In this document: piece after piece, positions 1-33,339 of the stretch
Position numbering within the stretch: the first letter of the stretch is position 1
Layout: each line of letters opens with the position of its first letter
Origin: a virus
Taxonomy: Duplodnaviria > Heunggongvirae > Uroviricota > Caudoviricetes
IMG/VR virus record: IMGVR_UViG_2671180294_000014
Strand: one strand, 5' to 3'
Length of the DNA stretch: 33,339 nt
Translations under genes and position numbers: made by a program
Notes under the pieces: model-generated
Database searches by the model: none
Told to the model about the DNA's origin: nothing
What the model saw: only the letters and a program-made list of their open reading frames with translations

Positions 1-981
1 TTATAACGTCACTCCGCCTTTTAGTGGATTCAGAGCGACGGCATTTTGCAGATAGTCAGGCGCAAGGTGCGCATAGGCCATCGTCTGCTGAATGCTCGCA
101 TGTCCCAGAATCTGTTGCAGTGCGATTATATTGCCCCCATTCATCATGAAATGGCTTGCGAATGTATGCCGCAGGATGTGGGTTGCCTGATTGGGTGGTA
201 TATCAGGTTTCACTCTGCGTAAAATCCCGCAAAATTTCTCATAATCAACTTTGAATAATTTGGCGCTGGCCTCCTCTTTAACTTTTTTCTCCAGTTCCTC
301 AGAAATCGGCACGGTTCGCTTTTTACCGTTTTTGGTTTTCAGGAAGGTAACCCTGCAATTTGTAATCTGTGCTGGTTTTAGCGTGGCAACTTTCGTCCAT
401 CTTCCTCCAGTGCTCAGACATAAAAGCGCGACAAGTAAGTCATCACCAGCCAAAACATTTAACAGTTTTTCGATTTCTGCTTTTTCCAGGAACGTCATTT
501 CAGGGTTGGCCTCCGCCAGTGGCGGCAGTCCGTGAATTGGGTGTTGCCCGGAAAATTCATCCAATTGAATTAATTTTGTGAACATGCCGGATAATCTGTA
601 CATGTCACGGTTTATCGTTGCGGCACTGATACCATCACGTAGTCGCATGGAACGATAATCCATCAAAGCCCTTTTGCTCATCCTGCTCACTGGTATATCA
701 CCTATGCCGCTGATGGTTTTGAGTAGATGATTAAACTCTTTTGTTCCATGCTCGTGGTTTTGCCCGTGATATTTCCACCAGATGTCCAGCAACTCACTCA
801 AAGTCCGGCGGTCTGCTCGCTGGCCTCCCCATTCTTTCTGACTGGCATTGGCGATTGTGTATCGCTCAAATGCTAGTGCTTCAGCTTTTCTTTCGAATTT
901 CCTGCGGATGCGTTTTCCGTCGCGACCGCGAGGTCTAATGTCCACTTCATAGCGACCATCATCGAGCTTCTTAATTGCCAT
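1..981 (-). CDS. int: P2-family tyrosine integrase
   Basis: ORF 1..1011(-). Product resembles P2 Int as I recall it (N-term MAIKKLDDGRYEVDIRP; C-terminal HxLRHTFAS...Y catalytic region). Start set at ATG 979-981 by that homology; upstream alternative start at 1011. Stop codon is the first 3 nt of the window, so attL lies outside it. Confidence 0.9.
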   Translation of the reverse strand: MAIKKLDDGRYEVDIRPRGRDGKRIRRKFERKAEALAFERYTIANASQKEWGGQRADRRTLSELLDIWWKYHGQNHEHGTKEFNHLLKTISGIGDIPVSRMSKRALMDYRSMRLRDGISAATINRDMYRLSGMFTKLIQLDEFSGQHPIHGLPPLAEANPEMTFLEKAEIEKLLNVLAGDDLLVALLCLSTGGRWTKVATLKPAQITNCRVTFLKTKNGKKRTVPISEELEKKVKEEASAKLFKVDYEKFCGILRRVKPDIPPNQATHILRHTFASHFMMNGGNIIALQQILGHASIQQTMAYAHLAPDYLQNAVALNPLKGGVTL

Positions 982-1050
982 AAGAAAGCCCTCCGGCGCT
1001 GTATTCACCATCTTGGTAGCAAATGGTGAAAATGTAATCTTTATATAGAG

Positions 1051-1344
1051 TTAGCCAATCCTTTTCGCGGAGTGGTTGGACTCTGTTGACTCTGGCCCAA
1101 TGTGCGCGAGAGCCGGTGCGATTTGTCCTGCGTCCGGCGCGGTTTTATCTGTCATAAGCCATAGAGCATATTTTTGGAATGTGGGATGCATAGTGATTTT
1201 TAGCAAAGCTGTGCCACCGGGTTCAAAGTTTCCTCCTTCATATTTTTTAAGTGTGCTTAGCGGTAACTCTATGATTTCACAGAATTTTGATTGGCTTAGC
1301 CCTTCAGCCTCACGCAAGGCCTTAATCTTTTCGCTTAATTTCAT
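1051..1344 (-). CDS. C: P2-type immunity repressor C (short HTH repressor), sequence diverged from P2 C
   Basis: 97-aa ORF directly upstream of int on the same strand and divergent from cox. Shares the GQIAPALAH C-terminal motif I recall from P2 C; the rest differs. Confidence 0.8.
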   Translation of the reverse strand: MKLSEKIKALREAEGLSQSKFCEIIELPLSTLKKYEGGNFEPGGTALLKITMHPTFQKYALWLMTDKTAPDAGQIAPALAHIGPESTESNHSAKRIG

Positions 1345-1465
1345 TTGACATGGTGCCTATATAGGGACTAAATTCCCTCAAAACTGGAACCTATATAGGT
1401 TCCATTGATTTGAGAATAAACCAGCGTCTAAACGGTTTTGAGTGGTTTAGAAAGGGCTGGATCCT
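1345..1465. promoter_or_regulatory. C/cox divergent promoter-operator switch region (Pe/Pc equivalent)
   Basis: 121-bp gap between divergent C and cox. TTGACA at 1345-1350 with TAAATT 18 nt downstream (candidate rightward promoter). 10-bp palindrome CCTATATAGG occurs twice (1356-1365, 1390-1399); the second sits inside a perfect 18-bp palindrome GGAACCTATATAGGTTCC (1387-1404). Confidence 0.55.
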
Positions 1466-1753
1466 ATGAGGGTACCATATATGGACGCTGAAAATTATGT
1501 GATTCAGTATCCGCTTGATGCGGTTCATGTGGATAAATTTGCTGATTTATTAGGGAAGCCAAAGACAGCCGTCAGTGAAATGGTGAAGGCAAATAAATTA
1601 CCAATTATTGAATTGCGTGATCCTTGCAAACCGAAGGCTCGTGCCGGTGAAAAATGGGTTTTCATTCCTGAGTTTAATCGCGCTGTACGTGAGGCGTTTT
1701 ATAACCGACCGGTTGAACAGCGTGATGCATGGCTTTTGTGGATGGGGTTGTGA
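1466..1753 (+). CDS. cox: Cox-like excisionase / early transcription regulator
   Basis: About 90-95 aa, first gene of the rightward early operon. C-terminal WVFIPEFN...RDAWLLWMGL resembles P2 Cox (WVYLPAWN...RDGWLMWLGL as recalled). Alternative ATG at 1481. Confidence 0.75.
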   Translation: MRVPYMDAENYVIQYPLDAVHVDKFADLLGKPKTAVSEMVKANKLPIIELRDPCKPKARAGEKWVFIPEFNRAVREAFYNRPVEQRDAWLLWMGL

Positions 1754-1755
1754 TT

Positions 1756-1926
1756 ATGAATGAGCCGCGTTGTATTGCTCAGTTATTGCGTAACGAAAGC
1801 CCTAGGGCGATTGACTTCACCATCACCCACGGGAAGGGTCGCAAGGGAATCATTATCCGCACCAAAAAACAGAGTCCGTTAAAAAAGGCTCTGACCTTTC
1901 TGAAAAGCCGGAGGGTCTGGAAATGA
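1756..1926 (+). CDS. small hypothetical early protein (P2 orf78 position)
   Basis: ORF 1729..1926; internal ATG at 1756 sits just after the cox stop. Basic 56-aa product; called by position only. Confidence 0.4.
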   Translation: MNEPRCIAQLLRNESPRAIDFTITHGKGRKGIIIRTKKQSPLKKALTFLKSRRVWK

Positions 1927-2423
1927 CAGTGATGACGCTCAATCTCGTCGAAAAACAGCCAGCAGCTATGCGCCGGATAATTGGTAAGCATCTTGCCGTC
2001 CCTCGTTGGCAGGATACATGTGATTATTATAATCAGATGATGGAGCGCGAACGGCTAACAGTTTGCTTTCATGCGCAGTTAAAACAACGTCACGCAACGA
2101 TGCGTTTTGAAGAAATGAACGACGTCGAACGTGAACGGCTGGTTTGTGCAATTGATGAATTGCGTGGGGCATTCTCAAAACGCCGTCAGGTTGGCGCAAG
2201 TGAGTATGCATATATTAGTTTTTTAACAGTCAGTCAGCGTCGTACTTTATTTATGCATGCCGGATTGACTGAAAAAGAATTCAATCAGCCATACTGGCGA
2301 ATTAATGAAGAGTCATGTTACTGGCGTGATGCTTTATTCCGTGCATTACGTGAACTATTCAGTCTGTTTGAGTATGCACCGACAATTCTGACGTCGGTAA
2401 AACCAGAGCAATATTTGCATTAA
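1923..2423 (+). CDS. B: replication protein B (helicase-loader-like)
   Basis: 166 aa, near-identical to my recollection of P2 gpB (MTVMTLNLVEKQPAAMRRIIGKHLAVPRWQDTCDYYNQMMERERL...). ATG overlaps the upstream stop. Confidence 0.9.
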   Translation: MTVMTLNLVEKQPAAMRRIIGKHLAVPRWQDTCDYYNQMMERERLTVCFHAQLKQRHATMRFEEMNDVERERLVCAIDELRGAFSKRRQVGASEYAYISFLTVSQRRTLFMHAGLTEKEFNQPYWRINEESCYWRDALFRALRELFSLFEYAPTILTSVKPEQYLH

Positions 2424-2486
2424 ATAATTAACCAGAGTTTTTAACGCACTTAATTGTGCGGGGCTTCTTTTTGCCTGGAGAAAGTC

Positions 2487-2711
2487 ATGCATACAGTTTC
2501 TGAAAATCAGTGCGGTAAATACGCATTACTGCTGCAACAGGCCAGAACCGAAGCACAGGCCGACGCTGCGACGCGCTTTTCTTCTCATCTTGACGCCATG
2601 ATTCGCCATATCACAAAGGCGGAGTTATCCCGCGTGGAGATAGTCGAGCTGCTCAGTCAGGAGTCGGAAAAATTTCACAATATCGGATTGTCTCGCGGGG
2701 AGGTGCTTTGA
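2487..2711 (+). CDS. hypothetical early protein (P2 orf80 position)
   Basis: ORF 2454..2711; ATG at 2487 preceded by GGAGAAAG. Translationally coupled to the next ORF. Confidence 0.55.
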
Positions 2712-3010
2712 TGTCCTGTTCTCATTCAGTTGTATTACTGAATAACGCCTTAAAAATCGCCGTTATGAAAAATGGCGACTTGTCTCTTATTCAACTTTGT
2801 CTTGATAAAGAAAAACGCGACATCACTGAATCTGTTATCGCGATTTATCAGAATGAATTAAACCTCCTGTCTGATGTGGTCAATTTACTTGTTAAACGCG
2901 CTGTATTCCACAAGCAAATTTCCTCAGTGGATGAACTGACAAAATTAACGACAGAACTTGCCAGTTATTGCGCTGATGTATCCAGGAAACTTAACGATAA
3001 AAGGAGCTGA
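2711..3010 (+). CDS. hypothetical early protein (P2 orf81 position)
   Basis: ORF 2708..3010; ATG at 2711 overlaps the upstream stop. Confidence 0.55.
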   Translation: MSCSHSVVLLNNALKIAVMKNGDLSLIQLCLDKEKRDITESVIAIYQNELNLLSDVVNLLVKRAVFHKQISSVDELTKLTTELASYCADVSRKLNDKRS

Positions 3011-3012
3011 TA

Positions 3013-3237
3013 ATGCCGGACAACATAGATTTTATTCAGGAACAACAGGCTGAATTACTGGAGCGCCAGATTAACGCGGCAAGGGTAAAACATTGCGGTG
3101 CTTCTGCGCTGGTTTGCGAAGAGTGTGACGCGCCAATTCCTGCTGCCCGTCGTGCGGCTTATCCGTCAGCCACGCGTTGTGTTTCCTGTCAGTCAGTCTT
3201 TGAAGCAAAAAACAAACATTACCGGAGAACGGCATGA
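3013..3237 (+). CDS. TraR/DksA-family C4 zinc-finger protein (P2 orf82 position)
   Basis: 74 aa with CxxC-N17-CxxC (CEECDAPIPAARRAAYPSATRCVSCQ). AAGGAG RBS 6 nt upstream of ATG 3013. Confidence 0.75.
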   Translation: MPDNIDFIQEQQAELLERQINAARVKHCGASALVCEECDAPIPAARRAAYPSATRCVSCQSVFEAKNKHYRRTA

Positions 3238-3509
3238 GTATTCGTATTGAAATTGGCGAACGTTATGTCGTTACCAGTGACAGCTTCCAGTTTATTCTCC
3301 ACGAGAAAAAGAGAGCGGAAAGCGGTAAAAACGCCGGTCAGGAATGGCTGGCGGTGGTTGGTTATTACCCGAAATTAAGCCAGCTCGTTTCCGGCCTGAT
3401 GCATCACGATATTCTGACCGGAAGCGCAAAGTCTTTTGCTGATTTAAACGCGCAGGTTGAGCAACTCAGCAAGCGTTGTTCAGAGGCTTTTGGCTCATAT
3501 GGCCGTTAA
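3234..3509 (+). CDS. hypothetical early protein (P2 orf83 position)
   Basis: 91-aa ORF; ATG overlaps the upstream stop; 3' end overlaps the start of A. Confidence 0.55.
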   Translation: MSIRIEIGERYVVTSDSFQFILHEKKRAESGKNAGQEWLAVVGYYPKLSQLVSGLMHHDILTGSAKSFADLNAQVEQLSKRCSEAFGSYGR

Positions 3510-5796
3510 AGCCTCCGGGCGTTTTGTCCCTCCGTCAGCATTTGCTGCAGGCACCGGTAAGGCGTTTACCGGTGCTTATGCATGGAACGCGCCACGCGAG
3601 GCTGTCGGGCGCGAAAGACCCCTTACACGTGACGAGATGCGTCAGGTGCAAGGTGTTTTATCCACGATTAACCGCCTGCCTTACTTTTTGCGCTCGCTGT
3701 TTACGTCACGCTATGACTACATCCGGCGCAATAAAAGCCCGGTGCACGGGTTTTATTTCCTCACATCCACTTTTCAGCGTCGTTTATGGCCGCGCATTGA
3801 GCGTGTGAATCAGCGCCATGAAATGAACACCGACGCGTCGATGCTGTTTCTGGCTGAGCGTGACCACTATGCGCGCCTGCCGGGAATGAATGACAAGGAG
3901 CTGAAAAAGTTTGCCGCCCGTATCTCATCGCAGCTTTTCATGATGTATGAGGAACTCAGCGATGCCTGGGTGGATGCGCATGGCGAAAAAGAATCGCTGT
4001 TTACGGATGAGGCGCAGGCTCACCTCTATGGTCATGTTGCTGGCGCTGCACGTGCTTTCAATATTTCCCCTCTCTACTGGAAAAAATACCGTAAAGGACA
4101 GATGACCACGAGGCAGGCATATTCTGCCATTGCCCGTCTGTTTAACGATGAGTGGTGGATTAGTCAGCTTAAAGGCCAGCGTATGCGCTGGCATGAGGCG
4201 TTACTGATTGCTGTCGGGGAGGTCAATAAAGACCGTTCTCCTTATGCCAGTAAACATGCCATTCGTGATGTGCGTGCACGCCGCCAGGCAAATCTGGAAT
4301 TTCTTAAATCGTGTGATCTCGAAAACAGGGAAACAGGCGAGCGCATCGACCTTATCAGTAAGGTGATGGGCAGTATTTCTAATCCTGAAATTCGCCGGAT
4401 GGAGCTGATGAACACCATTGCCGGTATTGAGCGTTACGCCGCCGCAGAAGGTGATGTGGGGATGTTTATCACGCTGACCGCGCCGTCAAAGTATCACCCG
4501 ACACGTCAGGTTGGAAAAGGCGAAAGTAAAACCGTCCAGCTAAATCACGGCTGGAACGATGAGGCATTTAATCCAAAGGATGCGCAGCGTTATCTCTGCC
4601 GTATCTGGAGCCTGATGCGCACGGCATTCAAGGATAATGATTTACAGGTCTACGGTTTGCGAGTCGTCGAGCCACACCACGACGGAACGCCGCACTGGCA
4701 TATGATGCTTTTTTGTAATCCACGCCAGCGTAACCAGATTATCGAAATCATGCGTCGCTACGCGCTCAAAGAGGATGGCGACGAAAGAGGAGCTGCGCGA
4801 AACCGTTTTCAGGCAAAACATCTTAATCGGGGCGGTGCTGCGGGGTATATCGCGAAATACATCTCAAAAAATATCGACGGCTATGCACTGGATGGGCAGC
4901 TCGATAACGATAGCGGCAGACCGCTGAAAGATACTGCCGCGGCTGTTACCGCATGGGCGTCAACGTGGCGCATTCCGCAATTTAAAACGGTTGGCCTGCC
5001 GACAATGGGGGCTTACCGTGAACTACGCAAATTGCCTCGCGGCGTCAGCATTGCTGATGAGTTTGACGAGCGCGTCGAGGCTGCACGCGCCGCCGCAGAC
5101 AGTGGTGATTTTGCGCTGTATATCAGCGCGCAGGGTGGGGCAAATGTCCCGCGCGATTGTCAGACTGTCAGGGTCGCCCGTAGTCCGTCGGATGAAGTTA
5201 ACGAGTACGAGGAAGAAGTCGAGAGAGTGGTCGGCATTTACGCGCCGCATCTCGGCGCGCGTCATATTCATATCACCAGAACGACGGACTGGCGCATTGT
5301 TCCGAAAGTGCCGGTCGTTGAGCCTTTGACTTTAAAAAGCGGCATCGCCGCGCCTCGGAGTCCTGTCAATAACTGTGGAAAGCTCACTGGTGGTGATACT
5401 TCGTTACCGGCTCCCACACCTTCTGAGCACGCCGCAGCAGTGCTTAATCTGGTAGATGACGGTGTTATCGAATGGAATGACCCGGAGGTTGTGAGGGCGC
5501 TCAGAGGTGCATTAAAACACGGACTGAGAAGACCAAACCGTCAGCAAAGAAACGGAAGCCCGTTAAAACCGCATGAAATAGCGCCATCGGCCAGACTGAC
5601 CCGGTCGGAACGAATGCAAATTACCCGTATCCGCGTTGACCTTGCTCAGAACGGTATCAGGCCGCAGCGATGGGAGCTTGAGGTGCTGGCGCGTGGGGCA
5701 ACCGTAAATTATGACGGGAAAAAATTCACTTACCCGCTCGCTGATGAGTGGTCGGGATTCTCAACAGTATTAGAGTCAAACTCAGTGAAGCGTTAA
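3499..5796 (+). CDS. A: replication initiation protein A (rolling-circle initiator)
   Basis: ORF 3457..5796; start set at ATG 3499 (MAVKASGRFVPP...), matching my recollection of P2 gpA over its whole length (765 aa here). Confidence 0.93.
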   Translation: MAVKASGRFVPPSAFAAGTGKAFTGAYAWNAPREAVGRERPLTRDEMRQVQGVLSTINRLPYFLRSLFTSRYDYIRRNKSPVHGFYFLTSTFQRRLWPRIERVNQRHEMNTDASMLFLAERDHYARLPGMNDKELKKFAARISSQLFMMYEELSDAWVDAHGEKESLFTDEAQAHLYGHVAGAARAFNISPLYWKKYRKGQMTTRQAYSAIARLFNDEWWISQLKGQRMRWHEALLIAVGEVNKDRSPYASKHAIRDVRARRQANLEFLKSCDLENRETGERIDLISKVMGSISNPEIRRMELMNTIAGIERYAAAEGDVGMFITLTAPSKYHPTRQVGKGESKTVQLNHGWNDEAFNPKDAQRYLCRIWSLMRTAFKDNDLQVYGLRVVEPHHDGTPHWHMMLFCNPRQRNQIIEIMRRYALKEDGDERGAARNRFQAKHLNRGGAAGYIAKYISKNIDGYALDGQLDNDSGRPLKDTAAAVTAWASTWRIPQFKTVGLPTMGAYRELRKLPRGVSIADEFDERVEAARAAADSGDFALYISAQGGANVPRDCQTVRVARSPSDEVNEYEEEVERVVGIYAPHLGARHIHITRTTDWRIVPKVPVVEPLTLKSGIAAPRSPVNNCGKLTGGDTSLPAPTPSEHAAAVLNLVDDGVIEWNDPEVVRALRGALKHGLRRPNRQQRNGSPLKPHEIAPSARLTRSERMQITRIRVDLAQNGIRPQRWELEVLARGATVNYDGKKFTYPLADEWSGFSTVLESNSVKR

Positions 5797-5882
5797 CTCA
5801 ATAAATATGAGTTTATAAGTTAGGCCTCGAGATTTTGTAGAAAGGGATGTATACTGAGTATCGTATAGATTTGGAGTGAGTG

Positions 5883-6905
5883 ATGACTGTAAAGGTGATA
5901 GACCTTTTTTGTGGTGCTGGCGGATTAACTCATGGTTTGCAGCTTGCGGGGCTTGATGTCGTTGCAGGCATTGACCTTGAGGGGGAATGTAGGTTTCCCT
6001 ATGAAAGAAACAATAAATCTAAGTTTATTGAGCAAGATATCGCTAAAGTAACAAAAGAGGAACTGCTGAGGCTTTATGGTGATGCGTCTGTAAAAGTATT
6101 GGCAGGATGCGCACCTTGCCAACCTTTTTCAAAATATACTCAAGGAAAAGATAAGGCTGATGATAAAAAATGGCCTCTTCTTTATGAGTTCGAACGTTTA
6201 ATTCGCGAAGTATCTCCAGAAATCGTAACAATGGAGAACGTTCCTGATGTAACTAAACATAAAGTTTATAATGATTTTTATAATTCATTGTTAAAGTTGG
6301 GCTATTATGTTTGGGCGTCTAAGATTGATTGTGTCGAATATGGAATCCCACAAAACCGTTCCCGTCATGTATTGTTGGCCTCAAAATTGGGGGCGATTGA
6401 GTTAGTAAAACGTGACGATGTTATTTTGAAAACAGTTAGAGATGCAATAGGAAATCTTCCTCCATTAGAAGATGGCCAAACAGATCCAAATGATATATTA
6501 CATAGAGCCAGTAAATTAAATCCGATTAATAAAAAAAGAATTATACACTCTGTTCCTGGTGGTACATGGAAGGACTGGCCGAAAGAGTTGGTTGCCGCTT
6601 GTCATATGAAATCCAGCGGTAAAGGGTATGCTAGTGTATATGGGCGCATGTCTTGGGATAAGCCAAGTCCAACAATTACAACTCTTTGTTATGGTTTCGG
6701 GAATGGGCGTTTTGGACATCCAGAACAGCATAGAGCGATTTCTCTTAGAGAGGCTGCTTTATTGCAAACTTTCCCGATGGATTATATTTTTGTAGAAGAC
6801 AAAAACAAGTTTGTTATAAGAAGTATTGGGAAAATGATAGGTAATGCTGTTCCTGTGGAACTAGGAAAAGCAATTGGGCAATCAATCAAGAACCATTTAG
6901 AATGA
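5883..6905 (+). CDS. DNA (cytosine-5)-methyltransferase, no recognisable cognate restriction endonuclease
   Basis: ORF 5880..6905; ATG 5883 with GGAG 6 nt upstream. Canonical C5-MTase motifs seen directly: I DLFCGAGG, IV PCQPFS (catalytic Cys), VI ENV, VIII QNRSRHV, X GNAVPV. AT-rich compared with the phage backbone. Confidence 0.9.
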   Translation: MTVKVIDLFCGAGGLTHGLQLAGLDVVAGIDLEGECRFPYERNNKSKFIEQDIAKVTKEELLRLYGDASVKVLAGCAPCQPFSKYTQGKDKADDKKWPLLYEFERLIREVSPEIVTMENVPDVTKHKVYNDFYNSLLKLGYYVWASKIDCVEYGIPQNRSRHVLLASKLGAIELVKRDDVILKTVRDAIGNLPPLEDGQTDPNDILHRASKLNPINKKRIIHSVPGGTWKDWPKELVAACHMKSSGKGYASVYGRMSWDKPSPTITTLCYGFGNGRFGHPEQHRAISLREAALLQTFPMDYIFVEDKNKFVIRSIGKMIGNAVPVELGKAIGQSIKNHLE

Positions 6906-6911
6906 TAAAAT

Positions 6912-6928
6912 GGCCTGCTTTACAGGCC
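6912..6928. terminator. bidirectional intrinsic terminator between convergent genes
   Basis: GGCCTG-cttta-CAGGCC hairpin flanked by an A-run on the left and a T-rich stretch on the right, between the MTase stop (6905) and the stop of the minus-strand gene (6935). Confidence 0.6.
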
Positions 6929-6934
6929 TTATAA

Positions 6935-7615
6935 CTATTGTTCTAAATATTCATTATTATTTATATAGTGCTCTATATTATTCACGATAGCATCAAGATA
7001 GGCGATTACTTCTAATGAAATATTCTCTAAGTCCTGATATGAAACATTTTTTCCAATCTCAGCAAATGATACATTGCCATGAGATAAATCATTACGATGT
7101 TGTTTAACAGTGGCTAATTTTTCACCATGTTTAGTGTGAGTGTAATCGGAATGTGTAGAAAAACCATATATTTTCGATTTTTCTTTGATTTCCTCTCTAT
7201 CAATATTTCCTGAGAATATTTTCTTTTTGTTGAACGTGCCATAAGATATACCGCAAGATATACCTTTGGTAAGGTGATTAACTAAACTTTCAACATTTAC
7301 AGATTCATTTTTTAATCTTTTTAATATTTCTGACCTGAGATTTTTCCTGAGTTTGTCAAATTCTACGTTTCTATCATAAATAGTCTCATGAATAAGGCAG
7401 ATAGCTTCTCTCATTGTTGATTCAATGAGGTTATATAACAGTATATATACTGCTCCCTTTAGAGTTTTTCGTGATTGAGCAGTAATGGAGAACTTATGTT
7501 CTTTATCATCAGCTGATATCAGTTCTGCACCGGCATACTCAATAAATTTCAAAAGATCCAAATAGGCCAAGATCTCTCCTGACCTTTCGTCAAAATCCTC
7601 ACGAAAACGATCCAT
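6935..7615 (-). CDS. hypothetical protein with HEPN-like Rx4H motif; downstream gene of the two-gene cargo operon
   Basis: 226-aa ORF. ATG at 7615 lies 1 nt after the upstream gene's TAA (TAAcATG); GAGGA RBS. C-terminal region has KQHRNDLSHGN, matching the HEPN Rx4-6H signature. Strongly AT-rich. Confidence 0.65.
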   Translation of the reverse strand: MDRFREDFDERSGEILAYLDLLKFIEYAGAELISADDKEHKFSITAQSRKTLKGAVYILLYNLIESTMREAICLIHETIYDRNVEFDKLRKNLRSEILKRLKNESVNVESLVNHLTKGISCGISYGTFNKKKIFSGNIDREEIKEKSKIYGFSTHSDYTHTKHGEKLATVKQHRNDLSHGNVSFAEIGKNVSYQDLENISLEVIAYLDAIVNNIEHYINNNEYLEQ

Positions 7616-7616
7616 G

Positions 7617-8759
7617 TTAATCCTCTAATAATTTATCCCGAACATATTCAATTCGTTCAATTACCTTCACGCGACTATTAGCTCCGTCGGAAGTGGTCAA
7701 TCGTTTGAATTCTTCTGAGCTTAGCCAATCTAAGTTCTTGGGAACAAGGTCAGGGACTTCACGTAATGCAAGTGCTGCGCCAACAGCGAGAGATTCGAAT
7801 CTAACTCGAGGTGTAGATTTTGCAGTAATAGTTTTCTTGAATCCTGCTGGGAAATAGTTTTCAACAAAAGATAGAACATTAGCAAACTCTTGTTTCATTG
7901 AGTTTTGTTTAGTTTCGTCTATATCTCGATTTTCTGACATATAGTCATTTAGAAAATCCCGTACGGAATGATCAAAGTTCTTGTACTTATCTACGTAGGC
8001 AAAGAATCTTAATGTAAATTCTAACCGTTCATCTCGTTTTTCTTTAGTCTGAGATAAAGGTGCTAATTCTTTAAATTTAGGTATTGTTGAGCATGGCTTA
8101 ATAACCTGTGTATATAAATTTGTTGAACCAAGTTCTGATCCTTTACGGACTTCCATATCTTTCAATATATCGCTGCCAGAGTTAATACGCTCAAAAAGAT
8201 CTCTACGGGTTTCTTCATTGCATTTAGAACTCAATTCTATAACGCGGACAGGAATTCTCATGAAACGACGTTGACGTGATAATGGTAAATCTTGGAATTT
8301 GAAACCATTAAGGACGTCTAAAGATTTCAGGTCTTGTAAAACTAATTCATTTTGGATAAAAGCGTGTATAGTCCTAACTCGTTGTGAGCCATCAACAATC
8401 TCAATTCGCCCATCTAAATCGGGATCTTCGGAGAGAACATCTGCTATAAATATATATGGTATAGGAAAACCCAAAATCAAAGACTCTATCAATTTTGATT
8501 GTCTTTTTTCACTCCAAACAAAATCCCTTTGATAATCAGGAACAAAGAGTTCGTTAGTATCATCCTCTAATCCGTTATGATACTTATTAACTAATAACTC
8601 AACGGTAAATTCTTTGGTCTCAAAATCCACATCCTTTTGCTCAGCACGAATTTGCTCTTCAGCGTTTTGCTTTATCACCTCTAGCTGAGCAAGCAACTCT
8701 GCTCTTTTCTTGGCATTATCTTCATTTTCTAGTTGAGATTTTAAATCAATAATGTCCAT
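7617..8759 (-). CDS. DUF262 (ParB/Srx-like, GmrS-type) domain protein; upstream gene of the two-gene cargo operon
   Basis: ORF 7617..8777 (TTG start); ATG at 8759 preferred (AAGGGAA 6 nt upstream). Shows DUF262 hallmark motifs: PDYQRDFVW and IEIVDGSQR (DGQQR-type). N-terminal coiled-coil-like segment. No HNH/DUF1524 motifs found in the C-terminal half. Confidence 0.7.
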   Translation of the reverse strand: MDIIDLKSQLENEDNAKKRAELLAQLEVIKQNAEEQIRAEQKDVDFETKEFTVELLVNKYHNGLEDDTNELFVPDYQRDFVWSEKRQSKLIESLILGFPIPYIFIADVLSEDPDLDGRIEIVDGSQRVRTIHAFIQNELVLQDLKSLDVLNGFKFQDLPLSRQRRFMRIPVRVIELSSKCNEETRRDLFERINSGSDILKDMEVRKGSELGSTNLYTQVIKPCSTIPKFKELAPLSQTKEKRDERLEFTLRFFAYVDKYKNFDHSVRDFLNDYMSENRDIDETKQNSMKQEFANVLSFVENYFPAGFKKTITAKSTPRVRFESLAVGAALALREVPDLVPKNLDWLSSEEFKRLTTSDGANSRVKVIERIEYVRDKLLED

Positions 8760-17865: not shown

Positions 17866-18310
17866 GTTTAAGCGTTTTGAAGACAGGCTGACCGGACTTA
17901 TTGAGTCGCTGTCACCGTCAGGGCGTCGGCGACTGAGCGCCGAACTGGCGAAACGTCTGCGTCAGAGTCAGCAGCGTCGGGTGATGGCACAGAAAGCCCC
18001 GGACGGCACACCCTACGCACCACGCCAGCAGCAGAGCGCCAGAAAAAAGACCGGTCGCGTTAAGCGAAAAATGTTTGCGAAACTTATCACCAGTCGTTTT
18101 TTGCATATCCGCGCCAGCCCTGAACAGGCATCAATGGAGTTTTACGGCGGGAAGTCACCGAAAATAGCCAGTGTGCATCAGTTCGGTCTGTCGGAAGAAA
18201 CCCGGAAAGACGGTAAGAAAATTCATTATCCGGCGCGTCCCCTGCTCGGCTTTACCGGTGAGGATGTGCAGATGATTGAAGAGATTATCCTGGCTCACCT
18301 CGACCGTTAG
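17858..18310 (+). CDS. S: tail completion protein S
   Basis: 150 aa; overlaps the R end; matches P2 gpS position and size. Confidence 0.85.
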   Translation: MNEFKRFEDRLTGLIESLSPSGRRRLSAELAKRLRQSQQRRVMAQKAPDGTPYAPRQQQSARKKTGRVKRKMFAKLITSRFLHIRASPEQASMEFYGGKSPKIASVHQFGLSEETRKDGKKIHYPARPLLGFTGEDVQMIEEIILAHLDR

Positions 18311-18376
18311 TTGTGCCATTCCTGACACCTCATCGTCACATTGCCGCCGGTATGACCCGGCGGCATCCTTCCCGTT

Positions 18377-19012
18377 ATGAACACTCTCGCAAATATTCAG
18401 GAACTCGCGCGCGCACTGCGCAACATGATCCGCACCGGCATTATCGTCGAAACCGACCTTAATGCCGGTCGCTGCCGTGTGCAGACCGGCGGCATGTGCA
18501 CCGACTGGCTTCAGTGGCTGACCCATCGCGCCGGACGTTCGCGCACATGGTGGGCACCTTCCGTGGGGGAACAGGTGCTGATTCTGGCCGTAGGCGGTGA
18601 ACTCGACACGGCGTTCGTTCTGCCGGGGATTTATTCCGGTGATAACCCCGCGCCGTCTGCGTCGGCGGATGCCCTGCATATCCGTTTCCCTGACGGGGCG
18701 GTGATTGAGTATGAACCTGAAACCAGTGCACTCACGGTAAGCGGAATTAAAACGGCCAGCGTGACGGCTTCTGATTCTGTTACTGCCACGGTGCCGGTGG
18801 TCACGGTGAAAGCATCAACCCGCGTCACTCTGGACACGCCGGAGGTGGTCTGCACAAACAAGCTGATCACTGGCACGCTGGAAGTGCAGAAGGGCGGGAC
18901 GATGCGCGGCAACATTGAACACACCGGCGGTGAACTCTCATCAAACGGGAAGGTACTGCATACCCATAAACACCCCGGCGACAGCGGCGGCACAACCGGG
19001 AGTCCTCTATGA
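18377..19012 (+). CDS. V: baseplate spike / assembly protein V
   Basis: 211 aa; first gene after a short intergenic gap, as P2 V. Confidence 0.88.
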   Translation: MNTLANIQELARALRNMIRTGIIVETDLNAGRCRVQTGGMCTDWLQWLTHRAGRSRTWWAPSVGEQVLILAVGGELDTAFVLPGIYSGDNPAPSASADALHIRFPDGAVIEYEPETSALTVSGIKTASVTASDSVTATVPVVTVKASTRVTLDTPEVVCTNKLITGTLEVQKGGTMRGNIEHTGGELSSNGKVLHTHKHPGDSGGTTGSPL

Positions 19013-19356
19013 CAGCGCGTTATCTCGGAATGAATCGCAGTGATGGCCTGACTGTCTCTGACCTTGAGCATATCAGCCAGAGTATCGGCGATATCCTGCG
19101 CACGCCGGTCGGCTCACGGGTGATGCGTCGTGATTACGGCTCGTTGCTGGCGTCAATGATTGACCAGCCGCAGACCCCGGCGCTTGAGTTGCAGATTAAG
19201 GTCGCCTGTTACATGGCCGTGCTGAAATGGGAAGCCCGCGTCACCCTGTCATCCGTCACCACGGCGCGCAGCTTTGACGGGCGAATGACGGTCACGTTAA
19301 CCGGCCAGCACAACGACACCGGCCAGCCACTTTCGTTAACCATCCCTGTGAGTTGA
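19009..19356 (+). CDS. W: baseplate protein W
   Basis: 115 aa; overlaps the V stop; matches P2 gpW. Confidence 0.88.
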   Translation: MTARYLGMNRSDGLTVSDLEHISQSIGDILRTPVGSRVMRRDYGSLLASMIDQPQTPALELQIKVACYMAVLKWEARVTLSSVTTARSFDGRMTVTLTGQHNDTGQPLSLTIPVS

Positions 19357-19360
19357 AACC

Positions 19361-20269
19361 ATGCCGATTATCGACCTGAACCAGCTACCCGCACCGGATG
19401 TGGTCGAGGAGCTGGACTTTGAAACCATTCTTGCCGAACGCAAGGCGACACTGATTTCCCTTTACCCGGAAGACCAGCAGGAGGCGGTCGCCCGTACCCT
19501 GACGCTGGAATCCGAGCCTCTCGTCAAACTGCTGGAGGAAAATGCTTATCGTGAGCTTATCTGGCGTCAGCGTGTGAATGAGGCCGCACGGGCGGTAATG
19601 CTGGCCTGTGCCGCCGGTAATGACCTTGATGTGATTGGTGCCAATTACAACACCACGCGCCTGATTATCACCCCGGCAGATGATTCGACCCTCCCGCCGA
19701 CACCGGCAGTGATGGAATCTGACACGGATTATCGTCTGCGTATTCAGCAGGCGTTTGAAGGTTTAAGCGTCGCCGGGTCGGTGGGGGCCTATCAGTATCA
19801 TGGTCGCAGTGCCGACGGGCGTGTCGCGGATATTTCTGTAACCAGTCCGTCTCCGGCCTGCGTCACCATCTCTGTGCTGTCACGTGAAAATAACGGTGTC
19901 GCATCCGAAGACCTGCTGGCGGTGGTGCGTAACGCCCTTAATGGTGAGGACGTCAGGCCGGTGGCCGACCGCGTGACCGTGCAGTCTGCCGCCATCGTTG
20001 AATACCAGATAAACGCCACGCTTTACCTTTACCCTGGTCCCGAAAGCGAACCCATACGCGCTGCTGCCGTGAAAAAACTGGAAGCGTACATCACGGCACA
20101 GCACCGGCTGGGGCGCGACATCCGTCTGTCTGCCATTTATGCCGCTTTGCATGTGGAAGGCGTGCAGCGTGTCGAACTGACTGCACCGCTGGCCGACATC
20201 GTGCTCAACAGTACGCAGGCGTCTTTCTGTACCGAATACCGCGTCGTGACCGGAGGCTCGGATGAGTGA
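19361..20269 (+). CDS. J: baseplate protein J
   Basis: 302 aa; matches P2 gpJ position and size. Confidence 0.88.
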   Translation: MPIIDLNQLPAPDVVEELDFETILAERKATLISLYPEDQQEAVARTLTLESEPLVKLLEENAYRELIWRQRVNEAARAVMLACAAGNDLDVIGANYNTTRLIITPADDSTLPPTPAVMESDTDYRLRIQQAFEGLSVAGSVGAYQYHGRSADGRVADISVTSPSPACVTISVLSRENNGVASEDLLAVVRNALNGEDVRPVADRVTVQSAAIVEYQINATLYLYPGPESEPIRAAAVKKLEAYITAQHRLGRDIRLSAIYAALHVEGVQRVELTAPLADIVLNSTQASFCTEYRVVTGGSDE

Positions 20270-20792
20270 TTCGCGACTGCTGCCGACCGGCTCATCACCG
20301 CTTGAAGTTGCCGCCGCAAAAGCCTGTGCGGAAATTGAAAAAACGCCGGTCAGGATTCGTGAACTGTGGAACCCGGATACCTGTCCGGCAAATCTGCTGC
20401 CGTGGCTGGCGTGGGCGTTTTCGGTCGACAGGTGGGATGAAAAGTGGCCGGAAGCGACAAAACGCGCCGTTATCCGCGATGCCTATTTCATCCACTGTCA
20501 TAAAGGCACTATCGGCGCAATCCGGCGTGTGGTGGAGCCGCTCGGCTATCTCATCAACGTGACGGAGTGGTGGGAAAACAGTGACCCGCCCGGCACCTTC
20601 CGGCTTGATATTGGTGTACTGGAAAGCGGCATCACAGAGGCAATGTATCAGGAAATGGAACGGCTTATTGCTGATGCCAAACCTGCAAGCCGTCATCTTA
20701 TTGGCCTGAACATTACCCGGGACATTCCCGGCTACCTGTTCGCCGGTGGTGTGGCTTACGACGGCGATGTAATTACGGTTTACCCCGGATAA
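20262..20792 (+). CDS. I: baseplate/tail protein I
   Basis: 176 aa; overlaps the J end; matches P2 gpI. Confidence 0.88.
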   Translation: MSDSRLLPTGSSPLEVAAAKACAEIEKTPVRIRELWNPDTCPANLLPWLAWAFSVDRWDEKWPEATKRAVIRDAYFIHCHKGTIGAIRRVVEPLGYLINVTEWWENSDPPGTFRLDIGVLESGITEAMYQEMERLIADAKPASRHLIGLNITRDIPGYLFAGGVAYDGDVITVYPG

Positions 20793-20802
20793 GTGAGGAA
20801 TA

Positions 20803-23121
20803 ATGAGCACAAAATTCAGAACCGTTATCACCACTGCCGGTGCAGCAAAGCTGGCAGCGGCAACCGCACCGGGAGGGCGGAAGGTCAACATTACCACGAT
20901 GGCCGTCGGGGATGGCGGTGGTAAATTGCCTGTCCCGGATGCCGGACAGACCGGGCTTATCCACGAAGTCTGGCGACATACGCTGAACAAAATCAGCCAG
21001 GACAAACGAAACAGTAATTATATTATCGCAGAGCTGGTTATTCCGCCGGAGGTGGGCGGTTTCTGGATGCGTGAGCTTGGCCTGTACGATGATGCGGGAA
21101 CGTTAATTGCCGTGGCGAACATGGCCGAAAGTTATAAGCCAGCTCTTGCCGAAGGCTCAGGGCGTTCGCAGACCTGTCGCATGGTCATCATCGTCAGCAG
21201 TGTGGCCTCGGTGGAGCTGACCATTGACACCACAACGGTGATGGCGACACAGGATTACGTTGATGACAAAATTGCAGAGCACGAACAGTCACGACGTCAC
21301 CCGGACGCCTCGCTGACCGCAAAAGGTTTTACTCAGTTAAGCAGTGCGACCAACAGCACGTCTGAAACACTGGCCGCAACGCCGAAAGCGGTAAAGGCCG
21401 CCTATGACCTTGCTAACGGGAAATATACCGCACAGGACGCTACCACAGCTCGAAAAGGTCTTGTCCAGCTCAGTAGTGCCACCAACAGCACGTCTGAAAC
21501 GCTTGCGGCAACGCCAAAGGCGGTTAAGACAGCGTATGACCTTGCTAACGGGAAATACACTGCACAGGACGCCACTACAGCGCGAAAAGGTCTTGTCCAG
21601 CTCAGTAGCGCCACCAACAGCGATTCTGAAACGCTTGCGGCAACACCAAAGGCGGTTAAGACAGCGTATGACCTTGCTAACGGGAAATACACTGCACAGG
21701 ATGCCACCACAGCGCGAAAAGGTCTTGTCCAGCTAAGTAGTGCCATCAACAGCGATTCTGAAACGCTGGCCGCAACGCCAAAAGCAGTGAAGTCTGCCTA
21801 TGACAATGCTGAAAAACGTCTTCAGAAAGATCAGAACGGTGCGGATATTCCGGGAAAGGATACCTTCACGAAAAATATCGGTGCCTGTCGTGCTTATAGC
21901 GGCGCTTTGAGCACTGAAGCCGGAAACTGGACAACCGCTCAGTTTATTGAATGGCTGGATTCCCGTGGTGCATTTAATCATCCGTACTGGATGTGCAAAG
22001 GCTCCTGGTCATATGCAAATAACAAAATCATTACGGATACCGGATGTGGTGATATCCACCTGGCTGGTTGTGTCGTCGAGGTCATGGGAACTAAATCTGC
22101 AATCACTATCCGAGTGACCACGCCAACAACATCAAGCGGTGGCGGTACAACCAGCGCGCAATTCACTTACATAAATCATGGGGACGGCTACTCCCCCGGC
22201 TGGCGTCGTGACTGGAATCGTCAGGGCGACTCAATGACCGGAACGATTAATCAGGATGGCGGAAGCCAGAATGCCTATATGTCTACGGCCTTATGTTCAG
22301 GCACCAGAGGCGGCAAAAAATATCTCAGAAAGTTTCGTGGTGGAGAAGGAGATACTATCTGGCATGAAACAGTTCAGGGCGGGGTAATTCGCTGGGCGAC
22401 AGGAAACAATGACGCTCAGGAAGAATTATCACTCAGCTCCGCTTATGGTCTCCGTTCAAGAGGTGAAATTACATCACTCAGTGCTAATGGTCTGCGCATT
22501 GCTTATGGCAATTATGGATTCTTTATCAGGAATGATGGCGGCAGCACATATTTAATGCTGACGGCCTCTGGCGATAAATTTGGGACATGGAACGGCTTAA
22601 GACCGCTGACTATCAATAACGCCAATGGCGGAGTGTCAATGGGGCATGGCCTGAGTGTTACAGGTGATATTGTCTCAAGTACCAAAGTACGTGCCGGTAG
22701 CGGGAAAAAGTTCACGGTCAGCAGCAGCAATACATCCACGAAGGAAGCCGCATTCAATTTGTGGGGAAACTCAAGTCGTCCTGTGGTGGCTGAATTAGGT
22801 GATGATGCAGGCTGGCATTTTTACAGTCAGAGAAATACAGATAACAGCATCACTTTTGCTGTTAACGGGCAGGTATCACCATCTAACTATGGCAACTTTG
22901 ATTCACGCTATGTCCGGGATATCCGGCTTGGTGGTGCTGCCACATACAAACCTGCGAACAATGGTATGACATGGACACATCAGGCACCGTCCGGGTGTGT
23001 ATATTCCGGCATTATTGTTCAGGATACCGGCTCAAACTCTGCCGATAACATTGGTGGCGTATATTACAGACCGGTGCAGAAATACATTAACGGGACTTGG
23101 TATAACGTGGCACAGGTATAA
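20803..23121 (+). CDS. H: tail fibre protein H with expanded internal tandem repeats
   Basis: 772 aa. The N-terminal ~170 aa follow the conserved tail-fibre pattern; then repeats of ...LSSATNSTSETLAATPKAVK.AYDLANGKYTAQDATTARKGLVQ...; the C-terminal part is lower in GC and likely the receptor-binding region. Confidence 0.9.
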   Translation: MSTKFRTVITTAGAAKLAAATAPGGRKVNITTMAVGDGGGKLPVPDAGQTGLIHEVWRHTLNKISQDKRNSNYIIAELVIPPEVGGFWMRELGLYDDAGTLIAVANMAESYKPALAEGSGRSQTCRMVIIVSSVASVELTIDTTTVMATQDYVDDKIAEHEQSRRHPDASLTAKGFTQLSSATNSTSETLAATPKAVKAAYDLANGKYTAQDATTARKGLVQLSSATNSTSETLAATPKAVKTAYDLANGKYTAQDATTARKGLVQLSSATNSDSETLAATPKAVKTAYDLANGKYTAQDATTARKGLVQLSSAINSDSETLAATPKAVKSAYDNAEKRLQKDQNGADIPGKDTFTKNIGACRAYSGALSTEAGNWTTAQFIEWLDSRGAFNHPYWMCKGSWSYANNKIITDTGCGDIHLAGCVVEVMGTKSAITIRVTTPTTSSGGGTTSAQFTYINHGDGYSPGWRRDWNRQGDSMTGTINQDGGSQNAYMSTALCSGTRGGKKYLRKFRGGEGDTIWHETVQGGVIRWATGNNDAQEELSLSSAYGLRSRGEITSLSANGLRIAYGNYGFFIRNDGGSTYLMLTASGDKFGTWNGLRPLTINNANGGVSMGHGLSVTGDIVSSTKVRAGSGKKFTVSSSNTSTKEAAFNLWGNSSRPVVAELGDDAGWHFYSQRNTDNSITFAVNGQVSPSNYGNFDSRYVRDIRLGGAATYKPANNGMTWTHQAPSGCVYSGIIVQDTGSNSADNIGGVYYRPVQKYINGTWYNVAQV
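21325..21805 (+). repeat. about 3.6 tandem copies of a 132-bp (44-codon) in-frame repeat inside H
   Basis: The string caacagc(a/g)(c/a)(g/t)tctgaaac recurs at 21351, 21483, 21615 and 21747, exactly 132 bp apart; the translated units are near-identical. Confidence 0.9.
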
Positions 23122-23124
23122 TTT

Positions 23125-23652
23125 ATGCAGCATTTGATAAATATAACGGCAGGTAATCCAAAAACGGTTGAACAATATCAATTGACAAAGGACTTTGATG
23201 TTGTCTGGTTTTTTTCAGAAGATGGTAAGAACTGGTACGAAGAACAAAAGTATTTTGCTGATGACACGATAAAAATAGCGTACGACAAAGATAATATTAT
23301 CCGCTATGTGGAAAAGGATGTGACAGCTATCAGACCGGATGGATTAAGTGTTGTTGAAGTGCCGGATATTACTGCTAACCGACGGGCGGACATTTCAGGG
23401 AACTGGATGTTTAAGGACTGTACAGTGATTAAACGAATTTATACGGCAGAGGAATTGCAGCAGCAGGCAGAAAATCGGAAAGCCAGACTTCTTGCAGATG
23501 CTGAATCCGTGATTTTGCCGCTGGAGCGCGCTGTCAGGCTGAATATGGCAACAGATGAGGAGCGCAGTCGACTGGAGGCATGGGAACGCTACAGTGTTCT
23601 GGTCAGTCGTGTGGATCCTGCAAATCCTGAATGGCCGGAAATGCCGCAATAA
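23125..23652 (+). CDS. G: tail fibre assembly protein (chaperone)
   Basis: 175 aa directly after H; position and size match P2 gpG. Confidence 0.85.
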
Positions 23653-23766
23653 GTTGTATGAGCTCTGGTGTGAGCTTACATATCTATGGCACAGAGTAAA
23701 GCCTAATCTGAGAGTCCGCTCTGTGCCAGAAGTAGACGCACAAGGTGGGCGTGTCTTTTTCTTAAG

Positions 23767-25185
23767 CTACATCGGGCTCTTATATGGGGAATGAGAGTTT
23801 TTGAAACGCGGTTCTTCATGCTTCGGACTGTAAATTCTTGCATGATTATCTATCACAACTTTACTTCCAAGAATATCTCGAGCTTCTCCTAACGACCACA
23901 CAGTAGAAAGATCATTAGTCAAATTTCGATAGAGAGCACGAAACCCCTTGGGTTTTTTAAGATCATATAAGAAATCAGGAACTTTAACTTTAAAATTAAA
24001 GGTCGGTAGTTTCGGAAGGGAATTAATAGCCGCAACAGTATTGTATACATGTACAAGCTTAGTTACAGGTACACCTTGTCTAGTCTTGAGCCCATACTTA
24101 GTTCGAATATAATCTGATTCTTTCGATACTTCAGTAAGCAATGCTCTTACTGACTTATTAGCTTGAGGCAATTCATTTTCATCAAACAAGCGCTTTATTT
24201 CTCGCATTTTCTCACGGGCCCTTACAAATTCGTTGTTGTCCCTTATGTTATAAGCAGCTTCAACAATACAACTTGGATCACCAGTTTCTTTTGCGAGCCA
24301 TGCCGAAAATAAAGGAAGCGAAGTTGCTGTTGCTACAGCTTTACCACCAGAATGAATATCAATGAGATCATGACTTAACGAAGTGGAAAAGTTTTCTACA
24401 ATATGTTTAGCATAGTCAAAACCATACTGACAGTTTTGGCTTAAATATGTCTGTTGATACGCCTGACGTAATGGATATAAAAAAGTATCTGCTTGAAGGT
24501 ACTTAGCTGTGAGAGAATAAAATACTGCCCGATTAGCCAGCCATACAAGCGAAGCCACGAATGCTTTGATTGCATCTGATGCTTCACCAGCAGATGTGCC
24601 ATCCCCCCATTTTGCTCCGGGAACTTTGTACCCCTTGCGAATAGGGTTGCCAAATCGATCGAGAAGTTCAACATCGCCATTTGTTCTATTACCAGACTCA
24701 GCAGCATCACGCAGTTCTGAAAAAATGGCAGCAGCAATGTTACCATATTTTTCAAACTCCTTACCTCCATCAGATAAGTTCTTCAGTGTTAGATGATAAA
24801 CACTTGAACTAATGTCCCATGTACATATGATATGTGTCTGAAGAAGTTCAATTAGTTTTTTAAAATCGTCATTAACAAATGTTCCACCACGAATTTTAGG
24901 TTTCAATGCATCAGATATTTTTTTTGCTTCACTTTCAATTTCATCCAACCCATATTGTGCTTTATCAAGAAATAATATCTCTCTGAAACTTGAAATCCTA
25001 CTCCCACGGTACTCTGGAATATAATCATCAACCGCGATAACGTGATCATAGAACAAAATAGACTGTATATAGTTCTCAAATGCTATTATGTCTGTATCTA
25101 CTGAGTCCTTCGATCTTGTTTTTACTTTCCCCTCGATTCTTTGGACTGCAGTTAGAGTTGAATTATCAATCAGTGCGTATGTCAT
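23767..25185 (-). CDS. hypothetical 472-aa protein, AT-rich cargo at the P2 Z/fun position
   Basis: Long clean ORF on the strand opposite to the flanking late genes. ATG at 25185 with AAGGA RBS. Markedly AT-rich. No Walker, HNH, PD-(D/E)xK or MTase motifs recognised; the only weak feature is a C-terminal RIYSPKH (Rx5H). Confidence 0.7.
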   Translation of the reverse strand: MTYALIDNSTLTAVQRIEGKVKTRSKDSVDTDIIAFENYIQSILFYDHVIAVDDYIPEYRGSRISSFREILFLDKAQYGLDEIESEAKKISDALKPKIRGGTFVNDDFKKLIELLQTHIICTWDISSSVYHLTLKNLSDGGKEFEKYGNIAAAIFSELRDAAESGNRTNGDVELLDRFGNPIRKGYKVPGAKWGDGTSAGEASDAIKAFVASLVWLANRAVFYSLTAKYLQADTFLYPLRQAYQQTYLSQNCQYGFDYAKHIVENFSTSLSHDLIDIHSGGKAVATATSLPLFSAWLAKETGDPSCIVEAAYNIRDNNEFVRAREKMREIKRLFDENELPQANKSVRALLTEVSKESDYIRTKYGLKTRQGVPVTKLVHVYNTVAAINSLPKLPTFNFKVKVPDFLYDLKKPKGFRALYRNLTNDLSTVWSLGEARDILGSKVVIDNHARIYSPKHEEPRFKNSHSPYKSPM

Positions 25186-25454
25186 TTACATTCCTTAAAT
25201 AAAAAACATTAATGGTTGCTCCAAAAATACTAGCAACCTTATTTCAGTGAAGTCAATTTTTTAACATTAATCATTTACACACGCTTGAAAAGTGATCGCT
25301 GAAAATGGCATTTACTACATTATCAAAGTTCCCATCGAAGATAATCGAAATTTTTCCCGGTAGCAGATATCGTGAGATTTAACGCTTTTCGCTCATAGCA
25401 GGCTGTCAGATTTGATAGCGTTTGGGCTATGTAAACTGTCAGTCGGAAAATGAG

Positions 25455-25472
25455 TGTGTACAAATCAGGACA
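25455..25472 (+). promoter_or_regulatory. candidate Ogr-dependent late promoter element (TGT-N12-ACA) upstream of FI
   Basis: TGTgtacaaatcaggACA about 125 bp upstream of the FI start, fitting the dyad of P2 late-promoter activator sites; followed by the palindrome GCGGGCGAATTGCCCGC (25474-25490). Confidence 0.5.
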
Positions 25473-25595
25473 TGCGGGCGAATTGCCCGCATTTTCTTTA
25501 TCTGTTGTTTCATCCACTGACCAGCCAGGTCAAATAGCGTCTCATGCACTGCCCAACAGAAAATAGTTGCACCCATTAACCACGGAGTTAAACGG

Positions 25596-26786
25596 ATGAG
25601 TGACTATCATCACGGCGTGCAGGTGCTGGAGATTAACGACGGCACCCGCGTCATTTCCACCGTATCCACTGCCATTGTCGGCATGGTCTGCACGGCCAGC
25701 GATGCGGATGCGGAAACCTTCCCCCTCAATAAACCGGTGCTGATTACCAATGTGCAGAGCGCAATTGCAAAGGCCGGTAAAAAAGGCACGCTGGCGGCAT
25801 CGTTGCAGGCCATCGCCGACCAGTCAAAACCGGTCACCGTTGTCGTGCGTGTGGAAGACGGCACCGGCGACGACGAGGAAACGAAACTCGCGCAGACCGT
25901 TTCCAATATCATCGGCACCACCGACGAAAACGGTCAGTACACCGGACTGAAAGCCCTGCTGGCGGCGGAGTCGGTAACCGGTGTTAAACCGCGTATTCTC
26001 GGCGTGCCGGGACTGGACACCAAAGAGGTGGCTGTTGCACTGGCATCAGTCTGTCAGAAGCTGCGCGCTTTCGGGTATATCAGCGCATGGGGCTGTAAGA
26101 CCGTTTCCGAGGTGAAAGCCTACCGTCAGAATTTCAGCCAGCGTGAGCTGATGGTCATCTGGCCGGATTTCCTCGCATGGGATACGGTCGCCAGTACCAC
26201 CGCCACCGCGTATGCCACCGCCCGTGCGCTGGGTCTGCGCGCTAAAATCGACCAGGAGCAGGGCTGGCATAAAACGCTGTCCAACGTCGGGGTGAACGGT
26301 GTTACCGGCATCAGCGCGTCCGTATTCTGGGATTTGCAGGAGTCCGGCACCGATGCTGACCTGCTTAACGAGTCAGGCGTCACAACGCTGATTCGCCGTG
26401 ACGGTTTCCGCTTCTGGGGTAACCGTACCTGCTCTGATGACCCGCTGTTCCTCTTTGAAAACTACACCCGCACCGCGCAGGTGCTGGCCGACACGATGGC
26501 TGAGGCGCACATGTGGGCGGTGGACAAGCCCATCACCGCAACGCTGATTCGCGACATCGTTGACGGCATCAATGCCAAATTCCGTGAGCTGAAAACAAAC
26601 GGCTATATCGTGGATGCGACCTGCTGGTTCAGCGAAGAATCCAACGATGCGGAAACCCTCAAGGCCGGAAAACTGTATATCGACTACGACTATACCCCGG
26701 TGCCTCCTCTTGAAAACCTGACCCTGCGCCAGCGTATTACCGATAAATACCTGGCAAATCTGGTCACCTCGGTTAACAGCAATTAA
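25596..26786 (+). CDS. FI: contractile tail sheath protein
   Basis: 396 aa (MSDYHHGVQVLEINDGTRVI...), matches recalled P2 gpFI. Confidence 0.93.
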   Translation: MSDYHHGVQVLEINDGTRVISTVSTAIVGMVCTASDADAETFPLNKPVLITNVQSAIAKAGKKGTLAASLQAIADQSKPVTVVVRVEDGTGDDEETKLAQTVSNIIGTTDENGQYTGLKALLAAESVTGVKPRILGVPGLDTKEVAVALASVCQKLRAFGYISAWGCKTVSEVKAYRQNFSQRELMVIWPDFLAWDTVASTTATAYATARALGLRAKIDQEQGWHKTLSNVGVNGVTGISASVFWDLQESGTDADLLNESGVTTLIRRDGFRFWGNRTCSDDPLFLFENYTRTAQVLADTMAEAHMWAVDKPITATLIRDIVDGINAKFRELKTNGYIVDATCWFSEESNDAETLKAGKLYIDYDYTPVPPLENLTLRQRITDKYLANLVTSVNSN

Positions 26787-26798
26787 GGAGCCTGACCG

Positions 26799-27317
26799 AT
26801 GGCAATGCCGCGCAAACTCAAGTTAATGAACGTCTTTCTGAACGGCTACAGCTATCAGGGCGTTGCAAAGTCCGTCACGCTGCCAAAACTGACCCGTAAA
26901 CTCGAAAACTATCGCGGTGCGGGGATGAACGGAAGCGCACCGGTAGACCTCGGCCTTGATGACGATGCGCTGTCAATGGAGTGGTCGCTCGGGGGCTTCC
27001 CGGATTCGGTTATCTGGGAGCTTTACGCCGCAACCGGTGTGGATGCCGTGCCGATTCGTTTTGCAGGCTCTTACCAGCGTGACGATACCGGCGAAACGGT
27101 GGCCGTAGAGGTGGTCATGCGTGGCCGTCAGAAAGAAATCGACACCGGCGAGGGTAAACAGGGAGAAGACACCGAGTCGAAAATCTCCGTGGTCTGCACC
27201 TATTTCCGGCTGACGATGGACGGTAAGGAGCTGGTCGAAATCGACACCATCAACATGATTGAGAAGGTGAACGGCGTCGACCGGCTGGAGCAACACCGCC
27301 GCAATATCGGCCTGTAA
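26799..27317 (+). CDS. FII: tail tube protein
   Basis: 172 aa; matches P2 gpFII position and size. Confidence 0.9.
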   Translation: MAMPRKLKLMNVFLNGYSYQGVAKSVTLPKLTRKLENYRGAGMNGSAPVDLGLDDDALSMEWSLGGFPDSVIWELYAATGVDAVPIRFAGSYQRDDTGETVAVEVVMRGRQKEIDTGEGKQGEDTESKISVVCTYFRLTMDGKELVEIDTINMIEKVNGVDRLEQHRRNIGL

Positions 27318-27373
27318 TTTTCATCCGGTCAGCCTGGCTGACCGGTTAACCCCGATTCAGAAGTGAGAAAACC

Positions 27374-27649
27374 ATGAACAAAGAAAATGTGATTACCCTG
27401 GACAATCCGGTCAAGCGTGGTGAGCAGGTTATCGAACAGGTCACGCTGATGAAACCCAGTGCGGGGACGCTGCGCGGTGTCAGTCTGGCTGCGGTCGCAA
27501 ACTCAGAAGTCGATGCACTGATTAAGGTGCTGCCGCGCATGACGGCACCGATGCTGACCGAGCAGGAAGTCGCCGCGCTGGAACTGCCTGACCTTGTGGC
27601 GCTGGCCGGTAAGGTGGTCGGTTTTTTGTCGCCGAACTCGGTGCAGTGA
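27374..27649 (+). CDS. E: tail assembly chaperone E
   Basis: 91 aa; precedes the tape-measure gene; slippery TTTTTTG near its 3' end. Confidence 0.85.
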   Translation: MNKENVITLDNPVKRGEQVIEQVTLMKPSAGTLRGVSLAAVANSEVDALIKVLPRMTAPMLTEQEVAALELPDLVALAGKVVGFLSPNSVQ

Positions 27650-27801
27650 CGCTTCCGAAAAATCTGTCGGTCGATGACCTGATGGCGGATGTGGCAGTGA
27701 TATTTCACTGGCCGCCATCAGAACTGTATCCCATGAGCCTGACCGAACTCATCACATGGCGCGAAAAGGCGCTCAGGCGAAGCGGAAACACGAATGAGTA
27801 A
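27374..27801 (+). CDS. E': E+E' tail chaperone made by programmed -1 frameshift
   Basis: Slippery heptamer TTTTTTG at 27622-27628. The -1 frame stays open from there to TAA at 27799-27801, which overlaps the T start. Same arrangement as P2 E/E' and lambda G/GT. Confidence 0.7.
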
Positions 27802-30245
27802 CAATGTAAAATTACAGGTATTGCTCAGGGCTGTTGACCAGGCGTCCCGCCCGTTTAAATCCATCCGCAGAGCGAGTAAGTTGCTGTCGGGGGATATCCG
27901 GGAAACACAAAAATCACTGCGCGAGCTGAACGGTCACGCATCCCGTATTGAGGGATTCCGCAAGACCAGTGCACAGCTCGCCGTGACTGGTCATGCACTT
28001 GAAAAGGCACGGCAGGAGGCCGAAGCCCTTGCCACACAGTTTAAAAACACCGAACGCCCGACCCGTGCTCAGGCGAAAGTGCTGGAATCCGCAAAGCGTG
28101 CGGCGGAGGACTTACAGGCGAAATATAACCGCCTGACAGATTCCGTTAAACGCCAGCAGCGGGAACTGGCCGCTGTGGGAATTAATACCCGCAATCTTGC
28201 ACATGATGAGCAGGGACTGAAAAACCGTATCAGTGAAACCACCGCCCAGCTTAACCGGCAGCGTGACGCGCTGGCGCGTGTCAGTGCGCAACAGGCAAAA
28301 CTTAACGCAGTCAAACAGCGTTATCAGGCCGGAAAGGAACTGGCCGGAAATATGGCCTCAGTGGGCGCTGCCGGTGTGGGGATTGCTGCTGCGGGAACGA
28401 TAGCCGGAGTTAAGCTGCTGATGCCAGGTTATGAGTTTGCGCAGAAAAACTCAGAATTGCAGGCTGTGCTCGGTGTGGCAAAAGACTCCGCCGAAATGGC
28501 TGCACTCCGCAAGCAGGCGCGCCAGCTCGGTGACAACACCGCCGCCTCAGCGGATGATGCGGCCGGTGCACAGATTATCATTGCGAAAGCGGGTGGGGAT
28601 GTTGATGCCATTCAGGCGGCAACGCCGGTCACGCTGAATATGGCGCTGGCGAACCGCCGCACAATGGAAGAAAACGCCGCCCTGCTGATGGGGATGAAAT
28701 CCGCCTTTCAGCTTTCAAACGATAAGGTCGCTCATATCGGGGATGTTCTCTCCATGACGATGAACAAAACCGCCGCTGATTTTGACGGCATGAGCGATGC
28801 GCTGACCTATGCCGCACCAGTGGCAAAAAATGCCGGTGTCAGCATTGAAGAAACCGCCGCAATGGTCGGGGCGCTGCATGATGCAAAAATCACAGGCTCA
28901 ATGGCGGGGACGGGAAGCCGTGCCGTGTTAAGTCGCCTGCAGGCACCGACTGGAAAAGCATGGGATGCACTCAAAGAGCTTGGCGTGAAAACCTCAGACA
29001 GTAAGGGAAACACCCGACCAGTATTTACCATTCTGAAAGAAATGCAGGCCAGCTTTGAGAAAAACCGGCTCGGTACTGCCCAGCAGGCCGAATACATGAA
29101 AACCATTTTCGGGGAGGAGGCCAGCTCAGCCGCCGCTGTGCTGATGACTGCCGCGTCAACCGGAAAGCTGGACAAACTGACCGCTGCGTTTAAAGCCTCA
29201 GACGGGAAGACCGCAGAGCTGGTAAATATCATGCAGGACAACCTCGGCGGTGACTTTAAGGAGTTTCAGTCCGCTTATGAGGCGGTGGGGACAGACCTGT
29301 TTGACCAGCAGGAAGGCGCGCTACGTAAGCTCACGCAGACGGCCACAAAGTATGTGTTAAAACTCGACGGCTGGGTACAGAAAAACAAATCACTGGCGTC
29401 AACCATTGGCCTCATTGCCGGTGGCGCGCTGGCGCTGACTGGCATCATCGGTGCAATTGGTCTTGTAGCCTGGCCGGTTATCACCGGCATCAATGCCATC
29501 ATCGCGGCAGCAGGCGCAATGGGGGCAATCTTCACGACGGTTGGTAGTGCCGTTATGACGGCCATCGGGGCGATTAGCTGGCCGGTTGTGGCTGGGGGGG
29601 NNNNNNNNNNNNNTCGCCGGGGCGTTGCTTATCCGTAAATACTGGGAGCCTGTCAGCGCATTCTTTGGCGGTGTGGTTGAAGGGCTGAAAGCGGCATTTG
29701 CGCCGGTGGGGGAGCTGTTCACGCCACTGAAACCGGTGTTTGACTGGCTGGGCGAAAAGTTACAGGCTGCGTGGCAGTGGTTTAAAAACCTGATTGCCCC
29801 GGTCAAAGCCACCCAGGACACCCTGAACCGTTGCCGTGACACGGGCGTCATGTTCGGGCAGGCACTGGCTGACGCGCTGATGCTGCCGCTTAATGCGTTC
29901 AACAAATTGCGCAGCGGCATTGACTGGGTACTGGAAAAGCTCGGGGTCATCAACAAAGAGTCAGACACACTTGACCAGACCGCCGCCAGAACTCATGCCG
30001 CCACGTATGGCACCGGTGGTTATATTCCGGCGACCAGCTCTTATGCAGGCTATCAGGCTTATCAGCCGGTCACGGCACCGGCTGGCCGCTCTTATGTGGA
30101 CCAGAGTAAAAACGAATATCACATCAGCCTGACGGGTGGTACTGCACCGGGGACACAGCTTGACCGCCAGTTACAGGATGCGCTCGAAAAATACGAGCGG
30201 GATAAACGTGCGCGCGCCCGTGCCAGCATGATGCATGACGGTTAA
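27794..30245 (+). CDS. T: tail tape measure protein, interrupted by an assembly gap
   Basis: ORFs 27794..29638 and 29586..30245 together equal P2 gpT in length (about 815 aa). A run of 13 N at 29601-29613 breaks the frame. Ala/Gly-rich with hydrophobic segments. Confidence 0.88.
29601..29613. other. assembly gap (13 N) after a poly-G tract
   Basis: Literal n characters in the sequence, preceded by GGGGGGG. Confidence 0.99.
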
Positions 30246-30259
30246 GGAGGTGACGAAAA

Positions 30260-30739
30260 ATGATGCTCGCGTTAGGTATGTTTGTTTTTATGCGCCAGAC
30301 GCTGCCACACCAGACCATGCAGCGTGAATCAGATTATCGCTGGCCGTCAAATTCCCGTATCGGTAAACGGGATGCCTATCAGTTTCTCGGTGTAGGTGAG
30401 GAGAACATCACACTTGCCGGTGTGCTTTATCCCGAACTGACTGGCGGAAAGCTGACGATGACCACGCTCAGACTGATGGCAGAGGAAGGCCGGGCGTGGC
30501 CGTTGCTGGATGGCACCGGCATGATTTACGGCATGTATGTCATCAGCAAGGTGAGTGAAACAGGGAGTATTTTCTTTGCAGACGGCACACCACGGAAAAT
30601 TGATTTTACGCTGTCGCTCACCCGCGTTGATGAGTCACTGGCCGCGCTTTATGGCGATATCGGTAAACAGGCGGAATCGCTCATCGGTAAGGCTGGCAGT
30701 ATGGCGACTAAATTCACGGGTATGACGGGGGCGGGATAA
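30260..30739 (+). CDS. U: tail protein U
   Basis: 159 aa; matches P2 gpU position and size. Confidence 0.88.
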   Translation: MMLALGMFVFMRQTLPHQTMQRESDYRWPSNSRIGKRDAYQFLGVGEENITLAGVLYPELTGGKLTMTTLRLMAEEGRAWPLLDGTGMIYGMYVISKVSETGSIFFADGTPRKIDFTLSLTRVDESLAALYGDIGKQAESLIGKAGSMATKFTGMTGAG

Positions 30740-31902
30740 TGCTGGATGCGCTGACATTTGATGCAGGCAGTACGCTGACGCCGGATTACATGCTGATGCT
30801 CGACAGCAGGGATATTACCGGCAATATCAGCGACCGTCTGATGAGCATGACCCTGACGGATAACCGGGGCTTTGAGGCTGACCAGCTTGATATTGAACTG
30901 AACGATGCCGACGGGCAGGTCGGGCTGCCGGTTCGTGGCGCTGTCCTGACGGTGTATATCGGCTGGAAAGGTTTTGCCCTGGTATGCAAAGGGAAATTTA
31001 CCGTTGATGAGGTTGAACACCGGGGCGCGCCGGATGTGGTCACCATCCGCGCCCGGAGTGCAGATTTTCGCGGGACGCTCAATTCCCGCCGTGAAGGCTC
31101 ATGGCATGACATTACGCTCGGTGCGATTGTTGAGGCGATAGCCTCCCGTAACAGGCTGGAAGCCAGTGTCGCTCCGTCACTGGCCGGAATAAAAATTCCA
31201 CACATCGACCAGTCGCAGGAGTCTGATGCGAAATTCCTGACCCGTCTTGCTGAACGCAACGGCGGCGAGGTGTCGGTAAAAATGGGAAAACTGCTGTTTC
31301 TCAAAGCGGGGCAGGGGGTGACGGCCAGCGGTAAAAAAATCCCGCAGATTACCATCACCCGCAGCGACGGCGACCGTCATCATTTTGCGATTGCTGACCG
31401 TGGAGCTTACACCGGCGTAACGGCAAAGTGGTTACACACCAAAGACCCGAAGCCGCAAAAGCAGAAGGTAAAACTGAAACGCAAAAAGAAAGAAAAACAC
31501 CTGCGCGCACTGGAGCACCCGAAAGCGAAACCGGTCACGCAGAAGAAAGCGCCAAAAGTACCGGAAGCGCGCGAAGGTGAATACATGGCCGGTGAAGCTG
31601 ACAACGTTTTTGCCCTGACCACGGTATATGCCACAAAAGCGCAGGCCATGCGCGCCGCTCAGGCGAAGTGGGATAAACTGCAACGGGGTGTAGCGGAGTT
31701 CTCCATCAGCCTGGCTACCGGTCGTGCAGATATTTACACGGAAACACCGGTTAAAGTGTCAGGCTTTAAGCGCGTCATAGACGAGCAGGACTGGACCATC
31801 ACTAAGGTGACACATTGTCTCAATAATAGCGGCTTCACGACGTCCTTGGAGCTTGAGGTAAGGCTTTCTGATGTGGAGTACGAAACAGAAGATGATGAGT
31901 GA
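30739..31902 (+). CDS. D: late tail protein D
   Basis: 387 aa; overlaps the U stop; contains a lysine-rich linker (KPQKQKVKLKRKKKEKH); matches P2 gpD. Confidence 0.88.
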   Translation: MLDALTFDAGSTLTPDYMLMLDSRDITGNISDRLMSMTLTDNRGFEADQLDIELNDADGQVGLPVRGAVLTVYIGWKGFALVCKGKFTVDEVEHRGAPDVVTIRARSADFRGTLNSRREGSWHDITLGAIVEAIASRNRLEASVAPSLAGIKIPHIDQSQESDAKFLTRLAERNGGEVSVKMGKLLFLKAGQGVTASGKKIPQITITRSDGDRHHFAIADRGAYTGVTAKWLHTKDPKPQKQKVKLKRKKKEKHLRALEHPKAKPVTQKKAPKVPEAREGEYMAGEADNVFALTTVYATKAQAMRAAQAKWDKLQRGVAEFSISLATGRADIYTETPVKVSGFKRVIDEQDWTITKVTHCLNNSGFTTSLELEVRLSDVEYETEDDE

Positions 31903-31983
31903 CGTGGTTTATTTATCTGTTTGTTTTATAAGGATAAATTAACTAAAATGGCACCATCAACAAAACCGGAAGAGGTGCTCGCG

Positions 31984-32202
31984 ATGTTTCATTGTCCTTT
32001 ATGCCAGCATGCCGCACATGCGCGTACAAGTCGCTATATCACTGACACGACAAAAGAGCGTTATCACCAGTGCCAGAACGTGAATTGCAGCGCCACGTTC
32101 ATCACTTATGAGTCGGTACAGCGATACATCGTGAAGCCGGGAGAAGTCCACGCCGTAAGGCCGCACCCGTTGCCGTCAGGGCAGCAAATTATGTGGATGT
32201 GA
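31984..32202 (+). CDS. ogr: late-gene transcription activator Ogr (C4 zinc finger)
   Basis: ORF 31921..32202; start set at ATG 31984 (MFHCPLCQHAAHARTSRYITDTTKERYHQCQNVNCSATF...), 72 aa with CxxC...CxxxxC, matching recalled P2 Ogr. Confidence 0.9.
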   Translation: MFHCPLCQHAAHARTSRYITDTTKERYHQCQNVNCSATFITYESVQRYIVKPGEVHAVRPHPLPSGQQIMWM

Positions 32203-32204
32203 TC

Positions 32205-32238
32205 AAAAAAATAGCCCCTCAGTTGAGGGGCTTATTTA
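32205..32238. terminator. intrinsic terminator after ogr at the right prophage end
   Basis: AAAAAAAT-AGCCCCTC-agtt-GAGGGGCT-TATTT: 8-bp stem, A-run before and T-rich after. Confidence 0.7.
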
Positions 32239-32329
32239 TGGTCGATGTGGACGCTATGTGGACAGCGGTTGACATAAATCCATTTATATCATCAGGTTAG
32301 GTACTTTTTTGTGACACCATCCCTGTCTT

Positions 32330-32355
32330 CCCCCACATGATGTGGGGGTTTTTTT
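32330..32355 (+). terminator. intrinsic terminator / hairpin upstream of fieF
   Basis: CCCCCACA-tga-TGTGGGGG followed by TTTTTTT. May belong to the host intergenic region or the prophage-host junction. Confidence 0.6.
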
Positions 32356-32436
32356 ATCCTCAATTTGCCTGCTGCTTAATGCATTGCAGATGATTTGCTT
32401 CCGTTATACTAGCGTCAGTTGATAGCGGGAGTATTT

Positions 32437-33339
32437 ATGAATCAATCTTATGGACGGCTGGTCAGTCGGGCGGCGATTGCTGCGACGGCGATGGCTTCGC
32501 TGCTATTGCTGATTAAAATTTTTGCATGGTGGTATACCGGGTCGGTGAGTATTCTCGCCGCGCTGGTGGATTCGCTGGTGGATATCGGCGCGTCGTTGAC
32601 GAATTTACTGGTGGTGCGATATTCCCTGCAACCTGCCGACGATAATCACTCGTTTGGTCACGGTAAAGCTGAGTCCCTCGCGGCGCTGGCGCAAAGTATG
32701 TTTATCTCCGGTTCGGCACTATTCCTGTTTTTGACGGGTATTCAACATCTGGTATCTCCAACACCGATGACAGATCCAGGCGTCGGGGTTATCGTGACAA
32801 TTGTGGCGCTAATTTGTACGATTATCCTTGTCTCGTTTCAGCGGTGGGTGGTGCGCCGGACGCAAAGCCAGGCGGTGCGGGCTGATATGCTACATTACCA
32901 GTCTGATGTTATGATGAACGGCGCAATTCTGCTGGCGCTGGGGTTGTCCTGGTACGGCTGGCATCGCGCCGATGCTCTGTTTGCATTGGGAATCGGCATC
33001 TATATTTTATATAGCGCGTTACGCATGGGATATGAGGCGGTACAGTCATTACTGGATCGCGCATTGCCTGATGAGGAACGGCAAGAAATTATTGATATCG
33101 TGACTTCCTGGCCGGGTGTTAGCGGCGCTCACGATCTTCGCACGCGGCAGTCAGGGCCGACCCGCTTTATTCAGATTCATTTGGAAATGGAAGACTCTCT
33201 GCCTTTGGTTCAGGCACATATGGTGGCGGATCAGGTAGAGCAGGCTATTTTACGGCGTTTTCCGGGATCGGATGTAATTATCCATCAGGACCCCTGTTCC
33301 GTCGTACCCAGGGAGGGTAAACGGTCTATGCTTTCATAA
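32437..33339 (+). CDS. fieF: cation diffusion facilitator family Fe(II)/Zn(II) efflux transporter (host gene)
   Basis: ORF 32419..33339; start at ATG 32437 ([36 protein letters not shown]...), 300 aa ending ...[10 protein letters not shown], as I recall E. coli FieF/YiiP. GC content and codon usage are host-like. Confidence 0.9.

What the first reader, a model, noticed from the sequence alone, without database searches (positions are those of the whole stretch)
21325..21805. Tandem 44-residue repeat expansion in tail fibre H
Seen in sequence: about 3.6 in-frame copies of a 132-bp unit (SSATNS(T/D)SETLAATPKAVK.AYDLANGKYTAQDATTARKGLVQL) with very high identity between copies. The protein is 772 aa, whereas I recall P2 gpH as about 669 aa. 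Repeat number could change fibre shaft length and is prone to recombinational expansion or contraction and to assembly collapse. The ORF-track entries 21402..21749(-) and 21404..21736(+) are artefacts of this repeat.
Basis: seen in the sequence. Interest (0 to 1): 0.45.

Follow-up and report, generated by a model that had tools for sequence, protein, structure and literature searches.

The report
Ordinary tail-fibre repeat array in prophage
The tail-fibre gene of this P2-like prophage really does contain four tandem copies of a 44-residue module, but this is the well-known "phage tail fibre repeat" at the copy number most common among its relatives, so it is ordinary.

Summary
A 132-bp in-frame tandem array lies at 21322-21804 inside the 772-aa tail-fibre gene H (20803-23121, +): three full units plus a truncated fourth. 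Each unit is one copy of Pfam PF03406 (Phage_fiber_2), four hits in total. The array sits just after the P2-type tail-collar domain.

P2 gpH (669 aa) has two cores, so the window has two more. "Expansion" is misleading, however. Among 76 related viral-contig H genes the counts are 2 (14), 3 (4), 4 (47) and 5 (11), always spaced 44 aa apart. Of 44 genes with the same distal region, 42 have four copies.

Units are conserved by position between phages (92-96% nt) and diverged within an array (72-88% nt; dS up to about 1, dN 0.03-0.08). The array is therefore old and stable, not a recent or unstable expansion.

The exact 772-aa protein recurs in hundreds of assemblies. A plaque-forming phage, vB_YpM_46, has the same four-copy layout, so assembly collapse is very unlikely.

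The likely role is a modular trimeric shaft spacer that also serves as a conserved junction for swapping distal receptor-binding parts. That role is inferred, not shown. This feature is already known and of low interest.

The parts
20803..23121 (+). Tail-fibre gene H of a P2-like (Peduovirus) prophage, 772 aa
   Evidence: ORF. Pfam PF12571 + 4x PF03406 + PF21446. 96% aa identity to P2 gpH over aa 1-251. Synteny V-W-J-I-H-G. 93.8% aa identity over the full length to Yersinia phage vB_YpM_46 H.
20803..21255 (+). N-terminal tail-collar / baseplate-attachment domain (aa 1-151)
   Evidence: PF12571 Phage_tail_fib, E 2.8e-58, profile positions 1-150 of 150.
21322..21453 (+). Repeat unit 1 (aa 174-217)
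   Evidence: 99-nt core is 98% identical to P2 unit 1.
21454..21585 (+). Repeat unit 2 (aa 218-261)
   Evidence: 83.3% nt identity to unit 1 and 94.7% to unit 3. dS 0.86 to unit 1.
21586..21717 (+). Repeat unit 3 (aa 262-305)
   Evidence: dS 0.15 and dN 0.026 to unit 2. Longest shared exact run with unit 2 is 56 nt.
21718..21804 (+). Repeat unit 4, truncated core (aa 306-334), the last PF03406 hit. It forms the junction to the distal part.
   Evidence: Downstream sequence SAYDNAEKRLQKDQNGADIP aligns to phage Mu fibre S residues ~140-166.
21805..23118 (+). Distal, receptor-binding half of H. It is a mosaic of Mu S'-like (aa 334-487), gp34-trimerisation-like (aa 540-604) and Mu S / P2 H-like C-terminal (aa 544-771) segments.
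   Evidence: PDB sequence search: 8ju3 E 3.7e-90, 5yvq E 8e-60, 4uxe E 6.9e-25. PF21446. 57% identity to P2 H 526-669.
23125..23652 (+). Tail-fibre assembly chaperone G
   Evidence: PF02413 Caudo_TAP, E 2.8e-33. phrog_136, E 1e-78.
21402..21749 (-). Spurious nested ORF (115 aa) produced by the repeat
   Evidence: Periodic translation. No Pfam match.
21404..21736 (+). Spurious nested ORF (110 aa, +1 frame) produced by the repeat
   Evidence: Periodic translation. No Pfam match.

Best explanation
The feature is a four-module array of the known phage tail-fibre repeat (Pfam PF03406, 'Pf2'). It lies in gene H of a P2-like prophage, directly after the baseplate-attachment domain and directly before the exchangeable receptor-binding half.

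Shown: it is a genuine, in-frame, protein-conserved array. Its copy number is the commonest among relatives and it is inherited stably with position-specific units. Relatives with 2, 3, 4 and 5 modules exist, and cultured infective phages have 2, 3 or 4.

Inferred: in the homotrimeric fibre each 44-residue module contributes one structural segment of the proximal shaft, so module number sets shaft length or reach. The highly conserved module sequence, shared with Mu, lambdoid Stf and other fibres, is also the homologous junction at which distal receptor-binding segments are exchanged between phages. Rare in-register unequal crossovers add or remove whole modules.
For: Identity of the repeat:
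- PF03406 scores 257 bits against a cut-off of 22, with four stretches.
- A single 44-aa unit hits 1584 representative clusters, with up to 11-12 near-identical copies in lambdoid Stf-type proteins. 44 aa is the dominant spacing.

Copy number in relatives:
- In 76 related viral-contig H genes the counts are 2/3/4/5 = 14/4/47/11, always at 44-aa spacing.
- 42 of 44 genes with the same post-repeat sequence have four copies.
- Cultured phages: P2 has 2, P37 and fiAA91-ss have 3, vB_YpM_46 has 4.

Age and stability:
- Same-position units in different arrays are 92-96% nt identical. Different positions within one array are 72-88% identical.
- dN is 0.03-0.08 against dS of 0.15-1.16 among units 1-3.

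Not an assembly artefact:
- The exact protein occurs in 752 collection blocks, 14 of them with contigs over 1 Mb.
- Complete E. coli genomes carry colinear 2319-nt matches.
- The array plus flanks is 99.9% identical and colinear in NZ_CP063349.1, and covered at >=80% in 438 of 5426 complete genomes.

Junction role:
- The match to P2 H runs to about aa 251 at 96% identity; by direct sequence comparison the two diverge right after the PKAVK core of unit 2.
- Post-repeat sequences fall into a few discrete classes.
- The last unit plus linker matches Mu S.

Contraction event:
- The 3-copy array of L080 equals the 4-copy array of L045 minus one 132-nt register, with 3 mismatches in 363 nt and the breakpoint inside unit 1.
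Against: - No structure covers the module. The AlphaFold2 monomer model was unusable (pLDDT 37.9), and the literature read here says its structure and function are unknown (PMC3368898; PMC8078820).
- The shaft-spacer role and any effect of copy number on fibre length or host range are untested.
- The sample of relatives is biased to the 80 N-terminal domains closest to the window, so the 'modal' count applies to that neighbourhood only.
- Copy number correlates with distal class (P2-type always 2; Mu-S-like linker 3-5). It may therefore be hitch-hiking with the distal module rather than selected in itself.
Confidence: 0.8

Rival explanations
1. Assembly artefact: the true copy number in this genome differs, because short reads collapsed or expanded the array.
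For: The repeat period (132 bp) is near short-read length. Many database H proteins are 'partial'.
Against: - Units differ at 7-27 of 132 nt. Only units 2 and 3 share an exact run longer than 23 nt (56 nt).
- An identical 772-aa protein occurs in 752 collection blocks, including 14 with contigs over 1 Mb.
- Ten loci including the window share the identical unit string.
- Complete E. coli genomes carry colinear four-copy genes.
- Most 'partial' proteins end well downstream of the array.
Confidence: 0.02
2. Recent, unstable VNTR-like expansion: a contingency locus whose copy number changes frequently by slippage or unequal crossing-over to vary fibre length.
For: Copy number ranges from 2 to 5 among relatives. 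One clear in-register contraction was found. Units 2 and 3 are 94.7% identical.
Against: - There is no concerted evolution. Within-array identities equal between-array off-diagonal identities, while same-position units are 92-96% identical across 40 distinct arrays.
- dS between units 1 and 2/3 is 0.86-1.16.
- 42 of 44 genes of the same distal class have exactly four copies.
Confidence: 0.05
3. The modules are kept mainly as conserved recombination linkers that let distal receptor-binding cassettes be swapped among unrelated phages. Their number has little structural consequence.
For: - The constant/variable boundary lies at the last core.
- The same unit, at 84-94% aa identity, occurs in lambdoid Stf-type fibres and in Mu S.
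- Unit DNA occurs in 2373 of 5426 complete E. coli genomes, in several fibre gene types and on plasmids.
- A second junction motif, NGADIP, precedes further divergence.
Against: - Strong purifying selection on every unit at the protein level (dN/dS about 0.03-0.2) argues for a structural role for each module.
- High synonymous divergence reduces DNA homology, which a pure recombination linker would need.
- This rival is not exclusive of the main explanation.
Confidence: 0.25
4. The modules are ligand-binding (lectin-like or secondary-receptor) domains, so more copies give higher avidity.
For: None directly. Repeats in some fibres do bind carbohydrates (general knowledge).
Against: - The position is proximal, next to the baseplate-attachment domain and far from the distal tip.
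- The sequence is nearly invariant across phages with different distal receptor-binding parts and hosts.
Confidence: 0.03

Closest known systems
Pfam PF03406 Phage_fiber_2 ('phage tail fibre repeat', Pf2), first noted in lambda Stf
   Same: Four significant hits to the family model. About 44-aa tandem periodicity. Location in a tail-fibre protein (PMC3368898).
   Different: Nothing of substance. Copy number (4) is in the middle of the family's range, which runs from 2 to at least 12 in comparable proteins.
Bacteriophage P2 gpH (NP_046775, 669 aa)
   Same: 96% identical over aa 1-251, including the collar domain, unit 1 and the core of unit 2. Same gene order J-I-H-G. C-terminal ~150 aa are 57% identical.
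   Different: P2 has two cores, the window four. P2's second core is only 75-77% nt identical to window units 2-4 (68% to unit 1) and leads into a different distal shaft (TVMDETNKKAPLNSPALTG...).
Yersinia phage vB_YpM_46 H (Peduovirus YPM46, 764 aa)
   Same: 93.8% aa identity over the full length. Four cores at the same positions (174, 218, 262, 306). It is a cultured, plaque-forming phage.
   Different: 8 aa shorter, with a divergent extreme C-terminus (the DNA match ends at nt 2129 of 2319).
Phage Mu tail fibres S (gp49, PDB 5yvq/9ki1) and S' (gp52, PDB 8ju3)
   Same: One PF03406-like unit plus the linker ...KGLVQL(T/S)SA..SETLAAT.KAVK...NGADIP. The window's aa 334-487 match S' 177-332 and aa 544-771 match S 260-503.
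   Different: Mu has a different N-terminal attachment domain and a single unit. The window concatenates S'-like and S-like segments in one protein.
Lambdoid side-tail-fibre (Stf/StfR-type) proteins with 11-12 units
   Same: Units 84% identical to the window's. Tandem arrangement.
   Different: Different N-terminal domain. Units alternate at 44 and 56 aa spacing (a 100-aa super-repeat). Far more copies.

Membership tests
Pfam PF03406 Phage_fiber_2 repeat | Sequence match to the family profile above the curated gathering score | tested here: met
   257.3 bits against a cut-off of 22, E 3.7e-78, four stretches, best at aa 170-210 covering profile positions 1-41 of 42.
Pfam PF03406 Phage_fiber_2 repeat | Tandem units of about 40-44 residues within a phage tail-fibre protein | tested here: met
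   Cores at aa 174, 218, 262 and 306. Host protein has a PF12571 collar domain and sits between baseplate gene I and chaperone G.
Pfam PF03406 Phage_fiber_2 repeat | Forms part of a trimeric fibre shaft (structural role) | not testable with these tools
   Only monomer prediction is available, and it gave pLDDT 37.9. The only PDB chains whose sequences contain the motif are Mu S and S', and whether that segment is resolved could not be determined.
Peduovirus (P2-like) tail fibre gpH | N-terminal domain homologous to P2 gpH | tested here: met
   96% identity over aa 1-251.
Peduovirus (P2-like) tail fibre gpH | Conserved late-operon synteny V-W-J-I-H-G followed by sheath gene FI | tested here: met
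   Gene calls around the identical protein. Window ORF map. P2 reference.
Peduovirus (P2-like) tail fibre gpH | Distal half homologous to P2 gpH | tested here: not met
   Only the last ~150 aa align, at 57%. The middle is Mu S'/S-like. Such mosaicism is typical of the family, e.g. L-413C as described in PMC7460101.
Hypervariable tandem repeat (VNTR / contingency locus) | Near-identical DNA units homogenised within an array (concerted evolution) | tested here: not met
   Within-array identity is 72-88%, against 92-96% for the same position in other arrays. dS up to 1.16.
Hypervariable tandem repeat (VNTR / contingency locus) | Frequent copy-number change among close relatives | tested here: not met
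   42 of 44 genes with the same distal class have four units. Ten loci carry the identical unit string.

The most novel reading that the evidence does not exclude
Module number may be an adaptive 'reach' setting matched to the distal receptor-binding cassette and to the host's surface layer. P2-type distal parts always carry 2 modules, whereas Mu-S-like ones carry 3-5. The strong synonymous divergence between units may be selected to protect the setting from recombinational loss.
Probability: 0.15. Interest if true: 0.35.

Novelty: already known. Interest (0 to 1): 0.1.

Why it matters
It matters little as a discovery. The repeat family is curated in Pfam, the exact protein is present in hundreds of public assemblies, and cultured phages carry the same layout.

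It has modest practical value. It marks the natural seam between the constant attachment part and the exchangeable receptor-binding part of P2-type fibres, which is useful for fibre engineering. It also shows that annotation pipelines will call spurious nested ORFs inside such arrays.

The structural role of the PF03406 module remains undetermined, but this locus offers no special handle on that question.

Tried and rejected
1. My first regular expression for counting cores matched nothing. I replaced it with a looser pattern and then with an HMM built from the window's four cores.

2. I predicted the structure of aa 145-366 with AlphaFold2 (monomer, 22-row alignment). Mean pLDDT was 37.9 and pTM 0.21. 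The model is unusable, so I ran no fold search. Its per-unit strand-strand-helix pattern is not reliable.

3. I suspected that locus L058, unit string (2,71), showed a crossover joining a P2-type two-copy gene to a multi-copy array. This was rejected: L058 is a four-copy gene with a CAG>TAG nonsense codon in unit 3. The '2-copy' class therefore contains 13 true two-copy genes, not 14.

4. I tried to read Haggard-Ljungquist et al. 1992 (PMC206541) for the original description of H; it is not held. What I say about it rests on its title, as cited in PMC12143355.

5. I looked for a solved structure covering the module. Only the Mu S and S' chains contain the motif by sequence. The Mu cryo-EM paper states only that 'the N-terminus' of gp49 was modelled, so coverage is unknown.

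6. I searched for a P2 gpH cryo-EM paper and found none relevant.

7. The Pfam TPR_20 hit (E 0.0021, below cut-off) was dismissed as noise from the periodic sequence.

Full report
**Observation**

Tandem Repeats Finder reports a single strong array at 21343-21804: period 132, 3.5 copies, 89% matches, no indels, score 686. An independent repeat search finds three in-register 226-nt copies spaced exactly 132 nt apart, starting at 21321. The array is in frame inside a 772-aa ORF, 20803..23121 on the + strand.

In protein register the units begin at residues 174, 218, 262 and 306, which is nt 21322, 21454, 21586 and 21718. The first three are complete 44-residue units. The fourth keeps the first 29 residues, up to ...PKAVKSAYD, and then runs into different sequence.

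Two ORFs nested in other frames, 21402..21749(-) and 21404..21736(+), have periodic translations and no Pfam match. They are artefacts of a unit that happens to lack stop codons in those frames.

**What the gene is**

The window is a P2-like prophage. It carries an integrase at 1..1011(-) and replication gene A at 3457..5796. The late genes around the ORF run V, W, J, I, H, G and then the sheath gene.

The 772-aa protein has three Pfam features:
- the P2-type tail-collar N-terminal domain (PF12571, aa 1-151, E 2.8e-58);
- four copies of PF03406 Phage_fiber_2, 'phage tail fibre repeat' (257 bits against a cut-off of 22);
- a gp34-type trimerisation domain (PF21446, aa 540-604).

The next gene, 23125..23652, is a tail-fibre assembly chaperone (PF02413). 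The repeat is therefore not a new element. It is the curated Pf2 repeat first noticed in lambda Stf (PMC3368898).

**Comparison with P2**

The window protein and P2 gpH are 96% identical over residues 1-251. By direct sequence comparison they part immediately after the PKAVK core of unit 2. P2 continues TVMDETNKKAPLNSPALTG..., whereas the window continues with more repeat units.

P2 has two cores and the window four. Of the 103-aa length difference, 88 aa are two extra modules. The rest comes from an entirely different distal half. Window residues 334-487 match the Mu S' fibre (PDB 8ju3, E 3.7e-90). Residues 544-771 match Mu S (5yvq, E 8e-60). Only the last ~150 residues resemble P2 H, at 57%.

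At the DNA level P2's second core is only 75-77% identical to window units 2-4, and 68% to unit 1. The two genes are alternative mosaic alleles. The window gene is not P2's gene with a recent expansion.

**Copy number in relatives**

I fetched 80 viral contigs whose H N-terminal domain is at least 98% identical to the window's. I counted cores with an HMM built from the window's units. Among 76 uninterrupted genes the counts are:
- 2 cores: 14 genes;
- 3 cores: 4 genes;
- 4 cores: 47 genes;
- 5 cores: 11 genes.

Spacing is always exactly 44 aa. One of the '2' genes, L058, is really a four-copy gene with a nonsense codon.

Copy number tracks the distal class. P2-type distal sequence always comes with two cores. 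The Mu-S-like linker SAYDNAEKRLQKDQNGADIP comes with three to five. Among 44 genes whose post-repeat sequence equals the window's, 42 have four cores, one has three and one has five.

Cultured plaque-forming phages cover most of the range:
- P2: 2 cores;
- P37: 3 cores, annotated 'tail fiber repeat protein';
- fiAA91-ss: 3 cores;
- vB_YpM_46: 4 cores, and 93.8% identical to the window protein end to end.

Beyond P2-like phages, a single 44-aa unit finds 1584 representative protein clusters. These include lambdoid Stf-type fibres with 11-12 units at 84% identity, and 44 aa is the dominant spacing. In complete E. coli genomes, DNA similar to the array region (including 150 nt of flank on each side) occurs in 2373 of 5426 genomes, in several kinds of fibre gene and on plasmids. 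The array with its flanks is at least 80% covered in 438 genomes.

**Age and stability**

The protein units are nearly identical, but the DNA is not. Nucleotide identity is 83.3% between units 1 and 2, 79.5% between 1 and 3, and 94.7% between 2 and 3. Nei-Gojobori estimates give dS of 0.86, 1.16 and 0.15 for those pairs, with dN of 0.03-0.08. Each unit is therefore under strong purifying selection, and most of the duplication is ancient.

Across 40 distinct four-copy arrays, units at the same position in different phages are 92-96% identical. Units at different positions in the same array are 72-88% identical, which is the same as the off-diagonal values between arrays. There is thus no concerted evolution. 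The four positions are orthologous and have been inherited as a block.

Copy-number change does occur, but rarely. The three-copy array of L080 equals the four-copy array of L045 with one 132-nt register removed. There are only 3 mismatches in 363 nt and the breakpoint lies inside unit 1, the signature of an in-register unequal crossover.

**Assembly artefact?**

Very unlikely, for four reasons:
- Only units 2 and 3 share an exact run longer than 23 nt, namely 56 nt. Ordinary k-mer sizes and reads can resolve the array.
- The exact 772-aa protein is indexed in 752 blocks of the assembly collection. Of these, 481 have contigs of 50-200 kb and 14 have contigs over 1 Mb.
- Ten loci share the identical unit string.
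- At least the 40 best-matching complete E. coli genomes (174 cover at least 80% of the gene) carry colinear 2319-nt genes at about 97% identity. One has the array plus flanks at 99.9%.

The closest named proteins are from Shigella sonnei and E. coli. I did not establish the source organism of the window.

**How it probably works**

Shown: the array lies between the baseplate-attachment domain and the exchangeable distal half. Every module is protein-conserved. Module number varies in whole units among viable phages.

Inferred: in the homotrimeric fibre each module forms one segment of the proximal shaft, so module number sets length or reach. The module, together with the following NGADIP linker, is also the conserved seam at which distal receptor-binding cassettes are exchanged. 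That would explain why the constant/variable boundary falls at the last core, and why Mu, lambdoid and P2-like fibres share the unit.

I could not test the structural part. The monomer AlphaFold2 model was unusable (pLDDT 37.9). The papers I read state that the structure and function of Pf2 are unknown (PMC3368898) or poorly modelled (PMC8078820). The Mu cryo-EM study modelled only 'the N-terminus' of the fibre (PMC11915804).

**Verdict**

It overstates novelty and instability. This is a known repeat family at its commonest copy number in this phage group, old and stably inherited, and not an assembly artefact. Novelty: already known. Interest: low.

Noticed in passing
window 23767-25185 (-): A 472-aa ORF lies between tail-fibre chaperone G and sheath gene FI, the position of Z/fun in P2. 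It has no Pfam match and no PADLOC match. Its only hit is a full-length match to phrog_13435, of unknown function (E 1e-293). It is a candidate lysogenic-conversion or defence cargo gene. In several relatives carrying the identical H gene this position is disrupted or replaced by IS elements (L004-L006, L008).
   Followed up: partly
window 6935-8777 (-): Two adjacent minus-strand genes sit in the region after replication gene A and before portal gene Q; from memory, this is the P2 tin/old cargo site. One is a HEPN_MAE_28990 protein (6935-7615, PF18737, E 6e-29). The other is a GmrSD_N/DUF262 protein (7617-8777, PF03235, E 8e-26; PADLOC NsnA 1.7e-54 and PD-T4-2_A 2.5e-35). Together they look like a two-gene anti-phage defence system.
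   Followed up: partly
window 5880-6905 (+): A C-5 cytosine DNA methyltransferase (PF00145, E 3.4e-58; PADLOC DrmMII / type II MTase models) lies immediately after gene A. It is convergent with the HEPN/DUF262 pair, and no cognate restriction enzyme is evident.
   Followed up: partly
window 21805-23118 (+): The distal half of H concatenates a segment like the Mu G(-) fibre S' (aa 334-487, against 8ju3 177-332) with a segment like the Mu G(+) fibre S C-terminus (aa 544-771, against 5yvq 260-503). In Mu these are alternative fibres chosen by G-segment inversion. Here pieces of both lie in one polypeptide.
   Followed up: partly
L058 3500-4295 and proteins P0106, P0120: Some prophage copies of this H gene are truncated inside the array. 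L058 has a CAG>TAG nonsense codon in unit 3. A 310-aa version, 100% identical to the window up to its end, is recorded for Shigella sonnei 53G with 57 member sequences. The cause of that truncation was not examined.
   Followed up: partly
proteins P0121-P0124, P0126: Lambdoid Stf-type fibres carry the same unit in a 100-aa super-repeat of alternating 44- and 56-aa spacing. The extra segment is GKAPSSHTHPWNQITGVPTASLTA. Copy number reaches 11-12.
   Followed up: no

What the first reader, a model, noticed from the sequence alone, without database searches (positions are those of the whole stretch)
23767..25185. Unrecognised 472-aa protein occupying the P2 Z/fun hotspot
Seen in sequence: a single long minus-strand ORF with good RBS, strongly AT-rich, inserted between G and FI, opposite in orientation to the late genes. 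I recognise no catalytic motif; the only weak feature is RIYSPKH near the C-terminus (Rx5H, HEPN-like but unconvincing). Established knowledge: in P2 this position holds Z/fun, which blocks phage T5, and is a recognised defence-cargo hotspot. Inference: a single-gene anti-phage or abortive-infection protein of unknown mechanism.
Basis: partly seen in the sequence, partly recalled or inferred. Interest (0 to 1): 0.8.

Follow-up and report, generated by a model that had tools for sequence, protein, structure and literature searches.

The report
Uncharacterised PIN-like defence candidate in P2 hotspot
A P2-like E. coli prophage carries, at its known anti-phage cargo site, a highly conserved 472-residue protein that no database names; it probably has a nuclease-like head and a novel regulatory body, and is a strong, directly testable candidate for a new single-gene phage-defence system.

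Summary
A 472-aa minus-strand ORF (23767-25185) sits in a ~1.65-kb low-GC cassette (about 23733-25382) between tail-fibre-assembly gene G and tail-sheath gene FI. P2 carries fun(Z) at this position.

The protein (WP_000220361.1, "hypothetical") has no Pfam, NCBIfam or PADLOC match and no similarity to Fun(Z). The "RIYSPKH" HEPN hint is not conserved and is rejected.

The family is small and rare, with a fixed length and no domain fusions, and it is scattered across more than ten phyla. It is almost always a solo gene. It lies in prophage moron sites, ICEs and defence islands, for example next to Hachiman, Wadjet-like, OLD-like and type IV restriction genes.

In a Bacteroidota sub-clade the gene is always translationally coupled to a dedicated minimal GGDEF cyclase. 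This hints at nucleotide control.

Best reading (about 45%): a new single-gene abortive-infection/defence effector. It has a PIN-like nuclease domain gated by a novel sensor domain. No experiment has tested this.

The parts
23767..25185 (-). CDS of the 472-aa protein (WP_000220361.1), stop codon included
24766..25185 (-). [not shown]
23770..24765 (-). C-terminal ~330 residues: a helical region plus a small beta-sheet with no solved structural counterpart. Invariant P238, R240, P291 and R324; conserved extreme C-terminal tail ...K-x-P-M.
25227..25256 (-). sigma-70-like promoter site of the cassette (TTGACT, 18 nt, TG-n-TAGTAT)
   Evidence: lies inside the region that is not homologous to P2
25191..25196 (-). 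Shine-Dalgarno-like AAGGAA, 5 nt before the ATG
   Evidence: read directly from the sequence
25214..25238 (-). 7-bp inverted repeat GGTTGCT-N11-AGCAACC overlapping the -10 element. It is not conserved in the Pantoea or Serratia cassettes.
   Evidence: dG -9.5 kcal/mol, z -2.3
23733..25382 (.). Cargo cassette: the stretch with no homology to P2 or Wphi. It holds the gene, its own ~197-bp upstream region and ~35 bp downstream.
   Evidence: blastn breakpoints at 23732/23733 and 25383/25389; low GC
23734..23765 (+). Weak terminator-like hairpin plus U-run on the + strand just after G. It lies at the position where P2 has its V-operon terminator abutting the 3' end of fun(Z).
   Evidence: fold not better than shuffles; P2 annotation; weak
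25472..25492 (+). Terminator-like hairpin (9 bp, 6 GC, T-run) in the conserved P2 backbone between the cassette and the pF promoter region. It would stop + strand read-through across the cargo.
23125..23652 (+). Left flank: gene G, tail-fibre assembly protein
25596..26786 (+). Right flank: gene FI, tail sheath protein

Best explanation
[not shown]
Confidence: 0.45

Rival explanations
1. It is a defence or conflict protein, but the N-terminal alpha/beta domain is not a nuclease. Instead it binds or processes a nucleotide, for example as a phosphatase, nucleotidase or ligand-binding Rossmann-like module, and the effector activity lies elsewhere or is of a new type.
Confidence: 0.2
2. It is a fused toxin-antitoxin-like addiction or stabilisation module of mobile elements. 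A PIN-like toxin is held in check by its own C-terminal part, and the benefit is element maintenance rather than phage defence.
For: VapC-like fold. The gene occurs in prophages, ICEs and IS-rich regions, and next to CcdAB and ParE modules. It is a solo gene with no antitoxin gene.
Against: A single polypeptide cannot give post-segregational killing by differential stability without a labile partner. Several copies lie between housekeeping genes with no mobile element nearby. Placement in validated defence hotspots and next to Hachiman, Wadjet and restriction genes fits defence better.
Confidence: 0.12
3. It is a non-defence moron. Possibilities are a lysogenic-conversion factor acting on host physiology, a regulator, or a counter-defence or inter-element competition factor used by the prophage itself.
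For: About a quarter of P2 hotspot cargo in Rousset 2022 is not defence, for example partition systems and toxins. No defence HMM matches. The gene sits opposite to the late genes and has its own promoter, so it is expressed from the lysogen, as any conversion gene would be.
Against: The family is found in more than ten phyla with very different physiology, and often outside prophages. Its neighbourhoods are enriched in defence genes relative to an in-locus control.
Confidence: 0.1

Closest known systems
VapC / PIN-domain ribonuclease toxins (type II toxin-antitoxin systems; Pfam PF01850 clan)
   Different: No sequence or profile match to any PIN model and no Foldseek support. No antitoxin gene is present. 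The protein is 472 aa with ~330 extra residues. The third and fourth PIN acids are only partly conserved, while the family-specific residues D32, D53/D54, R16 and R63 are better conserved.
P2 Fun(Z) (NP_046777.1)
   Same: Same locus between G and FI, same minus-strand orientation, similar size (528 aa against 472 aa). Both are non-essential lysogen-expressed cargo. Fun(Z) blocks T5 when cloned.
   Different: No detectable sequence similarity (best BLASTP E 0.12 in a one-to-one comparison). It is a different cassette with different boundaries.
Other cargo of the P2 fun hotspot and PADLOC systems (PD-T4, PD-T7 and PD-Lambda systems of Vassallo 2022; PDC candidates)
   Same: Same hotspot concept: three of the Vassallo systems map to this locus. 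Single-gene, prophage-borne and annotated as hypothetical.
   Different: No match to any of 5027 PADLOC v2.0.0 models at E<=1. The accession is absent from the Vassallo 2022 and DefensePredictor supplementary files that are held as text.
Single-chain 'fused toxin-antitoxin' sensors such as CapRel(SJ46) (from my own knowledge: Zhang et al., Nature 2022)
   Same: The same proposed logic. A prophage-encoded single polypeptide has an N-terminal toxin-type enzymatic domain held inactive by its own C-terminal domain, which doubles as the phage sensor.
   Different: No homology. The enzymatic domain here is PIN-like rather than toxSAS. Autoinhibition and sensing are pure inference for this protein.
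Cyclase-plus-effector immune systems (CBASS, Pycsar, type III CRISPR; the mCpol-based Panoptes system, from my own knowledge)
   Same: In the Bacteroidota sub-clade, a minimal palm-domain nucleotide cyclase gene with intact catalytic motifs overlaps the start of the family gene. This is the classic signal-maker plus effector operon layout.

Membership tests
PIN-domain superfamily (VapC-like) | Three-layer alpha/beta/alpha fold with a central parallel sheet, structurally superimposable on solved PIN domains | tested here: met
   [not shown]
PIN-domain superfamily (VapC-like) | Four conserved acidic residues forming the Mg/Mn site (VapC D7, E42, D98, E119) | tested here: inconclusive
   Acid 1 (D7) is invariant and acid 2 (E37) is always D/E. 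The candidate acid 3 (positions 105-107) is acidic in 29-41 of 67 divergent members per column. The candidate acid 4 (D124) is acidic in 47/67.
PIN-domain superfamily (VapC-like) | Sequence or profile similarity to PIN families | tested here: not met
   No Pfam hit for the protein at E<=1. No PIN-clan family appears among the families listed for 51 diverse members (the top 25 of 37 are shown). No PIN chain appears in a PDB profile search at E<=10. hhalign against a VapC profile gives probability 0.7% (the profile was shallow, Neff 2.1).
VapBC type II toxin-antitoxin module | Adjacent, co-transcribed small antitoxin gene | tested here: not met
   The cassette holds one gene. No recurrent neighbour is found in 47 loci.
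HEPN ribonucleases | Conserved R-x(4-6)-H catalytic motif in an all-helical domain | tested here: not met
   [not shown]
Fun(Z) of phage P2 | Sequence homology to NP_046777.1 | tested here: not met
   BLASTP best E 0.12 over 20 residues.
Any system in PADLOC-DB v2.0.0 (2023) | Match to a system HMM | tested here: not met
   0 families at E<=1. DefenseFinder and post-2023 models could not be run.
Cyclic-nucleotide signalling defence (cyclase plus effector) | A nucleotide cyclase gene in the same operon | tested here: not met
   None is present in the window cassette or in most loci. The feature is met only in a Bacteroidota sub-clade, where a mini-GGDEF is present in 8 of 8 sampled loci.
Cyclic-nucleotide signalling defence (cyclase plus effector) | Effector carries a known nucleotide-sensor domain (SAVED, CARF, STING, cNMP-binding) | tested here: not met
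   [not shown]
Anti-phage defence system (functional class) | Reduces phage plaquing or propagation when expressed | not testable with these tools
   Only contextual evidence is available.

The most novel reading that the evidence does not exclude
The family is the effector of a previously unrecognised nucleotide-controlled immune pathway. On this reading its ~330-residue C-terminal domain is a new class of nucleotide sensor that gates a PIN-like nuclease. Bacteroidota, which largely lack c-di-GMP signalling, supply the ligand with a dedicated minimal GGDEF cyclase. The solo versions in E. coli and other Proteobacteria would read the host's own GGDEF-derived nucleotide pool, or its depletion by phage sponges or nucleases, in a 'guard' logic like Panoptes.
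Probability: 0.15. Interest if true: 0.9.

Novelty: new variant of a known kind. Interest (0 to 1): 0.66.

Why it matters
The P2 fun(Z) locus is a validated but barely explored defence hotspot, and this cassette is a clean, 1.65-kb, single-gene test case with its own promoter. If it protects against phage, it would add a new defence family. That family is absent from Pfam and from the 2023 PADLOC library and is found in more than ten bacterial phyla. Two-thirds of the protein would be structurally new. The effector type (PIN-like) is common in toxin-antitoxin systems but rarely seen as a stand-alone sensor-effector. The dedicated mini-GGDEF partner in Bacteroidota would link GGDEF-type cyclases, the classic c-di-GMP enzymes, to immune signalling. 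This link is directly testable by identifying the product and measuring binding. The unusually strict conservation (fixed length, invariant termini, no domain swapping) is itself unexplained for a gene expected to be in an arms race.

Tried and rejected
1. HEPN reading of RIYSPKH: rejected because the R and H are not conserved.
2. Homology to Fun(Z): none.
3. Pfam, NCBIfam and PADLOC on the protein, and Pfam on 51 diverse members: nothing consistent. PHROG 13435 matches but has unknown function.
4. PDB sequence-profile search: only coiled-coil noise.
5. hhalign of the N-domain against a VapC profile built: negative, but that profile was shallow because only hits at 73% identity or more were listed.
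6. Foldseek against the PDB: no significant hit. The afdb50 library was unavailable.
7. Search for a conserved partner gene across 47 loci: none, apart from the Bacteroidota mini-GGDEF.
8. Conserved 5' UTR or hairpin: the upstream 200 nt is shared only among Enterobacterales cassettes, and the inverted repeat over the -10 is not conserved.
9. Does the mini-GGDEF pair with other effectors, which would prove an 'effector' role by swapping? No. All eight sampled loci have the same family downstream.
10. Literature and supplement searches for WP_000220361, DP2564, Tel_01525 and phrog_13435: nothing relevant.
11. tblastn against 50,697 phage records: no match.
12. The search for related loci with the deep alignment failed for lack of conserved patterns and was repeated with the closer alignment.

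Full report
**1. The observation**

The window is a complete P2-like prophage:
- integrase at 1-1011
- replication protein A at 3457-5796
- portal at 9131-10165
- tail fibre H, tail-fibre assembly G, sheath FI, tube FII, E/E', tape measure and the remaining late genes

The ORF at 23767-25185 (minus strand, ATG, 472 aa) exists exactly as described. At the local base composition the probability of 472 stop-free codons is about 9e-16.

AAGGAA lies 5 nt before the ATG. A sigma-70-like site with an extended -10 lies at 25256-25227. GC falls to 0.37-0.39 here, against 0.54-0.60 in the late genes. RefSeq annotates the product as hypothetical protein WP_000220361.1, between 'tail fiber assembly protein' and 'phage tail sheath protein'.

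**2. The locus**

The P2 reference genome has the following at the same place: G (+), a V-operon terminator, fun(Z) on the minus strand ('cloned gene blocks growth of T5; lysogenic conversion'), the pF activator site, and FI. Phage Wphi and a P2 isolate carry a different 299-aa gene there.

blastn against P2 and Wphi places the homology breakpoints at 23732/23733 and at 25383-25389. The cargo is therefore a ~1.65-kb cassette that brings its own ~197-bp upstream region. Vassallo et al. 2022 state that this fun locus is a second defence-enriched locus of P2-like phages and held three of their new systems (PMC9519451).

**3. What the protein is not**

- It has no Pfam, NCBIfam or PADLOC (v2.0.0) match at E<=1.
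- Its only family match is PHROG 13435, of unknown function.
- It has no PDB relative by sequence profile.
- It has no similarity to Fun(Z).
- In the 'RIYSPKH' string, R450 is kept in 3 of 51 diverse members and H456 is mostly T/V/I. The HEPN idea is rejected.
- No paper or held supplement mentions the accession.
- No record among 50,697 phage genomes encodes it.

**4. The family**

A word-indexed search found 282 proteins. The 120 best are 51-100% identical and almost all are exactly 472-474 aa. They come from E. coli, Pantoea, Serratia, Pectobacterium, Acinetobacter, Halomonas, Vibrio, Psychrobacter, Desulfotalea, Citrifermentans and Tenderia.

An exhaustive profile search of 1.84 billion representatives found only 327 proteins. 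All have the same architecture (full-length members 455-485 aa) and none has an added domain. A scan of one genome per species found 45 species. These span Gamma- and Betaproteobacteria, Nitrospira, Cyanobacteria, Verrucomicrobia, Chloroflexi, Firmicutes, Bacteroidota, Leptospirales and Armatimonadota. This count is a pattern-limited lower bound. Seven of 5426 complete E. coli genomes carry the gene.

The family is thus rare, patchy and horizontally spread, yet unusually rigid.

In a 51-sequence alignment reaching down to 21% identity, the conserved positions are:
- invariant: D7, R16, G19, D32, W123, L132, P238, R240, P291, R324
- nearly invariant: N8, E37, D53, D54, Y55, R63, F67, G101, S128, W215, Y223, G433, and the very last residues (K469, P471, M472)

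**5. Genomic company**

The gene is a solo gene. Among ORFs within 3 kb in 47 loci, no neighbour family occurs in more than four loci. The contexts seen are:
- the P2 hotspot: three IMG/VR contigs have identical flanks
- one 2.26-kb low-GC cassette, 95% identical, in two different lambdoid-type backbones, next to Ren-like/DinI-like/HNH genes or methyltransferase/NinB genes
- downstream of a phage replicative helicase, or next to a serine integrase
- an integrative element with an OLD-like ATPase-Toprim gene, a relaxase and an integrase
- cargo within an ICE transfer region
- a Pectobacterium island with a HEPN-Toprim protein 120 nt upstream, CcdAB, and MComp1/SMC
- beside MksBEF
- beside an SRA-HNH enzyme
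- a variable island near gyrB in about a dozen Pseudomonas species, with Hachiman (Cap4-nuclease HamA plus DEAD helicase), a 1321-aa DUF4365-TPR protein, PIN_8 proteins and SEC-C proteins
- a few plain insertions between housekeeping genes

I ran a rough controlled test. It compared 146 ORFs within 3 kb with 150 ORFs lying 6-10 kb away in the same loci. Both sets were scanned against PADLOC at E<=1e-10.
- The near set gave strong hits to HamA (8e-273), PDC-S06, a type IV methyl-directed REase, JukB, NsnA/PD-T4-2_A, PDC-S35, RmrA, mad3 (4 proteins) and AriA (2 proteins).
- The far set gave what looks like a single cytosine methyltransferase hit by many redundant models, plus one AbiTii and one mad3.

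The tables are truncated at 25 families, so this result is qualitative. It agrees with the individual contexts.

**6. Structure**

With a shallow alignment the AlphaFold model was mediocre (pLDDT 66). With the deep alignment it was good (pLDDT 80.8, pTM 0.84).

Residues 1-137 form a beta-alpha domain. Residues 142-364 are mostly long helices. A small sheet is assembled from 285-291, 374-382, 415-420 and 444-450, and the conserved C-terminal tail (strand 469-471, pLDDT about 90) is predicted to be ordered rather than floppy.

The caveats are real:
- Foldseek against all PDB chains found nothing significant (best E 0.026, TM 0.12).
- No PIN HMM matches.
- hhalign against a VapC profile built from a verified Shigella VapC gave probability 0.7%. 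That profile was shallow.

Guided by secondary structure, I map D7 to VapC D7 and E37 to VapC E42. Both are 100% acidic even among 67 members below 50% identity. I map the 105-107 segment to D98, and T122-W123-D124 to the 'T-x-D/N' motif near E119. These last two are acidic in only about 45-70% of divergent members. The family-specific residues D32, D53/D54, R16 and R63 are better conserved.

I therefore call the domain PIN-like in fold, with a partly non-canonical site. I do not file it as a PIN family member.

**7. An unexpected two-gene variant**

In two Bacteroidota genomes a 120-121-aa ORF overlaps the start of the family gene. It is a truncated GGDEF-type cyclase domain, with E 1.5e-7 to solved diguanylate cyclases. 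It retains the DxD metal site and a (G/D)(S/G/T)DEF version of GGDEF.

Seventeen such stand-alone mini-GGDEF proteins exist in the 5.8-billion-protein set. In them D9, D11, N17, G25-N26, D51-E52, F55, S84, K111 and G114-K115 are invariant, so the catalytic core looks intact.

In all eight loci I could examine, the next, overlapping gene is a family member, 33-50% identical to the E. coli protein (L053, L054, L063, L064, L076-L079). The partner is therefore dedicated to this family, and I saw it with no other effector.

This is the strongest mechanistic hint for the non-PIN part of the protein. At least in that clade, the system includes a nucleotide-making enzyme. The E. coli cassette has none.

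**8. Most likely mechanism**

Taking the evidence together, I think the cassette encodes a lysogen-expressed, single-protein defence of the abortive-infection type. A PIN-like nuclease domain is gated by a large novel C-terminal domain, and nucleic-acid (probably RNA) cleavage follows activation.

| Category | Items |
|---|---|
| Inferred | defence phenotype, nuclease activity, gating, substrate, nature of the trigger |

I put about 0.45 on the whole statement. Taken separately, I put about 0.7 on 'conflict/defence function', about 0.45-0.5 on 'PIN-type nuclease effector', and about 0.2-0.25 on 'nucleotide-regulated'.

The rivals are:
- a defence protein whose N-domain binds or processes nucleotides rather than cutting nucleic acid (0.2)
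- a mobile-element addiction module (0.12)
- a non-defence moron or counter-defence factor (0.1)

**9. Comparison with known systems and novelty**

The protein works most like a VapC-type toxin fused to its own regulator, the logic of CapRel-type fused toxin-antitoxin sensors. It occupies the same niche as Fun(Z) and the PD-T4/PD-Lambda cargo of this hotspot. It is not a member of any of these families by sequence. Each defining feature is listed in the membership table.

The family is absent from Pfam, from NCBIfam, from PADLOC 2023 and from the literature I could search. Two-thirds of it has no structural precedent. I rate it a new variant of a known kind: prophage-borne single-gene nuclease-type defence.

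There is a minority reading (about 15%) that it is the effector of a new GGDEF-linked nucleotide immune pathway. That would be considerably more interesting.

**10. Verdict**

The finding is real and uncharacterised, and it is well placed for a decisive, simple experiment. Interest is 0.66. A new hypothetical gene in a P2 hotspot is expected rather than shocking. The points that raise it above the ordinary are the rigid pan-phylum conservation, the novel fold, the PIN-like head and the dedicated mini-GGDEF partner.

Noticed in passing
window 5880-8777: The other P2 hotspot, between replication gene A and the portal, is also loaded. It holds a C5 cytosine DNA methyltransferase (5880-6905, +), a HEPN_MAE_28990/RiboL-PSP HEPN protein (6935-7615, -) and a GmrSD_N/DUF262 protein matching PADLOC NsnA and PD-T4-2_A (7617-8777, -). 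GC is 0.31-0.42. It is probably a PD-T4-2/Menshen-like two-gene system plus a methylase.
   Followed up: partly
L053:9633-9998, L054:2797-3159, L064:204-566, L078:48-449, and also L063, L076, L077, L079: A family of stand-alone 118-137-aa minimal GGDEF-type cyclases. Catalytic motifs are invariant and the first ~35 residues of the canonical domain are missing. In 8 of 8 loci the gene is immediately followed by, and overlaps, a homologue of the window protein. This is a Bacteroidota-centred two-gene variant.
   Followed up: yes
L070:5656-7912 and L071:5658-7912: The same ~2.26-kb low-GC cassette (95% identical) lies in two different lambdoid-type phage backbones. It carries the family gene (90% identical to the window's) plus a downstream DinI-like 114-120-aa ORF. 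This shows that the gene moves as a moron between phage types.
   Followed up: partly
L038-L048 and L056 (Pseudomonas spp.): About a dozen Pseudomonas species carry a ~36%-identical homologue in a variable island close to gyrB. The flanking genes vary: Hachiman, a 1321-aa DUF4365-TPR protein with a weak PIN-TPR-GreABC hit, 650-aa PIN_8 proteins, or 719-aa SEC-C-motif proteins. This looks like a Pseudomonas defence hotspot.
   Followed up: partly
window 21343-21804: A 132-bp tandem repeat, 3.5 copies at 89% match, inside tail-fibre gene H. It encodes repeated '...SSATNS.SETLAATPKAVK.AYDLANGKYTAQDATTARKGLVQL' units.
   Followed up: no
window 29601-29613: A run of 13 N inside the tape-measure gene breaks the ORF call at 27794-29638. 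It is a masked or unresolved stretch, not biology.
   Followed up: no
window 25472-25492 (+): A strong terminator-like hairpin (ATGCGGGCGAATTGCCCGCAT plus a T-run) lies in the conserved P2 backbone just upstream of the pF activator region. It would insulate the F operon from + strand read-through across the cargo, which is antisense to the cargo gene.
   Followed up: partly
homologue starts, e.g. L001:8001, L002:8001, L004:8001, L012:8001, L013:8001: Many homologues start with TTG or GTG instead of ATG, in the conserved context 'AA(A/G)TTGAC(N)TA(C/T)G'. Gene callers sometimes extend them upstream, as with the 495- and 503-aa versions in Desulfotalea and Citrifermentans.
   Followed up: no
window 27374-27801: Two overlapping ORFs (27374-27649 and 27646-27801) match the P2 E / E+E' arrangement, which in P2 is expressed by a -1 frameshift.
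   Followed up: no
L053:11455-12111: The 218-aa ORF just downstream of the Cryomorphaceae gene pair contains 'LRNRAAHGD', a typical HEPN R-x4-H motif. This suggests that this locus is a small defence island too.
   Followed up: no
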